Positions 1 to 61,891 are shown, counted from the first letter of the stretch. The stretch is DNA of 61,891 bases from a virus (IMGVR_UViG_3300049893_001270:1-61891); one strand, 5' to 3'. The notes: a model not told the origin generated them from the sequence alone. Numbers and translations: made by a program.

Positions 1-39
1 CTCATTCGAGTCCATGCTCGACGAAGCGGAGTACCGCGC

Positions 40-600
40 GTGATCTCAACCCCAAGGGAGTACCCGCTGCTGAATCTGTTTCAGCAGCGGAGGGATGACG
101 AGCTGGAGGAGTTTGTCCGCGCGCATATGAAAGCGTGCGGCATGGCACCGCCCCTCTCGCGTCCATCACGGGAGCTCTCGACCCGCGACGCTGGCGTGAT
201 TGCCTTTCTCGGGCTCGCGCGTCTGCTCAAGACCAGCGCGCTGTTCGCGCCGATGGGAACCGATGTCAGCGACCCCCGCTGGCAAGCAAACGTTGTCGCG
301 GCGGTAGCTGACCAATACGATCCGATCGCGGGTCATCTGCCGCCGTGCGGCAAGAACATCACTGGCGTGCTCGACGAGGCGCTCGTCAAGGCGGGCGTCA
401 ACGGTGAGGGCGAGATTTTTGTTTCGTACGCTCACGCAGGATTCCCCGTCGTGACGTTCTGCGAAAACCCGCACGCGATCCTCCATCACGCTGTGAGGGG
501 GCTTGGTGGTGTCCGCGACGAAACGCCGCTCACGATGCGCGAGCGGATTACGAGGAGTATGATCGACTTCGTCAGCGAGTACGCTGATGTCAACTCGTAA
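40..600 (+). CDS. hypothetical protein
   Basis: 186-aa ORF with GC3-biased codons, abutting the primase gene. Confidence 0.6.
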   Translation: MISTPREYPLLNLFQQRRDDELEEFVRAHMKACGMAPPLSRPSRELSTRDAGVIAFLGLARLLKTSALFAPMGTDVSDPRWQANVVAAVADQYDPIAGHLPPCGKNITGVLDEALVKAGVNGEGEIFVSYAHAGFPVVTFCENPHAILHHAVRGLGGVRDETPLTMRERITRSMIDFVSEYADVNS

Positions 601-602
601 AC

Positions 603-1442
603 ATGCGGTACGGAGAGCTAAAGCAATACGTGCTGGCGCACATCAAGAGCGCCGGTAAGCACCGCATCGCTTGCCCAGCCTGCGAGGAATCGGGTAAGCG
701 AGACGTAAAAAAGTCGCTCGGCATCAACATGGATGCCGGGTTTTTTCACTGCTTCCGCTGCGGCGTCAGCGGCAAGCTGCGTGATACCCCAACCGATCTG
801 ATCGAAGAGGAGGAAACGCAAAGCCCGCAACCAAGCTGGTTTGTACCCGTTGGGTACGGGCCAGGAGCGAGCGCAGAGAGCACCGCGCCCGTGCGAGACT
901 ATCTCGCATCACGCCGGATCGACCATAACGTGATCGTCGAAGCCGACCTTGGTACGGCGTTCGAAGGCCACGCTGCTGGTAGGGTTGTGTGCCCGCTGAA
1001 GCAAGGTGGTGACGATTGGTGGGGCTATTCAGCTCGGCTGATCGGCAAGGTCGCGAACCCTGCTACGCCAAAGTACGTTTACCCGAAAGGGATGCACTTT
1101 GGGCGGCGGATGTACAACCAGCATGTGCTCTCCGTGCCAACGGAGCAGCCCGCGATCGTCACTGAGGGCGTTTTTGACGCGCTCTCACAATGGCCCAACG
1201 GGATCGCGCTGCTTGGTAAACCGAGCGAACGCCACATTCAATCGCTGTGTTTGGCGTGGCGTCCGGTTGTCATCGTGCTCGATGGCGACGCTACGAAGGA
1301 TGCTTGGCAGCTAGCCGTTCGGCTGCGGTTGGAATCTGTACCATCGGGGATGGTACAGCTCCCTGTGGGGCTCGATCCTGATGAAGTGGATCGAGAATGG
1401 CTTGAAAGAGAAGCCGTTAAATCTCTCTCCGAGAAGCTGTAA
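603..1442 (+). CDS. DNA primase (Zn finger + TOPRIM)
   Basis: N-terminal CPAC...HCFRC zinc finger; TOPRIM motifs VTEGVFDAL and LDGD; C-terminal GLDPDE. Confidence 0.9.
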   Translation: MRYGELKQYVLAHIKSAGKHRIACPACEESGKRDVKKSLGINMDAGFFHCFRCGVSGKLRDTPTDLIEEEETQSPQPSWFVPVGYGPGASAESTAPVRDYLASRRIDHNVIVEADLGTAFEGHAAGRVVCPLKQGGDDWWGYSARLIGKVANPATPKYVYPKGMHFGRRMYNQHVLSVPTEQPAIVTEGVFDALSQWPNGIALLGKPSERHIQSLCLAWRPVVIVLDGDATKDAWQLAVRLRLESVPSGMVQLPVGLDPDEVDREWLEREAVKSLSEKL

Positions 1443-1523
1443 GCGGCTTCTTGCAGAAAAAAAGATTCTCCTTTTGTCGCTTTGAGACGGGGGTGCGCAT
1501 ACCTCTGTCGGTCCCCAAGAATT

Positions 1524-1680
1524 CAGATAGATTGATGAATGCTTGATTAGATTGATTGATTCTTACGCTTGATGATCTCGCTGAGAGGCCCCCGGCCTCT
1601 CAGCCCAATTCACCGTACGTTAGCTTCGCTAACGTACTCGCGAACGCTTCCGCGTTCGCATCTTTTCTAATTCTCTAAAT
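1524..1680. promoter_or_regulatory. candidate replication origin/regulatory region: AT-rich GAT(T) repeats plus three tandem hairpins
   Basis: TAGATTGAT at 1528 and 1548; perfect inverted repeats at 1580-1604, 1615-1637 and 1640-1659; directly downstream of primase. Confidence 0.5.
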
Positions 1681-1696
1681 CGGATGGAGACGCTCA

Positions 1697-2917
1697 ATGA
1701 ACATCGATATGCAGAAGATCATCTTCGTTTCGCTGCACACTCCCCGTGGCAAGCTGGTGGGAAACCAGCTCAATTGGGGACTCCCTGTCGTGCTTTGGTC
1801 GGCACCCTCTGCTGCTAAGACCGAAACCATCGCAGCGATGGCGAGCGCAGCCAACGTGACGCTCAAAGTGCTCTCTCCCGGCCGACACGGTGAGGGAGCG
1901 TTCGGGATCGTGCCCGTTCCGATCACCACGAACGGACACGTTCGCATTCACTACCCCGCTCCAGAGTGGATCGATACGTTTCCCCAGCGGGGCATCGTGT
2001 TTCTCGATGAAATCTCGAACGCGCCGCCGAGCGTGCAGTCTCCGCTCTTGGAGCTGGTGAACTCCAAGATGATCGGTGACGCGACGCTCGGGCGCGGAGT
2101 GCGTGTGATCGCTGCGGCGAATCCCCCGGAGATGGCTGCGAACGGCTACGACATGAGCCTGCCGTTGAGCAACCGTTTCGGTCACTTCGACGTGACCCCA
2201 CCGAGCGCGTCCGAGTTCGCGGAGTTCATCACGAGCGGCGGCACGGGCGCATCCAACAACGCTCCATCGACGCCGTTCGACGTGATCGAAGACAAGGTTG
2301 CGGCCGAGTGGCCCGTCGCTTGGGCCAAGGTGGCTGGCCCGGTCAGCGCCTTTCTCAAGACCAACGAGCGCCTGCTGCACAACGTGCCGAAGCGTGGCGA
2401 AACTGGCTACGGTGGTGCGTGGCCGTCGCACCGTACCTGGGAGCTCGCCTGCCGAGCAATCGCCGGTAGCCGCATCCACTACCCCGGCGATGCGACGCTC
2501 GAACACACAATGTTGCGTGGCTTCGTCGGTGATGGCGCAGCCACCGAGCTGGTTTCGTTCCTCAAGAACCAAGACCTGCCCGACGTGGAGCGGCTGCTCG
2601 ACGGCAAGCTGACGTGGCGGCACAACAAGAGCCGCCTCGACGTGACGCACGCAGTGATCGGGTCCGCGGTCGCGCTCATCAAGAGTATGCCGCCGACCGC
2701 AGCGACGCGTAAGCCACGCGCCGAGGTGATGGCAGACATCCTGATGGGCGTGATCAACGACGGCGCGCCGGATCTCGCTGGCTCCGCTGTGAAGTATCTC
2801 GTCGATCCGCGGTCGGCGCTGTTCGACGGGCATCTCAACAACAAGACCGTCATCGCTCTCCTCCGAGCGATGAAGGACTTCACCAGCCAGATCGTCTCGC
2901 TGGAATCGCAAATCTGA
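1697..2917 (+). CDS. MoxR-like AAA+ ATPase
   Basis: Walker A-like WSAPSAAKT, Walker B FLDE, sensor AAANPP, LSNRF arginine finger, PSHRTWE motif. Confidence 0.85.
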   Translation: MNIDMQKIIFVSLHTPRGKLVGNQLNWGLPVVLWSAPSAAKTETIAAMASAANVTLKVLSPGRHGEGAFGIVPVPITTNGHVRIHYPAPEWIDTFPQRGIVFLDEISNAPPSVQSPLLELVNSKMIGDATLGRGVRVIAAANPPEMAANGYDMSLPLSNRFGHFDVTPPSASEFAEFITSGGTGASNNAPSTPFDVIEDKVAAEWPVAWAKVAGPVSAFLKTNERLLHNVPKRGETGYGGAWPSHRTWELACRAIAGSRIHYPGDATLEHTMLRGFVGDGAATELVSFLKNQDLPDVERLLDGKLTWRHNKSRLDVTHAVIGSAVALIKSMPPTAATRKPRAEVMADILMGVINDGAPDLAGSAVKYLVDPRSALFDGHLNNKTVIALLRAMKDFTSQIVSLESQI

Positions 2918-2926
2918 GCGAGAGCC

Positions 2927-2970
2927 GCCCGTGATGGTGCACGCTGGTTCGACTCCAGCGCACGGGCCTA
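2927..2970 (+). ncRNA. armless tRNA-like minihelix (acceptor-like stem + T-arm)
   Basis: GCCCGTG/CACGGGC 7-bp stem enclosing CGCTGG-TTCGACT-CCAGCG T-arm; only an 8-nt linker where D and anticodon arms would be. Confidence 0.5.
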
Positions 2971-2977
2971 CACAACG

Positions 2978-3298
2978 ATGGACAATCAAGCTCTTGTAGA
3001 GTTGCTCATCGAGCTTGTTCTGACCGGGCAAGCCTATGTGGCGGACGTTGTCAGGATCACAGGCATCGAACCACAAACGGTGGCAGCTCACATACGCGGT
3101 AGTGAGTTCATCAAGCTCGTACGCGGGGGCACGTCGCCCAGCTATGGCTACCTCACGATGCGCAACCGTGACGAAGCGTACGCTTTTCCAATCAGGTCCA
3201 TCGTCTACGACTTTTACTTTACGCTTAAACTATCACCGCCTACACCAGACTTCATCGATCTGGTCGTCGAGCACTACCGGATCAGAAAGACGTTCTAA
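2978..3298 (+). CDS. hypothetical protein (possible HTH)
   Basis: 106 aa; stop overlaps the next ATG (TAATG). Confidence 0.55.
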   Translation: MDNQALVELLIELVLTGQAYVADVVRITGIEPQTVAAHIRGSEFIKLVRGGTSPSYGYLTMRNRDEAYAFPIRSIVYDFYFTLKLSPPTPDFIDLVVEHYRIRKTF

Positions 3299-4554
3299 TG
3301 CAATTGAGCCCTGAGAAAAAGCTGGCCGCCGCAAGGTGGCTCGCGCTGAAGAAGATGCCGTACTTCAGCAGCGTGCTTCTCGGCCTGCGCCCTGTGCGCA
3401 TCGAGAACATGAACCCGCCCACGATGGCTGTCACATCCGACGGTCGCTTGCTGTGGTGCGACGAGGATCTCAACAAGTTGAGCGTGGCCGAGGTCGCCGC
3501 CTCGCTTTTGCACGAAGTCGGGCATGTCATTCTGCGGCATCACGACCGCAGAGCAGCCTACGGGGCTGACCCGGCGACGTTCAACATCGCTGGGGACATG
3601 GAGTGGAACGATGATCTGCGCGAAGCAGGTCTGAAAATGTTCACGATGGTGCTCCCCGAGCACGCTGGGTTCCCCGCGGGTAAGACCGCTGAGTGGTACT
3701 ACAACGAGCTCGTGAAGAAAGAGTCGCACGGGGTGCGTCAACCTCACTGCGGCTCTTGCTCTGGGCACAAGCACCCGCAAGAGCCCAACGACGGCGACGG
3801 TGGCGGGCAACCCAACGCGCAGAATCAAGGCGGCAATCAGCCGGACGCCAACGGTCAGAGCAACGCTCCCGCTCCTGGCATGACCAAGAGCGAAATGGAG
3901 TCGATGCTGGCCCAAGCTGCGCGCGACATCAAGGACGCGGCCGAGAAGCGTATCGGGAATGTCCCTGGTGGGCTGGTTCGCTGGGCCGACGCCCAGCTTG
4001 CCCCGCCTGTGGTGGATTGGCGTCGGCAGCTCGCGCAGCACGTCAGGTTCAACCTGCAACGTGCCGAGGGTGAGCACGACCGCACATACGCGAAGCCGCA
4101 CCGACTGCAACCTGCGCTGGGGTACGGCCCCGGTCGCCCGCTGCTCGCTCGTAGCGTTGGGTACAAGCAGCGCATCCTCGTGGCGGTGGATACATCGGGC
4201 TCCATTGGCACCGAGGAGCTCAACCTGTTCATGCCAGAGATCGACGCCGTGCTCCGCGCAGTTAACAGCGAAGTACACTTCGTTTCGTGCGACGCGCGGA
4301 TCAACGACGCGGGTAAGATCAACCACTGGCGCGACGCACTCAAGTTGCTCAAGGGCGGTGGCGGAACGGACTTCAATCCCGTGTTCGAGTACGCGAAGAA
4401 CATGCCCGAGCGACCGACGCTGGTCATCTTCTTCACGGACGGCTATGGCCCTGCGCCGCTCGTCGAGCCGCATGATATGGCGACGATCTGGCTGCTGACC
4501 CCATCGTCCATGCGCCCAGCGAAGTGGGGCACATACATCGACCTCAAGAAGTAG
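3298..4554 (+). CDS. HEXXH metallopeptidase-like + vWA domain protein (DUF2201-like), MoxR partner
   Basis: TMAVT-DG, HEVGH, FNIAGD, Q/N/G-rich linker, MIDAS DTSGS, GGGGTDF, FTDG. Confidence 0.88.
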   Translation: MQLSPEKKLAAARWLALKKMPYFSSVLLGLRPVRIENMNPPTMAVTSDGRLLWCDEDLNKLSVAEVAASLLHEVGHVILRHHDRRAAYGADPATFNIAGDMEWNDDLREAGLKMFTMVLPEHAGFPAGKTAEWYYNELVKKESHGVRQPHCGSCSGHKHPQEPNDGDGGGQPNAQNQGGNQPDANGQSNAPAPGMTKSEMESMLAQAARDIKDAAEKRIGNVPGGLVRWADAQLAPPVVDWRRQLAQHVRFNLQRAEGEHDRTYAKPHRLQPALGYGPGRPLLARSVGYKQRILVAVDTSGSIGTEELNLFMPEIDAVLRAVNSEVHFVSCDARINDAGKINHWRDALKLLKGGGGTDFNPVFEYAKNMPERPTLVIFFTDGYGPAPLVEPHDMATIWLLTPSSMRPAKWGTYIDLKK

Positions 4555-4563
4555 GAGCGCCCA

Positions 4564-4932
4564 ATGGCAGCATCAGTTGAGCAATTCGATACAACGCCGC
4601 TCACTCCCGACCAGCGCGCGATCGTCGTTGCGTTTGGCAGAGAGCTCGGTACCTGCCGCGTAACCGGAGTGCGCATCGACGGGTTCGCCCAGCGGTGCGG
4701 CAGTCAACTGTACCCGCTCACGGCGAAGATCCTCAAGTCGTACAACGAGTACGAGGAGACTGCTTTCGTCGAGGTTCGCCAAGCGTGGCTGGCCGTGATG
4801 TTCGCGTGCGGCGTGAGCGACATACTGGTCAACGGCACGAGCGACGATCTCACGGAGGAAGCAGTGAAGCTGCTTGCCGAAGAAGTGGTCCCGGTCATCA
4901 AGTCGGCGCTCGAAGTGAAGGACACGCTGTGA
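4564..4932 (+). CDS. hypothetical protein
   Basis: 122 aa with upstream AGGAG. Confidence 0.6.
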   Translation: MAASVEQFDTTPLTPDQRAIVVAFGRELGTCRVTGVRIDGFAQRCGSQLYPLTAKILKSYNEYEETAFVEVRQAWLAVMFACGVSDILVNGTSDDLTEEAVKLLAEEVVPVIKSALEVKDTL

Positions 4933-5210
4933 CCACGCTGACCTGGGCCGACGCGCTCACCGCGATCAAGTCGCGCTCCAAGTTCATCGAGCGCGTCAAC
5001 GTTCAACACGAGAAGCAGGAACAAGACTCGCACGACATCGAGTCGGCGCTCACGGCCAGCTTGTTCATTGTCTCCGAGCAGATCGGAGCCAGTGAGTACA
5101 CCGTGCATATCGCGATTCAGTCGGATCAGATTCCGTCCGAGTGGGTCGAGCGAATGTTGGGCATCCTCGACTCGGACGAGCTGGTCGAGGCAATCGCGGA
5201 GCTGTTCTGA
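4929..5210 (+). CDS. hypothetical protein
   Basis: GTG start overlapping the previous TGA (GTGA). Confidence 0.6.
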   Translation: MTTLTWADALTAIKSRSKFIERVNVQHEKQEQDSHDIESALTASLFIVSEQIGASEYTVHIAIQSDQIPSEWVERMLGILDSDELVEAIAELF

Positions 5211-5653
5211 TGTACGACGCGGACAAAGCGATCTCGTACTTTATGAGCTACACATGGGTGGTAGCTCAGAGCTTCATCGATCTGCTGGATGACAGCGGTA
5301 AGAACTTCGAGCCGGTCCTCTCGATCACCGATCTTCAAATTGCGCTGCGCAACTGGCGGCAGCAGTTCGTCAAACTGCGCGGTGCGCCCGTCGTAGCGCC
5401 GCTGTTGTTCGTAACGGACATCATCTACATCGATTCTGGGTACAAAACCTACCCAGCGGTTCGCCTCGACGTGACGCAAGCACTGTCGCTGCGCAGGCAC
5501 TCCAAGCAGGACAGCTACTGGCGACCGGCGACGATCACCGAGCGGGCGCACGAGCAGTACATCGAGTCTGTCGCGAAGTATCTTTTCAAGCCTTGTTACG
5601 CCGACATGGTGCGTAACTCGCTCACCTTCAAGCATCTGAACAACACATTTTGA
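5210..5653 (+). CDS. hypothetical protein
   Basis: ATG overlapping the previous stop (TGATG). Confidence 0.55.
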   Translation: MYDADKAISYFMSYTWVVAQSFIDLLDDSGKNFEPVLSITDLQIALRNWRQQFVKLRGAPVVAPLLFVTDIIYIDSGYKTYPAVRLDVTQALSLRRHSKQDSYWRPATITERAHEQYIESVAKYLFKPCYADMVRNSLTFKHLNNTF

Positions 5654-5664
5654 GGAGAGATCAA

Positions 5665-6528
5665 ATGAACATCATCGCTACGCCGAGCATCAACGGAGTC
5701 ACGGGTGGGGTCGTGTACTGGACGCTCAAGGGAGCCATCGCGCACGACACCCTGCGCGATGCGTGGGACATGGAGGGGCTCGACGCCGACCTGCTGCCCA
5801 GCAAGCCCAGCATCGCGCAGGCCATGCACCGCGCGATCGGGGACGCGTGCGACGAGACGATCATCGCACGCAGCGCACCGGGCACCAACAGCGGGTACAA
5901 CCTGCTGCGCCAGACGATCCGCAACGGTCGCCCGTCGTACGATACGCGCTGGTTCGCGGTCGCGCCTGCCAAGCTCCCAGGTGCCCCGGCGGTGCTGGAC
6001 GTGGCGACGCTGATGAGCCCCTCGGACGCCGAGGGTACGCGTATCGCGGACACGGTGGCCGACAGCTTCGCACGCCACCTGACGTTGCTCACGTCGAGCG
6101 ACATCGGCGCGTGGCTCGTGTCCCTGGCGAAGAGCCTGCACGCAACCCCGCTGCGCCAGACGGGCGGTATGTACTTCATTCCGGCTGGTAAGCTGGAGTT
6201 GTGGATGCGCTGGAGCGCCGCGCTCGAAGTGACGGGAGCGGCGACCATGTTCTGCATCCCCGCGATGCCCACGCAGGGCGTCATCAAGGCTGTGATCGAC
6301 GCGATCACGAACGAAACGGCTGACTTCGTCAGCGACATCGACGCGAAGATCGAGAAGTCTGGTCTGCGCGCGCTCGACTCTCGCAAGCGCGACATCGACC
6401 TGTTCGCTGGCAAGATCGAGTCGTACGCAGCGATCATCGGTGACGCGACCAATGGACTGAACGAGAAGCTCGACGCGCTGAAGACGCGGGTGGAAGCCGC
6501 ACGGATGTCGGCGTTCGCTGATCTGTGA
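5665..6528 (+). CDS. DUF3150/DUF6744-like protein
   Basis: GxVYW...L..AW...GL...LP..P...A..RA N-terminus, GGMYFIP, C-terminal coiled coil; GAGGAG RBS; near the MoxR-vWA genes. Confidence 0.5.
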   Translation: MNIIATPSINGVTGGVVYWTLKGAIAHDTLRDAWDMEGLDADLLPSKPSIAQAMHRAIGDACDETIIARSAPGTNSGYNLLRQTIRNGRPSYDTRWFAVAPAKLPGAPAVLDVATLMSPSDAEGTRIADTVADSFARHLTLLTSSDIGAWLVSLAKSLHATPLRQTGGMYFIPAGKLELWMRWSAALEVTGAATMFCIPAMPTQGVIKAVIDAITNETADFVSDIDAKIEKSGLRALDSRKRDIDLFAGKIESYAAIIGDATNGLNEKLDALKTRVEAARMSAFADL

Positions 6529-6542
6529 TCGGTGGTGAAGCG

Positions 6543-7082
6543 ATGGATGAGGAGCAGTTCATCGACAGCGCGGTATCGCGCGCCATCAGGCGGTACAAGA
6601 ACACGGCGTGGTGGTCCGAGCGGGAGGAACTCGGGCAGCAGCTTCGCGTCGAGTTGTTGGCGTCCATCCGTGCGGTTGGCTTGCCACGCACAAAAGAGCT
6701 GGCCTCGGTGATCGCGCACCGATCGTTGGCGCGGCACATTCGCAAGTTTCGGCTGCCAGTGAGCGGCGATGTCTGGCGTGAACAGCGCACAGCGCACATA
6801 TCCCGAGCGGGAGACGAGGTGCTCGATACCACCGTCTCTCACTTCGAGAACCCAGAGGCTCACGCGATCTCGTCCGAGCGGACGCGCATTGTCCGCGCGT
6901 ACGTTGGTCTGGTGTACACGGACAGCAAGGACATCGACATCTGCCTCATGTGGGCAGATGATGTGCCCCTGTTCGAGATCGCTCGTAGAATGGGGTGCAG
7001 CATCGGCACCGTGGGCAACCGCATTCGTCGCCTACGACAAGTGCTGGTGCGGTCCCGGCTGCGGGAGCTTTGGTTGGACTAA
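6543..7082 (+). CDS. ECF-like sigma factor / sigma70 region-4 HTH protein
   Basis: EELGQQ region-2-like segment; C-terminal EIARRMGCSIGTVGNRIRR HTH. Confidence 0.7.
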   Translation: MDEEQFIDSAVSRAIRRYKNTAWWSEREELGQQLRVELLASIRAVGLPRTKELASVIAHRSLARHIRKFRLPVSGDVWREQRTAHISRAGDEVLDTTVSHFENPEAHAISSERTRIVRAYVGLVYTDSKDIDICLMWADDVPLFEIARRMGCSIGTVGNRIRRLRQVLVRSRLRELWLD

Positions 7083-7135
7083 TGCGGTGGTAGCGGGACT
7101 GCACATCCCGCACGCCGCTAACAAAAAAAACAGGA

Positions 7136-7750
7136 GTGCCTATGATCAAAGTCGAATCTGTGGAGATCAACAAGCTCCACAAGCAAAGCCGAAATCCCAA
7201 TTCGATGGGTGAGGCAGAGATGGCTGCGCTCCGCGCTTCGATCGAAGAGTACGGATTTCTTCAGCCAATCCTCGTACGCAGCCGAGAGGATGGCTTCGAG
7301 ATCGTCGATGGACACCATCGACGCGACGTGATGGCGAGCATGGGAGCTACGACGATCCCAGCGGTTGTCGTGGACAACCTGTCGCGTCGGCAGATCGACA
7401 TGCTCCAGCTCGCCATGAACAAGAATCGAGGATCGCTCCAGCTCGACGTGGTCGAGGCGATCTTTCGTGATCTGATGGAAGACGGACTCTCCGATCGAGA
7501 GTTGCTCGCCACGGGGTACTCTGACGAGGACGTGAACCGGCTACTGAAGCTGTCGGCGGCTGACACCGCCCCTGTGAAGGCTGGCGGCGCGTCGAGCGAC
7601 ATGGAGTTGCCGAGCAGGCCCGTGTCGTTGGAGATCCCGATGGAGAGCGCAGAGCAGCTCCGCATCGTCAAGGACAAGCTGAAGAAGGCCAGCGGCAAGG
7701 CCAGCGACGTGACAGTGGGGCTGCTCAACCTGTTGGGGATGATCGAATGA
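7136..7750 (+). CDS. ParB/Srx-like N-terminal domain protein (paralog 1)
   Basis: NP..M, LRASIEEYGFLQPILVR, EIVDGHHR. Confidence 0.85.
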   Translation: MPMIKVESVEINKLHKQSRNPNSMGEAEMAALRASIEEYGFLQPILVRSREDGFEIVDGHHRRDVMASMGATTIPAVVVDNLSRRQIDMLQLAMNKNRGSLQLDVVEAIFRDLMEDGLSDRELLATGYSDEDVNRLLKLSAADTAPVKAGGASSDMELPSRPVSLEIPMESAEQLRIVKDKLKKASGKASDVTVGLLNLLGMIE

Positions 7751-8064
7751 ACGCCGCAGAGTCGCTGATGTCTTTGACGGTTACTACCATCACCGACGCG
7801 ATCACCGATCTGCTGGACGAGTGCATTGGCGAAGTAGAGCTCTCGGCCGAAGCCGAGAACTGCTCGCGCAGTGTGAGCACGCCAGTGTTCGTGTATGTCG
7901 CGCTCACGGACAACGGGCGCAACCGAATCTACGCTCGTGGCAAGTACCCGACGGATCTACCGCTGCCGAGCCCAGGGCAGAAAGTGCGGCTCGTGGGGAA
8001 GTTTGTTTTCTACCCGCCGAAAGGCAATCTCCAGTTTCACTTCTCACACATGGAGTTGGCATGA
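7747..8064 (+). CDS. stand-alone OB-fold resembling the exonuclease VII large-subunit N-terminal domain
   Basis: LTVTTITDAITDLL...AE.ENC...VYVALTD...P..GQKV.LVG....Y.PKG.LQ follows the XseA OB pattern; no catalytic domain. Confidence 0.6.
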   Translation: MNAAESLMSLTVTTITDAITDLLDECIGEVELSAEAENCSRSVSTPVFVYVALTDNGRNRIYARGKYPTDLPLPSPGQKVRLVGKFVFYPPKGNLQFHFSHMELA

Positions 8065-8348
8065 CAGAGCCAGAACCCCGCAAACGCGCAGCGTACGTGT
8101 ATCAGCACGACAAGCAGCGCGAGTACGCGATGGTCGGGATGATCCCCGCCATTGCCGTGTGCAAGGCGCTCGGACTGAGCCCGAGCACAGTGAACCGCAA
8201 GCTGGACGCTGGGAAAATCTCTGGTATGAGAGATGGCAAGCGTCGCTTCATCTCCGTGGAGTGGCTGCGCTCCAATTATCCGATTGGGTCGGAGGAGCGA
8301 GCCAAACTCGACATCTTGATTGCGGAGGTGCTCGACGACGCGCTCTAG
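8061..8348 (+). CDS. excisionase/HTH_17-like DNA-binding protein
   Basis: AVCKALGLSPSTVNRKLDAGKI.G...GKRRFI. Confidence 0.65.
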   Translation: MTEPEPRKRAAYVYQHDKQREYAMVGMIPAIAVCKALGLSPSTVNRKLDAGKISGMRDGKRRFISVEWLRSNYPIGSEERAKLDILIAEVLDDAL

Positions 8349-8355
8349 GCGTCGA

Positions 8356-9795
8356 GTGGAAATCGAGCTGACGAACACAGTCGCGCGCGTGGTGAAAAAA
8401 ACAGCGCACGAAGCATCCTGGCTCCACAACTTCCTGACCTACAACGAAAAGAAGAGAACGCAGTTCGGCTTTTCGAGTCAGGCAGTCAGCCTGATGCACA
8501 TGGTAGATCAGACCTTCCCCGCTGGCCTCGTTACGCTGGTGAAGCGCGTAGCCAAGCGGGAGGGGTTCTCGATCGACGTATACGATCACCGAAAGTTCGA
8601 CGTACCGATCAACACGTCGGCCGATCTAGATTGGCTGCGTGACTACCAGATGGAAGCGTTAGAGTGGTGCGTACACGCGAAGCGAGGCATCATTCACGCC
8701 GCCACGGGCAGCGGTAAGACGGAAGTAATCATCGCAGCCACGATGGTGCTGCCGTGTAAATGGCTGGTGCTGGTTCACCGAAAAGAACTGCTGCACCAGT
8801 TCGCTGGCCGCTACAAGACTCGCACGGGGGAGGATTGCGGTGTTTGGGGTGACGGGCAATTCAAGGACGGCAGGGTGATTGTTGCCAGCGTGCAGACGGT
8901 TGCACGCGCGCTCGCCAAACGCGACCCACGCGCAGTCAAGCGTCTCGCGGGCATGAAGGGGCTGATCATCGACGAGTGCCACATCTCGGGCGCTCAGTCT
9001 GTCGTGACGATTGCAAACAACATGCATCAAGCGTCGTACAGGCTTGGGTTCAGCGCGACGCCTCTGGATCGTTCGGATGAAAAGAACCTTCTGGTGATCG
9101 GCGTGATTGGCGAGGTGATTTTTTCGATCAACGCCAAGAAGCTGATCGAGATGGAGGCTATCGCCAAACCGAAGATCCGGCTTGTACGGGCACCGATGTC
9201 TCCCGGCGTGGCAGAGAAGCTGACTGGGTATGGTGACTACGCTGCGACCTACAGACGGCTGATCTCGGGCGGTAAGTACAGGATCGTGACCACGGTTGAG
9301 ACGGTGATGAAAGCCGTGAAGCCGTGCATGGTGTTCGTGAAACTTATCGACCACGGCAAGGCGCTCGCCAAGGCGTTGTGTGAGTCTGGCGCTCGGGCTG
9401 AGTTTGTGTGGGGCGGCAAGAACAGCTACGCGCGCAAAATGGCGATCAAGCGTTTGCGGGACGGCGACATCGACGTGCTGGTCGCGAACGTGATCATGCA
9501 AGAGGGCGTGGACATCCCAGAGCTGATGTCCGTGGTGCTGGCCGACGGCGGCAAGTCTGTGATCGCTTCTGTGCAGTCCACAGGGCGTGGGTCACGCACA
9601 AAGGATCAGCACGGCAATACAATCAAGACCGAGTTCGACGTGTACGACATCGCGGATCGTGACTGCGGATGCCGCTACAAAGATCCATACGGCGGTTGGT
9701 CTTACGCGCACCCGCCGTGCAAGTGGCTCGACAGCCACACACGCAAGCGTATCCAGACCTACAAGCGCGAAGGGTACGAGATCATTGAAGAGTGA
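8356..9795 (+). CDS. superfamily 2 (UvsW/ResIII-like) helicase
   Basis: LRDYQ Q-motif, ATGSGKT, DECH, SAT, EGVDIP, QSTGRGSR. Confidence 0.92.
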   Translation: MEIELTNTVARVVKKTAHEASWLHNFLTYNEKKRTQFGFSSQAVSLMHMVDQTFPAGLVTLVKRVAKREGFSIDVYDHRKFDVPINTSADLDWLRDYQMEALEWCVHAKRGIIHAATGSGKTEVIIAATMVLPCKWLVLVHRKELLHQFAGRYKTRTGEDCGVWGDGQFKDGRVIVASVQTVARALAKRDPRAVKRLAGMKGLIIDECHISGAQSVVTIANNMHQASYRLGFSATPLDRSDEKNLLVIGVIGEVIFSINAKKLIEMEAIAKPKIRLVRAPMSPGVAEKLTGYGDYAATYRRLISGGKYRIVTTVETVMKAVKPCMVFVKLIDHGKALAKALCESGARAEFVWGGKNSYARKMAIKRLRDGDIDVLVANVIMQEGVDIPELMSVVLADGGKSVIASVQSTGRGSRTKDQHGNTIKTEFDVYDIADRDCGCRYKDPYGGWSYAHPPCKWLDSHTRKRIQTYKREGYEIIEE

Positions 9796-10268
9796 TGTTG
9801 AGAAGCTACGTTGAAACACGCTCGCAGATTCTAACAATGCTGGCAGAGCTGACCCGCAGGTTTCAAGAAGAGTACCCCAACGACAACGTCAAGAGCTTCA
9901 TCGTTGGCGGCAACGAACGCTTGGTCATCAGAGGCGCGGCCATCCCGCATACTCGCTACGTTACGTCGGACTTCATTTTCAGCACGCCGTTCGGGATGCT
10001 CAAAGCTGAGTCCCCAAGAAGTGTGTGGGGCGGTACAACGATCGCTGTGGCTGGCCTAGCGAACACAGGCCACCGTAAGCGCCGAGCATTCATGGTCGGG
10101 CTGCCGTACATTCGCGAAGAAGAGCGGGCGATGTTGTACCGTATGCACATCGGGCAAGTAGTACAGACGGAAAACCCCAGCGCAGCGTTTCAAATGGTGC
10201 GCATGGCACGGCAGCTCGGAGAGCACGGCAGTACGCTGTTCACGCTGGAGCGCGCCTTTGCAGAATAA
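9792..10268 (+). CDS. hypothetical protein
   Basis: 158 aa coupled to the helicase stop. Confidence 0.55.
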   Translation: MMLRSYVETRSQILTMLAELTRRFQEEYPNDNVKSFIVGGNERLVIRGAAIPHTRYVTSDFIFSTPFGMLKAESPRSVWGGTTIAVAGLANTGHRKRRAFMVGLPYIREEERAMLYRMHIGQVVQTENPSAAFQMVRMARQLGEHGSTLFTLERAFAE

Positions 10269-10524
10269 CAGCTTGTTGCAGCAAGTCGCAAAAGCCTTGG
10301 CGGCTACCACCCCGCCACACCCCGATATGTTCTATGCGGGTGACACGCTGGTGCACCTGCTGACCAGCCCGATATCGTCGGTTCAGCAGACGCACGACGA
10401 TCTGCTTCGAGTGCGTGCATTCGACGAACTGAAAGATCGAATTCGCGTTGCCGAGTGGCTGGTAGCAGCCGAGCAGGTAGATCGCCGCATCCTGCGCTGG
10501 CTTTACCGAGGGGACTGGTACTGA
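10258..10524 (+). CDS. array micro-protein 1
   Basis: motif MFYAGDTLV; TTG start uncertain. Confidence 0.55.
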   Translation: MQNNSLLQQVAKALAATTPPHPDMFYAGDTLVHLLTSPISSVQQTHDDLLRVRAFDELKDRIRVAEWLVAAEQVDRRILRWLYRGDWY

Positions 10525-10679
10525 TAATCGACAAGCCGGTCAGCCTGTTGTTCGGCTGTGCAGACCGTATGATCTGGGACACCTTTAAAGAGGTGTCGCT
10601 CGGGCATCATGTCTTTCTGAACTACGCGCGCAGACGGCGCTTGTTGTTCGTCAGGCTGAACCATGACCCACCTCGATAA
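10515..10679 (+). CDS. array micro-protein 2
   Basis: motif LFGCADRMI; start uncertain (GTG 10455 or CTG 10515/10521 after GAGGGG). Confidence 0.5.
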   Translation: MVLIIDKPVSLLFGCADRMIWDTFKEVSLGHHVFLNYARRRRLLFVRLNHDPPR

Positions 10680-10848
10680 AAAAGAAGCTGCGTCGCTGTT
10701 CGGGTACATCGACTCGCAAATTGAGTCAGCCATATGTACCCCGTTTCAACGATCATCCACGCGACGATCTAGGGTGATGCCCGAGATCATCAGCACGCTG
10801 GCGTCTGTGCGTGTGCTGCTTCTTTTAGGGTTGGTGTGGCGGCGATGA
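10663..10848 (+). CDS. array micro-protein 3
   Basis: motif LFGYIDSQI; ends GLVWRR. Confidence 0.6.
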   Translation: MTHLDKKEAASLFGYIDSQIESAICTPFQRSSTRRSRVMPEIISTLASVRVLLLLGLVWRR

Positions 10849-11015
10849 GCTCACACAACGATCGCCAATTGATCGACATGATCAAGTCCACACACGCAAG
10901 CATGTTCGAGTTTGCCGATAGCGCGGTCATGGTTGCGATGGATCGCGGCGTGCTGCCCACCGGCATGATGCGGCTACTGAGGCTGTGCGCAGCGGGGTCG
11001 TTGGTATGGCGCTAG
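10845..11015 (+). CDS. array micro-protein 4 (56 aa, below ORF-track cutoff)
   Basis: ATGA overlap; MSSHNDRQLIDMIKSTHASMFEFADSAVMVAM...GSLVWR. Confidence 0.65.
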   Translation: MSSHNDRQLIDMIKSTHASMFEFADSAVMVAMDRGVLPTGMMRLLRLCAAGSLVWR

Positions 11016-11221
11016 CGAAAGGTAACGGTACGGTGAATCACACATATCCGACTACGCCGACCAAGTACGCCACGACCCGGCGCACGATCACTAACATGCG
11101 AGCGTTCGCTGACGCCGCTATCAGCGCCGTGATGAATGCCGTCAATGGCCGAAATGAGGTCGCTCCTGTGGCGATGCGATCCCTCAAGTCGATAGCCTGT
11201 GGGTTACTGGTATGGCGCTAG
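11006..11221 (+). CDS. array micro-protein 5
   Basis: motif MRAFADAAI; ends GLLVWR. Confidence 0.6.
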   Translation: MALAKGNGTVNHTYPTTPTKYATTRRTITNMRAFADAAISAVMNAVNGRNEVAPVAMRSLKSIACGLLVWR

Positions 11222-11409
11222 TATTCGTACCCATCAACGATTTGCACCGCCTTGCAGCGGACGGCATGTATCGTAGGGCTGACGAAACGATCCGCGCGCG
11301 GATTAACCGTGGCCGTCAGGTTTCCTGGCTGGCTCCGTGGGTTGTCATAGGTCGGGCAAGGATCGACGAGCTCATCTGGATGGTGGCGAGTGCGCGATCC
11401 CAACCATAA
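11212..11409 (+). CDS. array micro-protein 6
   Basis: motif MYRRADETI; RARIDELI. Confidence 0.6.
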   Translation: MALVFVPINDLHRLAADGMYRRADETIRARINRGRQVSWLAPWVVIGRARIDELIWMVASARSQP

Positions 11410-11578
11410 TCACGCGTGCGTGTTCGAATTAGCGGACATTGAAGTCTTCGATTTCAACAGCATGTACCGCCCGCCGATCTACTTCTACGCGCACTCTGGA
11501 TTCACTCAGCTTCGTTGGCGGCGGGCGCGTATGCGGGAGCTGCTGATAGCGTTCAACAAAGGCGGCGTGTATGCGTAA
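11390..11578 (+). CDS. array micro-protein 7
   Basis: motif VFELADIEV; RARMRELL. Confidence 0.6.
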   Translation: MRDPNHNHACVFELADIEVFDFNSMYRPPIYFYAHSGFTQLRWRRARMRELLIAFNKGGVYA

Positions 11579-11981
11579 CACCACAATGATGCGCGCGGCT
11601 GACGGGCTGACCGCAGAGGCGGTGTGTGAGCCGCAGCCGCACAGGCACACAACACCCAACCCACCAACGTCGCGGCACAGCAACCTCTCGCGCGGGCCGT
11701 TGATGCGCTCACTGGCAGCGTACAAGACCCTAACCGACCCATCGCGCCTGCCTGCCACAGACGATTGGGTTTATCGGGTGGGCAATTTCCCAGCATGGAA
11801 GCGAGACTTCTACACGCACCTCTGCGCCGTGGCAGCCAACTTCGTAGAGGAGATGCTTTTCACATACGACAGCGCGCGACTGCGGTATCTTCGCCAGCAC
11901 TACAGGATTTTTACGGTCAACAGATCGCGCGAGCTTGACATGGAGTGCAAGCGTCGAGAGGTGCGGTATGGGTACTGGTAA
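11571..11981 (+). CDS. array protein 8 (longer, degenerate motif)
   Basis: MMRAADGLT near the N-terminus; 136 aa. Confidence 0.5.
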   Translation: MRNTTMMRAADGLTAEAVCEPQPHRHTTPNPPTSRHSNLSRGPLMRSLAAYKTLTDPSRLPATDDWVYRVGNFPAWKRDFYTHLCAVAANFVEEMLFTYDSARLRYLRQHYRIFTVNRSRELDMECKRREVRYGYW

Positions 11982-12186
11982 TCGCACGACGTATGTGACG
12001 CTGGACGGGCGCGAGCTTTCGACCCTGTACACGAAGAGCATCCACGAGCTCCTCGTATGTGCAGATGTCTGCGTACTGAGCGCAGCCCGCGGCAGCACGT
12101 ACTGGATGAGCGCCGAGAACAGCGCACGCCGCCAAGCTATCCTCGGGCTGCTGAAGAGGACGCGCGATGACGATTACGATTACTAG
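11968..12186 (+). CDS. array micro-protein 9
   Basis: motif LLVCADVCV(LSAA); GAGG upstream. Confidence 0.6.
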   Translation: MGTGNRTTYVTLDGRELSTLYTKSIHELLVCADVCVLSAARGSTYWMSAENSARRQAILGLLKRTRDDDYDY

Positions 12187-12376
12187 CCAGGACTATGCCC
12201 GCTTTGCGGGCAACATGTGGCGGTATGCGGACACAGTGGTGTTCAACGCTGCGGCGTCCGGCGTAAAAACACGCGCGTCCGTGTTCAACTACTTCGCCAA
12301 TGGGAAAGAGCTAATGGCTGTGCTGTCGGTTATTTTCGATCCTCGAAAAGACAGAGAAAGGGTGGTCGGGCTGTGA
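12167..12376 (+). CDS. array micro-protein 10
   Basis: motif MWRYADTVV(FNAA); GAGGA upstream. Confidence 0.6.
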   Translation: MTITITSQDYARFAGNMWRYADTVVFNAAASGVKTRASVFNYFANGKELMAVLSVIFDPRKDRERVVGL

Positions 12377-12612
12377 AACCGTACAACTTGAACAAGTACA
12401 GCAGCGTTGGGTCGTACCCGTTGTTCATGGCACGGGGTGGCCGTGCCTACTGCATCGACTGCGCGAACGAGGAGCTACCGAGTCCGCACGACGTGATCGA
12501 CGCAAACTGGGAGAACCCAGAATTCTTCTGCGATCAGTGTGACGCCAGGATCGAGTCCGCGTACGCAGAGCACCTACGGGGGTATCATGGCGACCCGCCC
12601 ACCGACGGATAG
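12373..12612 (+). CDS. small CxxC...CxxC zinc-binding phage protein (not an array member)
   Basis: GSYPLF, CIDC, NWE...FCDQC...IESAY; GTGA overlap. Confidence 0.65.
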   Translation: MKPYNLNKYSSVGSYPLFMARGGRAYCIDCANEELPSPHDVIDANWENPEFFCDQCDARIESAYAEHLRGYHGDPPTDG

Positions 12613-12766
12613 CTCGTCGTACTACCTGCACCGCCTAGCAGACGCGATGGTGCGCGTAGTCCTTGTTGTACCGCCTCTCCTAGACGCACCTCGCCTACGC
12701 TCCAAGGATCGGGTTGTCACGTTCAACCGGCTGCTGGACATCTTCACCACGGGGCTAGACGACTGA
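12587..12766 (+). CDS. array micro-protein 11
   Basis: DSSSYYLHRLADAMV. Confidence 0.6.
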   Translation: MATRPPTDSSSYYLHRLADAMVRVVLVVPPLLDAPRLRSKDRVVTFNRLLDIFTTGLDD

Positions 12767-12769
12767 CCG

Positions 12770-12967
12770 ATGATTAGTTCCCTGACACCCACTGACGCAA
12801 TCGACTATGCGTACTTCTGTGCAGATCGATTGATTCCGATCGCCATAACGGAGGGCAGCGTGCGTCTGGCTCGGCATTTAGGTGTGCGGTCGGATTGGCG
12901 AACAGCCTGCTTTCAGACAGTGAGCACACCCGGATCGTACGTGCTCTACCGTTGGATAGACCCATGA
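12770..12967 (+). CDS. array micro-protein 12
   Basis: motif AYFCADRLI. Confidence 0.6.
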   Translation: MISSLTPTDAIDYAYFCADRLIPIAITEGSVRLARHLGVRSDWRTACFQTVSTPGSYVLYRWIDP

Positions 12968-13218
12968 AAGCGCAAATCAAAGAAGTGTTCGCCTTCAGCG
13001 ACGAGCTGCTGTTCTTGTGTACGACTTATAGCGTGACTTGGCGTCGCGGTGTTCGCCCACTACTGATGAACAAACTACGAAAAAGGTTCACGGTCTGCGG
13101 CGTGTACGATTACGCTGACTGGGTCGTCGCAAACTTGCACTCACCCTCTTTCACGAATGGGCGTGATCGTAAATGGTTTACGCGCGTAATGATGCACAGT
13201 CCCTCGCTACACGGGTAG
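12964..13218 (+). CDS. array protein 13 (two motif copies)
   Basis: VFAFSDELL and VYDYADWVV; ATGA overlap. Confidence 0.6.
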   Translation: MKAQIKEVFAFSDELLFLCTTYSVTWRRGVRPLLMNKLRKRFTVCGVYDYADWVVANLHSPSFTNGRDRKWFTRVMMHSPSLHG

Positions 13219-13502
13219 CCCTAGACTACGGGTTGTATAACGACTCCATCGCGATGGTCGTCGCGCTGGGTTTGCGCGGGCGTATGCACCGCCGACATCT
13301 CACGCTCTTGACGCGCCCACCAATGCGCGGGCTGGCAGTGAAATTGCTCTTCTTACTGGCTGACAAATCGGTCAGAAACACGGTGCTGTTTGGCGATATC
13401 ACTACGCGCGCAGCATGGTACATGGCGAACATTTTCCCATCCAGCTACAGAATGGGCGTGCTCAATGAACTCGCTAACAGCGCAATTCAGCTCGACGAGT
13501 GA
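13173..13502 (+). CDS. array protein 14
   Basis: LFLLADKSV plus degenerate YGLYNDSIA. Confidence 0.55.
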   Translation: MVYARNDAQSLATRVALDYGLYNDSIAMVVALGLRGRMHRRHLTLLTRPPMRGLAVKLLFLLADKSVRNTVLFGDITTRAAWYMANIFPSSYRMGVLNELANSAIQLDE

Positions 13503-13650
13503 CTCGTCATACTTCGCGGTGTTCACGGGAGCAGACGCGATGGTGTACTTGGCGATGATGCACTTGACGAGGCTCTCGCAGAACGCGAGCGTACGACTGA
13601 CGCCCAGGCCCATACTCATGGAGCGGCTGAAACTTCGACTGGCCGCGTAG
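13465..13650 (+). CDS. array micro-protein 15
   Basis: SDSSYFAVFTGADAMV. Confidence 0.6.
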   Translation: MNSLTAQFSSTSDSSYFAVFTGADAMVYLAMMHLTRLSQNASVRLTPRPILMERLKLRLAA

Positions 13651-13659
13651 CCAACAGGA

Positions 13660-14370
13660 GTGATCGACGTGTTTCGAGAGCTGCTGGAGTCCCCCGAGGA
13701 TTTCGACGGGGGTGGAGACTTCGTCTGCCCGCCCAACAACATGGCGTCAGTGCTTCGCGCGCTGAACACAGGAGAGTTTCCGCGTGACCCGGCTGACCTT
13801 GTTGTCAGCGTACCGGCTCCTCCGTTTCTGCACGAAGTCTCGCCGTTGTACGAGACGCAAGCGGTGTTTCTAGCGCAAGCGTACGAGCACTATTGCCGCC
13901 ACAAATACGGGCACGTTCCTGCGTGCAAGATCAAGCGTGCGGCGCGAAAGCCGATGCTGATGAGCGCCGCGGCCTTCTTCGTAGCGCACAAGCTCGCCCC
14001 GCATGAATGGTTCGTGTTCATGTCGTTTGTGTGGCACAGCTACATGGATCACCCGGCCAACGAGCCGCCACCGATGCGCATGGTGTTCGACCTCGAACGC
14101 ATCCGAAAGAACCGCGGCTGGTGTCGAAGTGAAACCCGCTTGTTCCCTCAACGGTTGTCGCTTGTCCCCACGGTGGCACATTACCTCGCGGGGTATCTCG
14201 CGTGTTACCGAGCCGCGGAGTCTGGGAGCGTCGCGCGCACACGGTATACGATCGGCCTGTTTTTTCCTAACGGCTGGCAGCGGGTGTATGACACAGCCCT
14301 AGCCGCCGCGACCAAACACAAAGACGAGCTGCTCGCCAAGCGAAACGCTGGTCTTTTTCTCTGGGAGTAA
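13660..14370 (+). CDS. hypothetical protein upstream of the replicative helicase (possible loader/initiator)
   Basis: 236 aa; function inferred from position only. Confidence 0.55.
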   Translation: MIDVFRELLESPEDFDGGGDFVCPPNNMASVLRALNTGEFPRDPADLVVSVPAPPFLHEVSPLYETQAVFLAQAYEHYCRHKYGHVPACKIKRAARKPMLMSAAAFFVAHKLAPHEWFVFMSFVWHSYMDHPANEPPPMRMVFDLERIRKNRGWCRSETRLFPQRLSLVPTVAHYLAGYLACYRAAESGSVARTRYTIGLFFPNGWQRVYDTALAAATKHKDELLAKRNAGLFLWE

Positions 14371-14381
14371 TGGAGCCGTAG

Positions 14382-15719
14382 ATGTCCAGTTACGGAATGG
14401 CGCTGGCGTTTGAGCAAACCGTTGCCTGCATGGCAGCGCAACGCCCAAAGTTCTTTTCAACCGTCGTCGAGTCGATCGACCCTGAGCTGTTCAGCGACAC
14501 GCACGCTCGAACGATCGTGACGGCGGCGCAGCTCATCTACCGCGAGACGGGCAACTGCCCGTCATCCCCCGTCGTGACTGCGCAGCGGCTCGCCCGTATG
14601 CATATCGACGGGAAGCTCACCGAGGCGGCGAAGGACGCCGCTATTGATCTTCTCATCGACTTGGACATCGGCAACATCAAGGACGAGGAGATCATCGATC
14701 AGCTTCGTCCTGTGATGCTGTCGTTCGTGAACAAATCGATTGCGCGTGCAGCCATCGACGCCGTTGGCTCGGGCAACTTCAAGCCGGTTCGCGACGCCAT
14801 CGACATGGCCGACAAGATCGGCCGCATGGACTCGGATCTCGGCGTGTCCGACGATATGGATGTCAACTCTTACATCCGATCGTGCGCTGTGCGCGACAAG
14901 CTGACGACCGGGATAATGGAGCTCGACATTCTCTGCGGTAACGGTGGTACGAACATCGGCACGCTAGAAACGATGGTCGCAAAGACATCGGGCGGAAAGT
15001 CGATGTGGCTCGTGCACCGTGCGAAGCACGCACTGCGTGCTGGTCGTTTCACCGGGATCGTCACGCTGGAGCTCAACCAGGCCAAGTGGCTCGCGCGTCT
15101 GTATGCCAGCTTCACGGGCATCCCGACCAACCTGATTCTGAACGAAACGATGCTGCGCGAGGCGTGCGGAATCATGGAGTCCATCAAGCCAAACATCGCA
15201 CCGTTCGTGTTGAAGTACATGAACCCGGTCAACACCAAGCTCTCTGACATCCAGCAGTGGGTCGAACAGATCGAGCAGCGCCGCGGGCGTAAGATGGACG
15301 TGTTGGTCGTGGACTACCTCGACAAGATCGTCACGGACAGCGACGCGACCGACTACAAAGCTCTCGGTCGCGTGTTCGAGGGTACGCGGGTGTGGATGGA
15401 GGACACGAACCGCTGGGGGATCACCGCGTCGCAGCCCAAGCGCCAGGATGGCAAAAACAGGCTCGCGGTTCTTACCACAGAGGATCTGTCCGACTCGCAG
15501 AACAAAGCCCGCATCGTGGACTACATCTTCACTGCGAACCGCAACGAAGAGAACCACGTCACAATCACCAAGCTGAAAGACCGCCACGACGGCAATGAGG
15601 GCAAGAGCGTCGGCCCGTACCCGTCGAACTTCGCGTGCGCCCAGATCGTGCCCGACAACGCAGCAGTGATGTCGATGGCCGACATGGTCGCCAGGGGCGA
15701 CAATGGGAAACTGGAATAA
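14382..15719 (+). CDS. DnaB-like (SF4) replicative DNA helicase
   Basis: TTGIMELD, Walker A AKTSGGKS, TLE, Walker B VVDYLD, TASQ, KDR. Confidence 0.9.
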   Translation: MSSYGMALAFEQTVACMAAQRPKFFSTVVESIDPELFSDTHARTIVTAAQLIYRETGNCPSSPVVTAQRLARMHIDGKLTEAAKDAAIDLLIDLDIGNIKDEEIIDQLRPVMLSFVNKSIARAAIDAVGSGNFKPVRDAIDMADKIGRMDSDLGVSDDMDVNSYIRSCAVRDKLTTGIMELDILCGNGGTNIGTLETMVAKTSGGKSMWLVHRAKHALRAGRFTGIVTLELNQAKWLARLYASFTGIPTNLILNETMLREACGIMESIKPNIAPFVLKYMNPVNTKLSDIQQWVEQIEQRRGRKMDVLVVDYLDKIVTDSDATDYKALGRVFEGTRVWMEDTNRWGITASQPKRQDGKNRLAVLTTEDLSDSQNKARIVDYIFTANRNEENHVTITKLKDRHDGNEGKSVGPYPSNFACAQIVPDNAAVMSMADMVARGDNGKLE

Positions 15720-16311
15720 GCGCGGCGTCGGTAAACTGCTCGATCTTCAAGCTCTGTCAGTACCGCTGCTCAACGTCGCCAGCAACGTAGGACTTTGGAC
15801 AGAGTTTCACGCCACCGAGTTCGCGTCGCCAACAGAGCGGGTCGGCTGGTATGACTGGCGCATAGACAGGTTGCTGCGTAGTGACGCGCCGACTGACGTG
15901 TTGCTGTCTCTGCCCGACAAAGAAAAACTACTCTGGTACCTGCTGCTACACACCCACGCGCGCCACGGGTGGGTCAATCGTAGGTCCAACATCTACGACA
16001 GCTCTGTGCTAGGCGCGGTTTTATTGAACCCAGATAAGTGCATCCCGCTGATGGTGAGCCATCCGGTGACTGTGCTGATGCGTCTGAACGACAGCACGTT
16101 GATGACGCTCAACAAAGAAAAGTACCGGCGCGCACGCGGGCGGTGGCTCGCTCGGATGCCTGAGATAGTGACCGCGCTACGGCTACAGAGCACGATCCAC
16201 CTGACCGCGCTGGGTCTGCACCCATTCTTTACTATTCACCTACCGAAACGGGTGATGCGCGCTTTTGAGCTAGGCGAAACAGCGCACCGCCTTTCCACTA
16301 CCTTCAAGTGA
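15703..16311 (+). CDS. hypothetical protein
   Basis: 202-aa ORF in operon. Confidence 0.55.
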   Translation: MGNWNKRGVGKLLDLQALSVPLLNVASNVGLWTEFHATEFASPTERVGWYDWRIDRLLRSDAPTDVLLSLPDKEKLLWYLLLHTHARHGWVNRRSNIYDSSVLGAVLLNPDKCIPLMVSHPVTVLMRLNDSTLMTLNKEKYRRARGRWLARMPEIVTALRLQSTIHLTALGLHPFFTIHLPKRVMRAFELGETAHRLSTTFK

Positions 16312-16318
16312 GAAATCG

Positions 16319-17113
16319 ATGCCATCCAAAGTAACACCAGTGTTCGTGCGCCCGATGGTTGATCGGTGCGCACCGATGACGCTCGTTGGGCCAGACGCGT
16401 ATGGTACACCACGCGCGATCCCGCAGTTCACTGTCAGACACTATTACGATGCGTGGAAGCTGGAAGCTGGGGAGCGGATCATGCCCTTCGGCGTCGGCTC
16501 GATCAGCGAGTACGGCGACCACTACAACGCCGTTCTGAACGCGTGGCTAAACGCCGACTACAGCGGCACGATCCCACCCGGCGTTTGGCTGACCCCGGAG
16601 TCCGACATCAAGATCGGGTCGGACGTTTGGTGGGAGCTGGTAGCTTCGCCCGCAGTGGTCGTGCCGGTGAGCGACCTTCGTCGGTTGTTGTTTGCAGCGT
16701 GGCGCGCCACCGATGGCAGCCGGGACTATGGCGGGTGGCCTTACCACGCGAACAACAACAGATCCAAGCACGCCGCGGTGGTGTACGCAGAGTACCTCAC
16801 TAGAATCTCCCGCCTCAACGACACGAGCATCGACATCCGCTACAGGGAGCTTTACGGGAGCAGACTGCCTAACGTCGATATGTGCTTCGCGCATGGCAAG
16901 CGCGTAAAGGAGGCGACTCGTAGCGATTTCGTGCTCTACGATCACAACACGGGGGCCAGTCTCAGCCAAAGCGACTGCAACGATATCTTCGTCAGCTTTC
17001 ACGCCAAGCACGGACTGATCACAATGCTGCACGCCGCAATGCGGGTTCAATACAACAAGCCCAGTGTCTTGTCGGACACGTTGTTCACGGCGTGCACGCT
17101 GAGTTTGTCCTAG
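16319..17113 (+). CDS. hypothetical protein
   Basis: 264-aa ORF in operon. Confidence 0.6.
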   Translation: MPSKVTPVFVRPMVDRCAPMTLVGPDAYGTPRAIPQFTVRHYYDAWKLEAGERIMPFGVGSISEYGDHYNAVLNAWLNADYSGTIPPGVWLTPESDIKIGSDVWWELVASPAVVVPVSDLRRLLFAAWRATDGSRDYGGWPYHANNNRSKHAAVVYAEYLTRISRLNDTSIDIRYRELYGSRLPNVDMCFAHGKRVKEATRSDFVLYDHNTGASLSQSDCNDIFVSFHAKHGLITMLHAAMRVQYNKPSVLSDTLFTACTLSLS

Positions 17114-17190
17114 TTGTTGCTTGGACTCTCCCACGCACATACCCCCCTTTACCGGGGTAAACACACCCTCATTCAGCAAAGCGAAAAACA

Positions 17191-18228
17191 ATGTCATCTA
17201 AATCTGCACTGGAAAAACTCAACGACGCCGTCTACGCCCTTTCTGATCGGTACGCCGACGCGACCAACACGAACAAGCGTATGCTGCGCACGGCACTCCT
17301 CGACGATCAATGCGGGGGGCTCTGGTACAACAAAACCGACGGCGTGCAGCAGTTCAACGCGATCCCCGTCGAAATCCTCGAAGGCGCGACTGCTCGCGCA
17401 AACACCTTGCGGGCGCTGACGAACCCGGCCGCAGCCGTCGTCTCCATCAACGAGATGATGGCCCGCTCGGCGGGCTGGCGCGAGTCGATCCGGCGTACGC
17501 GCCGTGCCAACAAGGGAAAGACATCCGACCAGATCGATGACGAGCGCGCGTACTACAAGAAGCGCACGCTGATGGACCAAGCGTACGCCTACGCCAAGCG
17601 CGCCGCACTGCGCCTGACCGACAGCAACAGCCTCGATCTTCTGGAAGACGTGATCCCGGCTTCGAAGGCGCGAGGCGGTGTTCGTCCGAGTGAGCAGTTG
17701 TTGCGGCTGGTGTTCGATCTGGCAACGGGCACCTGCCCCTGGTGGGAGTTCGACGCCCACGTCAAGCGCGAGCGAAAGTTCGCGAACCTTCCCACCCCTG
17801 TGGTGCGTGACGCACACAAGATGCTGCTCGACATCTGCACTTGCCCCGACAACACGCTGCGGGACACCGTGACGACCTTTGTGAACGATTGGCGCGAGCT
17901 GCCGCATCGCGCGCCCCCGCCGGTCAGCAATCAGCCCCAGACATGCGAAACCCCCAGCGACAACAACTCTACTGCGCTCTTTTCGCAAGCTGCCCAGTCT
18001 GCGAAGAGCGCACTGCACGGACACCGACCGATCAAGGAGATCATGGACGATGTTCTGCGCGCGAGAGCCAGCTTGTTTGCCTTGATGGCTTCGTACGCCA
18101 ACGTCTGCTTGAAGAACCAGACGACCCCGTACCTCGCCCAAGTCGAAGCAATCGCTGCGGATATGAAATCACTTGCGTCCTTCGAAAACGAGTGGTCCGC
18201 AGCCCTGGTCGCCCAGGCAAACGACTGA
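17191..18228 (+). CDS. hypothetical protein
   Basis: 345 aa, GC3-biased. Confidence 0.65.
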   Translation: MSSKSALEKLNDAVYALSDRYADATNTNKRMLRTALLDDQCGGLWYNKTDGVQQFNAIPVEILEGATARANTLRALTNPAAAVVSINEMMARSAGWRESIRRTRRANKGKTSDQIDDERAYYKKRTLMDQAYAYAKRAALRLTDSNSLDLLEDVIPASKARGGVRPSEQLLRLVFDLATGTCPWWEFDAHVKRERKFANLPTPVVRDAHKMLLDICTCPDNTLRDTVTTFVNDWRELPHRAPPPVSNQPQTCETPSDNNSTALFSQAAQSAKSALHGHRPIKEIMDDVLRARASLFALMASYANVCLKNQTTPYLAQVEAIAADMKSLASFENEWSAALVAQAND

Positions 18229-18701
18229 TTTGTGGGACACGATTTGCGTGGCTCACGGTTGTTCGCCCCGTTGGGCTAGTACGGCACAACAAAACACGCA
18301 ACGCGACGGGCTACCTTTGCGTGTGTGACTGCGGGCAGACGATCGTCGTTGAAGTAGACGACCTGATGAACAACAGCAAACGGCATTGCGGGTGCCGTCA
18401 TGGAAAATCCGCCCGCTTGCCCAGCGGGTCTAACAAATACCGACGCCAGCTCACACGTTCCGCAGGGTTGAACACGCACGACAACGCCATCTTGCTGAAA
18501 ATGGTGAAAAAAGTAGCGGCCTTGTGGGGGCCGCTGACCATCGTGAAGCTCACGTCGGTACACGAATTTGGTCGTGAAGAGCGACAGGCCAACAACACGC
18601 GCACAATCTCGATCGAAGATGTCGCGTCTGGAAAAAAGATTGAGGTGACAGCGCGCTCGTACGGTAGGGCGCTATCGAAAATCAAAGAAAGGGTAACATG
18701 A
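18192..18701 (+). CDS. protein with the N-terminal Cys module typical of phage HNH/AP2 endonucleases; no recognisable nuclease domain
   Basis: G.RF..LTVV...YLCVCDCG...V..DDL...HCGC; start uncertain. Confidence 0.6.
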   Translation: MVRSPGRPGKRLICGTRFAWLTVVRPVGLVRHNKTRNATGYLCVCDCGQTIVVEVDDLMNNSKRHCGCRHGKSARLPSGSNKYRRQLTRSAGLNTHDNAILLKMVKKVAALWGPLTIVKLTSVHEFGREERQANNTRTISIEDVASGKKIEVTARSYGRALSKIKERVT

Positions 18702-19039
18702 CTCAGCCGTCATCGTGGGTAGACATCATCCATCTGAACGTCGCTGGCTACGGCCACCACGCAAAGTTCACCGCTGACGACGCAGCGGCCAACCCATCTG
18801 GTATTGGAAAACTCGACCCTGACATTGCGAACGTGTTTGACACGTTCGCACTCGCTGTCGTACCCGTCACGCCGGGTTACAGCACGACAGGGCAGCGCAT
18901 TGGGTATGTACCCCGTGCGTTCAGCGAGATCGTCTCAGGGTTTCTGAGAGCTGGCGTGCCCATGCGCGTGAAGCTCCTACTCCCGCAGAACCCCAAGTCA
19001 TCCCCAACGATGATTTTGCAGACAAAGAAAGGTACATGA
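18698..19039 (+). CDS. HIRAN domain protein
   Basis: VAGY, L.PD..N.FD.FA.AV, RIGYVPR. Confidence 0.75.
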   Translation: MTQPSSWVDIIHLNVAGYGHHAKFTADDAAANPSGIGKLDPDIANVFDTFALAVVPVTPGYSTTGQRIGYVPRAFSEIVSGFLRAGVPMRVKLLLPQNPKSSPTMILQTKKGT

Positions 19040-19851
19040 TGAGCGCCAAGAACGTCGCATTCGAAGTGGTCGATGTCGTCACGCACGACGACCAGTGCCG
19101 CACCCGCTTCCAAGTCTCGCTCGACTTCGAGAAGGACGACACAGACGGCATCGTCGCAGCGGTGCAGTTCGCGACCATGCTGCTGACGCACAAGATCGAT
19201 CTGCACGACGTGGTGATGTCGGCGTCGAAGTCCCCGATGCTGGTGCCGATCCCGCGCCACGCTGCCCCATCGGAGAGCGAAGAGGCTTCTCCCCCGGCTG
19301 CGGAGCCCAAGCGGCGTGGGCGACCGCCCAAGTCGGCCAAGCCTGACGAAGACAAGCACGACGATGCCCCGGCCACGCCCGCCATCGCCGCACCGGAGAA
19401 CAAAGCCGAGACGATCTCGGCATTGCAATCCGCAATCAACGCCGTGCAGAAGGGCGAAGTGGCTGCGGCCGACGTGTCGATCACCGGGCGTACGTACACC
19501 GCGTCCGCGACGATCTCTGCCACCCCGGCCCCGCTGCCGACCACGCCCACCCCTGCGCATGTCGCGCCCGCGGTGGAGCCTCCCCCCACGGAGGATCTCA
19601 CGTCCGACGATTCGGAGGATGCTGACGCAGCACTCGTCCCTGCGGTGGTTGGGAGCAACGAGGGCAGACCGGCCACTCTTCGTACGGTGCTGACCTATCT
19701 GCTCAACACCCCCGGCATCTCGACGTACAAGAACAAGGAGCGCACGAAGGCGTGGTGCTTGGCTTACCACGACCGCGTGCCCTGCTTGGCAGAAGCGCCG
19801 GATCTCCCCAACCGTCTGGACCGCGCCATCGCGCTGGTCTTCACGGGCTGA
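19036..19851 (+). CDS. hypothetical protein with AT-hook-like motif and Ala/Pro-rich linker
   Basis: PKRRGRPPK; low-complexity middle region. Confidence 0.6.
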   Translation: MMSAKNVAFEVVDVVTHDDQCRTRFQVSLDFEKDDTDGIVAAVQFATMLLTHKIDLHDVVMSASKSPMLVPIPRHAAPSESEEASPPAAEPKRRGRPPKSAKPDEDKHDDAPATPAIAAPENKAETISALQSAINAVQKGEVAAADVSITGRTYTASATISATPAPLPTTPTPAHVAPAVEPPPTEDLTSDDSEDADAALVPAVVGSNEGRPATLRTVLTYLLNTPGISTYKNKERTKAWCLAYHDRVPCLAEAPDLPNRLDRAIALVFTG

Positions 19852-19860
19852 CACAGCTTT

Positions 19861-20030
19861 CCGGTAGAGTAGAACTACCGGCTCGGTAGGTGGACCTAGC
19901 CACTTACCGATGGGGGCAAGCGGGGTGTGCCCAACGATGCAGCGCGATGCACCGCTGCAAAACTCCCGCAGCCGCGCGCGGCGCATCTCCATCGTCAGCG
20001 CAAACCGGCCGGTTAGCCCACGATACGGGC
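19861..20030 (+). ncRNA. structured non-coding region upstream of tRNA-Lys
   Basis: CCGGTAG/CTACCGG, TCGGTAGGTGG/CCACTTACCGA, CGATGGGGG/TCTCCATCG enclosing TGCAGCG/CGCTGCA; G-U pairs favour the + strand. Confidence 0.4.
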
Positions 20031-20033
20031 CAT

Positions 20034-20106
20034 GAGACGCTAACTCAATTGGTAGAGTACCCGGCTTTTAACCGGAGTGTTCGGGGTTCGACCCCCCGGC
20101 GTCTCA
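20034..20106 (+). tRNA. tRNA-Lys (UUU)
   Basis: GAGACGC/GCGTCTC acceptor, ACTC/GAGT D-stem, loop CTTTTAA, CGGGG-TTCGACC-CCCCG; CCA not encoded. Confidence 0.92.
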
Positions 20107-20121
20107 CTCCCTGGTGAATTC

Positions 20122-22770
20122 ATGCCGAAGCTGCCCATGTACCAACCCGCTCAGGCAGCAACGTTGCTGCCTCCCACCCCAACCACGTCGGTCTACGACG
20201 AAACGTGCACCCGCTGCTCACGACACAGCGTGACAAAAACAGTCTGCATCAAACCAACCCTCGTACGAGTTGGCGACAGCGACAAAAACAGAGTGCTGCT
20301 GCTGGCCGACCGACCAACAAAGAACATCGACATGTCGGGTCGAGCGTTCAGCGACGGCGCGCAGCACCAGTTGGTGTCTGTGGTCAAGAACAGCACTGTC
20401 GATGGAACGTTCCTCTTCGACTACGCCGTGCGCTGCTACGGCGACGCTAACGAGATCGAGCCTGCGCACACCCTGGCGTGCGCAGGCGCGACAACCTTGC
20501 TGTACAGAGAATTCGCGCCTCACAGAATCATCGCGATGGGACGCACGACCATCGCCGCGCTGACGGGGCGATCGATCGACCCGCACGACGTGCGAGGCGG
20601 GTGGTCGCCGCTGATCGACGCGGACGTGGCAGATGTTTTCGGTGTGGCTGACACACAGATCACGCCTGTTTATTTCATGCCCGACTTCTCGATGGTGGCG
20701 AACAACCGCTTTCTCCGAGCGGACTTCGTGTCGGACCTGCACCACGCCATTACCCGGCCGCTCCCGTCTCGTCGTGAGCTGGCTCACGTCTACGGTGAGC
20801 TTTTCTACGTAGACGTGAAGTCCCCCAAAGAAGCCAGCGCAGCCTTGTCAGCCTGCCAAAACAGCGGTGTTGTCAGCTTCGACTGCGAAACGCAGGGCCA
20901 GATTTTCGACAGTGAGTTTCGTGTCAGGTCGATCGCGTTTACGACGGACGCCGACGAAACGTTCGTGTTCGACGGGGACGCCGTGCCTATGTACGCGTCC
21001 ACGATTCGCTCGATCCTGTCGCTGCCTTCTCCCAAGGTGGGCCACAACGTCAAGTACGACGCGATTGCCTGCAAGTCCGATCCGTCGATCGCCATGCTGC
21101 CCGTCAACGCGTACGTGGACACGCGGCTCATGCGCAAGCTGGTCGAACCTACCGTCAGCGGTCGGTTGGAAGAAAACTCGGAGCTCATCGGATTCGGTGG
21201 GCACAAGGCCGAGGCGCAAGAACACATTGCGCTGGTCAAGCGTGAGCTCAACGCCGTCGCCAAGTACGACCCGACGGCGCGCACTCCAACCGGGCGGTTG
21301 AAGTCCCCACCAAAGCTGTCGCTCATCAACCCGGTTGATGTCACGGATCGCACGCGATACCTGATCCGTGGCGGCGTCGAGCCGGACACGTTTGCGTACG
21401 GGTTGATGTCGCCGGACATTCGTACGCGGTACAACGCCAGGGACGCGTACACGACGTACCGGCTGTACAACGTGGTGCGCTCGCGGGAGACACCGCAGTC
21501 TCGCTTCGTCTACGAGAAGATCACACAGCCCGCACTACGCGCGCTGACCCAGATGGAATCCTGGGGCCTGCCGATCGACAAGAGCCGTGTGGAGGCCACA
21601 GCAGCCATGCTGCAAACAGAGACCCGCGCGGCGAAAGCTCGTCTGGATCTTCATGGTGAACTGAACTGGAACAGCCCGAAGCAGATCGCGCATCTCCTGT
21701 ACGACAAGCTGGGGCTACCAGTCATCGAGTACACTGAATCGGGCACACCGGGCACCGGCAAAGAAGTGCTCGAAGAGTTGGCGAAGCGCGGCAATCAGGT
21801 TGCGAAAGACCTGATCAACTATCGCAAGTTGTCCAAGCTGGACTCGGTCTATGCGACGGGAATGCTCCCGCACATTCGGTTTGACGGGCGTGTTTACCCG
21901 TCGTTCCTTCTCGATGGCGCTGAGTCCGGCCGCATCAGCAGCCAGAACCCCAACGCGCAGAACATTCCATCCGCCGAGCGCGACCCCGTCTACGGCAAAA
22001 TGATTCGCTCCATGTTCCGTGTCCCCAAGGGGCGCGTGCTGCTTGAGGGCGACATGTCCCAGCAAGAGCTGCGCGTGCTGGCGATGCTGTCTCAAGATCC
22101 TGTGTTGATCGACGCGTTCAAGAACAAGGTCGATATTCACAAAGCCACTGCCGCCGTCGTGTATGGCGTGCCATTGGAGGCTGTGACGAAAGAACAGCGC
22201 ACCCGGTCCAAGACCGTCACGTTCGGGCTGATCTACGGCAAGACGGACTACGGTCTGGCGCAGCAGCTCCTCATCACGGAGGACGAGTCGAAGACGATCC
22301 GCAAGGCAGTGCTCGGCCGATACAAACAGGCCGACAAGTACATGCGCGAGACAATCGCGTTTGCCCAAGAACACGGGGGCGTGTGGACACTCTGGGACGG
22401 CCAGAAGGCCCGTTGGCGACCGTTGCCGGACATCGGGCTACTGGGTGACGACAAGGGGCTGCACGGCCGACGGTTCAACGCGACCAACGCATCGATCAAC
22501 ACGCCAATTCAAGGGCTGGCCGCAGATTTTGTCACGGCATCCCTATGGCCGATCGTAGACATGATCGTCAAGTTTTTCCCTACCGCTCGTGTTGTGTGCA
22601 CTGTGCACGACTCGATCATGGTCGAGTGTGACGAGGCCGACGCTGTTTTTATCGCGCACGAAATGAAGAACGTGATGCAGTCCCACCCCAGCATGGGTGT
22701 GCCGCTCGAAGCAGAGTTCAAGATGGGGCCGTCATGGGGTGAGATGGACACGCTGCACCTTGTCGCTTAA
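20122..22770 (+). CDS. polA: family A DNA polymerase with N-terminal UDG-like domain and 3'-5' exonuclease
   Basis: Cys-rich UDG-like N-terminus; exonuclease FDCET, HNVKYD, YNARD; polymerase GRISSQNPNAQNIP, DMSQQELR, RTRSKTVTFGLIYG, VHDS. Confidence 0.93.
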   Translation: MPKLPMYQPAQAATLLPPTPTTSVYDETCTRCSRHSVTKTVCIKPTLVRVGDSDKNRVLLLADRPTKNIDMSGRAFSDGAQHQLVSVVKNSTVDGTFLFDYAVRCYGDANEIEPAHTLACAGATTLLYREFAPHRIIAMGRTTIAALTGRSIDPHDVRGGWSPLIDADVADVFGVADTQITPVYFMPDFSMVANNRFLRADFVSDLHHAITRPLPSRRELAHVYGELFYVDVKSPKEASAALSACQNSGVVSFDCETQGQIFDSEFRVRSIAFTTDADETFVFDGDAVPMYASTIRSILSLPSPKVGHNVKYDAIACKSDPSIAMLPVNAYVDTRLMRKLVEPTVSGRLEENSELIGFGGHKAEAQEHIALVKRELNAVAKYDPTARTPTGRLKSPPKLSLINPVDVTDRTRYLIRGGVEPDTFAYGLMSPDIRTRYNARDAYTTYRLYNVVRSRETPQSRFVYEKITQPALRALTQMESWGLPIDKSRVEATAAMLQTETRAAKARLDLHGELNWNSPKQIAHLLYDKLGLPVIEYTESGTPGTGKEVLEELAKRGNQVAKDLINYRKLSKLDSVYATGMLPHIRFDGRVYPSFLLDGAESGRISSQNPNAQNIPSAERDPVYGKMIRSMFRVPKGRVLLEGDMSQQELRVLAMLSQDPVLIDAFKNKVDIHKATAAVVYGVPLEAVTKEQRTRSKTVTFGLIYGKTDYGLAQQLLITEDESKTIRKAVLGRYKQADKYMRETIAFAQEHGGVWTLWDGQKARWRPLPDIGLLGDDKGLHGRRFNATNASINTPIQGLAADFVTASLWPIVDMIVKFFPTARVVCTVHDSIMVECDEADAVFIAHEMKNVMQSHPSMGVPLEAEFKMGPSWGEMDTLHLVA

Positions 22771-22817
22771 CCGCGCGTGTGCACATACTATCCGTGGGGG
22801 AGGTAAGGTAACGCGGC

Positions 22818-23267
22818 GTGTCGGATATCATCAAAAACGCACAGTCCGTCACAGCGCATACGTCACCCGCTGACGTATCGATTGACACGACAGACCTGAG
22901 CGGCGAGTTCGTCCGAATCGTTGCCCAAATCAGCCGAGCAAATCAACTGCTGGTGGAAGCAGAGGAAATTTGCGAGTACATCGAACATCTTCTAGAAGTA
23001 GAGGACGCTCGGCTGACGCTGCGGTACCGAGACTTGCTCAAAGCCAAGGGAGAGAAACCAACCGAATCTATCATCGACGCACACGTTAAATGCGACATCA
23101 ACCGAATCAACCTGTGCAACAGAGCTATTTCTGCAAGAGCGTATAAGTCGCGCTGCCGACGTGAAGTGGAGTCTCTTGAAGCCAAGAGCTCCATGTTGAT
23201 CTCGCTAGGCGCGCATATTCGCGCTGAAATGAACATCGACCCAAACATCAGAGGACGAAAACCATGA
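22818..23267 (+). CDS. helical protein, possible UvsY-like recombination mediator
   Basis: coiled-coil pattern, K.TE..I.A.V..D motif; adjacent to SSB. Confidence 0.5.
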   Translation: MSDIIKNAQSVTAHTSPADVSIDTTDLSGEFVRIVAQISRANQLLVEAEEICEYIEHLLEVEDARLTLRYRDLLKAKGEKPTESIIDAHVKCDINRINLCNRAISARAYKSRCRREVESLEAKSSMLISLGAHIRAEMNIDPNIRGRKP

Positions 23268-24049
23268 CGAAGCTGTGGGAAGAGTGGGACGAGACGACGG
23301 CCAAGGCCGAGGTGGAAACTGCCCGCAAGTCGGCTGGGTTCAGCAAGTGGCTGCCCAAGTTCGCGATCGGCAAGAACGTCGTGCGCATTCTCCCGGCGCG
23401 TGTCGGCTGCACAAGCCCGTTCCGCGTGACGTACATTCACTACATCGACCTGCCTGGATCGAAGGTCAGCTTCGTCTGCCCGATGCAAGAGGCGAGTCAG
23501 CCCTGCCCGGTGTGCACGACGATCGCGCGCCTTCAAGTCAGCGAGAACCCGCTCGACAAGGACCGCGCCAAGCGCATGAACGCGCAGTACACCGTGTACG
23601 CCAACGTGTACTCGGTGTTGCCCGAGGCTGCGCAGCCGCGCGCTCAGATCGCCCGGTTCACCCAGAAGGTTCACAAGACCATCCTCTCGTACAAGACCGA
23701 TTTCGGCGTGCCGTTCGATCACCCCGTCAGAGGCACGAACATTGTGCTGGTGCGCGAGGGATCGACGCAGACAGATACCAAGTACACCCTGATGCTCGAC
23801 CCGATGGGGGCCAGCAAGCTGTCCAACGACGATCAGGTGATGACCCAGATTCTCCAGAGCATGTGGAATCTGGACAACGAAGTGATGGTGCCCACCTTCG
23901 ATCAGGTGCAGCGAATGCTGCGCGGTGAGAAGGTGGACCTGTACAAAGAGCGCGGGTCGATGCCCGCGGTGAGCGGCGGTAGCCGTGCGGTCAAGGCGAT
24001 TGCCGCTACCACCAACCACATCTCCGACGACGACCTGCTCGACGGATGA
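23264..24049 (+). CDS. single-stranded DNA-binding protein (gp32-like)
   Basis: G.NVVRILP, H...FVCP...PCPVC zinc site, P..G..I...REG....TKY, acidic C-terminal tail. Confidence 0.75.
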   Translation: MTKLWEEWDETTAKAEVETARKSAGFSKWLPKFAIGKNVVRILPARVGCTSPFRVTYIHYIDLPGSKVSFVCPMQEASQPCPVCTTIARLQVSENPLDKDRAKRMNAQYTVYANVYSVLPEAAQPRAQIARFTQKVHKTILSYKTDFGVPFDHPVRGTNIVLVREGSTQTDTKYTLMLDPMGASKLSNDDQVMTQILQSMWNLDNEVMVPTFDQVQRMLRGEKVDLYKERGSMPAVSGGSRAVKAIAATTNHISDDDLLDG

Positions 24050-24080
24050 CACACTGGCGTGGTCAAACCACGCCAGCCAC

Positions 24081-24155
24081 GCCAAAGTAGCTCAGTGGAA
24101 GAGCACCCGATTTGTAATCGGGCGGTCGCGAGTTCGATGCTCGTCTTTGGCTCCA
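24081..24155 (+). tRNA. tRNA-Thr (UGU)
   Basis: GCCAAAG/CTTTGGC acceptor, GCTC/GAGC, CCCGA-TTTGTAA-TCGGG, T-loop TTCGATG, encoded CCA. Confidence 0.93.
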
Positions 24156-24323
24156 AGGGTGTTGAACCACTCTACCAACGGACAACATATCATCCGTTGG
24201 TATGGATTGCGGCCCTTATCCTGCGCGAGTCCGCAAGTCAAATGAGCCCTAGCCTCACCGAATGGGGCGATCTGAAGACTCTAAAGAGATACAGCTCGCG
24301 CGGGGCTAATTTACACTACGACC

Positions 24324-24536
24324 ATGCGAAACATTCAAGGCGTTGCGTTCGCCACGGGTAACGGTGGCTTTTTCCTTCACCTCTGGGCGTCGAGCAGCAT
24401 CGACGTTGATATTTTCACGCAAAACCGATCGGCGTTTGCCCAAGCCGCTCTTTCGTGGATGATGGGGTCGCAGACGCCTATGTGGGGTCTGCTGGACCCG
24501 ATCGAAACACCACTCGAAAGGATGCCTTCGCTGTGA
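24324..24536 (+). CDS. hypothetical protein
   Basis: 70 aa; GTGA coupling to the next ORF. Confidence 0.45.
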   Translation: MRNIQGVAFATGNGGFFLHLWASSSIDVDIFTQNRSAFAQAALSWMMGSQTPMWGLLDPIETPLERMPSL

Positions 24537-24811
24537 CAACGCTCAAGAACCCGCTCGTGGTCGTTCACACGGACAGGACGGTGTGGTCCTTTTTCGAAGG
24601 CAACGCCATTGTTGCCTCCATTCGGCACAATCACATCGACACCATGCGTGCAGACGGTCGTACGCGTCTGGATATCTCATGTTTCAAGCCGGGGTGCGAA
24701 TCGTACATCTCGGTCGTCTCTGACTTTCAAGGAGCAGTGAACCACCTTGCAGCCTCCATCGCGAACTCCCTGGACAGTCCATCCAAGCGCGCACGACCCA
24801 AGCGTACGTAG
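24533..24811 (+). CDS. hypothetical protein
   Basis: GTG start overlapping the previous stop. Confidence 0.5.
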   Translation: MTTLKNPLVVVHTDRTVWSFFEGNAIVASIRHNHIDTMRADGRTRLDISCFKPGCESYISVVSDFQGAVNHLAASIANSLDSPSKRARPKRT

Positions 24812-24878
24812 CTTGACCTGCATCGCGTCGCGTAACCTGATGGACTCAGGTTACTTTAGCGAGAACTGCTGCCGCCGC

Positions 24879-26093
24879 ATGATGTACGCGGTAGTTTCCG
24901 ATGTTCATATCGGATCGTACAAGGGGGAAGTGCCCATCACCGCTGGGATGGTTGACTACCGCGGGGCGGCGCGGCTGTTGGCGCTCTCCAACGCTGCGAG
25001 AATGTACAGAGAGAGACTCAGCGAGTCTCTCGATGACGCCCAGCGTGCGCGTATGTTCTTTGCGTCCCCCACGAAGCCCCCACCGAGATCGATGGTGTAC
25101 GAGCGCCTGCTCGTAGCGGGTGACCTCTTCGATTCGCCAAAAACCCACCCGGCATGGCTGTCTCTACTAAGTCGAGGCGTAGTGGAGATCCTTAGCGCGA
25201 TCAGCGGCAACCATGAGATGTCGAGCGTGTCGCTGTGGGACCAGTCAATCCTTACCGCGTCTCGAATCGGGCGCGCTGTGTGCCACGAGCCGAGCGTAAT
25301 CGCGCCTGGGGTCGCAGCCATTCCGTACGCGCCGAGCACAAGTCAGATTGACTACCTCTCTCGCGCAATGGCGCACCCCAACCTGCGCGGCCACCACGAA
25401 ACACACGACGTGTGCGTAGCGCACGTTGGGGTATGGGACGGTGCCCCGCCCATGATCCCGAACCACTCGGCAAGCTCGGTTGGTGCGCGCGATCTGATCA
25501 CATCGATGGGGGCAAACAGCATCTCGGTCATGTTCGTGGGCGATTGGCATAAATCTGGGGTTTTCTCGCACGACGGAAAGGTCATCGTTCAGTGCGGCAC
25601 TACGTGCCCGATCGACTGGTCTGACAGCGGACCAAACAACGGGTTCGTGTACTACCTGTCTCTTCTGCACACGATCGAGACGCACGCCACGAAGCGCGAG
25701 TATTTCGCCACGGCGATCTGGCGTGAAGGCATCCCAGGCGTGCCTCAGTTCGAGACTGTCACGTTTGGGCCGAACGCTGCGGCAGAGATCGCCAGAATTT
25801 GCGGCGAAATTCGCCGCAACAACCGCATCCCGTTCATCGCGCTGGCCGCAGCGCCCCAAGAGATCGCCTCTGCTCGTCAACTGGCAGACACAATCGAGGA
25901 ATCCGTGACCCCGACGATCATCGCAGCAGACGCGGCGGCGTCGTTTGACCGCGCGAAGAATCAGTTGGTCAATCTGGGCGACTTGGAGGCTGGCGTAGCG
26001 AGCTACGTTGCAAACAACGTGAAGCCTGAGATTCAGTCCGAGGTTCAATCGCGGCTACTGGAGTACATTCGTGAAGCCAGACGAGCAAAATAG
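24879..26093 (+). CDS. sbcD: SbcD/Mre11-like metallophosphoesterase nuclease
   Basis: SDVH, AGDLFD, GNHE, AH, GDWH motifs; next to SbcC. Confidence 0.85.
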   Translation: MMYAVVSDVHIGSYKGEVPITAGMVDYRGAARLLALSNAARMYRERLSESLDDAQRARMFFASPTKPPPRSMVYERLLVAGDLFDSPKTHPAWLSLLSRGVVEILSAISGNHEMSSVSLWDQSILTASRIGRAVCHEPSVIAPGVAAIPYAPSTSQIDYLSRAMAHPNLRGHHETHDVCVAHVGVWDGAPPMIPNHSASSVGARDLITSMGANSISVMFVGDWHKSGVFSHDGKVIVQCGTTCPIDWSDSGPNNGFVYYLSLLHTIETHATKREYFATAIWREGIPGVPQFETVTFGPNAAAEIARICGEIRRNNRIPFIALAAAPQEIASARQLADTIEESVTPTIIAADAAASFDRAKNQLVNLGDLEAGVASYVANNVKPEIQSEVQSRLLEYIREARRAK

Positions 26094-26328
26094 CGCCATT
26101 GTTCAGCGCGCGGAGCTGATCGAGGCTGTCGTTCGACGCCACCACACAGGGAACCCAACAATGGTCGCGCTCGCGGTTGCCTGCACGGCGGCGTGCAAGT
26201 CACCACCGGCCGACCCTGTGTTGCGAAAAAAGACCTACGCATGGGCGAGTGTACTGCTCACCATGATGACCGATCTGAACAAGTACAGTCCGCTGCTGAC
26301 CGCGGACATCGACGACGGAACCGCGTAA
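26071..26328 (+). CDS. hypothetical protein between sbcD and sbcC
   Basis: 85 aa; TAATG coupling to sbcC. Confidence 0.5.
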   Translation: MKPDEQNSAIVQRAELIEAVVRRHHTGNPTMVALAVACTAACKSPPADPVLRKKTYAWASVLLTMMTDLNKYSPLLTADIDDGTA

Positions 26329-27761
26329 TGCGTGTACGACAAGTCAAACTGCGCAACTTCAGATCGCACGCGAGCCTGGACGTGTCCCTGCCGGACACAG
26401 GCGTGGTTCTTGTCACGGGCGATAGTGGCTCGGGTAAGTCGAGCATCGTGTCGGCGGTTGATTGGGCTGCTCACGGCGGGTCTGGCGCACGCGTGATCCG
26501 CGTGGGCGAGTCCCAGTGTGAGGTTGTGCTGACCCTCGACACGGGTGTGATCCACCGTACCCGGACTCGTACAACTACAAAGCTGCAAGCCCGCTATGGG
26601 TCCGAGTGGCGAACGGCTACGCAGGCGCAGGAGTATATCGATCAGCACGTACTGCCGCTGCCAAAGAGCTTGTGGCGCAAGGTGCTGACCTTTTCAGAGG
26701 ACGCGGGCAATCGAGGGTTCGCCGGTACCGCGTCGGATGAAAAATACAAGCTGCTCGAAGGGCTCGCAGATGTATCCGGTGTCGTTCCCCTCGCGCTGGT
26801 CGCGGCAAAGCGGGACCATCACACACTGCGTGAAAAAAAGACCACCAAACAGATCGACGCGTCGGCGGCAACCGCAGCGATCGAAAAACTCAACGCGCTG
26901 AAGAACTCTCCGCACCGCGTGAACGCTGCACGGCAGCTCATATACGTCAAAAGCGCGGTCGAAATCATGGACGACTGGTTCGCGTACACGTCCGATCTAT
27001 CGCACAAAGTGAAAGAGAGGCAGATCGCTGCCGCACCGCAGGTACAAACATGCCCGACCTGTGGCGCGGTAACGTCTGGCGGGAGCGTGGCCGCGCATTC
27101 CCCATACGTTACCGACCATCTCGTGCGTCGCATGATGCGCCACGTAGCGATGAAGCGAACGAACGCGCTGTCTGCCTTGGCGCACGTAAAAAACACGCTG
27201 CGGCAGCTCACTGCCGACATCGACAGTCAGTTGGACGATCTATTCGACAAGGCTCTCTCAGCTTCCACCGAGGCAGAGAAGCTGTCCACCGATCTCGTCT
27301 ACGTAGACGAGTGCGTTCGTGCACTGTCCAGCAGCGGACTACGCGCCCACATGGTGAGTATGACCCTCTCTGCCATGTCCGACCTGACCAATCGATATCT
27401 GGCGATCCTTTTTCCGAGCGTACAGGTACGGTTCGAGATCGACGCGTCGCTGGACTCTCGCCCGATCGTTACTCGCATCGAGGGGCACTCGCTGGGGGTC
27501 AACGACATCGACGATATGTCACGCGGCGAGCGTCGGCGCGTACAGGTTGCCAGTGCATTGGCGTTGGCGGACTTCGCGCGCAGTCAGACCATGTTTCTCG
27601 ACGAGGTAGCGGACGGCGTGGACGCCACCAACGTTGGTCTTATGGCAGACGCGATCCATCAGGCCGCGTCCGACCGCTGCGTTGTTGTTATCACGCACAA
27701 CCCAAACCTGATCGCCGCCCTGTCCGGCAGGCACAGCCACCACATCAGGCTATCGCCATGA
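26328..27761 (+). CDS. sbcC: SbcC/Rad50-like ABC ATPase (short coiled coil)
   Basis: NFRSH, GDSGSGKS, zinc hook CPTC, signature MSRGE, FLDE, ITH. Confidence 0.88.
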   Translation: MRVRQVKLRNFRSHASLDVSLPDTGVVLVTGDSGSGKSSIVSAVDWAAHGGSGARVIRVGESQCEVVLTLDTGVIHRTRTRTTTKLQARYGSEWRTATQAQEYIDQHVLPLPKSLWRKVLTFSEDAGNRGFAGTASDEKYKLLEGLADVSGVVPLALVAAKRDHHTLREKKTTKQIDASAATAAIEKLNALKNSPHRVNAARQLIYVKSAVEIMDDWFAYTSDLSHKVKERQIAAAPQVQTCPTCGAVTSGGSVAAHSPYVTDHLVRRMMRHVAMKRTNALSALAHVKNTLRQLTADIDSQLDDLFDKALSASTEAEKLSTDLVYVDECVRALSSSGLRAHMVSMTLSAMSDLTNRYLAILFPSVQVRFEIDASLDSRPIVTRIEGHSLGVNDIDDMSRGERRRVQVASALALADFARSQTMFLDEVADGVDATNVGLMADAIHQAASDRCVVVITHNPNLIAALSGRHSHHIRLSP

Positions 27762-28594
27762 CAATGGATACGTTCGATGTGGGAGAGGTAGAAAGACAGC
27801 CTGGGCTCACGCTTCGCCAATCACGCGACGTGACACGCATCGCCAACTCGATGTTGGCAGACTTTCTGTACGCTAACGATGGGACGTCGAACATCTGGTA
27901 CAGCGGGCTGCACGCCATCTCGAACGCTACGATTCACTCGCTACACGAGGGCGCGCGCTACTTTTATCGATTTCCAAATTCAGACATCAGCACGCGCAGC
28001 CATTCGCGGGCGTTCGGCAGCTTCGACGAGTTGTCCAAGCTGATCTACTACACGTCAGCGGTCATGTTCGGTGACGTGGTCCACCCGGACACGTACTTCA
28101 CGACACCGACCGGCCCTATGATCGCTCGATGGGCGGTCATCCCCTCGCACCGTATGCGGACGTACGGGTATCACCCTAACCAGCGCAGTCTTAGGGTGCT
28201 GCTGCCCGCGATCACGGCGTCTGTCGATCCGATCCCATCGCGCGGGGCGTACCCGCTCCCGTGCTGGTACGCGGCTAAGACGCACAAAGAGCTGGCAGAC
28301 ATGATGTATACCGTGTCGGTCGATACGTTTCGGTCGGACATACTGCGCCTGCTCTCGCACAATCTGCGGTTCTTCGCGCACGATCTCATGTCGCACGTCC
28401 CATTGAACCCTGGGGAGTCCCCGTATTTGTGCCTTCGTAAATCACGCGACGACGGTATTACGGATCACCCGCTAACTGCGTACAAGTTCGAGCGATGGGT
28501 TGCTGGACACCGCGGGGTGTTCGCTGGTGTCTGTGAATATCTAGCCGATCTGTTCGACACGGCTAGAATATCCGTTGACCTCAAAAGGATGTAA
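27758..28594 (+). CDS. hypothetical protein
   Basis: ATGA-coupled 278-aa ORF. Confidence 0.6.
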   Translation: MTMDTFDVGEVERQPGLTLRQSRDVTRIANSMLADFLYANDGTSNIWYSGLHAISNATIHSLHEGARYFYRFPNSDISTRSHSRAFGSFDELSKLIYYTSAVMFGDVVHPDTYFTTPTGPMIARWAVIPSHRMRTYGYHPNQRSLRVLLPAITASVDPIPSRGAYPLPCWYAAKTHKELADMMYTVSVDTFRSDILRLLSHNLRFFAHDLMSHVPLNPGESPYLCLRKSRDDGITDHPLTAYKFERWVAGHRGVFAGVCEYLADLFDTARISVDLKRM

Positions 28595-28596
28595 CC

Positions 28597-29250
28597 GTGC
28601 TCACAAACAAAACTGTCATCGGAGATGTCGTGGTTGGCACCGTCAACCCGGCAGAGCTTCTCAAACGCCGCCAGAACTTCCGCAGCATGACCCCCAAGGA
28701 GCGCAACGCACTACGCGCTTCGATCGTTAAGTACGGGTTCAAGTCATTCATCCTCGTGCGGGAGCGCGCCGACGGGTTCGAGATCATCGACGGCCACCAT
28801 CGCACTTCGATCGCGGGGGAGCTCGGCATCGCGCAGATCCCAGCGGTCGTGCTCGGTCCTGACCAAGACGCAGGCGCGGTGGATCTCGCCATGCTTTCGT
28901 TCAACGTGCACGCGCAGCCCGTCGCAGACCAGATGTTCGCCTTTCTCAAAGAGATCGCTGAGTCTGGCACGAGCTCGACAGAGATCGCTGCGCTGACGGG
29001 GATGGACGATACCTTCGTGACCGCGCTGCTGGACGCAGCCGTGGCGTCCCCGACGCCGATCGAAACGTCCCCTGACCCCGCGCCGCGTCCTGACCTGCCC
29101 GCTACCTCCGAGTCCAAGCCTGCGACTGCGCCGCAGGACAAGTCTACGTACTTGGAGTTTTTCAAGTCTCGATATGGCGTCACTTCGACGAGTGAAGCCA
29201 CGCAGCGCGCTATGGCAGAGCTGTACGAGATGCTCGTGCTGGGCGACTGA
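28597..29250 (+). CDS. ParB/Srx-like N-terminal domain protein (paralog 2)
   Basis: LRASIVKYGFKSFILVRE..DGFEIIDGHHR. Confidence 0.85.
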   Translation: MLTNKTVIGDVVVGTVNPAELLKRRQNFRSMTPKERNALRASIVKYGFKSFILVRERADGFEIIDGHHRTSIAGELGIAQIPAVVLGPDQDAGAVDLAMLSFNVHAQPVADQMFAFLKEIAESGTSSTEIAALTGMDDTFVTALLDAAVASPTPIETSPDPAPRPDLPATSESKPATAPQDKSTYLEFFKSRYGVTSTSEATQRAMAELYEMLVLGD

Positions 29251-29256
29251 TTTCAG

Positions 29257-29285
29257 TTGCAGTCACTTCACGCTCGGTTTATCAC
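29257..29285 (+). promoter_or_regulatory. possible sigma70-type promoter
   Basis: TTGCAG-17 nt-TATCAC upstream of the AAGGAG RBS of the XRE gene. Confidence 0.3.
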
Positions 29286-29305
29286 CTTTCGCAAAGGAGC
29301 CACAC

Positions 29306-29830
29306 ATGCGTCCGTTTGGAAAGTTCGTTCGCGAAATTCGCGTCAATCACGGTCTGACTTTGGCGCAACTCGCCAAGAAAATCGGCATCACTGCTGGGTA
29401 TCTTTCTCAGTTGGAGCGCAGCGATACCGCGGTCATCACTGACCGCAAGATGCTGCTCGCTCTCGCTCGCGCGACAAACACGCCGTTGACGCGTGTCGCG
29501 ATGCGCGCGTTTCAGTCCAGCGGGCACGCTCCGCTGCCGGTACTCAAGCGCGCCAACAAGGCCAGCGATCTGGCCGTGAAGCTCTCCCTCAACTGGGAGA
29601 ACCTCACCGACGCCGCGCTGGACGAGATCGACAAGATCGTCAGTATGCTGACCCCGAGCGTCCCCGCTGACATCGCGCCGGTTTCCGAGGATGCGGCTGC
29701 CCCGACCCTGGATCTGGTCGATCCGCCCAGCACCACGGGCATCAACGGCTTGGTCATCGACGGGACGACCGATGCCCCGCGCCCGGTCATGGCTGAGATG
29801 GCTGTCATCCACGCGTCCCCCGCTGAGTGA
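29306..29830 (+). CDS. XRE-family HTH transcriptional regulator
   Basis: FGKFVREIR...GLTLAQLAKKIGITAGYLSQLER. Confidence 0.85.
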   Translation: MRPFGKFVREIRVNHGLTLAQLAKKIGITAGYLSQLERSDTAVITDRKMLLALARATNTPLTRVAMRAFQSSGHAPLPVLKRANKASDLAVKLSLNWENLTDAALDEIDKIVSMLTPSVPADIAPVSEDAAAPTLDLVDPPSTTGINGLVIDGTTDAPRPVMAEMAVIHASPAE

Positions 29831-29835
29831 CATCA

Positions 29836-30249
29836 ATGGAAAAGGGCGCTGAAAAAAAGAAGCGCGTCCTTTCCGGTCGAGGCAGGCGGGCAAAAGGGGC
29901 GGGGTTCGAGCGTGAGATCGCGCACGCCCTGGCCGACCTGTTTCCGCACGCCAAGCGTGGGCTAGGACAAGCGCGAGCGGGGAACGAAGTCCCTGACGTG
30001 ACCGGCACCGACTACTGGATCGAGTGCAAACGACAAAAACAGCCGAACATTCGGCGGGCGTACAAGCAGGCTACCGACGCCACCGCTTCTACACCGAACC
30101 CGGACTACAAAGACCGCCCCGTGGTGGTCGTTACCCAAGCCAACGCCGAGAAGGCGCTCGTAACAGTCTCGCTAGACCTCTTCCTCACGCTGCTGCGAAA
30201 GGCCACCGAGCATGACGATGACCGAGCGCCGGTATCTGCCGGTTCTTGA
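29836..30249 (+). CDS. PD-(D/E)xK Holliday junction resolvase-like nuclease
   Basis: KGAGFERE.A, PD, IECKR. Confidence 0.8.
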   Translation: MEKGAEKKKRVLSGRGRRAKGAGFEREIAHALADLFPHAKRGLGQARAGNEVPDVTGTDYWIECKRQKQPNIRRAYKQATDATASTPNPDYKDRPVVVVTQANAEKALVTVSLDLFLTLLRKATEHDDDRAPVSAGS

Positions 30250-30790
30250 TGGTGCCCCGCCGCACACCCGCCGACACCACGCACCAAAAGTTCGCGCGCG
30301 TACCGAAAACATGAACAGATATTCCAAGCGCAAGCTGGAATACTGGCGTGTGAGGCGGTTGGAAATGGCAGAGTCCGACGATTTCGGTGACGTGCACCCG
30401 CCGACTACCTACGGCGACTGCCAAGCTCTTGGTCTTGGCACCAAAGAAAACCCGTGCCCCTGGGCGCGCTGCAAGCACAACTTGGCGATCGACGTGAACC
30501 CAGAGAACGGGTCGATCACCACGCGATTTCCTGACAAGGACATCGACGAACTCGACGCGACGTGCGCGATCCGCCAAGCAGAAGAGGGGCCGTTGCACCT
30601 CTGGCGCGTGGGGGAGCTTATGAACATCACGAGAGAACGCGTGCGACAGATTGAAGCCGTCGCACTGAAAAAAGCAGCCAGAAACAACGCCGCGCTGCGT
30701 GAGATCCTTCTCGATTTTCTCGAAGAAGATCACACATGCGCCGCGTCGGCTACCGTGGCGGCTATCCGTGCAAAGCGCGGCGTCAAATAG
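30212..30790 (+). CDS. Cys-rich sigma70 region-4 DNA-binding protein
   Basis: P.T..DC, PCPWARCKHNL.IDV, TCA, VGELMNITRERVRQIE. Confidence 0.8.
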   Translation: MTMTERRYLPVLDGAPPHTRRHHAPKVRARTENMNRYSKRKLEYWRVRRLEMAESDDFGDVHPPTTYGDCQALGLGTKENPCPWARCKHNLAIDVNPENGSITTRFPDKDIDELDATCAIRQAEEGPLHLWRVGELMNITRERVRQIEAVALKKAARNNAALREILLDFLEEDHTCAASATVAAIRAKRGVK

Positions 30791-31061
30791 CTTCTGTCAG
30801 TGTTGCGGCACTGACTTCGTAATCGAGTGCGGGCTCTGTGTTTTTTGCTTTATGGTGTGTCCGCACATACACCATGAGTGGGGGGTCGAGGCGCATCTTC
30901 ACCTGCGCCGGATCACGTATCACGTTGCGCGGGATCGTCTGATCTTGTGCGGGTTTACCGCGCAAGAAGCAGGGGATGCGGTGCGCCGTGGTCTTGCCGC
31001 GTACGCTATTAGAAGCGCCGACTCACTCACTCACTGCGACATCACAAAATGGAGCCGCTAA
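30768..31061 (+). CDS. hypothetical Cys-rich protein
   Basis: FCQCC...CGLCVFC; start uncertain. Confidence 0.4.
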   Translation: MQSAASNSFCQCCGTDFVIECGLCVFCFMVCPHIHHEWGVEAHLHLRRITYHVARDRLILCGFTAQEAGDAVRRGLAAYAIRSADSLTHCDITKWSR

Positions 31062-31294
31062 TGCGATCGAAACGCAAGCTAGACATGCGCGCCGCCGCCC
31101 GACACATCGGGCTGGCTGCGATGTGTCAATCATCCGCGGTTGCGACCTTTTTCTCCATCTGCACGTCCAACCAACCGCTTTGGGTCGTCTTCGTTGGCTA
31201 CACGATTATGACCGCGCTGTTGTTTGCGGCGCTGATGTTGATGGCGCTGGCTATCGCAACCATGATCGGCGGCTCCCATGCAGGCTCCGACTAG
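31049..31294 (+). CDS. small membrane protein
   Basis: two hydrophobic segments. Confidence 0.5.
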   Translation: MEPLMRSKRKLDMRAAARHIGLAAMCQSSAVATFFSICTSNQPLWVVFVGYTIMTALLFAALMLMALAIATMIGGSHAGSD

Positions 31295-31562
31295 CCCGCT
31301 GACCCCGTCACAACAGCGCGTGTACGACTTCATCAAGGCGTACATGGAGCAACACAAGTACGCGCCAACCTACCGGGAGATCGCCGCCGGGATTGGCGTT
31401 CGCAGCACAAACGGCATCGCGGACCTGCTGCTGTTGATGGAGCGCAAAGGTTGGCTCAAACGCGGTGTGAACCGCGCGCGCACCATCGTGCTGTGGGAGC
31501 ACGCCACCCCAACCACAGGTGACCCCGACAATGCTGACGCTGTTCAACAGCAGCACACTTGA
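31278..31562 (+). CDS. LexA N-terminal DNA-binding domain-only protein
   Basis: LTPSQQRVYDFI...YAPTYREIA...G..S...L..MERKGWL.R....ARTI; no S24 peptidase domain. Confidence 0.85.
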   Translation: MQAPTSPLTPSQQRVYDFIKAYMEQHKYAPTYREIAAGIGVRSTNGIADLLLLMERKGWLKRGVNRARTIVLWEHATPTTGDPDNADAVQQQHT

Positions 31563-31689
31563 GTGGACTGCGCTGGTTTTCGCAGGAGTGATGCTTGAAC
31601 GGGGGCACTACGCAGTGGCTATGGCCTGCGTCTTTGTTGCAGTGCTCTGCACATGGGAACCGCCACACAACGCAGACGAGGACAACTAA
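31531..31689 (+). CDS. small membrane protein (52 aa)
   Basis: MLTLFNSSTLEWTALVFAGVMLERGHYAVAMACVFVAVLC...; TAATG coupling. Confidence 0.45.
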   Translation: MLTLFNSSTLEWTALVFAGVMLERGHYAVAMACVFVAVLCTWEPPHNADEDN

Positions 31690-31832
31690 TGCGCGCCGCT
31701 TTCGTACTCTTTTTTGCACTGGCCGGGTGCGCCCCCAACGTGGAGCCAACATGCCCTGTCGGGCAATGCTGGGTAAACGGGTACCACCGCTCGGATGGGC
31801 GCTACGTCAACGGATACTGTCGGCGCTGCTAG
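31689..31832 (+). CDS. small lipoprotein (47 aa)
   Basis: MRAAFVLFFALAG|C lipobox; VNGYHRSDGRYVNGY. Confidence 0.65.
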   Translation: MRAAFVLFFALAGCAPNVEPTCPVGQCWVNGYHRSDGRYVNGYCRRC

Positions 31833-31835
31833 CCC

Positions 31836-32120
31836 ATGACGTGCGAAGAAAAGGACGCCCTTCTGTCGCTGCTGGCGCTGCATGGGTTTGTGGTCACACA
31901 CCAAGACGCAGGGTCGGTCGTTATTCGTGGGCTGCACAAATTCGGCGGTCTGCCGAGATACACCAAGCTCGTCCTGCGGGTTAAACACCGCCGTAAAGGC
32001 GATGTCTGGCACATCACAGACATTACCGCCTCGGCACATCAACGCTACCGCATCTACGACGCCAACCAGATCATCGACAAGCTGTTTCCACGGGAGGCAG
32101 ACCACAATGCCAACACCTGA
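31836..32120 (+). CDS. hypothetical protein
   Basis: 94-aa ORF in operon. Confidence 0.5.
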   Translation: MTCEEKDALLSLLALHGFVVTHQDAGSVVIRGLHKFGGLPRYTKLVLRVKHRRKGDVWHITDITASAHQRYRIYDANQIIDKLFPREADHNANT

Positions 32121-32520
32121 TCTTCAAATCAGGCTCGATGCGTGGGCCAAGCGACACGTCACCATCGGCGCGCCTGGGCACCAGCACCTTCTGACTCTCG
32201 AAGGTGCGGGTGCGCGGAATGGCAGCGCGCACTTCGTGGATTTTCTATACGCGTTCGTGCGTCCTGGCGCTGACCCACGCGCAAAGTGGCGGGGCACTCG
32301 GCCGCGTCTGAGCGAGCTCGACCGCACGGTACCCTCGGTATTCGAGGCTGGTGATCGCGCACAGCCGCGCCCGGTGGTGGCCCTCGCTGCATCGCGGCGC
32401 GACGATTGCCGATACGTTCCTATCGACGTGTGTCGCTGGCGCAACCCCAAGCACCGCGCCGAGCTGACCCGCCGAGCGCGCGAGCTCGCCGCAGCGGTGC
32501 GAAAAGCGAGAGGTGAGTAA
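32107..32520 (+). CDS. hypothetical protein
   Basis: GGAGG RBS; TAATG coupling. Confidence 0.55.
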   Translation: MPTPDLQIRLDAWAKRHVTIGAPGHQHLLTLEGAGARNGSAHFVDFLYAFVRPGADPRAKWRGTRPRLSELDRTVPSVFEAGDRAQPRPVVALAASRRDDCRYVPIDVCRWRNPKHRAELTRRARELAAAVRKARGE

Positions 32521-32990
32521 TGGCTAACAACATGACAGTCAGCGAGGCGCTGGAGATCGTCAAGCAGCAGATGCGCATTTGGTGCGATCAGTGCGACGAA
32601 GAGACGGGCGAGCAATGCCCCGAGACTCCCGTGTGGAAGCTCACGAATTCCAAGCACAACACTCGATCGCTGTGGTGTGAAAAACACAAGCCATCCAGGC
32701 GTCACTACGCGGACTTTATCGACCCCTACAAAGGCGCGGCTGCGTTCGCTGTGCTTGTGGAAAAGATCGAGTCTACTTCCGCACCTTCACCCGACGCCGT
32801 CACGACGGCCGTCGAGTCAGAGCGTAAAGCATGTGCATCGGTCGCTGACGATCTTGCCAATATGTATGCGGAGAGCCGCGAGGTTCACCGCACGCGTGGC
32901 GATAAAGTCACCGTCATGCTCAACGCCGCAAAGAACGCGTGCGCCCAGGACATTGCACGCGCGATTCGCAAACGTGGAGTGACGCGATGA
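32520..32990 (+). CDS. hypothetical protein with ER-x-ACA...IA-x-AIR C-terminal module
   Basis: CDQC, WCEKH; ERKACASVA...IARAIRKR. Confidence 0.6.
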   Translation: MANNMTVSEALEIVKQQMRIWCDQCDEETGEQCPETPVWKLTNSKHNTRSLWCEKHKPSRRHYADFIDPYKGAAAFAVLVEKIESTSAPSPDAVTTAVESERKACASVADDLANMYAESREVHRTRGDKVTVMLNAAKNACAQDIARAIRKRGVTR

Positions 32991-33388
32991 AGTTCGAGTG
33001 GGCAGAGCTCGCCCCCGGCCGGTACTCCGCGGTCGTCGGAGACTGGACGCTGGTAGCGTGGACCGCGGCGCACGACAACGCGCACAGAGGGGCCGTGCAG
33101 CTTGAAGGCGTCGAGGTGCTCAGGGCGCGTTTCGCCTCGCTCGACGAGGCGAAAGCCGTGGCGGAGCGGTGGGTGCGTGAGTACGTCGCACCGTTCGTCG
33201 AGGCTGCTGTCGCGGCAGAGCGGGCGGCGTGCGCGAAGATCGCGGGGGATATCGCGGAGAACAACCTCACCGCGCTCAATCGCCTGTTCGACCCGTCGAA
33301 TGCAACAGTGCGGGTCGTCGAGGCGCGCATCGAAACCGCCAACGGCATCGCGCAGGCGATCCGCGCGCGAAGGGACGGTGCGAGGTGA
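32987..33388 (+). CDS. hypothetical protein with ER-x-ACA...IA-x-AIR C-terminal module
   Basis: ERAACAKIA...IAQAIRAR. Confidence 0.6.
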   Translation: MKFEWAELAPGRYSAVVGDWTLVAWTAAHDNAHRGAVQLEGVEVLRARFASLDEAKAVAERWVREYVAPFVEAAVAAERAACAKIAGDIAENNLTALNRLFDPSNATVRVVEARIETANGIAQAIRARRDGAR

Positions 33389-33431
33389 TCGCTTGTTCAA
33401 GGTGGGGCTGTAAAGCATAGAAAGAACAACG

Positions 33432-33902
33432 ATGAAAAAATCACTCGGCAAACTGATCGCATCCGCAGGCGCAGTCATCCGCAACCTGGGCATCGACATC
33501 GAGAACCTTGGCGATGCTCTGCCACGGCTGGTTCTGGTAGACAGCTTGGATCTGGCCCGGTGGAAAAAGTGTGAGCAAGAGCTGTCAGCAACCCGTGTAG
33601 AGCTGATGCGCATGGAAAAAGAGCTGGACGACAAACGCGCCGCCGACGGAGTATCCCAAGACGACTGGCGTAAGATCGCGATGCAGGCACGCGCCGAGAT
33701 CGAGGTGCACAGGGCTACGCTTCGGCTTGTAGCATGGTCGTTGTTGAACCCACGCGCACCAATAGTGTTGAAAAACAGTCATGCGGCGAGCACAGTGTCC
33801 AACAACGCGTGCGAACTGCGCGACAAGATGGGCGAGACGGACAATCTGTTCTCGCGCAACGACATTGCCGTCATGTACTCAGCACGCGACGTGTTGCCGT
33901 AA
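33432..33902 (+). CDS. hypothetical coiled-coil protein
   Basis: 156 aa. Confidence 0.55.
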   Translation: MKKSLGKLIASAGAVIRNLGIDIENLGDALPRLVLVDSLDLARWKKCEQELSATRVELMRMEKELDDKRAADGVSQDDWRKIAMQARAEIEVHRATLRLVAWSLLNPRAPIVLKNSHAASTVSNNACELRDKMGETDNLFSRNDIAVMYSARDVLP

Positions 33903-33918
33903 AACAAAAGGCCGATCG

Positions 33919-34194
33919 ATGACCCCGTTTATCGCAAAACTCGTGTTCGCCGTGGGGTTCGGCATGTACCTGCTGGGGTGGTACTTGCTTGGGTGCTCCA
34001 GGGCTGTCCTGGCGCAGTCAACTGACGTGCTCAATCGTGCGAAATACTTCCACGACGAAGCCAACGCGCGGTCAGAGAGTATTTCGCGCATGTTGAGCCA
34101 GTACGCGGACCACGCAAAGGCGTTCGAACAATACGAGTTTGGCGCTGCCATGCGCGCGAACGCAGTTATGCGCGAAAAGGACCGGGAATCGTGA
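33919..34194 (+). CDS. membrane-anchored hypothetical protein
   Basis: N-terminal hydrophobic helix. Confidence 0.5.
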   Translation: MTPFIAKLVFAVGFGMYLLGWYLLGCSRAVLAQSTDVLNRAKYFHDEANARSESISRMLSQYADHAKAFEQYEFGAAMRANAVMREKDRES

Positions 34195-34405
34195 GCGGCC
34201 CGAGATCACGCAAGGTCGTCGCACGCCGAATCAAACACGTTCGCAGTGAGCAAAAATTCGACCGCCAGTACAGCTACAGAGACGCGCGTCGAGATGAGCG
34301 CGGTTTTATTAGGAGGCAGCGTGAAAGGTCTGGCTAGCCTAATCGGCACGATCATTGGCGTAGCGATGGGTGCCATCGCGCGTCTGAAAACAAGGACCGC
34401 GGCCA

Positions 34406-34810
34406 ATGCCCTACCGTGAACTAGGGGACAATGGCCCGCACTACGAAAGGATGCCACGCATGGGTGACTCAGCTCCGTTCGCATGGACCGTCGTACTCGT
34501 TTTGGTGATCGCGATGATCGTGGAAGTGTGCGGCGAGCACCCTCCCACGCCCGACGTGCGCGTACCGGCGCGTATCACTGTGATCGACTATGACAAAGTG
34601 ACGATGCCGACAGGCAACCCGCGCGCCCCGCTGACGCAGCTCAGGTCTGCTATCCACGTCGTCCAGCTCGACACGCACATCTACGCGCACGCGACCGAGC
34701 GGCAGCTACGTGGGCTACGTCTGTGGCAGTGCGTCTGGGTTCGGTGGAACACCGATCGTCTTCAGTGGGACTACGAGTCCCCGGCGGTGCCCGCTGCGTG
34801 CCTGGATTAG
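34406..34810 (+). CDS. membrane-anchored hypothetical protein
   Basis: FAWTVVLVLVIAMIV TM; last gene of the plus block, overlaps the convergent gene. Confidence 0.5.
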   Translation: MPYRELGDNGPHYERMPRMGDSAPFAWTVVLVLVIAMIVEVCGEHPPTPDVRVPARITVIDYDKVTMPTGNPRAPLTQLRSAIHVVQLDTHIYAHATERQLRGLRLWQCVWVRWNTDRLQWDYESPAVPAACLD

Positions 34811-35262
34811 CCAGAGCACTCGCCAGCGAGCACTGCTTCAATCCGGTGCGCCAGCCTACGCACCTCGCGCCAGTAGGCCACCCCCTGCCGCGCTACCAAT
34901 GGCGAGGATGACCGACGCGAGTCGCACAACCCCGTGCGAAACCGCGTAACCGCCCCCTCGACCGACCCGCACACCGCAAACGATCGATCCAACGCACGCG
35001 CGGCGTGGAGATGCGTACCCGGTGTGTGCCGGTGCGCCGAGTCGATCGGTGCACCCCAATCCGCCTCATCGCAACCAAGGTGAGTCTCCTTGAACGCGAC
35101 AGCAGCGATGACCTCTTTCGGTACGTTCGGAGACGCGGCGTGCGCGGCGTCAAGCTGCGCACCAATTCGAGTCTGGTTGCGCTCGATACACGCGCGATTG
35201 TCCCTACTCATGTAGGGGTAGATCGCGAGAATGGCGCGAACGATCATAATTCCGGCAGTCAT
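34807..35262 (-). CDS. lysozyme-like/lytic transglycosylase (SLT-like) protein
   Basis: hydrophobic N-terminus; VPKEVIAAVAFKET catalytic-Glu helix; AAR.L....CGS. Confidence 0.5.
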   Translation of the reverse strand: MTAGIMIVRAILAIYPYMSRDNRACIERNQTRIGAQLDAAHAASPNVPKEVIAAVAFKETHLGCDEADWGAPIDSAHRHTPGTHLHAARALDRSFAVCGSVEGAVTRFRTGLCDSRRSSSPLVARQGVAYWREVRRLAHRIEAVLAGECSG

Positions 35263-35292
35263 GCCGGTGGCATAGCAGCGAAGTTACCAACC

Positions 35293-36171
35293 ATGCAAGC
35301 ACGAAAAACGCCGACAAAATACACGAAGCTGGTCCCGACACACGGGGTGTCGCGCACTTCACCTGCACCGCAGAGTGAGAAAACTAAGCGCAAGGCGCGC
35401 GGCGAATGGGTCGTCTCGGAGATCCTACGAGAAAAAGTAGCCGAGCTGCCAGCGACGAAACGCGCGCTGAAAAACACAGTGAACGGTGTGTCTATCGCGC
35501 TCGAAGACTTCGAGCAGTTCTTCGGATCGCCAGAAAAAATCGCTGCGGAAATCACGCAATCACTAGTGACGCGCGTCATCTCGTCGGTGATCGACGAGAT
35601 GAACTTGTCCGATGGCTCTCAAGCCATTCACCATATGGCAGCGATGGTGGACAAGCTGTGCCAACCACCAGACGATAGTGAAGCGCCGTCAGGTGAAATC
35701 ACGTCTATGGACGCGTCACACATGCCGCTGCTGCTTCAGCATGTCGCGGTGTGCGTAGCACGCGAACTGCGGTCCCCGTCACCGCAGGCACTCGAAGCCG
35801 CAGAACGCGCGGTCAAAGAAATTTTCGCGTCCGGTGATCCTTGGGCACCGAGCTTCAAAAAGGTCGTACGGTCGTCGCTATGGAGCGCGTTCTCTGACGT
35901 GATGCGCTCCCACGCAAACCTGCTGATCGAAGAAGAACTCAGCCGCCTGATCGGATACGCGGTAAGGTGCCCCTATGACGTATCACGGTCGATCACTAGC
36001 CGAGTTGACACAGCTCTTGTCGCGGCTGGCGAACTGTCGCACACGAGAAGAAGCAGCGACAGTCGGAAGTCTGGAAATGGTGCAAGCTCGCCTGCAAACG
36101 GAAAGCGCCGAAAAGGCGCTTCGCTGCTGGCAGGCAAGCCGACTAACGCAAAGAAGAGACGAGTGAAATAA
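35293..36171 (+). CDS. hypothetical protein (plus-strand gene within the minus block)
   Basis: 292 aa with basic termini; divergent from the SLT-like gene. Confidence 0.6.
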   Translation: MQARKTPTKYTKLVPTHGVSRTSPAPQSEKTKRKARGEWVVSEILREKVAELPATKRALKNTVNGVSIALEDFEQFFGSPEKIAAEITQSLVTRVISSVIDEMNLSDGSQAIHHMAAMVDKLCQPPDDSEAPSGEITSMDASHMPLLLQHVAVCVARELRSPSPQALEAAERAVKEIFASGDPWAPSFKKVVRSSLWSAFSDVMRSHANLLIEEELSRLIGYAVRCPYDVSRSITSRVDTALVAAGELSHTRRSSDSRKSGNGASSPANGKRRKGASLLAGKPTNAKKRRVK

Positions 36172-36961
36172 TCGCCGCATCGTTGGGGCGCGTAACCCAA
36201 ACCGGCGATCCGTTCTTCTTTTCAAGCGCACGGCAGGTTTCGGTCAGCGGAATGCCGTCGATCGTCGCGCACCCGATCGCGCTCTGCCTGCCGCGCCAGA
36301 CCTGCTTGTCCTCTTCGACACGGTAGTCGAATCGGTCGTACCCCGCGTCGGCCAACGCCAGAAACGGCGCGGCCCCAGGATCACCAGGGCCGCGGCTGTT
36401 GGTGTTGTGGCAGTGGGCGAAGATGCCGACCATGTCCTGTCCGCCCTTACCGTGCTCGTCTGCACGAGGGATGCGCGAGAGGCACGGGCCGTTCGCCTCG
36501 GGTGCCCAAGCGATCTGTCGCTGGATTCCGAGCGCCATCGTGTAGAAGTCCACGACCGCAACCAACGCTGCGATCTGGTCGGCGTAGAGAACACCACCCG
36601 GACCCTGCACGAGCTCGATGCCCATGCTCAGGGAGTTCCACGCAGTAGCGTGCCAGGAGTAGTTCTTCACCACGTCGTTCTGAACGATGACATCGCCATC
36701 CAAGTCGATCGTCACGTCCCACGACACCTTACGCTCGGTACGTGTCTGATACCGCGCGAGCACTTCGGCCCGCGTAGAAGCGACCGACCCGGCCGCAACC
36801 TTACCCGTAGCCGTTCCGCTCGTCGTGTGGAGTACGATCGCGCGGATACGACGCGTGCGAGGCGTGCTGTCTGTGATCTGCGGGGCGATCTTCGCGTTGT
36901 CGAGATAACTGAGCGTCCGCGCTCCGGGGATCTCGACGCTGTGCCCGTTGAAGGGGATCAC
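36143..36961 (-). CDS. endolysin, N-acetylmuramoyl-L-alanine amidase (Amidase_2) with peptidoglycan-binding C-terminus
   Basis: IVLHTT, SWHA, N..S.GIE, AH, GPGDPG; C-terminal Q..IG....DGI....T..AL. Confidence 0.85.
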   Translation of the reverse strand: MIPFNGHSVEIPGARTLSYLDNAKIAPQITDSTPRTRRIRAIVLHTTSGTATGKVAAGSVASTRAEVLARYQTRTERKVSWDVTIDLDGDVIVQNDVVKNYSWHATAWNSLSMGIELVQGPGGVLYADQIAALVAVVDFYTMALGIQRQIAWAPEANGPCLSRIPRADEHGKGGQDMVGIFAHCHNTNSRGPGDPGAAPFLALADAGYDRFDYRVEEDKQVWRGRQSAIGCATIDGIPLTETCRALEKKNGSPVWVTRPNDAAIISLVSSLR

Positions 36962-37611
36962 GTACGCACCCTACCAACGATGTCGATGTTGTTGTTGGCG
37001 CACCACTGAATCGCAGCGCGCCCAGCGGGGGTCAGAATGAGTCCGTCGTTCTGCAACTGAGCGCCAAACGACGCGATGGCAGACTCGTGCGTAGGCCGGT
37101 ACGCGGCGTCCAGCGCGTACCCACCCTCGACCATGCGGGACACGTCGGCCATGCTGGGAAACCCGCCCGTCAGCGCGTAGTGCACTTCCATCTCGGCGCG
37201 AATCGCCCACAGTTCGAGACGCCATCGAGCTTCCTGGCTCGTCAGGTAGAGCCAAGCAAACGCGACGTGCTTGTCGATCTGCGCCAGCTCCTTGTCGCCA
37301 GAGTGGAACTGCTCTCCGTGCTGGCATTCGTGCGCCATGATGCGCACCCGCGTCAGCGGATCGGTCGGCAGCTTCTTGGGGCGTACCAGAAGCGGGCCGA
37401 ACATGGTCCAGTAGTTCTCCATCCACTCTTTCGCCGTGGGCAGCTTCGCCCCCAACGTGCGCGCGATCTCGAACCCAGTGCCGATCGCCTCCATCAACGG
37501 AACGTCGCTCTTGTTGACGATCATCACGTTGAACTGACGCGCCATATGCGCGTCGTACTCGGCCAGCATCTCGGGCGTAACGTCGTTGATGTTCATGTCA
37601 GTTGGCTCCAA
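36958..37611 (-). CDS. HEXXH zinc-metallopeptidase-like protein
   Basis: MAHECQH..Q, YL....RWRLE..A. Confidence 0.55.
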   Translation of the reverse strand: MEPTDMNINDVTPEMLAEYDAHMARQFNVMIVNKSDVPLMEAIGTGFEIARTLGAKLPTAKEWMENYWTMFGPLLVRPKKLPTDPLTRVRIMAHECQHGEQFHSGDKELAQIDKHVAFAWLYLTSQEARWRLELWAIRAEMEVHYALTGGFPSMADVSRMVEGGYALDAAYRPTHESAIASFGAQLQNDGLILTPAGRAAIQWCANNNIDIVGRVRT

Positions 37612-37858
37612 CGCAGGTCAGCAGAGGGGTACAGGCGTACGCAGGGCGTCCGTACGGGCTGGGGGCGAGGCAGCACGCCAGACCACGGTCTGTGCACCGA
37701 GTATCCAGCGGGGCCTTCCTACCCTCCGGGGTGCACACGAACGGGCGTCCCTCGGTCGTGCATCCCATCGACCCGGCGGGTGCGCAGTTGTCCGTGGGGG
37801 GAAGCCGCGGGCACCCCGCCAGAACAGCGACAAGAACAGCGAGCAGTGTTTTTTTCAC
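37598..37858 (-). CDS. Cys-rich lipoprotein (possible o-spanin or accessory lysis protein)
   Basis: MKKTLLAVLVAVLAG|C lipobox; eight further Cys. Confidence 0.7.
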   Translation of the reverse strand: MKKTLLAVLVAVLAGCPRLPPTDNCAPAGSMGCTTEGRPFVCTPEGRKAPLDTRCTDRGLACCLAPSPYGRPAYACTPLLTCVGAN

Positions 37859-38208
37859 GTCGATGGCTCCTGGGTCAGATCGTAGACTTTGAGCATGACA
37901 GGGTAGTCCTCGTCCGGCGAAGGAACCGTCATAATGGTGCCGTCGCTCAGCGTGACTCTGTACCTGCCCTTGTACTCGCCGGGGACAAAAGAGCTCGACT
38001 GCGCTTCGTACCCAATCGAGATGGTGCCCTCTGCTGCGTCAACGACCGTAACCGTGATCGCTGGGCTGTGAAGCCTGCCAGCGGGGTTCACAAGTTCAAG
38101 AGTCACGCTTGTGATGGTTGTGCCAGCGGGCGCGATGATCCGGTCGTCCCACGGTCGGGTATCACCGGGGCGAATGTGCATCGTAGGGTAGGTCGAGCAG
38201 CAGCTCAT
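37855..38208 (-). CDS. BppU-N/Ig-like virion accessory protein
   Basis: IRPGDTRP...DAAEG.I.....PGEY.G...VT.SDG...TVP. Confidence 0.55.
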   Translation of the reverse strand: MSCCSTYPTMHIRPGDTRPWDDRIIAPAGTTITSVTLELVNPAGRLHSPAITVTVVDAAEGTISIGYEAQSSSFVPGEYKGRYRVTLSDGTIMTVPSPDEDYPVMLKVYDLTQEPST

Positions 38209-38209
38209 T

Positions 38210-39571
38210 TTATCGTCTCCTGCGAGCCGCAAGTCTCACGGCCCCGCGGCTGATTCTGGGCACCGAGTTTCCGGTCGCGTCGATAATAACAACAGCGATG
38301 GGGGCGCGTACAGCAGGGGTAACTTCGCAAATAGCAGTGCTGCTGATGGCAGCGACGCCGCCGATTTCGCACGAAACAGACCCGGCGATACTTCCGGTGA
38401 TCTCTGCCTGACAAAAACTGCTACCCGCTGCGCTGCCCGCGATCTGAACGATCGCAACCATTGCCGCAGAGCACGTACTCGCCCCGCTCGCATTAGCGGT
38501 CGCGCGGCCGTAACCGTGCAGACCTGCAAGGGTAGTGGACTGTCCTTGCGCTGTCGCACTCGATCGGGCAGTACCGGCGACAGTACCCGTAACAGTCGAT
38601 GCGCCAGCCGCGTCTCCAGCAGCAATGGCAACGCCTCGCAGGCTTGCCGCGCATGTAGACGTAGCCGTGATCGATCCCGTGATAGGCGAAGTGCCGCCGC
38701 TCGCGATCAGCGTTCCGCTAACAGACGCGGACCCGTTTGCGGTAGCACTAATTGGTGCCAGCCCACGGATCGCAGCAGTGACAACCGCCGCCCCAGCGGC
38801 AGTACCGATCGCACGCCCGTACGCAACCAGAGTTGCGGAGGCGCTGCTGGTACCAGACGACGCGCCGACTGCCTGCGCGTCACCGGACACCGTGCCCGTG
38901 ACCGATGCAACGCCGGACGTGCTCGCGGCCAAACTGCCACGCCCAACTACTGTGGCGTTCGTGGTGGACGACGCCGTGATAGCCCCGGCCAGTGCGCCAC
39001 GCCCAATGATGGTCGCGCCAACACTGCTTGTACCAGCGGCGCTGCCAGACGCTTGAACGCGCGCGATGAGTTGCGCGCTGACCGTCGCTACGCCTGTAGA
39101 CGACCCAGCGAGCGCCCCGTCACCAACGAGTGTGGCCGACGTTGTTGCAACGGACGATACAGACGCGGCCATCGCGCCGCGCCCTGTTACCGTCGCACTA
39201 GCAGTGCTTGTCCCGGCAATACTTCCGTCGATACGGGAGATCGAAGACAGCGTTGCGCTCGTACTGGCAGACCCGGCCGTACTACCAGCGAGCGCACCGT
39301 CACCGGACAGACCAGCAGTTGGCGTAGCTACGCCATTGGTCGTCCCAGCTAGTGTGCCCTTGGCTGAAGCTGTCGCGCTAGCTGTAGACGACCCAGCGAT
39401 CGTTCCGCTGATCTGACTTGTGCTGCTGCCAGCGTCCCAAAAAGACGCGCCAAAAACAACGTACGCAGATTGGCCGCTCCCTGTAGCGTACGGCACAAGC
39501 TGATATGGCGGCACCAACAAGTTGGTGCCGCGCCTATCACTCGCTACCGGGTACCTAAACGGGAGCGCCAC
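38210..39571 (-). CDS. Ala/Ser/Thr/Gly-rich 20-aa-repeat fibre-like protein
   Basis: repeats such as AGSTAGSASTSATLSSISRI and AASVSSVATTSATLVGDGAL. Confidence 0.65.
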   Translation of the reverse strand: MALPFRYPVASDRRGTNLLVPPYQLVPYATGSGQSAYVVFGASFWDAGSSTSQISGTIAGSSTASATASAKGTLAGTTNGVATPTAGLSGDGALAGSTAGSASTSATLSSISRIDGSIAGTSTASATVTGRGAMAASVSSVATTSATLVGDGALAGSSTGVATVSAQLIARVQASGSAAGTSSVGATIIGRGALAGAITASSTTNATVVGRGSLAASTSGVASVTGTVSGDAQAVGASSGTSSASATLVAYGRAIGTAAGAAVVTAAIRGLAPISATANGSASVSGTLIASGGTSPITGSITATSTCAASLRGVAIAAGDAAGASTVTGTVAGTARSSATAQGQSTTLAGLHGYGRATANASGASTCSAAMVAIVQIAGSAAGSSFCQAEITGSIAGSVSCEIGGVAAISSTAICEVTPAVRAPIAVVIIDATGNSVPRISRGAVRLAARRRR

Positions 39572-39574
39572 GCA

Positions 39575-40390
39575 TTACCCCTGGGTGTAAACGAATGTCC
39601 CAAGAATATTGCCCGTGTTGGTCGCAGAGCACATGACCATCATCGCCAAGCACGACGAGTCGTAGATGCGCGGCAGCCCACTGGACACGAGATCCACAGC
39701 CCCGCCCACGTTGACGACAGCAATCGGAATTTCAGCGATGCGTCGAAGCAGCGTGATACCAATATCACCCGCTGTTCCAGAGCTGATCGAACACGTCAGC
39801 GATGCAACGGCGCGCACGCCCGTGTCACCAGAAGCAAGCGTGAAGGGGAACATTTGGCCGACGGACTCGGCGTTCGCAGGGTGGGTGTAGGTCGCGCTCT
39901 GTCCAGCCGTGCCGCCCTGGTTTGTGTAGCTCACCGTCCACGTTGCTCCAGTTGCGCCAGGAGCCGTGTAGACCTCACCCCAGAGCTCGACGCCCGCGCC
40001 GAGCGCGGCACCGTTCGCATCGCGCGATGCGATCGTGCCCGGAGTGGTGACGTTCTGCGCGGTCGTGACGACCGTGCCGAACCCAGAGCAGCACCAGATT
40101 CGGTCGTAGAGGATGAGCGTGCCGACGGTGGACCCTGCCGCAGCAAGTTTCGCCAAATAGCTGTTGCCAGACACCGGGTTGGTGAATGGCAACGCGCCCG
40201 CTGTAGCGTTCGTGGGCGAGTACCCGGACCCTGCTGTGTACGCGGGCGGGTTAGACCCGGCCGCAGGATACCCCGCCGCCTTCCAAAGCGAGTGCCACGT
40301 ACCGGCACCTTCGGAAGTCTGGCTGGCTTTGAAGAAGTTGGACGGCGGCTTCATCCCAGCGATGGCACCGTCCAAGGTCGTGATTGCCAT
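39575..40390 (-). CDS. putative virion/fibre structural protein
   Basis: beta-rich, Gly/Thr-rich; located in the structural operon. Confidence 0.6.
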   Translation of the reverse strand: MAITTLDGAIAGMKPPSNFFKASQTSEGAGTWHSLWKAAGYPAAGSNPPAYTAGSGYSPTNATAGALPFTNPVSGNSYLAKLAAAGSTVGTLILYDRIWCCSGFGTVVTTAQNVTTPGTIASRDANGAALGAGVELWGEVYTAPGATGATWTVSYTNQGGTAGQSATYTHPANAESVGQMFPFTLASGDTGVRAVASLTCSISSGTAGDIGITLLRRIAEIPIAVVNVGGAVDLVSSGLPRIYDSSCLAMMVMCSATNTGNILGTFVYTQG

Positions 40391-40410
40391 ACCCCCCTTC
40401 TAGCACGAAA

Positions 40411-40707
40411 TCACGACTCGATAATGTGCTCGTGCTCCACGATGGCGTGCCCATCGCGCAGCTTGAGATGCTGCGCACAGGGCGTCTGCGATCCGGCAGT
40501 AGCGGACGCCTGCACGCACATCGGGCAGCGCGAATCGTACACGTCGCGGCCATCCCAGGTCTTCACCCCGCCGGGGAGCTCTGTCGCTCCCTGCGGAGCG
40601 TCCACGCTGATCTGGAGATTCTCCGTGACGACCAGGAAACCTTCGCCACCGACCGTCGCGCCGTTCACTGTCTCGGGCGTGGATCGCATGATGCTCGTGA
40701 CCTTCAT
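40411..40707 (-). CDS. hypothetical protein
   Basis: GGAGG RBS; CPMC...C..H. Confidence 0.55.
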   Translation of the reverse strand: MKVTSIMRSTPETVNGATVGGEGFLVVTENLQISVDAPQGATELPGGVKTWDGRDVYDSRCPMCVQASATAGSQTPCAQHLKLRDGHAIVEHEHIIES

Positions 40708-40709
40708 GT

Positions 40710-41150
40710 TCAGTCCTCCGTGATGGTGATTGCGCTGGCCGCGAACTCAGGCGTGATACCAGCACTGACCGCCAGCGACGCAGTCAGCGCACCCTTGTAG
40801 AGAATCTTGCCCGCGCCGGACAAATCCATGCCCACGGCGAAGTGCGTGATGCTGTTGCTACCCGCAGTGCACGGGTCGAACGTGACTGCGGACGTGTTGC
40901 TCACAGAGTTGGTCGAAACGGTCCAACCGCCAGCACTACGCGCGACAGCTTTTCGTGCGTACCCCGTGTAGTTGGCCTCGTTCGTAGTCTGCGAACCTGC
41001 CTCGCCAGGGTCGCCCGTGTGCAGAGAGACGTACAGGCTCCCAGCCACAGACGATCCACGCAAACCAGTCGCGTCACCGATGCCAGCGATGTTGGTGTTG
41101 TTGAAGATCAACAACAGCAAGTCGTTCTCGAACGTATTGCCCTTGCTCAT
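40710..41150 (-). CDS. small phage fibre-associated structural protein
   Basis: ENDLL..IF, LYVSLHTGDPGEAG.Q...E..Y.GYAR pattern common in tail modules. Confidence 0.65.
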   Translation of the reverse strand: MSKGNTFENDLLLLIFNNTNIAGIGDATGLRGSSVAGSLYVSLHTGDPGEAGSQTTNEANYTGYARKAVARSAGGWTVSTNSVSNTSAVTFDPCTAGSNSITHFAVGMDLSGAGKILYKGALTASLAVSAGITPEFAASAITITED

Positions 41151-41153
41151 TGG

Positions 41154-41561
41154 TTACTCCGCGACCGTGAAAGTGAGAGTCGGCACGGACACGCGTGCGC
41201 CGACCGGAATATACGTGGACGATCCGGGGAATTCCATGTCAGCCCCGCTGCCAAGCGGGCCAACGGTCCCCTGGATGATCACCGTGGTGTTGTCCGACGC
41301 AACAACACGAAAAAAAGAGGCGACGCCGCTGTCATTCGCGCTCAAATCCGTCGAAATGGCGTTGGCAGTAGCCACCCCAGCCACCGCAGACGCGAACGCC
41401 GTCGCGCCAAGCACGCACTCAGCGAGGAGAGTCTGGGCGACCAGCGCATCGTTTGGCGTCGTGGGCACGGTACCGGCATAAATGCGCAAAAACGCGTTGT
41501 TGCAGAGCGCAGCAATCGCGTTCGCACCAGCGTTTCGTGCAGCCGTAGACGCCTTCGCCAC
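41154..41561 (-). CDS. small structural protein
   Basis: LRIY.GTVP.TP, A..SG.A.FFR, IQGTVG. Confidence 0.6.
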   Translation of the reverse strand: MAKASTAARNAGANAIAALCNNAFLRIYAGTVPTTPNDALVAQTLLAECVLGATAFASAVAGVATANAISTDLSANDSGVASFFRVVASDNTTVIIQGTVGPLGSGADMEFPGSSTYIPVGARVSVPTLTFTVAE

Positions 41562-41565
41562 CTGA

Positions 41566-41952
41566 CTACTCCGATTTGCGCCCGCGCTCGACGCTGGCTT
41601 CGACGGCGGTCTTCACCAGCTCGTCCACCTTGCTTCGATCGCCGCCCATGTGCGCGAGAAGCTCCTCATAGGCGGGGCGCGCCTGCGACTTGACCGCAGT
41701 GATCGCCTGATTGAGCACGAGCTGGGCGGTTTCCTTGTCCCAGGTACCCGGTTTCTGCGGGTCTTTGAGATCGCGCACGTTGTTTGCCGTCTCGGCAACC
41801 ACGTTGCTGGCGATCAGAGTGATCGTCTCGACCGCGTCGCGCACCTTGCCAGCCTTCAGTCGGCTGCGGATCAGCGGCACGACGAACATCGTGACGAGCA
41901 GCACGAGGATTTCGAGCAGCGAAGAGATGAGTTCGGCTGTTTTGTTGTTCAT
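41566..41952 (-). CDS. holin (LL-H-like) candidate
   Basis: single N-terminal TM; C-terminal AVEASV helix. Confidence 0.55.
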   Translation of the reverse strand: MNNKTAELISSLLEILVLLVTMFVVPLIRSRLKAGKVRDAVETITLIASNVVAETANNVRDLKDPQKPGTWDKETAQLVLNQAITAVKSQARPAYEELLAHMGGDRSKVDELVKTAVEASVERGRKSE

Positions 41953-42275
41953 CGTACGGACCTGTTTCGAACAGTCGCTTCGAGGTTGGTCAAACGCGTG
42001 TCCATCGACTCGCCGCGGGACCGATATTCTTGCTGCGAACCGTCAACTTTGACTTCCAGCACGCGCAAACGCTCGCGGGTGTCCTCTTGCTGATCCAGCT
42101 TTCGTGAAATGCTGTTGATCTGGTCAGCAAACTGCTTTCGCGTCTCGCGAAGCTCAGTCTCAATCGCCCCTTTCCACGTTGACGCGGTGATAATCGTGCC
42201 CGCGCCTGCGATCAGGTTGGTCGCGATCAGCCCAATCGCCCATGCGGGCATCTTGATTCCGTCGTCAGCGGCCAT
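41949..42275 (-). CDS. TM + coiled-coil protein (lysis/antiholin-like)
   Basis: N-terminal TM, heptads, RLTNLE. Confidence 0.5.
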   Translation of the reverse strand: MAADDGIKMPAWAIGLIATNLIAGAGTIITASTWKGAIETELRETRKQFADQINSISRKLDQQEDTRERLRVLEVKVDGSQQEYRSRGESMDTRLTNLEATVRNRSVR

Positions 42276-42302
42276 TTTCGCCCTACCAGTGTAGCAGGTT
42301 CT

Positions 42303-42695
42303 CTAAAAGGTCGCAGCAGGACTGAAAAAAACAGCCAAAACAGGCGTCAGCGGTGTTTTCGAGAGCGTTCCCACCGTAATCCACACGTCGAACACGTACC
42401 GACCGGGCGGGATGTTCGCCGTGGCGCTGGCCGAGATGGCAAAATCAACGACGTTGGGGCCATCCGACGGCTGCAACGTGCCGGTCACGCTCAACCGAGT
42501 GAAGTTCGCCGCAGTGTTGTCGCGCACGGTGAGCACAACGGTGTGCCCAGCCAGTGCGACAGGCACCCCGTTGGGGTAGTGCGCGATCACCCGCACTGTT
42601 TCCGTCTGTCCGATGCGCAGGGCGAGCGGAGACGGCCACGCGATACGATCGCTGGAGCTCGGGGCGTTGCCGAACGTTCCGTAAATCTTCTGCAT
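42303..42695 (-). CDS. BppU-N/Ig-like virion accessory protein
   Basis: GAGG RBS; PV.L.G....LTVR, F.I....TA.I.PGRYVFDVW. Confidence 0.55.
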   Translation of the reverse strand: MQKIYGTFGNAPSSSDRIAWPSPLALRIGQTETVRVIAHYPNGVPVALAGHTVVLTVRDNTAANFTRLSVTGTLQPSDGPNVVDFAISASATANIPPGRYVFDVWITVGTLSKTPLTPVLAVFFSPAATF

Positions 42696-42702
42696 GGCTA
42701 CC

Positions 42703-44001
42703 TCAGAGCACCGGCTCGATCTCGGAGGAAAACCCTGTTTGGGCTGCGTTGGGCTCGTTGTCCCCGGCAATCGCGATTGCGTGCACGATCACAAGGTAGT
42801 CTCGCAGCCTCCACGGGGCCGTCCCGATGATGTTCTGGGTGTTACGCATGGACGGGTACTCCGTTCCGCTCGTCTCCCAGATCGTTGCGAAGTAGTCGGT
42901 GAACGTGTCCAGCGCGACAGGGGAAGCAAACGTACCCGTGTACCACCCTGTAGTGGTCACGTTCACGTCCACGTTGGCCTGAGACACGCCGCCAGCCCAC
43001 AAACGGCACTTCACGGTGCGGGCCTGGTTGCCGCTCCAGTAGAAACGGACGCCAGAGCAGCTCTTCCCGGTGGTCATCGGGCGGAACTTGATACCAAACG
43101 TCCAGTTACCAGCGGTCATGCCAGCATCAGTGTTGAAAAGCTGCTTGATGAAGTCGGCCCAGGACGCCGGAGCCGAGTCAGACGCAGCAGTCGCAACGGG
43201 GCCGACCATGATATCGACCGTGGTCCCGCTGACCACACGCATCACGGTGCCGATGGGGCGCACAATGGTGCCCGGTGTATCGGCCATCTGCCCGTCGGTA
43301 TCGCTCGCATACACGATGTCGCCCACCGCAGGCGACCCTGTGACGGTCACGTTCGGCACGTACCCAGCGACCGCCACGTAAACCATCGTGTTCGTAGCGG
43401 ACGGGGTGGTGCCTTTCACCGAGTTGAGGAGCACACCAACGGTCTGATCGACAGAAGCGGTGGCGTCGCCAAGGTCAACCAGCCCGATATTCGGCACGTA
43501 CTCTTCGCCGGGGAGGCTGTTTTTGATCTTGGTGGCCGAAACAAACCTCACAAGATCGCCGTAGGCGAACGTCGAGGACGCTGCGGTGTACCCCACCACG
43601 CGGATCTGCTTCTTGCCCGCGTCGATATCCTTCAGCGCGGCGGTGATTTCGGGTGCCCACCCGTCAGTACCGGCTTCATCGGCCTCGCTGGGGGCTGGAA
43701 ATCGCAGGTCGCTCTTGAATGCGCGGATGCCGAGCACGACAGAGTCGATTTTCTGGGTGGTCAGGTCTTTGTTGACCGTGAGCCGCACCAGATAGGTGCC
43801 CTCTTTTTTCGGCGTGAGGGTGCACGACGAAGAAGTAGGCGACCCCAGCGCGTCTGCCGCACCGTCAGGCTGCTCCAACAGCTCCCACAGATACGTGATT
43901 TCCCCGCCGGTACCGACGTTACTCAGCGTAGCGAGGGTGTCGATCGGCATATCTGTGTCGCTGCCGGTCTGACCATTGATCTGAATAAGCGCCTGTACCA
44001 T
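42703..44001 (-). CDS. tail fibre/receptor-binding protein with PKD-like N-terminus and DUF4082-like C-terminus
   Basis: TYLWELLEQP.G...GTYLVRLTV; C-terminal GIKF......GVRFY...LW...GW....F.SPV. Confidence 0.65.
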   Translation of the reverse strand: MVQALIQINGQTGSDTDMPIDTLATLSNVGTGGEITYLWELLEQPDGAADALGSPTSSSCTLTPKKEGTYLVRLTVNKDLTTQKIDSVVLGIRAFKSDLRFPAPSEADEAGTDGWAPEITAALKDIDAGKKQIRVVGYTAASSTFAYGDLVRFVSATKIKNSLPGEEYVPNIGLVDLGDATASVDQTVGVLLNSVKGTTPSATNTMVYVAVAGYVPNVTVTGSPAVGDIVYASDTDGQMADTPGTIVRPIGTVMRVVSGTTVDIMVGPVATAASDSAPASWADFIKQLFNTDAGMTAGNWTFGIKFRPMTTGKSCSGVRFYWSGNQARTVKCRLWAGGVSQANVDVNVTTTGWYTGTFASPVALDTFTDYFATIWETSGTEYPSMRNTQNIIGTAPWRLRDYLVIVHAIAIAGDNEPNAAQTGFSSEIEPVL

Positions 44002-44011
44002 CGGGTTACCC

Positions 44012-45199
44012 TCACATCACACGAAGCGCGCCGATGATTCGGAGCGTACGGTTCGAAGCCGCGGTGTGTCGCGTAGTCACACCGGCAGCTTGATTGATGG
44101 GCGCGACGGAGATCCGCACGTACGGCTGCCCAACCGCTGCGCTGAGTGCAGGCAGCGCGGCAGCGCCGTTCACAATCGCCTGTTCGGCACCCGTAAGGTT
44201 GCCGAAAATCACGTACGTCTTCGCCAGATCCAGCGTAGCGGCAGGATCAACGACGCCGCCGAACGCTGTAGCGGAGTCAACCGAGGCTGCGAACGCGACA
44301 TCGGCCGATGTCAGCAGCGCGGGGGTCATAATCCACACGTCCACGAAGGCAGCGGCACCATTGTTCCACCCAACGCCGCACACTTGGAGCCCCTCTGCGC
44401 CCATCACGCTGAACGAAGTGGGGGCACCCGGCGATCCAACCGTACCGAGCACCTCCGTAACCACCCCAAACGGGATGATTCCGTCGAACCCGGCAATGGT
44501 GCGAACGTCTTGGATCTCAGTGTTGTTGATGGCAACAACAGCAGGGCCAACGTAGATGACGGCGATCGGTACGTATCCAGGCGTAGCGGACGGCACAACC
44601 GCCGCACCAACGCCAGCAGCCACGCCCGTCTTGATGCCAATGGCCGTTGTAGAGGGAGCGGGGTCCACGACGGTGCCCGTCTGCCCCGACATATCCCAAC
44701 TCAGCGTCTTGTTGACGAGGGTGGCGGCAAACTCACCCGTACCCGTGTCCAGTACGTCGCGCGACGCAGAATCCGTCACGTCGCGGACGTACTTGACCTC
44801 GATCAGATCGTACCGTTCCTGCCCAGGACCGGGGGCGGCGGCGAGCGTGACAGTCTCGTCCGCGCTGAGATAGACCGGCTTGTACCGTTCAAGGTCGTCA
44901 AGCCCGCTGATCGTGCTGATCGAGGATGGCACAGACGTGCCGTCATCCATGAACCCGAAACCGGATTTGATGACCACGTCCATCGAAGCGGGCGACGCTT
45001 CAACGACTCGAAACGAGTTGCGCAAAAACCCGTTCACGATGTTCGGGGAGATGTCCGCGCCAGACGTTCGCTGGCTGAACAGGTACCGAAACATGAAACG
45101 CAGGGTTTCACGCTGCCGCGATTGCAGCGCATTGATGTCGCCAGAGAGCGGGCGCTCTCGTGCGTTGATAATCGTGGCGTCGAATCGCTCAGTCATCAC
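44012..45199 (-). CDS. tail/baseplate structural protein
   Basis: L.AAP...R.DLIEV...PS..PGYV.IA.I.V pattern; follows the baseplate genes. Confidence 0.6.
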   Translation of the reverse strand: MMTERFDATIINARERPLSGDINALQSRQRETLRFMFRYLFSQRTSGADISPNIVNGFLRNSFRVVEASPASMDVVIKSGFGFMDDGTSVPSSISTISGLDDLERYKPVYLSADETVTLAAAPGPGQERYDLIEVKYVRDVTDSASRDVLDTGTGEFAATLVNKTLSWDMSGQTGTVVDPAPSTTAIGIKTGVAAGVGAAVVPSATPGYVPIAVIYVGPAVVAINNTEIQDVRTIAGFDGIIPFGVVTEVLGTVGSPGAPTSFSVMGAEGLQVCGVGWNNGAAAFVDVWIMTPALLTSADVAFAASVDSATAFGGVVDPAATLDLAKTYVIFGNLTGAEQAIVNGAAALPALSAAVGQPYVRISVAPINQAAGVTTRHTAASNRTLRIIGALRVM

Positions 45200-46383
45200 G
45201 TAACTCCGTTGACTTCGATCCCGTAGGAAATGCCCGCTGCTTTCACAGCGTCGAGTGTTTGCGCGAGGCGCAGGTAGAAAGACGACTTTCCAGCGTCTTT
45301 CCCGTCGTACGCGCCGTTTTTGATGTAGTCAGACGGGACAGTATCGTACGCAGTTTGCGCTCGCCAGCCCGTTGTATCCCCGATCGTCACGGTGTGGTCC
45401 GCGAGCGTCATAGCAGTGTCGTCGTACGCCATGCCCCGGTACGTGACCGTGGGCAAATTGGGTACCTGCACGATGAATGCGCCGCGGTAGTCCTTGCTGT
45501 CCAGCCATCGGTTCTCAAGTGGGTCGCCCGGACGCCGATAATCGTAGACAAACTGGTTTCGAACGTAGGGCGGCTGCGGAGGCATCGTTGCCGCGTACGT
45601 CGGGGTACCGGCGTTTGGCGACGGACCATCCCAGCACTCCTGATATTCGTGTTGGAATGTCTCGCGCAGCGTGTACACGAGATCAAAGGGCTGAAGAAGC
45701 TGCGCCAGAGCGCGGTTCACCGCACCCAGCGAAACAACATCCGGCAGCTTGATTACGCGCCACCTGTACTGGTCGTCTGTTTCTGTGTTGTGCCGAGAGA
45801 TCCCGCGGTCTTTTCCGATCGCGTCCAACGTGGCGTGCTTACCGCCGGACATCAGTGCGCTGGAAGACACGCTGATCGTGGCGTCCCCGTAGGGCGGGTC
45901 GAGAATCAAGAACTCGATCTCGTCCAACCAACCCTGCGTGGTGTTCCCGCTGATGATACCAGTGACGGGGCCGGGTAGATTCCACTGCGGCGAGGGCTGG
46001 CTCGCGCGTACATCAACAGTGATGCTCGCAATACCAACCCCGAACGTGTTGTCTTTCGTCGTGACAAACCGGCGGTTGCCGATCGACGACTTGAAAACCG
46101 ACCCTGCTTTGACAGTAACTTCTGCCGCTACCGTAGTGCGCGTCAGCGTCACTGTGCCTGTGGCGTATGCTCCCCCCGTAGCGTAGATCGCGAACAGCCC
46201 ACGCTCGACATTGGCAATGGCCGACGAAACGCGCTCTCCAACGGCCGCAAACGCCCGGAAAAACTCGTACCCGCTGCCGTTGTTTTCGTACGCCTTCAGC
46301 GGTGCAATGTAGCTGTCGGGGAAAATGCGGTCGAAGAGGCGCAGAAACCCGCTGGCGTCGATCGACTTAACGTCGTCCGTCAT
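45196..46383 (-). CDS. baseplate wedge protein
   Basis: LD.IG..RG..R...ETD.QYR, VKAAG; follows the J-like gene. Confidence 0.65.
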   Translation of the reverse strand: MTDDVKSIDASGFLRLFDRIFPDSYIAPLKAYENNGSGYEFFRAFAAVGERVSSAIANVERGLFAIYATGGAYATGTVTLTRTTVAAEVTVKAGSVFKSSIGNRRFVTTKDNTFGVGIASITVDVRASQPSPQWNLPGPVTGIISGNTTQGWLDEIEFLILDPPYGDATISVSSSALMSGGKHATLDAIGKDRGISRHNTETDDQYRWRVIKLPDVVSLGAVNRALAQLLQPFDLVYTLRETFQHEYQECWDGPSPNAGTPTYAATMPPQPPYVRNQFVYDYRRPGDPLENRWLDSKDYRGAFIVQVPNLPTVTYRGMAYDDTAMTLADHTVTIGDTTGWRAQTAYDTVPSDYIKNGAYDGKDAGKSSFYLRLAQTLDAVKAAGISYGIEVNGVT

Positions 46384-47552
46384 CGGTACACCGTCCCGCT
46401 GTGCACAATGTTGATCGTTGCAGGCAGCGCGCGCAGCACTTGCAGCTTGCTCGCCTCGATATCGCCAGCGGGGCTGATGATTTCATCGCCTGTCACGCGC
46501 AAACCCTGGATCGCGCGCAAAACAGCGTAGAGCTCGCTGACAACAAGATCCTGCCCAGGGGCCAGCTCGTTGATCTTCGCGAGAATCTTCGCCTTCGCCG
46601 TTGTAGCGACAGCGTCCACGTCCACACCAGCCTTGAACTTCAAGATCATCGTGACGCCCACGATGACCACAGACGCTACTCGGACGCTCACGTACATCCC
46701 AGCGGGGCGGTACTCAGTGAGCGCGCTCTCAACCTCGTTGACGAGCAACGCACTCTGCGTCTGGTACGTCGGCGGGTCTTCATCCTGCGACGCCAGCACG
46801 TCTGTGAACGTATCCGCGATGATCAAATCCACGAAGCGCGCGGGCAACCCAGCCTCATCGCTACCCTCGAAGACGCTAGCGGACTTCACACCCTCGACAG
46901 TGAGCGCGCCAAACCGCACCGCAGCCAACGTTCCACGCCGCGCAGAGACGAAAAAATCTCTGGCGCGCGAACGCAGGTCGTTGTCCGACTCCTCGTCGGA
47001 CGCTCCAACAGACGCGACCGTGTTGGTGACAACAAGATCAGCCGGTGCGCCAGCCAGCGAGTCCTTGATGCTGTTGATCGCGCCGATTTTGACCTGCTGT
47101 TCTGCGCCAGCCAGAACAGACCGGCAGGATGCCGTGATCGGTCCCGTGCTTCCCATCGGAAAGTTCACGCCGTCGTACACGATGAACTCTCGCCCATCGC
47201 TGGTACCGACGCGCGTGCCCTGTGGGATGGCAAACGCGCCGAGCGTAGGCGTGGTTGTGGAAAACTCCACATCGACGAGTGCCGGGGCCGCGGACTTTCG
47301 CACCATCCCGCCGAACCTGTCAAAAACAAGTCGGTCGAGCTTCTGCCCGCGCGCCGAGTCGAGGAACTGCCCCGCTGCGACCGCGGTAATCTGCGCGATG
47401 CACTCATCGCCAACGGCAGCAATCGCGGCCGTGATCGCGTTGGCGTCCGATCCATCACGCTCAATGACAGCCTTGGTGATCTTTTTCGAGATCCCAATGA
47501 TGGTGTCACGAGCAATGCCGAACAGGTCGCGCTGAGAGGGGAAGTCGGCCAT
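46380..47552 (-). CDS. baseplate J/gp47-like protein
   Basis: ARG..LD, IP.GT.V, G...E.ESD..LR.R, RRGT..A, RPAG. Confidence 0.85.
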   Translation of the reverse strand: MADFPSQRDLFGIARDTIIGISKKITKAVIERDGSDANAITAAIAAVGDECIAQITAVAAGQFLDSARGQKLDRLVFDRFGGMVRKSAAPALVDVEFSTTTPTLGAFAIPQGTRVGTSDGREFIVYDGVNFPMGSTGPITASCRSVLAGAEQQVKIGAINSIKDSLAGAPADLVVTNTVASVGASDEESDNDLRSRARDFFVSARRGTLAAVRFGALTVEGVKSASVFEGSDEAGLPARFVDLIIADTFTDVLASQDEDPPTYQTQSALLVNEVESALTEYRPAGMYVSVRVASVVIVGVTMILKFKAGVDVDAVATTAKAKILAKINELAPGQDLVVSELYAVLRAIQGLRVTGDEIISPAGDIEASKLQVLRALPATINIVHSGTVYR

Positions 47553-47553
47553 A

Positions 47554-48378
47554 TCACACCACCGAATCGGACTTGATGTCGAAGTTCATCGTCTCGCCCG
47601 TGACCCTTCTTGTAGCACTGATCGTAATGCTCAGTACACCATCCTGGGTGGACTGCGAGACGGACACAACCGCAGACGCAACGTCAGGCTCGGACAGCAC
47701 TTCCCGCTCGACAGCGTTGCGCAACTCCACGAGATCCGTGATGCGCAGCACTTCTTTCGGCTGAAGCCCGAGGCCAAAAAGCCGGTTGCGAAGGTGTGCA
47801 AACTCACCCTGCGCCGTCGTAAGGCGGCGAATGATGATTTTCTTTAGCAGCGCAGTCCCAGACTCCACGTCCAGATCACCCCCGGCTGTGAAACGAAGAA
47901 TTCCGCCGATCTCGTTGTTGCTGTTGGGGACGCTGCGAATATCCGAGGGGTCTTGCCGCCTGCTAAACTTCTTTGCAAGCGTCGCGCACCCTTCGATGTC
48001 GAAGGTGCGCGCCCCACCAAGCACGCGAAGCGTGTCGTCGAGGATATCTCCGAAAAGAACGCGCACTTTGCCTGGGTATGCGGGCATCTTTTGCAGCAAC
48101 GCGATGTCGAACTGTCGCATCGACGACCCTTCGACCATCGCGACGCCAAGAACAACCTGCTGCTCGCCAGTAATCAGGTTCGTGATTGTGTACGACCCTG
48201 GGTTGAACACAGACCCGGCCTTTGTTTCAGCCAGATCGGCGCACGGGTACGTAGTTGTGAAACGAACAGCCTGATCGCTGACCGCAAAGACATCTTCGAT
48301 CTCGAAAACACCCAGGGCCGCGGCGATCCCAAACGCCCCAGTACCGAACGCAGAGATTCCGTACGATGCGCTCATCAC
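47554..48378 (-). CDS. baseplate wedge/sheath initiator (gp25/W-like C-terminal domain)
   Basis: GDL...G...L...I.RRL.T..GEF.H....G. Confidence 0.65.
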   Translation of the reverse strand: MMSASYGISAFGTGAFGIAAALGVFEIEDVFAVSDQAVRFTTTYPCADLAETKAGSVFNPGSYTITNLITGEQQVVLGVAMVEGSSMRQFDIALLQKMPAYPGKVRVLFGDILDDTLRVLGGARTFDIEGCATLAKKFSRRQDPSDIRSVPNSNNEIGGILRFTAGGDLDVESGTALLKKIIIRRLTTAQGEFAHLRNRLFGLGLQPKEVLRITDLVELRNAVEREVLSEPDVASAVVSVSQSTQDGVLSITISATRRVTGETMNFDIKSDSVV

Positions 48379-49085
48379 TCACCCTTGATCTTGGTCGAGA
48401 GGTACGTTGTGCGCGCGTTCTTGAACGTGTCGATCGTCAGATTGAACGCGTCGATCGCGAGCCCAAGTGCAGTTCCCGCGGGCGCGAGAGCCGGGACTGC
48501 CCCACCGGCAGCAGTCGCGTAGGCTTTGATCGCGAGCATGATGACTTTCAGAGCGTCTAGAAAAACTCCGAGTGCGTCGGCGTACGTCTCGCCGCGAACA
48601 AAGCTCTGATTGGCAGCCTGCATCTTCACGACGTTGGCTGTCATGGTAAAATCTGCATTTTGGGCGATCATCACCAACTTCGCCCCGCCTTTTGTCTTGA
48701 GCACAACGTTAGGCGAAACGTCGGTGTTGTCGCTCCCAGTTCCGCGCGCCTCGGAGGGTGGCGGATACTCGGTGTTCCAAATCTGTCCGATGATCACCGG
48801 GCCTGCGTTGGGATCGCCCTGTGGCACAACGACAACAACAAGGTCGCCAACCTCAACAGCAGGCCAGAACCCATAGGACGGGCCGGTGTACAGCGACGAA
48901 ATCATCGCCGTCTGCTCTTCGCCCGTGGGGATCATCGTTACGTCGGCAAAAAAGCCTTCGTTCTCGTCGTATCCAACGTCGGTTACGCGAGCAAGCGCCA
49001 CCCACACACGCGGATCGACGCCAGGGCGCGCGACCAGCCTGGAAAGCCGCCCGATATCGATTGTGCGGCGAGCTCTAGCGACCAT
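48375..49085 (-). CDS. baseplate spike (gpV/gp45-like)
   Basis: OB-fold with G.W.....GD.V.V..P.GDP; beta-rich C-terminus. Confidence 0.7.
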   Translation of the reverse strand: MVARARRTIDIGRLSRLVARPGVDPRVWVALARVTDVGYDENEGFFADVTMIPTGEEQTAMISSLYTGPSYGFWPAVEVGDLVVVVVPQGDPNAGPVIIGQIWNTEYPPPSEARGTGSDNTDVSPNVVLKTKGGAKLVMIAQNADFTMTANVVKMQAANQSFVRGETYADALGVFLDALKVIMLAIKAYATAAGGAVPALAPAGTALGLAIDAFNLTIDTFKNARTTYLSTKIKGE

Positions 49086-50934
49086 TTGTCCTCGGGCGGT
49101 CGGGTACGACAAGCTGGGTGACGGTTGTACCGTTGGTGGATTGGTTGCCGCCAACGTCGTACCGCACAACGAAGTAGTTCTGGAAGTCGATACCGACGCT
49201 GAACCCGCTCTGGGACCAACCAAGGCTCACAGACGACGCGCGAAACACGCGCTGGAGCTGGTTGACCGCCCCACGCTGTGCGGCGGCAATAGCGGCGGCG
49301 AGATTTGGGTCGCCCACACGCCGCTGGATCTCTTGAACGAGCTGCTCGTACGGCATCCGGTAGAAGTCGTTCGTGGTCGAGGTGATGCCAGAGATCGTAC
49401 CCACAGGATTCGCAGCTTGATCGATGAAAAACTCGATCGCGTCACCGGGGCGAATGCGCAGCAGGTCGGGGTCTTCGTTCGACCCACCGAAGCTGGCGAG
49501 ATTCTTCGTATCGACGTGCCCGCCGATCTCGTTTCGCCCGATCTCTTCGTATAGACCACGCGCAATTGCGGTCAGCCGCTCTACGTCCGTGATGCCATAA
49601 ACAGGCACCGTGATGATCTCTGCTTGATCCTCGCCAGCACCAGGGGCGGCGACGTTGCGTGCCGCGTTTGCGTGCGCCTGTTGCGCACGAGGATCGCGAA
49701 CCTGTCCGCGCGTTGCAGCAGGGGTGGGCGACGACAGCCTGCGAGGCGGCACGAGCGGCCACCGCGCCTCAACAACCCGCGTGTCTTGCCCACCCGTCGG
49801 GTCGGCCGAAACGCACCGCACAACCTTGGGCTTCTGGTTGCCTGCGAACTTTCGGTTGAACGTCAGTTTTTCGATGTCGCGCCCGTAAACCATGCGGCGA
49901 AAGGTGTACGGCGTGCTGCCGTCCATCAGACGCGGCTCGTCGGGGTCGAACGGCGTGGCCTCCCGATCGTTCGCCGCACGCCTACCCTCACCACGCGCGA
50001 TACCTGTCTGCTCGAACAAGGTGCGCACCGGCTTGATCGTGAGCGTACGCCCAAGAAAAACAGGCACCGCGCCCACGAAGAAGCACAGCTTGACGATCAA
50101 ATCCCAGTAGCTCATGTCGCCGCCGCCCCCTGCGTGGGCAGGAGATCCCGCCCGCCTACCACGCGCACCACGGCGATGCCGCGGTACAAGCTGCTGGGGT
50201 AGACACCCTGGAATGACACCGTTTGCCCAATCACTCGGAAATGCTCTCACCCTCAGATGAGAGCTCATCGGGTGGTGAAAGATAATCGCCTCCACGATCT
50301 CGTTGATCGGAAGGTCCATCGGCAGCTTGTTGACGAACCTGGGGTCGATCGGGCTGTCCAGCAGCATCCCGCGCAGGTCACGCCCGCGAATCGAGATTTC
50401 TGCCCCGCTGCTGGAGAAGTCGATGTCAGCTTCGTCAACGACGCCGACCATCATCAGCGTCGATTCGTTGGGCGACCCGTCGTCGTTACGCGTGCGAAGC
50501 AGGCTGGTCCGTCGGTTGGCGGGCACACGATCCTGCACACCGCGCGCGTAGTCCTGCGCCGGGACCGTGCCGAAATGGATCTCAGCAGCCATCGCGCGCA
50601 GTGTGCGCGGGTCAATCGGCATGTCAGCGAAGTCGAACTTGATGTCGAACGTCGCTGCCTGACGGACGCTGGGAAACTCAACCGAACAGCTCTTGGGCTG
50701 TCGGTTCATAATGAACGTCTCTCGCCCTTCGTCGCTCACAACGTCAGGGCGTGCCGTCTTTCGAAATGGGTCGGGGCGCGACCGACTGCGCCGCGTCGGT
50801 ACGGTAGGTACATCGTCGAGCGTAGACGCCAGCGGAGGCGGGTTGGCGACGCGCCTGAGCAACGCCTCGTCGAAGCGCGCCGTGAAGTTCACGACGCAGC
50901 TTGGGTAGTAGACGTTGTTACGGTTGGCCGTCAC
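49075..50934 (-). CDS. baseplate hub (gpD/gp44-like)
   Basis: GVVDE.......I.I.GRD....LLD; IRPGD; position after the LysM-like gene. Confidence 0.65.
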   Translation of the reverse strand: MTANRNNVYYPSCVVNFTARFDEALLRRVANPPPLASTLDDVPTVPTRRSRSRPDPFRKTARPDVVSDEGRETFIMNRQPKSCSVEFPSVRQAATFDIKFDFADMPIDPRTLRAMAAEIHFGTVPAQDYARGVQDRVPANRRTSLLRTRNDDGSPNESTLMMVGVVDEADIDFSSSGAEISIRGRDLRGMLLDSPIDPRFVNKLPMDLPINEIVEAIIFHHPMSSHLRVRAFPSDWANGVIPGCLPQQLVPRHRRGARGRRAGSPAHAGGGGDMSYWDLIVKLCFFVGAVPVFLGRTLTIKPVRTLFEQTGIARGEGRRAANDREATPFDPDEPRLMDGSTPYTFRRMVYGRDIEKLTFNRKFAGNQKPKVVRCVSADPTGGQDTRVVEARWPLVPPRRLSSPTPAATRGQVRDPRAQQAHANAARNVAAPGAGEDQAEIITVPVYGITDVERLTAIARGLYEEIGRNEIGGHVDTKNLASFGGSNEDPDLLRIRPGDAIEFFIDQAANPVGTISGITSTTNDFYRMPYEQLVQEIQRRVGDPNLAAAIAAAQRGAVNQLQRVFRASSVSLGWSQSGFSVGIDFQNYFVVRYDVGGNQSTNGTTVTQLVVPDRPRTNGR

Positions 50935-52052
50935 TGCCGCACCTCTTGAGCACGACGGGGCACATAGATGATCTGCCCAGGAGCCAGTTCTGCTGTCTGA
51001 AGCTGGTTATAGACCATCAGATCGCGCCACTGATCGTTGCTGCCGTAGTAGGCGAACGACACGTCGCGTAGATCATCGCCTGCTCGCGCGGTGTAGACAC
51101 CCAGAATCTCTTCATCCACGACGTTGATCGCGTCAACGGTGGACGCTCCCTCGCGGCCGAGCTGGTTGTACTGGGACACCAACCCGCGCCGCCACGACTC
51201 AGCGACGAGGTACTCCCCAAACCCCAGAATCGGCGTGATCGGGGAGAGCAGCGTAGACTTGCTGATGTCATACAGGTCGTCGAACGACTTGACGTTGAAC
51301 ATATCTCCGATCGGCGTCTCTGCGATTTCAACCGCCGCCGCGTAGGCGCGGCTTGCGACCGACGTAATGGCAGACGACGATCGGCTGATCGCATCCCCAG
51401 CGGACGTGATCGTGCTGAACTGCGCGTTGACGCTGTCCTCGATACCCGTCACAGCCGTTTGCACGTCAGCAAACAGGTCGTTGATCCGGTCAAGAAAATC
51501 CGGGTCGGCATCGAAGTCGGGGGTGCTCGCCGTTTCGATGTCCTCGGCACGGCGGCGCATTCGGCGCGCGGTGTTCGACGCGTCAGTGTCGTTGACGATC
51601 GGCACGGAGACAGGGGCGGCGTTGCTCGTCCATTTGAACGACATCGACCACGCAACGTCACACGTATTGATCCAATCGTGCTTGAACGACTCAATGTGTC
51701 CGTACCGCCGCCTGCGCCCCCAGGTGACCTCGATCAGCGTGCCAGCGCGTGTCATCGACTCGCACAGGTCCACCAGCGCGTCGATGTCCTTGATCTCTAC
51801 GTTGTTCAAGAACGCCATGCCGCCGCGTCCAATGAACTTGAACTTCCAAGTGCCGCCGATGCTTGTGCCACCTTCCTCCGTGCCGAGCAGCGTGGACGTA
51901 GCCACCGGGTTGCCCTGGTAGTACGTGATCTCCATGCGCTGCTTGACCTCAAAGGAAAGCTGTCCTTGAGGCAATGCGCGCTGAGTCAGACGCAGCTCTC
52001 GACGCTGCGCCCCGACTTCGCGAATCACTACGGAGGGGATGTTGTCCGTCAT
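50931..52052 (-). CDS. tail tube initiator with C-terminal LysM-like domain
   Basis: YY.GN..A....LG N-terminus; GDDLRDVS..YYG...W..L..YN.L....L.PGQ.I.VP. Confidence 0.7.
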   Translation of the reverse strand: MTDNIPSVVIREVGAQRRELRLTQRALPQGQLSFEVKQRMEITYYQGNPVATSTLLGTEEGGTSIGGTWKFKFIGRGGMAFLNNVEIKDIDALVDLCESMTRAGTLIEVTWGRRRRYGHIESFKHDWINTCDVAWSMSFKWTSNAAPVSVPIVNDTDASNTARRMRRRAEDIETASTPDFDADPDFLDRINDLFADVQTAVTGIEDSVNAQFSTITSAGDAISRSSSAITSVASRAYAAAVEIAETPIGDMFNVKSFDDLYDISKSTLLSPITPILGFGEYLVAESWRRGLVSQYNQLGREGASTVDAINVVDEEILGVYTARAGDDLRDVSFAYYGSNDQWRDLMVYNQLQTAELAPGQIIYVPRRAQEVRQ

Positions 52053-52060
52053 GGGCGACT

Positions 52061-54109
52061 CTACCTATGCACGCTGAACAGCGGGTCGAACCCGGACTGC
52101 AACCGGCGGTCAGCCATCGCTTCGAGATCGGAGGCGAAGGCCACAGCGATTCGGTCTGGGTCGAACCCGTCCGCGAACTTCTGGTTGATATCAAACCGGC
52201 TGTTTCGAAAATCGTTGTGCACGTTGCTCCCGCCGCGTGCTGTAGGTGCGCCGCGCCTTCGACCGGCAGCAGTAGTGGGAGACTCGCCCGCCGCTGTAGA
52301 CGGCCCGTTCAGCGAGCTCATAAGCTGATCGATCGTCCCCAACAGCGGGTTGTTGACCATGCCGCGGCCTGCGGCAGCCTCCATCCTGCGCCCGAGACGC
52401 GCCAAAATGTCCGAGATGAAGTTAATCAGCATCGTGAGCGCGGTGATAAGTCCGTTCACAACTGTGGTAATCGGCCCACGGAACCTATCCCACAACCAAA
52501 TCGCCGCCACCGCGAGCCCGCGCAGCAGGGGTAGCAAAAACATGCCGAGGTTGCGGAACAGCCCACCAATCGCTTCGCCAAGCGCGGCCAACCCAGGCTT
52601 GATCGTCTCGTAGATCGAGTTGATGACGGGGTAAATGCCGTTCAAAAACTCGGAGATGCCCTGTGCCACGAACGAGATGCCGTCAACAAGCCCAACGAGC
52701 GCGCCCTGCGCAACATCCGCAATCGCGCGGTTCAGCACACCAAAAATGGCGATGATTGGGCGCAGCATAGTCAACACCCACCCAAACAGCACCGCCAAGC
52801 TGTTCACGAACCGTTCGATGAACTCTGTGCGACTGCCGAGCTCCATGAACGCGCCAGCGAGAATTCCAACAGGCCCAAGCAGCATTCGCCCGATCAGCGC
52901 GACGCCGCCAGTACGCATGTTGTGCGCTTCTTCACTGTCGCCTTGGAAACTCTGACCAAAACGCTGACCCCACGCAGTCATGCGCTCTTGAATTTGGGCG
53001 AAAATCGGCGCGTTGCGGATGGTGTTAACCATCCGCTCGAAATACCCCATCGCGACTCGAATTCCGCCGACGATCCCCTCGCTGATGCTGCGGCCAATCT
53101 CGATGATCTTGTCCTGTGCTTGATTGAGGCGGTCATTGAACGCCGACAGCCCTTGCTTCGCAAAGTCGAAGAACGGGCGGGTAATGCCGCTGGCAATCGT
53201 CGAAGCCGTCGCGTTGATGGAGCCAGAAATAGCACTCCACGACTGCGCAGCGCGCCCAACCATGTCGTTGAGCCCGCCAAACGCGTTTTGCATCACCTCA
53301 AAACGCTTCTTCTGCGACAACCTGTTGAACGACTCAGCCGTGAGCTCTGTCTCGTTTCGCGCGCGGCGTGCTGCGTTCACGAATGGCAAAAACTGCTGCC
53401 ACGTCGCTACGTCGGCTCCTGCGCCGCCAGTGCCAGCACGCATCATCAGCGCCATGTCGCGGCCGATTTGGTCAGCGTCTACACCGAATGTACGCCCGAT
53501 CGCTGCAAACCGATTCGAGAACTCCACCATCCGGTCCATGTTGTTGTCCAACCCGGACGCGAGATGGGGCAACCCAGCGCGAAACACCGAGATATACTCG
53601 GACGCCTCACCTGGGAGCGGCGCGGCAGCGCGGTTGATCTGACTCATCACGCGGGACGTGAGAGCAAGACCTGCGTTCATGTCTGGCACAAAGCCGAGCG
53701 CCTGGAGCGTACCGGCCATTGTGTTGTTCAGATCCTCCGATTGGGAGTGCATCTGCATGATCGGGTTGTTTGCGCCTAGCGTCGCTCCGACGTTCTGGAT
53801 CGCACCAACAAGCGTGTTGAACGACCCAGCAAGGCCCATGATCCCCATGCCCCCGCCGCCGCCCTGTAGACCTTGAAGCAGCGCGGCCATGCCGCCCCCA
53901 CCAGCCATACCAGCGAACGCGCTGTTCACTGCTTGGCTGGACTGCTGCGACTGCTTCTCAGTCTTCTTGAACAGCGACTTCACGCGCTCAAGCGCGTACG
54001 CCATTCGCGTGACTGTCTTGCTGGTCTTATCGAGCACCTGCAAGACGACACCGACGTTGTACGCCAGTGCTACTGCCTTGGATGGTGCCTCGCCGCCTTC
54101 TTCAGCCAT
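52061..54109 (-). CDS. tape measure protein
   Basis: 682 aa helical, Ala/Gly-rich, follows the chaperone genes. Confidence 0.85.
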   Translation of the reverse strand: MAEEGGEAPSKAVALAYNVGVVLQVLDKTSKTVTRMAYALERVKSLFKKTEKQSQQSSQAVNSAFAGMAGGGGMAALLQGLQGGGGGMGIMGLAGSFNTLVGAIQNVGATLGANNPIMQMHSQSEDLNNTMAGTLQALGFVPDMNAGLALTSRVMSQINRAAAPLPGEASEYISVFRAGLPHLASGLDNNMDRMVEFSNRFAAIGRTFGVDADQIGRDMALMMRAGTGGAGADVATWQQFLPFVNAARRARNETELTAESFNRLSQKKRFEVMQNAFGGLNDMVGRAAQSWSAISGSINATASTIASGITRPFFDFAKQGLSAFNDRLNQAQDKIIEIGRSISEGIVGGIRVAMGYFERMVNTIRNAPIFAQIQERMTAWGQRFGQSFQGDSEEAHNMRTGGVALIGRMLLGPVGILAGAFMELGSRTEFIERFVNSLAVLFGWVLTMLRPIIAIFGVLNRAIADVAQGALVGLVDGISFVAQGISEFLNGIYPVINSIYETIKPGLAALGEAIGGLFRNLGMFLLPLLRGLAVAAIWLWDRFRGPITTVVNGLITALTMLINFISDILARLGRRMEAAAGRGMVNNPLLGTIDQLMSSLNGPSTAAGESPTTAAGRRRGAPTARGGSNVHNDFRNSRFDINQKFADGFDPDRIAVAFASDLEAMADRRLQSGFDPLFSVHR

Positions 54110-54118
54110 TGTGTTACC

Positions 54119-54361
54119 TCAGTCGTTCGATCCTGGGACACGCGTCTCCTCATCGAGCAGCGAGGCAATGGCGTCAGCAAAGGCTTCTAGGTCGCGCCGT
54201 TCCCATCGCAGCAACTCCGACGCCGACGTGTGTCCGTATCTGGCAGCAAACGCGATCAGCTTCCAAGTGTCTTTCAGCCCCTCACCGCCATCACGCGCGT
54301 GGTAGGTGAGCAGGCCGATCGTTGTTAGGTAACCTTTGTTTTCTTCGTCTTGAGAAAATTT
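54119..54361 (-). CDS. -1 frameshift extension of the tail assembly chaperone (gpGT-like)
   Basis: open -1 frame FSQDEENKGYL...YGH...ELL.W; no own start; slippery site at 54355-54361. Confidence 0.75.
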   Translation of the reverse strand, partial: KFSQDEENKGYLTTIGLLTYHARDGGEGLKDTWKLIAFAARYGHTSASELLRWERRDLEAFADAIASLLDEETRVPGSND

Positions 54362-54672
54362 CGGGAGTCCGATTCTCCCGCCATGTTGGCTTCGCCGTAC
54401 GCGGCGATCACGAGGTTGCGCAGCTTCGGCCCGATGTCCCGCCAAGCGCGGTCGGCGCTCTCATCCGCGGTCGTAATCGCCGTGTCGTTGATGCGCACAA
54501 GCGACATCTTGGCGAGCTGAAAAGCCATCGCAGTGCTGTCGCCACCAGCACGCTTGGCAGCGATCATCTCGTCCTCGGGGCGAAGCTCGCGCACACAGAT
54601 CGTGGTGATCTTGCCCCAGGCTGTGTCCTGCAAGGCTTCGGGGACATCGTACTCGTACGTAACGTTCGGCAT
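54325..54672 (-). CDS. tail assembly chaperone (gpG-like)
   Basis: 115 aa between tube and tape measure; AAGGAG RBS. Confidence 0.8.
   Translation of the reverse strand: MPNVTYEYDVPEALQDTAWGKITTICVRELRPEDEMIAAKRAGGDSTAMAFQLAKMSLVRINDTAITTADESADRAWRDIGPKLRNLVIAAYGEANMAGESDSRNFLKTKKTKVT
54355..54361 (-). other. programmed -1 ribosomal frameshift site A AAU UUU
   Basis: X XXY YYZ heptamer in frame (CGA AAT TTT CTC) near the chaperone 3' end. Confidence 0.75.
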
Positions 54673-54698
54673 GGTGTGGCTCCTTTTGGTCGGTCAGG

Positions 54699-55130
54699 TC
54701 AGACCTCGGTGCAATCGCTGCACACGAAGTCAAGCGAGGTGGACACGTAGTCGGTGCGCGACCCGATGTTGACCGGGATCTCACCGAACTCAACGTCGGG
54801 AAACACCACACGCAGGCGCTCCCCGTTGTTGTAGTTGATCGTCGCCTTGATGTTCACGGTCACACCCGGCGTGCGACGCTTGGCGCGATCAACGAGGCTG
54901 CGAAACATCTCGAAGAGCGTCTTCTTCTCGTGGTGGATCTCGAAGCTGCCCGAGATCCCCTTGAAGATCGAGTCCTTCCGTTCGGTACGCTCGCCAAGGT
55001 AGCCCTCGGACTGCGTCTCCATCTCGTACTTGAACTCGAACGACTTGATGTTGGCGATGGCGTCGAGGGGCTGGCCGTCCTTGACCAGCGTAATCTCGAC
55101 TTCCTGACCACGTACACGATTGCTCGGCAT
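54699..55130 (-). CDS. tail tube protein
   Basis: 143 aa beta-rich directly after the sheath gene; AAGGAG RBS. Confidence 0.8.
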   Translation of the reverse strand: MPSNRVRGQEVEITLVKDGQPLDAIANIKSFEFKYEMETQSEGYLGERTERKDSIFKGISGSFEIHHEKKTLFEMFRSLVDRAKRRTPGVTVNIKATINYNNGERLRVVFPDVEFGEIPVNIGSRTDYVSTSLDFVCSDCTEV

Positions 55131-55144
55131 GGCTGCGACTCCTT

Positions 55145-55186
55145 AAAAAGAACAGGGCTCGTTCAGTGTTTTACCGAACGAGCCCT
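55145..55186 (-). terminator. intrinsic terminator-like hairpin between sheath and tube
   Basis: 14-bp stem (55154-55167/55173-55186, one G-U on minus) followed by GUUCUUUUU. Confidence 0.6.
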
Positions 55187-55272
55187 ATCCCGACAAGATG
55201 GTGCGGCTCTCACCCCCCGGCCGACCAAGGGGTACATGACGAAGCTACCCTATCAAGGTAGCTTCGTCAACG

Positions 55273-57264
55273 TCAGGTCGCGGTGACGTTGACCGACTCG
55301 CCAATCTCCGTCTGGAGAACAAACGAATCGATGCTGCCCAGCAGCCGCACCTTCACGATGATCGTGTGGATGCCGTCCGCGCTGTCATCCGCGGTATTTC
55401 CGCTGCTGTCATCGACGAGGTACCCGTCGATGCGCTGCGCAACCGGGTTGTTCTTGGAGAGCAGCCCCTCCAAGAACGCCACGACCTCCGAGCTGGCCGT
55501 GTCCTTCAACGCCTGACGCGCGACGTTCTTCGACAACAGGTTCAGCCGCGCGGCGATCGAGTCCTGCGTGTAGTCAGCCATCCGGCGGCGAGAGATGTTC
55601 TTTTCACCGGATGTCAGGCTGCTGGTGATGCCGCTCTGGAAGATCGGCCCAGCGATGCGGTCGAACCGAACCCCAACGATCCCGTACGATCGGAACGTCG
55701 TGTACTCGGCAATGGTCAAATCCGGCGTCCCGCGCGCAAACGCGGTGATCGGAGCCATGATCGTCGGCACGGGCTCCGACGCCTGACCGGGGTTGTTCTC
55801 GGGGGGCAGGTTGGCCTCAACCGAAGCCAGCCAAACGTCCGCGCTGTCATCGAGGTACCCATCCGTCGTCGTGGTGGCGTCCGAGCAGTCAATGGTGGAC
55901 CCCACCGCCTCGGGCACAAAGTGCCGCACACCCGGCCACGCGTAGTCCACGCGCTCATCGCGCGCGTACCCGACGCCGCCAGACCCCGTGCTGACCGCGG
56001 TGTCAACGGACAGCATCGTGAGCTTGGGCGACCAGATCGCGCGACGGCTGAGTCCGCGACCGGACGCAACCTTGACGTGCGACTTCAGCTTGGTCGCGAT
56101 CGTGTCGCTCTTTCGAGCCGCGACCACGATGTTGATGTCACGCGTCGGGTCTTTGTCCGACAGCAACGCGTCGATGGCCGACGTGTATCGGGCGTCCAGC
56201 GTGGCGCTCGACGCGGCGTTCACGCCGTGCACCGCCGAATCATAGGTGAGCGCAGTGGCAGGCGCGGTCTTGGCACCCAGCCCAGACAGCACATCCCACG
56301 AAGACGCGGTCGCGCTGTCCGGCACGATGGTGGGGGCCATGATCGTCGCCGCAACGATAGTGGCGTCGAGCGGGCGGGCGATCACCGAGTAGCCGTTGGC
56401 GCTCGTGATCGCAACCTTGCGGCCGTCCACGTAGCCAGAATCGGCGTCGCTCCCCTTGTGAATACGCCAGGGGAGCGAGCCCTCCGTCGTAAACGCGAAG
56501 TTCGCGCCGTCCATACGCTCAAGGGTCAGCGTGGTAGCGCCGCCGATCGCGTTCACACGGAACGTCTGCGCGTTGGAGCCCAGGCTGGTGCCGATGACAC
56601 CAACAACGATCACGTCTCCAACGGAGATCGTACCGTCGTTGAACGCGCCGCTGGCCGCGGTGAAGGTCTGCGTGGCCGCAGCACCAGCCGTCGTCACAGA
56701 CCCGTCCGTCCCCGTCTTCAGCGGAGCCGTCGCGGTGAACTGAACCGTGCGCGCGATACGAACACGGTTGCTGCCGCTCTTGAACTCGCGCCCAGCCGCC
56801 ACAGCCGCAGCGGTCACCGGGACGACAGGGTTGGTGTTCGTCGTACCCTTGTTCGTCGGCAGGTCACGCCAAACGCGGATACCCTTGTTGGTCGTGCCGC
56901 TGGGCGTGATGTTGTCGATCGGGCAGACGATCAGGCGGGGGAAACGCTTGTTGCGCAGCGCGCAGTAGCCGTTGCCCAGCGTATCGCCAAAGTCTCCGAT
57001 CGTGGCGTCGAACCCGCCCAGCTTGGCGACGAGATCCTGACCGGATCGAATCTCCACCGGCACGAGATTGCTGGAAACGTCACCGTTCGCAGCGACCTTC
57101 GTTGCGTAGCTGGCGTCCACGAACTCGCCAACCAACGCAACAACACCTGTCGCAACGCCCGAAATACCGCCACTGGGCGGCAGATCGACGATGACAACAC
57201 CCTCAATCTCCGTCAGAACCGAGTTGTCCGGCCTGTAGCCGAATCGTCGAATGAAGCCCGCCAT
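55273..57264 (-). CDS. tail sheath protein
   Basis: N-terminal GV.I.D....I.G..T..VA.VGEF; C-terminal I..RRM.D, V.VR. Confidence 0.9.
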   Translation of the reverse strand: MAGFIRRFGYRPDNSVLTEIEGVVIVDLPPSGGISGVATGVVALVGEFVDASYATKVAANGDVSSNLVPVEIRSGQDLVAKLGGFDATIGDFGDTLGNGYCALRNKRFPRLIVCPIDNITPSGTTNKGIRVWRDLPTNKGTTNTNPVVPVTAAAVAAGREFKSGSNRVRIARTVQFTATAPLKTGTDGSVTTAGAAATQTFTAASGAFNDGTISVGDVIVVGVIGTSLGSNAQTFRVNAIGGATTLTLERMDGANFAFTTEGSLPWRIHKGSDADSGYVDGRKVAITSANGYSVIARPLDATIVAATIMAPTIVPDSATASSWDVLSGLGAKTAPATALTYDSAVHGVNAASSATLDARYTSAIDALLSDKDPTRDINIVVAARKSDTIATKLKSHVKVASGRGLSRRAIWSPKLTMLSVDTAVSTGSGGVGYARDERVDYAWPGVRHFVPEAVGSTIDCSDATTTTDGYLDDSADVWLASVEANLPPENNPGQASEPVPTIMAPITAFARGTPDLTIAEYTTFRSYGIVGVRFDRIAGPIFQSGITSSLTSGEKNISRRRMADYTQDSIAARLNLLSKNVARQALKDTASSEVVAFLEGLLSKNNPVAQRIDGYLVDDSSGNTADDSADGIHTIIVKVRLLGSIDSFVLQTEIGESVNVTAT

Positions 57265-57278
57265 TAGCCGTCTCCTTT

Positions 57279-57965
57279 TTAGCCTTCAACGTCCAGCTTG
57301 ATTCGAGTGTTCAGCGGAGCGAACGGTCCCATCAGCCGAAGCACGGGAATCGTAGCGCGAATCGTGAACGTGCACGAAAAGATCCTTCGCTGGGCGTCCT
57401 CGGGCGAGTCGTTTTTTCTGGACGATGTTACCAGAAACGACGCGAAAACTCCGTGGTAGTACGGAATCTTCATCCTAAACCCTGCCATCCAATCGACAGG
57501 GTTGAAAAGATCACGCATTCCCTGCTGCATCAAGGATCGCTCGACCGGATCGTTGGCGAACGCCTCGACGGTCAAGGACACAGCCAGCTCGGACGCCTTC
57601 AAAAGCAGGTAGTTTTTACCAGTGAGAGAGTCTTGGATGCGCTCGGTGGACCCGTTGTACGCCATCCCAAGCCCGTTCGCCTCGTCTGTCGCGTCGCCAG
57701 ACCCACTCACAGCGACGAGAGGGAACTGGAAATCGGTTTCCAGATCGACTTGTCCCGCCGCTACGTAGGAAAACGACACAGCACGGCCGTCCTGCCCGAC
57801 GTACTGCATCGTCGCAAGGTAGTCAGCGACCGCCTGGAACAGCGCGCGCTCGGGGTCCATCGTCACCACGGTGGTGAGAACCTGCCGGTGGTTGGGCGAT
57901 CGGATGAGCACTGCCCCGCCAACGTCGGGCGGGGAGCTAAAATGTCCGTTCGGCGGTGTAGTCAT
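57279..57965 (-). CDS. tail terminator/completion protein
   Basis: position before the sheath gene; FP.V.V motif. Confidence 0.6.
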   Translation of the reverse strand: MTTPPNGHFSSPPDVGGAVLIRSPNHRQVLTTVVTMDPERALFQAVADYLATMQYVGQDGRAVSFSYVAAGQVDLETDFQFPLVAVSGSGDATDEANGLGMAYNGSTERIQDSLTGKNYLLLKASELAVSLTVEAFANDPVERSLMQQGMRDLFNPVDWMAGFRMKIPYYHGVFASFLVTSSRKNDSPEDAQRRIFSCTFTIRATIPVLRLMGPFAPLNTRIKLDVEG

Positions 57966-58453
57966 CGCGCTGCCTTGAGATAGGACGTTAGCACCGCCTC
58001 AACGTCCGCGGATTTTGTCACAGTGGCAATGATCGCGTACCGGCTGCTGGGGTTTGTGCCCCGCTGCCCAATCTTCTTGGCGATCACATGCGCCGCGCGC
58101 TTCGTGTAGTTCCAGTTCTTTGCGCCAAACTGGCCGGGAAACTTTCGCTTCAGCCACGCAACAATGGCAGCGCGCGGCGGTGCTTTACCCGGTCCCCGGC
58201 CGCGCTCAACGAAGTACGCGTACGGGGCCGTGTTGATCAGCGTGACTGTTTTTTTCGTCGTCGTGAACTCGAACGACTTCATGTACAGCCCAGTAGCGAC
58301 AGCGTTTCTGGACTTGGTCATCGCAACCGCAGCCCGCACAAGCTGCTTGCCGATGTCAGACAGCGCGCGATCCGTGGCCTTCGCCGCCTTCGCGGCCGAC
58401 AGCTTCGGGATCTTGGGGATGTCGTCCAGCTTGATGGTCTGCTTGTGAGCCAT
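57962..58453 (-). CDS. HK97 gp10-like neck/tail completion protein
   Basis: V.TG....S, NTAPYAYFVE.GR.PG..PP...I..W. Confidence 0.7.
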   Translation of the reverse strand: MAHKQTIKLDDIPKIPKLSAAKAAKATDRALSDIGKQLVRAAVAMTKSRNAVATGLYMKSFEFTTTKKTVTLINTAPYAYFVERGRGPGKAPPRAAIVAWLKRKFPGQFGAKNWNYTKRAAHVIAKKIGQRGTNPSSRYAIIATVTKSADVEAVLTSYLKAAR

Positions 58454-59001
58454 CAGCGCACCAGCTTTCCGCTTCGGTACGGGTCGTCGTTGGCGCGCAG
58501 CAGCGTGAGCGACCACTCAAGGTTCTCAGGGTTGTACGACGGCGTATCGCTCAAGGTGAACCGACGGCGGGTACCAACCCCACCGGGGCGCGGGAAAAAC
58601 ACCTCGTAAAAGAAGTTTGTGTCAGCAGGGATGCTGGCTCCGTTGTTGTCCATCCCGCGCAAAAAGTCTTCGCTGTAACGGGCGCTGACTTCGCTGACGA
58701 TGATGCTGCCCTTCTCGATCGCACCGCCGGTCATCATCACAACCTGCACGCCGCTCAGGTCGATGATTTTGGGGGTCGGCAAGAGCACTTCGCGGCGCGT
58801 GATCTCTTCAACCCCACGTCCGCGCGCACCGCCCGTCCAGCGGGTCCAGACCAGCGCGACTTCATAGGTACGCGCGCCGATCTGCGTGGCAAAATCACGG
58901 GCCGTATCGACGGCGCAAATGAGGTTGCGCAGCGCCGTCGATGCGTTCGGATCGACGCGCGTAAATCTGCATGTGCACTCACCCGCGCATCGGCACGCCA
59001 T
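58453..59001 (-). CDS. head closure/head-tail joining protein
   Basis: position; beta-rich 182 aa. Confidence 0.55.
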   Translation of the reverse strand: MACRCAGECTCRFTRVDPNASTALRNLICAVDTARDFATQIGARTYEVALVWTRWTGGARGRGVEEITRREVLLPTPKIIDLSGVQVVMMTGGAIEKGSIIVSEVSARYSEDFLRGMDNNGASIPADTNFFYEVFFPRPGGVGTRRRFTLSDTPSYNPENLEWSLTLLRANDDPYRSGKLVR

Positions 59002-59004
59002 TGG

Positions 59005-59400
59005 TCACCTCATCACCCGCACATGCGTTCCACCGCTCGCGAAACGCTCAGACAGCGGGTAAACCGGCACGCCGAGAAAGTCCGCGAGGCGGAAAGCCCA
59101 CCTACGGTATTCGGCCTCCAGCGCGTTCGGCTGGTTCAGATTGACTTGAATCCCGCCGGTCTGCTGCACGCCAAGCGCGGACTGTGCGTTGATGAGTCTG
59201 CACTCGATGTTGTCGAGCACTTGAATCAGCTCGCGTACACGCTCTTCGCCGGTCGTGGTGAGCAACCCAAACGACTGGTCAACGAGGAAAAGCGCCTGCA
59301 TGACCTTCGGAATGCCCATCTGAATCGAGGGCACCGAGTTGGTCGCCGGGTAGCCTAGATGGTACCGGACCTTTTCTTTTTCCTCGTTGGTGAGCGCCAT
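59005..59400 (-). CDS. head-tail adaptor protein
   Basis: LT..EK..VR.HLGYP...W...LA..LGVP. Confidence 0.6.
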   Translation of the reverse strand: MALTNEEKEKVRYHLGYPATNSVPSIQMGIPKVMQALFLVDQSFGLLTTTGEERVRELIQVLDNIECRLINAQSALGVQQTGGIQVNLNQPNALEAEYRRWAFRLADFLGVPVYPLSERFASGGTHVRVMR

Positions 59401-59403
59401 CGA

Positions 59404-59745
59404 TCACTCCACGCGCGTCAAGCTGACGCCCCATTCCATCGCGGCTGCGACGAATGTTTCGCCCATCTCGTTGGAGATGATGTCACCTTTTCGCAGATCG
59501 ATGGTGGCCCCGCGGTAGCTGATCTTCTTGTCAGACTGCACGCAGTACCGCACCGGCTTCACAGGGGCCGCAGCAATCGGCGGCGGGTCAGCCGGGGGGC
59601 GGGCCATCTCGTCTTCGATCGGCAGCAAGTCGGGCTGCGCGTCCTTCTCACCCGCGAGCGCAGGCAGTGGGGCAGACGCGGTACCAACCGCGCCCACGTC
59701 ACTCTTGGCTGCCTCAAGCGGATCAGTGACTCTTGCTTTCGCCAT
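59404..59745 (-). CDS. hypothetical protein downstream of the capsid gene
   Basis: 113 aa; Pro/Ala-rich N-terminus. Confidence 0.6.
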   Translation of the reverse strand: MAKARVTDPLEAAKSDVGAVGTASAPLPALAGEKDAQPDLLPIEDEMARPPADPPPIAAAPVKPVRYCVQSDKKISYRGATIDLRKGDIISNEMGETFVAAAMEWGVSLTRVE

Positions 59746-59763
59746 GATCCGTAACGGTAGCTC

Positions 59764-60300
59764 AAAACAAAAAGGGAAGCACGGAGCCCACAGTCTGTGT
59801 CCGTCTGTTACTGCGTTAACCCACGCAGAGGGGGAAGACGGTCATGTCTGTAGGCTCCGTGGGAGTGTGTAGCAAAAGAGCTATAGGGACTCCCGCACAT
59901 GAGCTGATCCCGAGGGATCAGTCAACGCGCACTTCGACGGAACGCCAAGGCTTTGCCTACGCGGGTGCGAGGTTTGCCCCGGCTTGTGGGTACTGCGTGC
60001 GTGGAAATCCCCATCGCAACGCGATGGGGCGCGCGCAGCGAACTGTCCCAGCCCAGGTTCCACCCCAGGCACAGGGGTACGGAGATCAACGATCGCCGCA
60101 CAGTTCATATCGTAGCTGTACCACCCAGCCTGATCGGCCGCAAGTACAGTGTCGTTTGCACCGCCCGTGCGTGGCACAGTCAGCAGCTAAAAAGAAGCAG
60201 TGAAGGGGGCGGGATGGTACCGCGCGGTGGGGGAGGCAGGCACCAAGTCGCCCCCTTCACTGCTATGTCGGCCGGGAGAGAGGGAGCGCCCCGGCCGAAC
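59764..60300 (-). ncRNA. ~550-nt multi-hairpin non-coding region with terminator-like stems and C-rich loops
   Basis: stems 60268-60298, 60196-60264 (16 bp + U-tract), 60009-60029, 59904-59921, 59861-59894, 59780-59861 (+U-tract). Confidence 0.55.
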
Positions 60301-60305
60301 ACCTG

Positions 60306-61715
60306 TCACTCGCCGTGCTGAAGGATGGCGAAACGCTTGTAGCGCGCTCCGTCACCCGTCGCGGCGTCCGTGCGCACCGGCCAGTCACCGATGAAGCGCC
60401 AGGACGTGCTCACCATGTCCTGCATACGGTTCATCGGCTGACGCACGATCATCTGGATGCGGTCAGAGAACACGTCGATCCCGTTGTTCGAAACCGACGC
60501 CTCGCTGACCTTGCCAGCGATGCCGACCTCGGTGATGAGCGCCGAGTAGTCCGAGTGGTACTCGAAGATCGCGTCGCGCCCCGAGAAGAGCATCCGGTGG
60601 ACCTTCACGCCCGTGGAGGCGTTGCCGTTGTTGTACAGATCGCCCGCGAAGGGATCGTCCAGCGAGAAGGTCACGCCGTCGTTGTTCGCGGTCACGACCG
60701 TCTCAGGCACCGGGCACTCGTTGTTGCGGACGAACACGCAGCCGAGCAGCTCGCCCACGGCGAACTGGCGGTACATGTAGTAGTCCGGCAGCGAGGTGTT
60801 GAGGCGCTGAAGGTCCGAGTCCTCGAACATCTTGGCGATCGACACCGGATCGCAGTGAACGTGGAAGCGGCCGTCCTCGTAGACCGGGACGTTCTGCTGC
60901 CACAGACGCGCGACCACCGAGCGGATGCCCGACAGGGTCGGCAGGTCCGAGCTGCCCACGTCGTCCACCTTGTTGCCACCGCCAGCGCGGTAGATCCAAG
61001 TGGAGTCGTTCGCCTTCACGTACGCGCGGTTCGCCACGTTCGTGACAGCCGAGCCGAGCGTCAGCACGCCGGGGCCTGTCTCGTCACCGACGTTGTCGGG
61101 CGTGTAGCCCACAACCGTGTTCGAAACCTCGGCACCGTTGTCGTACAGCTTGATCGACAGCGGGTTGGTCGCACTCACGGTGCTGAACCGCACCTTGCTC
61201 GCCCCGGCGGTCGTCGGGTTGCGGGCGCGGGTAAACCCGTTGAGGCTGCGCACGCGCAGCGAGGTGGTACCGGCCGCGCCACCGTCGGCAACCGTCCACC
61301 CGCTCTCGCCCGCATTGTACATGCGGTCGCGAACGGCGCGGTTGAGCGACTGACCAGCCTGGAGGCCAAGCTGGTGCGAGTTGCGCATGAAAAGATCAAC
61401 CACCGCCACCATGCTGGTCGGCATGTGCGAGTCGATCGAGTCGCCGTACTGCTGAAGCATCGCCTCCCACTGCTCGACAGCGTAGCTCTTCGGCGTGGGG
61501 TCAACACCCGGCTGCATCGGGCGAGCGTTCGGCGGGATCAGGCCAGGGGCCGAAAAGATCATCGAGTCGCCAACGCCCGCGGGCCAGGGCTTCGGCGTCA
61601 CTTCGCTGCGGAAAATCTGCTGGGGAAAGAGCGCGTCGTGAAACGCGCGCTCCAGCATACCTTCCTGCACCAGCCCGCGAACCTTCGCGTCTTGGAGAAT
61701 GACCGAGAAATCCAT
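60306..61715 (-). CDS. major capsid protein
   Basis: 469 aa, strongest codon bias, GGAG RBS, GD...F, QYG, LG.QAG..L, GE..G..F; followed by neck genes. Confidence 0.85.
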   Translation of the reverse strand: MDFSVILQDAKVRGLVQEGMLERAFHDALFPQQIFRSEVTPKPWPAGVGDSMIFSAPGLIPPNARPMQPGVDPTPKSYAVEQWEAMLQQYGDSIDSHMPTSMVAVVDLFMRNSHQLGLQAGQSLNRAVRDRMYNAGESGWTVADGGAAGTTSLRVRSLNGFTRARNPTTAGASKVRFSTVSATNPLSIKLYDNGAEVSNTVVGYTPDNVGDETGPGVLTLGSAVTNVANRAYVKANDSTWIYRAGGGNKVDDVGSSDLPTLSGIRSVVARLWQQNVPVYEDGRFHVHCDPVSIAKMFEDSDLQRLNTSLPDYYMYRQFAVGELLGCVFVRNNECPVPETVVTANNDGVTFSLDDPFAGDLYNNGNASTGVKVHRMLFSGRDAIFEYHSDYSALITEVGIAGKVSEASVSNNGIDVFSDRIQMIVRQPMNRMQDMVSTSWRFIGDWPVRTDAATGDGARYKRFAILQHGE

Positions 61716-61806
61716 CGTGAGTGCTCCGTAGGTTCGGCGGTTTTCGCGCCGTTGGAAGTGATGTTACAAGCCCCTGGTTCTTTTTTCCAGCAGCGCGACC
61801 TATTTT

Positions 61807-61891
61807 TCAGAGAGTGACGCCGTACTTGTTCTTCAAACGCGCTTTGACTTCCTCGGGAGAAGCCTTCATCGCGTTGAATTCGCCATCCGGC
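61807..61891 (-). CDS. C-terminus of probable capsid scaffolding protein (truncated by window end)
   Basis: ...PDGEFNAMKASPEEVKARLKNKYGVTL* directly upstream of the capsid gene. Confidence 0.5.
   Translation of the reverse strand, partial: PDGEFNAMKASPEEVKARLKNKYGVTL

What the first reader, a model, noticed from the sequence alone, without database searches (positions are those of the whole stretch)
10258..13650. Tandem array of ~15 hypervariable micro-proteins built on one shared A-D motif (best candidate for an undescribed system)
Seen: nearly every 55-136 aa ORF here carries the same 9-residue pattern in otherwise dissimilar sequence: MFYAGDTLV, LFGCADRMI, LFGYIDSQI, MFEFADSAV, MRAFADAAI, MYRRADETI, VFELADIEV, MMRAADGLT, LLVCADVCV, MWRYADTVV, LHRLADAMV, AYFCADRLI, VFAFSDELL + VYDYADWVV, LFLLADKSV, VFTGADAMV. 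The Asp is invariant and the hydrophobic positions fit one helix face. Ala-Asp codons vary synonymously (GCC GAT, GCT GAC, GCG GAC, GCA GAT), which points to protein-level selection. The ORFs overlap or abut head-to-tail, switch frame at almost every junction and use all three stop codons. Inference: an accordion-like paralog library with a constant docking helix and variable flanks, such as adaptors, decoys or inhibitors that bind one shared partner (a host defence protein, RNA polymerase, a protease, or the phage MoxR-vWA or helicases). I do not recognise the family.
Basis: partly seen in the sequence, partly recalled or inferred. Interest (0 to 1): 0.9.

Follow-up and report, generated by a model that had tools for sequence, protein, structure and literature searches.

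The report
Phage array of motif-sharing micro-protein genes
An environmental phage carries about fourteen tiny neighbouring genes that share only one nine-residue helix motif, look like functional genes, vary in copy number between samples and match no known protein family, so their function is unknown.

Summary
Window 10258-13650 carries 16 tightly packed + strand ORFs. Fourteen of them hold 16 copies of hydrophobic-aromatic-x-hydrophobic-A-D-x-x-V/I. In leave-one-out scoring, 13 of 15 ORFs beat at least 96.6% of 205 control chunks. A blind Gibbs sampler refound the motif in 12 of 16 ORFs. Motif density is 4.7 per kb inside, against 0.19 per kb in the rest of the window and 0.18 per kb in 34 distant relatives.

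The ORFs look like real genes. Codon usage fits each frame. Contigs from other samples differ at 26 codons, only 11 of them amino-acid-changing (P about 0.001). One contig lacks exactly one unit (m05), joined at a 14-nt junction repeat.

Similarity is confined to the motif, which lies in the first helix of a modest-confidence two-helix model. Pfam, PHROGs, PDB and 1.84 billion representative proteins give no relatives.

Best reading: an old, diverged tandem paralog family of small, mostly basic helical proteins in the replication-gene block. A shared docking helix is inferred, not shown. Two ORFs (Zn-ribbon, 136 aa) are not members.

The parts
9792..10268 (+). Upstream flank: 158-aa orphan ORF. 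Its stop overlaps the start of m01 by 11 nt.
   Evidence: No PHROG or Pfam match. No relative in viral contigs.
10258..10524 (+). m01, 88 aa from TTG 10258. The database gene call starts at ATG 10327, giving 65 aa. Motif MFYAGDTLV at 10327-10353.
   Evidence: Leave-one-out control fraction 0.010.
10455..10679 (+). m02. The start is uncertain (GTG 10455 or TTG 10548). Motif LFGCADRMI at 10548-10574.
   Evidence: Leave-one-out control fraction 0.000.
10663..10848 (+). m03, 61 aa. Motif LFGYIDSQI at 10696-10722. C-terminus is LVWRR.
   Evidence: Leave-one-out control fraction 0.034.
10836..11015 (+). m04, 59 aa. Motif MFEFADSAV at 10902-10928. C-terminus is LVWR. A 45-residue part (10878-11012) was modelled as a two-helix hairpin.
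   Evidence: BLASTP against m05 gives E 1.8e-5. AlphaFold2 helices H3-23 and H27-43, mean pLDDT 69.
11006..11221 (+). m05, 71 aa from ATG 11006 (the longest ORF starts at 10985). Motif MRAFADAAI at 11096-11122. C-terminus is LVWR. This unit is absent from one contig of run X3.
   Evidence: The joint 11001->11208 skips 206 nt, with 14 nt shared.
10995..11015 (+). Junction repeat, copy 1. It holds the end of m04 (LVWR, stop) overlapping an ATG.
   Evidence: the repeat finder family D2, 86% identical to copy 2. Alignment.
11201..11221 (+). Junction repeat, copy 2. It holds the end of m05 overlapping the start of m06. This is the recombination point of the m05 deletion.
11212..11409 (+). m06, 65 aa. 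Motif MYRRADETI at 11266-11292.
   Evidence: Leave-one-out control fraction 0.010.
11390..11578 (+). m07, 62 aa. Motif VFELADIEV at 11420-11446.
   Evidence: Leave-one-out control fraction 0.020.
11571..11981 (+). 136-aa ORF inside the array, probably not a family member. Its MMRAADGLT at 11586-11612 scores at chance level.
   Evidence: Leave-one-out control fraction 0.122. Not retrieved by the family HMM. Coding score +57 bits.
11968..12186 (+). m09, 72 aa from ATG 11968, which has a GAGGTG upstream. LLVCADVCV at 12049-12075 is a weak motif copy.
   Evidence: Leave-one-out control fraction 0.161. All 5 differences in run X4 are synonymous, 3 of them inside the motif.
12167..12376 (+). m10, 69 aa, with GAGGA upstream. 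Motif MWRYADTVV at 12215-12241.
   Evidence: Leave-one-out control fraction 0.015.
12376..12612 (+). Embedded acidic CxxC...CxxC zinc-ribbon ORF with no motif. Not a family member. The start is uncertain.
   Evidence: phrog_18452, E 1.8e-8. zf-dskA_traR, E 0.008, below the Pfam cut-off. pI 4.5.
12587..12766 (+). m12, 59 aa from ATG 12587. Motif LHRLADAMV at 12626-12652.
   Evidence: A variant in run X3 destroys GTG 12539, so that codon is not the start. Leave-one-out control fraction 0.005.
12770..12967 (+). m13, 65 aa. Motif AYFCADRLI at 12809-12835. It has the weakest coding signal in the array.
   Evidence: control fraction 0.015. Post-motif coding score -1.9 bits.
12895..13218 (+). m14, one ORF holding two units. 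Motifs VFAFSDELL at 12985-13011 and VYDYADWVV at 13102-13128, 39 residues apart. The start is uncertain (12895, 12952 or 12964).
   Evidence: AlphaFold2 model is all-helical, but mean pLDDT is only 54.
13254..13502 (+). m15, 82 aa by the database gene call (the longest ORF starts at 13173). Motif LFLLADKSV at 13347-13373.
   Evidence: Leave-one-out control fraction 0.029.
13465..13650 (+). m16, 61 aa from ATG 13465. Motif VFTGADAMV at 13519-13545.
   Evidence: Variants at 13457 and 13460 are synonymous in the m15 frame and non-synonymous in the extended m16 frame. Leave-one-out control fraction 0.010.
13660..14370 (+). Downstream flank: 236-aa ORF. It corresponds to the C-terminal half of the 410-760-aa ORF that distant relatives carry just upstream of DnaB.
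   Evidence: tblastn and phmmer. No Pfam or PHROG match.

Best explanation
The region is a tandem family of about 14 small protein-coding genes (roughly 45-90 aa, mostly basic and predicted helical). They arose by repeated unit duplication through unequal recombination and have since diverged until only one nine-residue segment is shared: hydrophobic-aromatic-x-hydrophobic-Ala-Asp-x-x-Val/Ile.

That segment is the hydrophobic face, plus an invariant Asp at its edge, of the first predicted helix. It lies 0-40 residues from the N-terminus and is followed by 28-56 residues that hold a second helix.

The genes sit head to tail, with no gaps and no promoter-like or convincing terminator-like sites, inside the + strand replication-gene block between a helicase and DnaB. 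They are therefore probably made together with the replication proteins.

Proposed mechanism (inferred). Each micro-protein uses the constant helix to dock on one common partner, from the host or the phage. Its variable remainder gives each copy a different second specificity. The array would then be a battery of small adaptors, decoys or inhibitors for host takeover or counter-defence, which grows and shrinks by whole units.

Shown: the motif is real, the genes are coding and under purifying selection, one unit is present or absent between samples, and the family has no detectable relatives. Inferred: the duplication origin, the timing of expression, the docking role and the biological purpose.

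Rough confidences: real selected gene family about 0.85; shared-partner docking about 0.4.
For: Motif beyond chance:
- Leave-one-out scoring: 13 of 15 ORFs.
- Blind Gibbs rediscovery: 12 of 16 ORFs, information content 13.08 against 11.31 +/- 0.26 in shuffles.
- Density: 4.7 per kb inside, 0.19 per kb outside, 0.18 per kb in 536,710 bases of relatives.

Protein-coding:
- GC3 follows the ORF frames.
- Codon log-odds are positive in 14 of 15 post-motif segments, 0.40 bit per codon. Pre-motif segments give 0.59 and long genes 0.68.
- Six ORFs are independent database gene calls.

Selection:
- 26 changed codons in contigs of runs X2-X4, only 11 non-synonymous against 70-74% expected (P 0.0006-0.003).
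- Inside motifs there are 4 synonymous changes and 1 non-synonymous change, the latter at a variable position.

Duplication by units:
- m03, m04 and m05 share the LVWR C-terminus, and m04-m05 give E 1.8e-5.
- A 21-nt stop/start junction is repeated.
- A run X3 contig joins 11001 to 11208 within the 14 shared bases, removing m05 exactly. A run X5 contig spans m05 intact.
- m14 holds two units in one ORF.
- Pairs of motifs still share 16 of 16 and 15 of 18 bases (families D9 and D7).

Helix: AlphaFold2 places the motif in helix 1 of a hairpin, block pLDDT 81 and mean 69.

Docking rather than fold core:
- With the motif columns removed, leave-one-out HMMs find nothing in 14 of 15 units. Helix 2 is therefore not co-conserved.
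- The one invariant residue is charged.

Basic character: 12 of 15 gene models have net charge +1 to +7.
Against: No partner is known and none was tested.

The structural models are of modest or low confidence (pLDDT 69 and 54).

A conserved Ala plus hydrophobic positions is also what a bare helix-packing core would keep.

A weak second block ending in Arg exists after the motif. Its information content is 10.39 against 9.65 +/- 0.16 in 12 shuffles. It is partly driven by m03-m05.

Two listed members score at chance. m13 has a negative coding score.

The composition (Arg 10.7%, Leu 10.6%) leans towards what random ORFs in GC-rich DNA give.

Codon-level oddities hint at an added nucleotide-level constraint that this reading does not explain. 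The first motif codon is NTG in 13 of 16 copies (P 0.002). The Ala codon is GCA or GCT in 10 of 14 copies (P 0.003).

The polymorphisms come from single contigs of depth 2-5, and the listing was truncated.

No relative with a comparable array exists to test conservation.
Confidence: 0.4

Rival explanations
1. Same gene family, but the motif is only the fold-determining core of a minimal helical hairpin. Small Ala allows close helix packing, and Asp acts as a helix cap or salt bridge. Each paralog then has its own unrelated target and there is no common partner.
For: The motif positions are the hydrophobic face of helix 1 in the model. Ala and hydrophobic residues are typical packing residues (general knowledge). 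A weak Arg-ending block after the motif could supply a partner for the Asp.
Against: Helix 2 shows no detectable conservation once the motif columns are removed, in 14 of 15 units. A two-helix core should leave a matching pattern on both helices. The invariant residue is charged and sits at the edge of the face, not in it.
Confidence: 0.25
2. The motif is a targeting or processing signal like the capsid targeting sequence of T4 internal proteins. The micro-proteins would be loaded into the prohead, perhaps cut near Ala-Asp, and injected with the DNA as small basic proteins that disarm host defences.
For: The proteins share only a short N-proximal segment and are otherwise diverse. [quoted passage not shown] Most members are basic. 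The length after the motif (28-56 residues for 15 units) is more uniform than the length before it (0-58 codons to candidate starts). The phage has a contractile-tail-type structural module.
Against: The motif is not at the extreme N-terminus. Pre-motif segments are coding in frame (0.59 bit per codon), and Shine-Dalgarno-preceded starts lie 13-27 codons upstream in m09, m10 and m12. The array lies inside the replication-gene block on the strand opposite to the structural genes. The window holds no prohead protease or scaffold gene to compare, because the record ends at the major head protein.
Confidence: 0.12
3. The ORFs are precursor peptides of ribosomally made, modified peptides. The motif is the leader segment recognised by one modifying enzyme, and the variable tails are the cores.
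For: A constant N-proximal segment with variable C-terminal parts, in many adjacent small genes, is the layout of multi-precursor peptide loci (general knowledge, recalled).
Against: The flanking or embedded ORFs match no modifying-enzyme family. Cys, Ser and Thr are not enriched: 1.3, 6.9 and 6.8% against 1.0, 7.0 and 6.9%. The downstream 236-aa ORF is shared with relatives that have no array.
Confidence: 0.04
4. The region is a decayed gene, either one long repeat protein or the missing N-terminal half of the neighbouring 236-aa gene, broken by frameshifts. The ORFs are not separately functional.
For: The frame changes at 14 of 15 junctions. Unit spacing is roughly regular, 117-245 nt for most. 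Relatives carry a 410-760-aa ORF in this slot, of which the window keeps only the C-terminal half. Composition is Arg- and Leu-rich.
Against: Coding-type codon usage follows each successive frame. There is an excess of synonymous differences between samples. A stop/start junction is duplicated as a unit. No indels appear in any contig laid (table 4). Neither single sequences nor a profile of the relatives' N-terminal domain match anything in the window.
Confidence: 0.03
5. The conserved element acts at the DNA or RNA level, for example as an internal start signal or a binding site, and the peptide similarity is a by-product.
For: The first motif codon is NTG in 13 of 16 copies (expected 0.43, P 0.002) and ATG, GTG or TTG in 11 of 16 (P 0.001). 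The Ala codon ends in A or T in 10 of 14 copies (expected 0.32, P 0.003). The database gene call for m01 starts exactly at the motif.
Against: Conservation follows codon positions 1 and 2, while third positions vary. No Shine-Dalgarno-like sequence precedes the motif. Upstream segments are coding in the same frame. No Rfam match. Promoter-like sites are not above shuffles, 1 against 2.1 +/- 1.4.
Confidence: 0.03

Closest known systems
T4-type internal proteins (IPI, IPII, IPIII and their variants) with the capsid targeting sequence
   Same: A set of small, often basic and otherwise unrelated phage proteins share one short conserved N-proximal peptide. They are read as a diverse counter-defence repertoire (PMC3012670, passages read).
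   Different: The T4 signal is at the very N-terminus and is removed by the prohead protease (recalled, not from a call). Here the motif is internal to a helix, 0-40 residues in. There are about 14 copies in one array. The genes lie in the replication block. No virion association is known and there is no sequence similarity.
Recombination-driven segmental amplification of small counter-defence genes (tifA in T4)
   Same: The copy number of a small accessory gene changes by recombination between short repeats (PMC9391042, abstract read). Here one unit is present or absent between samples, at a 14-nt junction repeat.
   Different: The T4 amplifications are recent, identical copies selected in the laboratory. 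Here the copies are old and have diverged until only nine residues are shared.
Multi-precursor loci of ribosomally made modified peptides (for example prochlorosin-type; recalled)
   Same: Many adjacent small genes with a constant N-proximal segment and variable C-terminal parts.
   Different: No modifying enzyme is nearby. Cys, Ser and Thr are not enriched. The tails are predicted helical.
Helical-hairpin repeat proteins (HEAT, TPR or Sel1-like; recalled)
   Same: Units of roughly 40-60 residues, each predicted as two helices, with a short conserved pattern in the first helix.
   Different: The units are separate ORFs with their own stops, in changing frames. No Pfam repeat family matches.
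Clusters of small early host-takeover genes in lytic phages (for example SPO1 or T4 early regions; recalled)
   Same: Dense runs of small orphan genes in the early or replication part of the genome.
   Different: As far as I recall, those genes do not share a common motif or paralogy. Two full-text searches found no description of a motif-sharing array.

Membership tests
T4-type internal proteins / capsid targeting sequence | Conserved signal at the extreme N-terminus of the primary product | tested here: not met
   Pre-motif segments are coding in frame. Shine-Dalgarno-preceded starts lie 13-27 codons upstream in three members. Only m01 has a gene call that starts at the motif.
T4-type internal proteins / capsid targeting sequence | Cleavage by the prohead protease and presence in the virion | not testable with these tools
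   The record ends at the major head protein, so no protease gene is in view. There are no proteomic data.
T4-type internal proteins / capsid targeting sequence | Sequence similarity to known internal proteins | tested here: not met
   No PHROG, Pfam or PDB match for any member.
Ribosomally made modified-peptide precursors | Adjacent modifying enzyme or leader-recognition protein | tested here: not met
   The flanking 158-aa and 236-aa ORFs and the embedded ORFs match no such family.
Ribosomally made modified-peptide precursors | Core regions enriched in modifiable residues (Cys, Ser, Thr) | tested here: not met
   Composition equals the background.
Single repeat-protein gene (decayed) | Units readable in one frame, or relatives with one long ORF of such units | tested here: not met
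   14 of 15 junctions change frame, each with a stop. The relatives' large ORF in this slot has no similarity to the array and no motif enrichment: 4 hits of at least 8 bits in 7,570 residues.
Any described protein family (Pfam, PHROGs, PDB, 1.84 billion representatives) | Significant profile or sequence match | tested here: not met
   The profile of 15 units hit only 6 proteins, all from this window. Other libraries. The Atlas look-alikes are unnamed clusters, score 0.91 with a low feature overlap.
Known anti-defence proteins (anti-CRISPR, anti-restriction and the like) | Homology to, or demonstrated inhibition of, a defence system | not testable with these tools
   No anti-defence library is on hand, and the host is unknown.

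The most novel reading that the evidence does not exclude
The array is a 'one socket, many plugs' system. About 14 micro-adaptors all insert the same Ala-Asp helix into a single hub protein, either a host hub or the phage's own replication loader next door. Each brings a different variable tail, so that one phage carries a modular, unit-wise expandable repertoire against many host factors. Natural populations differ in which plugs they carry. This would be a new organisational principle for phage counter-defence, with a family unknown to every database.
Probability: 0.2. Interest if true: 0.85.

Novelty: new variant of a known kind. Interest (0 to 1): 0.55.

Why it matters
Small orphan genes fill phage genomes, and most cannot be grouped or assigned a function. 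In this case about fourteen of them are tied together by one selected nine-residue helix motif, so a single experiment could explain a whole gene block. That experiment is to find what binds the motif helix, comparing wild type with an Asp-to-Ala mutant.

If the helix is a common docking or targeting element, it could also serve as a portable tag. It would be a natural example of how phages build and reshuffle repertoires of tiny effectors by whole-unit recombination.

If the motif is only a fold core, the array still documents how far tandem paralogs in a phage can diverge while all copies remain under selection.

Tried and rejected
DNA searches of the region against 50,697 phage records, in near and distant modes, found nothing.

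Single-protein scans of viral contigs with the two flanking orphan ORFs found no relatives.

The closest DnaB among 5.8 billion proteins is 32-34% identical. The 34 loci fetched with it are therefore distant. They served as controls and for synteny, not as orthologous arrays.

I considered that the motif begins each protein, because its first codon is often ATG or GTG. I rejected this as the general rule, because the segments between the previous stop and the motif are coding in frame. The codon bias stays unexplained.

I considered that the array is the remnant of the N-terminal domain of the relatives' large ORF. Winged-helix matches for that domain were below Pfam cut-offs and appeared in 1 of 7 proteins scanned. 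phmmer and a profile found no trace of the domain in the window.

The homodimer prediction for the 45-residue m04 unit gave no verdict: score 0.01 against a mark of 0.42. It counts neither for nor against binding.

Sequencing runs: no RNA holder was listed, so nothing can be said about expression. Parts of the stretch without cover in runs X2-X5 are not evidence of absence.

A second joint in run X2 (10833->10893, with 3 letters between) would fuse m03 and m04 in frame. It rests on one contig of depth 3.5 with a 33-nt side, followed by unlike letters, so I do not rely on it.

The Atlas search gave only unnamed look-alikes. The PDB profile search gave E 0.44 at best. No Rfam match. Promoter-like sites were not above shuffles, and terminator-like sites (9 against 4.0 +/- 2.3) lie inside ORFs on both strands.

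The m14 model was too uncertain (pLDDT 54) to say whether its two units pack on each other.

Literature: four full-text searches found no description of such an array. That covers only the held library. Supplements were not consulted.

Full report
**Context.** The window is a whole IMG/VR virus record of 61,891 bases, rated about 70% complete.
- + strand genes up to about 36 kb encode replication functions: primase, a MoxR-type ATPase, a protein with DUF2201 metallopeptidase-like and VWA-like domains, a helicase (8320-9795), a DnaB-type helicase (14382-15719), DNA polymerase, SSB and an SbcC-like protein.
- - strand genes from about 36 kb encode structural proteins: baseplate wedge, tape measure and major head protein.
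- The phage has no close relative. Two DNA searches of 50,697 phage records found nothing. The best DnaB match among 5.8 billion proteins is 32-34% identical.

**The observation.**
- Between 10258 and 13650 there are 16 + strand ORFs of 59-136 aa that overlap or abut. The frame changes at 14 of 15 junctions, and all three stop codons are used.
One ORF, 12895-13218, holds two copies 39 residues apart.
- The strict pattern occurs 13 times in the + frames of this 3.4-kb stretch, against 21 times in the other 58.5 kb and 3 times in the - frames of the stretch.
- The pattern was chosen after seeing the data, so I used leave-one-out scoring. 13 of 15 ORFs reach a best score that at most 3.4% of 205 length-matched chunks of other genes reach. 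The exceptions are the 136-aa ORF (12%) and 11935-12186 (16%).
- A Gibbs sampler given only the 16 ORFs, with no motif, converged on the same segment in 12 of them. Information content was 13.08, against 11.31 +/- 0.26 for 8 shuffles and 11.66 +/- 0.22 for 6 draws of 16 other small ORFs.
- With the full matrix, hits of at least 9 bits occur at 4.7 per kb inside the region (trained on these copies), 0.19 per kb elsewhere in the window and 0.18 per kb in 536,710 bases of related phages.
The ORF at 12376-12612 is a CxxC...CxxC zinc-ribbon protein without the motif. The 136-aa ORF is probably unrelated.

**Are these genes?**
- GC3 follows the successive ORF frames.
- A codon-usage log-odds trained on the long genes is positive for 14 of 15 post-motif segments, at 0.40 bit per codon. 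It is 0.59 bit per codon for the segments between the previous stop and the motif, and 0.68 for long genes. m13 is the exception at -1.9 bits.
- Six of the ORFs are independent gene calls in the public protein collection. Each is a singleton seen on this contig only.
- Public runs from other studies (coded X2 aquatic, X3 and X4 wastewater, X5 sediment) hold short contigs of 151-284 nt that are 89-100% identical to parts of the array.
- In the best gene models, leaving out the zinc-ribbon/m12 overlap, their listed differences change 26 codons, 11 of them non-synonymously. Random change would give 70-74% non-synonymous (P 0.0006-0.003).
- Five differences fall inside motifs. Four are synonymous, and one is Arg to Met at a variable position. 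In m09, whose motif is weak, all 5 differences are synonymous.
- Caveats: these are single contigs of depth 2-5, and the listing was cut ('4 more are not shown').
- No indel was listed in any contig.

**Anatomy of the family.**
- Only m04 and m05 are pairwise significant (E 1.8e-5). m03, m04 and m05 also share the C-terminus LVWR.
- Leave-one-out HMMs give positive scores for all 15 units. When the nine motif columns are removed, the signal vanishes in 14 of 15. Detectable similarity is therefore confined to the motif.
- A gapless search of the post-motif parts finds only a weak block ending in Arg. Its information content is 10.39 against 9.65 +/- 0.16, and it is partly driven by m03-m05.
- The motif's hydrophobic positions (1, 2, 4, 5, 8, 9) span one 160-degree arc of a helical wheel, with the invariant Asp at its edge.
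- AlphaFold2, with the 15 units as alignment, models the 45-residue m04 unit as a two-helix hairpin (H3-23, H27-43; mean pLDDT 69). The motif lies in helix 1, in the best-scored block (81).
- The two-unit ORF is modelled as all-helical at pLDDT 54, which is too low to use.
- Most members are basic: 12 of 15 gene models have net charge +1 to +7. None has a convincing membrane segment.

**Where the proteins start.**
- The first motif codon is ATG, GTG or TTG in 11 of 16 copies (expected 0.29, P 0.001). The Ala codon ends in A or T in 10 of 14 copies (expected 0.32, P 0.003).
- That suggested the motif might be the N-terminus. However, the upstream segments are coding in frame.
- Good Shine-Dalgarno sequences precede starts 13-27 codons upstream in m09, m10 and m12. 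None precedes the motif codons.
- Variants also rule out two of the longest-ORF starts (12539, and any m16 start before 13460).
- I conclude that the motif is N-proximal but internal. The codon bias is left unexplained.

**Evolution by units.**
- A 21-nt junction holding the end of one gene (LVWR, stop) and an overlapping ATG is repeated at 10995-11015 and 11201-11221, 206 nt apart.
- One contig of run X3 joins 11001 to 11208 within the 14 bases the two copies share. This removes m05 exactly and leaves m04 and m06 intact. A contig of run X5 spans m05 unchanged.
- Fourteen bases is shorter than the 31-letter words the run index samples. An assembly artefact therefore seems unlikely to me, but the depth is only 3.4.
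- The array thus gains or loses whole genes by recombination at gene junctions. m14, with two units in one ORF, fits the same process.
- A second joint in run X2 that would fuse m03 to m04 is too weakly supported to use.

**The slot.**
- In 34 distant relatives (DnaB 24-36% identical) the order MoxR, VWA, helicase, DnaB, primase is kept.
- Between helicase and DnaB most relatives carry one ORF of 410-760 aa. Its C-terminal 200 residues match the window's 236-aa ORF (13660-14370). Its N-terminal part gave winged-helix matches below Pfam cut-offs in 1 of 7 proteins scanned.
- The window has only the C-terminal module, as three relatives (L016, L021, L028) also do. In place of the rest it has a 158-aa orphan plus the array.
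- No trace of the N-terminal domain is left in the window.
- No relative has a motif array. The maximum is 4 regex hits per 3.5 kb, against 13 here. The family HMM finds nothing below E 0.22 among 8,571 ORFs outside the training set.

**Comparison with what is known.**
- No member matches PHROGs, Pfam or PDB.
- A profile of the 15 units, run against 1.84 billion representative proteins, returned six hits, all from this window.
- The Atlas gave only unnamed look-alikes.
- The nearest analogues are functional, not homologous.
- T4 internal proteins are described in a review as a highly diverse set of defence proteins sharing only a capsid targeting sequence (PMC3012670, passages read). Here the shared element is not N-terminal, the genes lie in the replication block, and virion association cannot be tested.
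- The tifA amplifications of T4 show recombination-driven copy-number change of a small counter-defence gene (PMC9391042, abstract read). Those copies are recent and identical.
- The layout of modified-peptide precursor loci is similar, but there is no enzyme and no Cys/Ser/Thr enrichment.
- A decayed repeat gene is contradicted by codon usage, by the synonymous excess and by the duplicated stop/start junction.

**Mechanism.**
- I commit to this reading: a diverged tandem family of small helical proteins, made with the replication genes. The conserved helix face with its invariant Asp docks on one common partner, and the free-to-vary remainder diversifies function, most plausibly in host takeover or counter-defence.
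- The family, its selection and its unit-wise turnover are shown. Co-expression, docking and purpose are inferred.
- The main rival is that the motif is merely the packing core of the hairpin. The boldest rival is a capsid-targeting or processing signal.
- The homodimer prediction returned no verdict and is not used.
- No RNA run was listed, so expression is open.

**Verdict.** This is a real, statistically solid and apparently new family and arrangement, so far seen only in this phage and in near-identical fragments in four other runs from three further studies. Its function is unknown. I rate interest at 0.55: unusual and testable, but without a demonstrated mechanism or any breadth of distribution.

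Noticed in passing
window 12376-12612 (+): An acidic (pI 4.5, net -8) CxxC...CxxC zinc-ribbon ORF sits inside the otherwise basic array. It matches phrog_18452 (labelled 'DNA ligase', E 1.8e-8) and, below the Pfam cut-off, the DksA/TraR zinc finger. Its opposite charge makes it a candidate partner, but this was not tested.
   Followed up: partly
window 13660-14370 (+); L004-L027 upstream of DnaB: The 236-aa ORF is the stand-alone C-terminal module of a 410-760-aa protein that most distant relatives encode just before DnaB. The N-terminal module of that protein (winged-helix matches below Pfam cut-offs in 1 of 7 proteins scanned) is missing from the window.
   Followed up: yes
window motif copies, first and fifth codons: The first motif codon is NTG in 13 of 16 copies (P 0.002) and all four Val copies are GTG. 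The Ala codon is GCA or GCT in 10 of 14 copies (P 0.003). No explanation so far. Internal starts or a preference for Met are possible.
   Followed up: partly
window 10833-10893, run X2: One low-depth contig replaces 59 nt with 3. This would fuse m03 to m04 in frame, but the contig then diverges after 33 nt. It may be a real variant, another paralog or a chimera.
   Followed up: no
window 603-1442 versus L002-L028: The primase gene follows DnaB directly in the relatives. In the window it lies about 13 kb upstream, before the MoxR gene, and other ORFs follow DnaB. This is either a rearrangement or a different permutation of the record.
   Followed up: no
window 1697-2917 and 3298-4554 (+): A MoxR-type ATPase (phrog_1297) lies beside a protein with DUF2201_N (putative metallopeptidase) and DUF2201 (VWA-like) domains. 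Both are conserved in the distant relatives. PHROGs labels the second protein 'HNH endonuclease', which the Pfam domains do not support.
   Followed up: partly
window 20034-20107 and 24081-24155 (+): tRNA-Lys(TTT) and tRNA-Thr(TGT) genes. The second lies under an ORF (24059-24361) that has almost no coding signal, 0.04 bit per codon.
   Followed up: no
window 5207-5233 (+), in ORF 5141-5653: This is the best motif-like hit in a called gene outside the array: LMYDADKAI, 11.1 bits, 22 residues from the N-terminus of a 170-aa orphan. It is within the chance rate of 0.19 per kb.
   Followed up: no
window post-motif parts of the 15 units: A weak second block ends in Arg (for example ...SLVWR...QLRWR...NASVR). 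Its information content is 10.39, against 9.65 +/- 0.16 in 12 shuffles. It is partly driven by m03-m05.
   Followed up: partly
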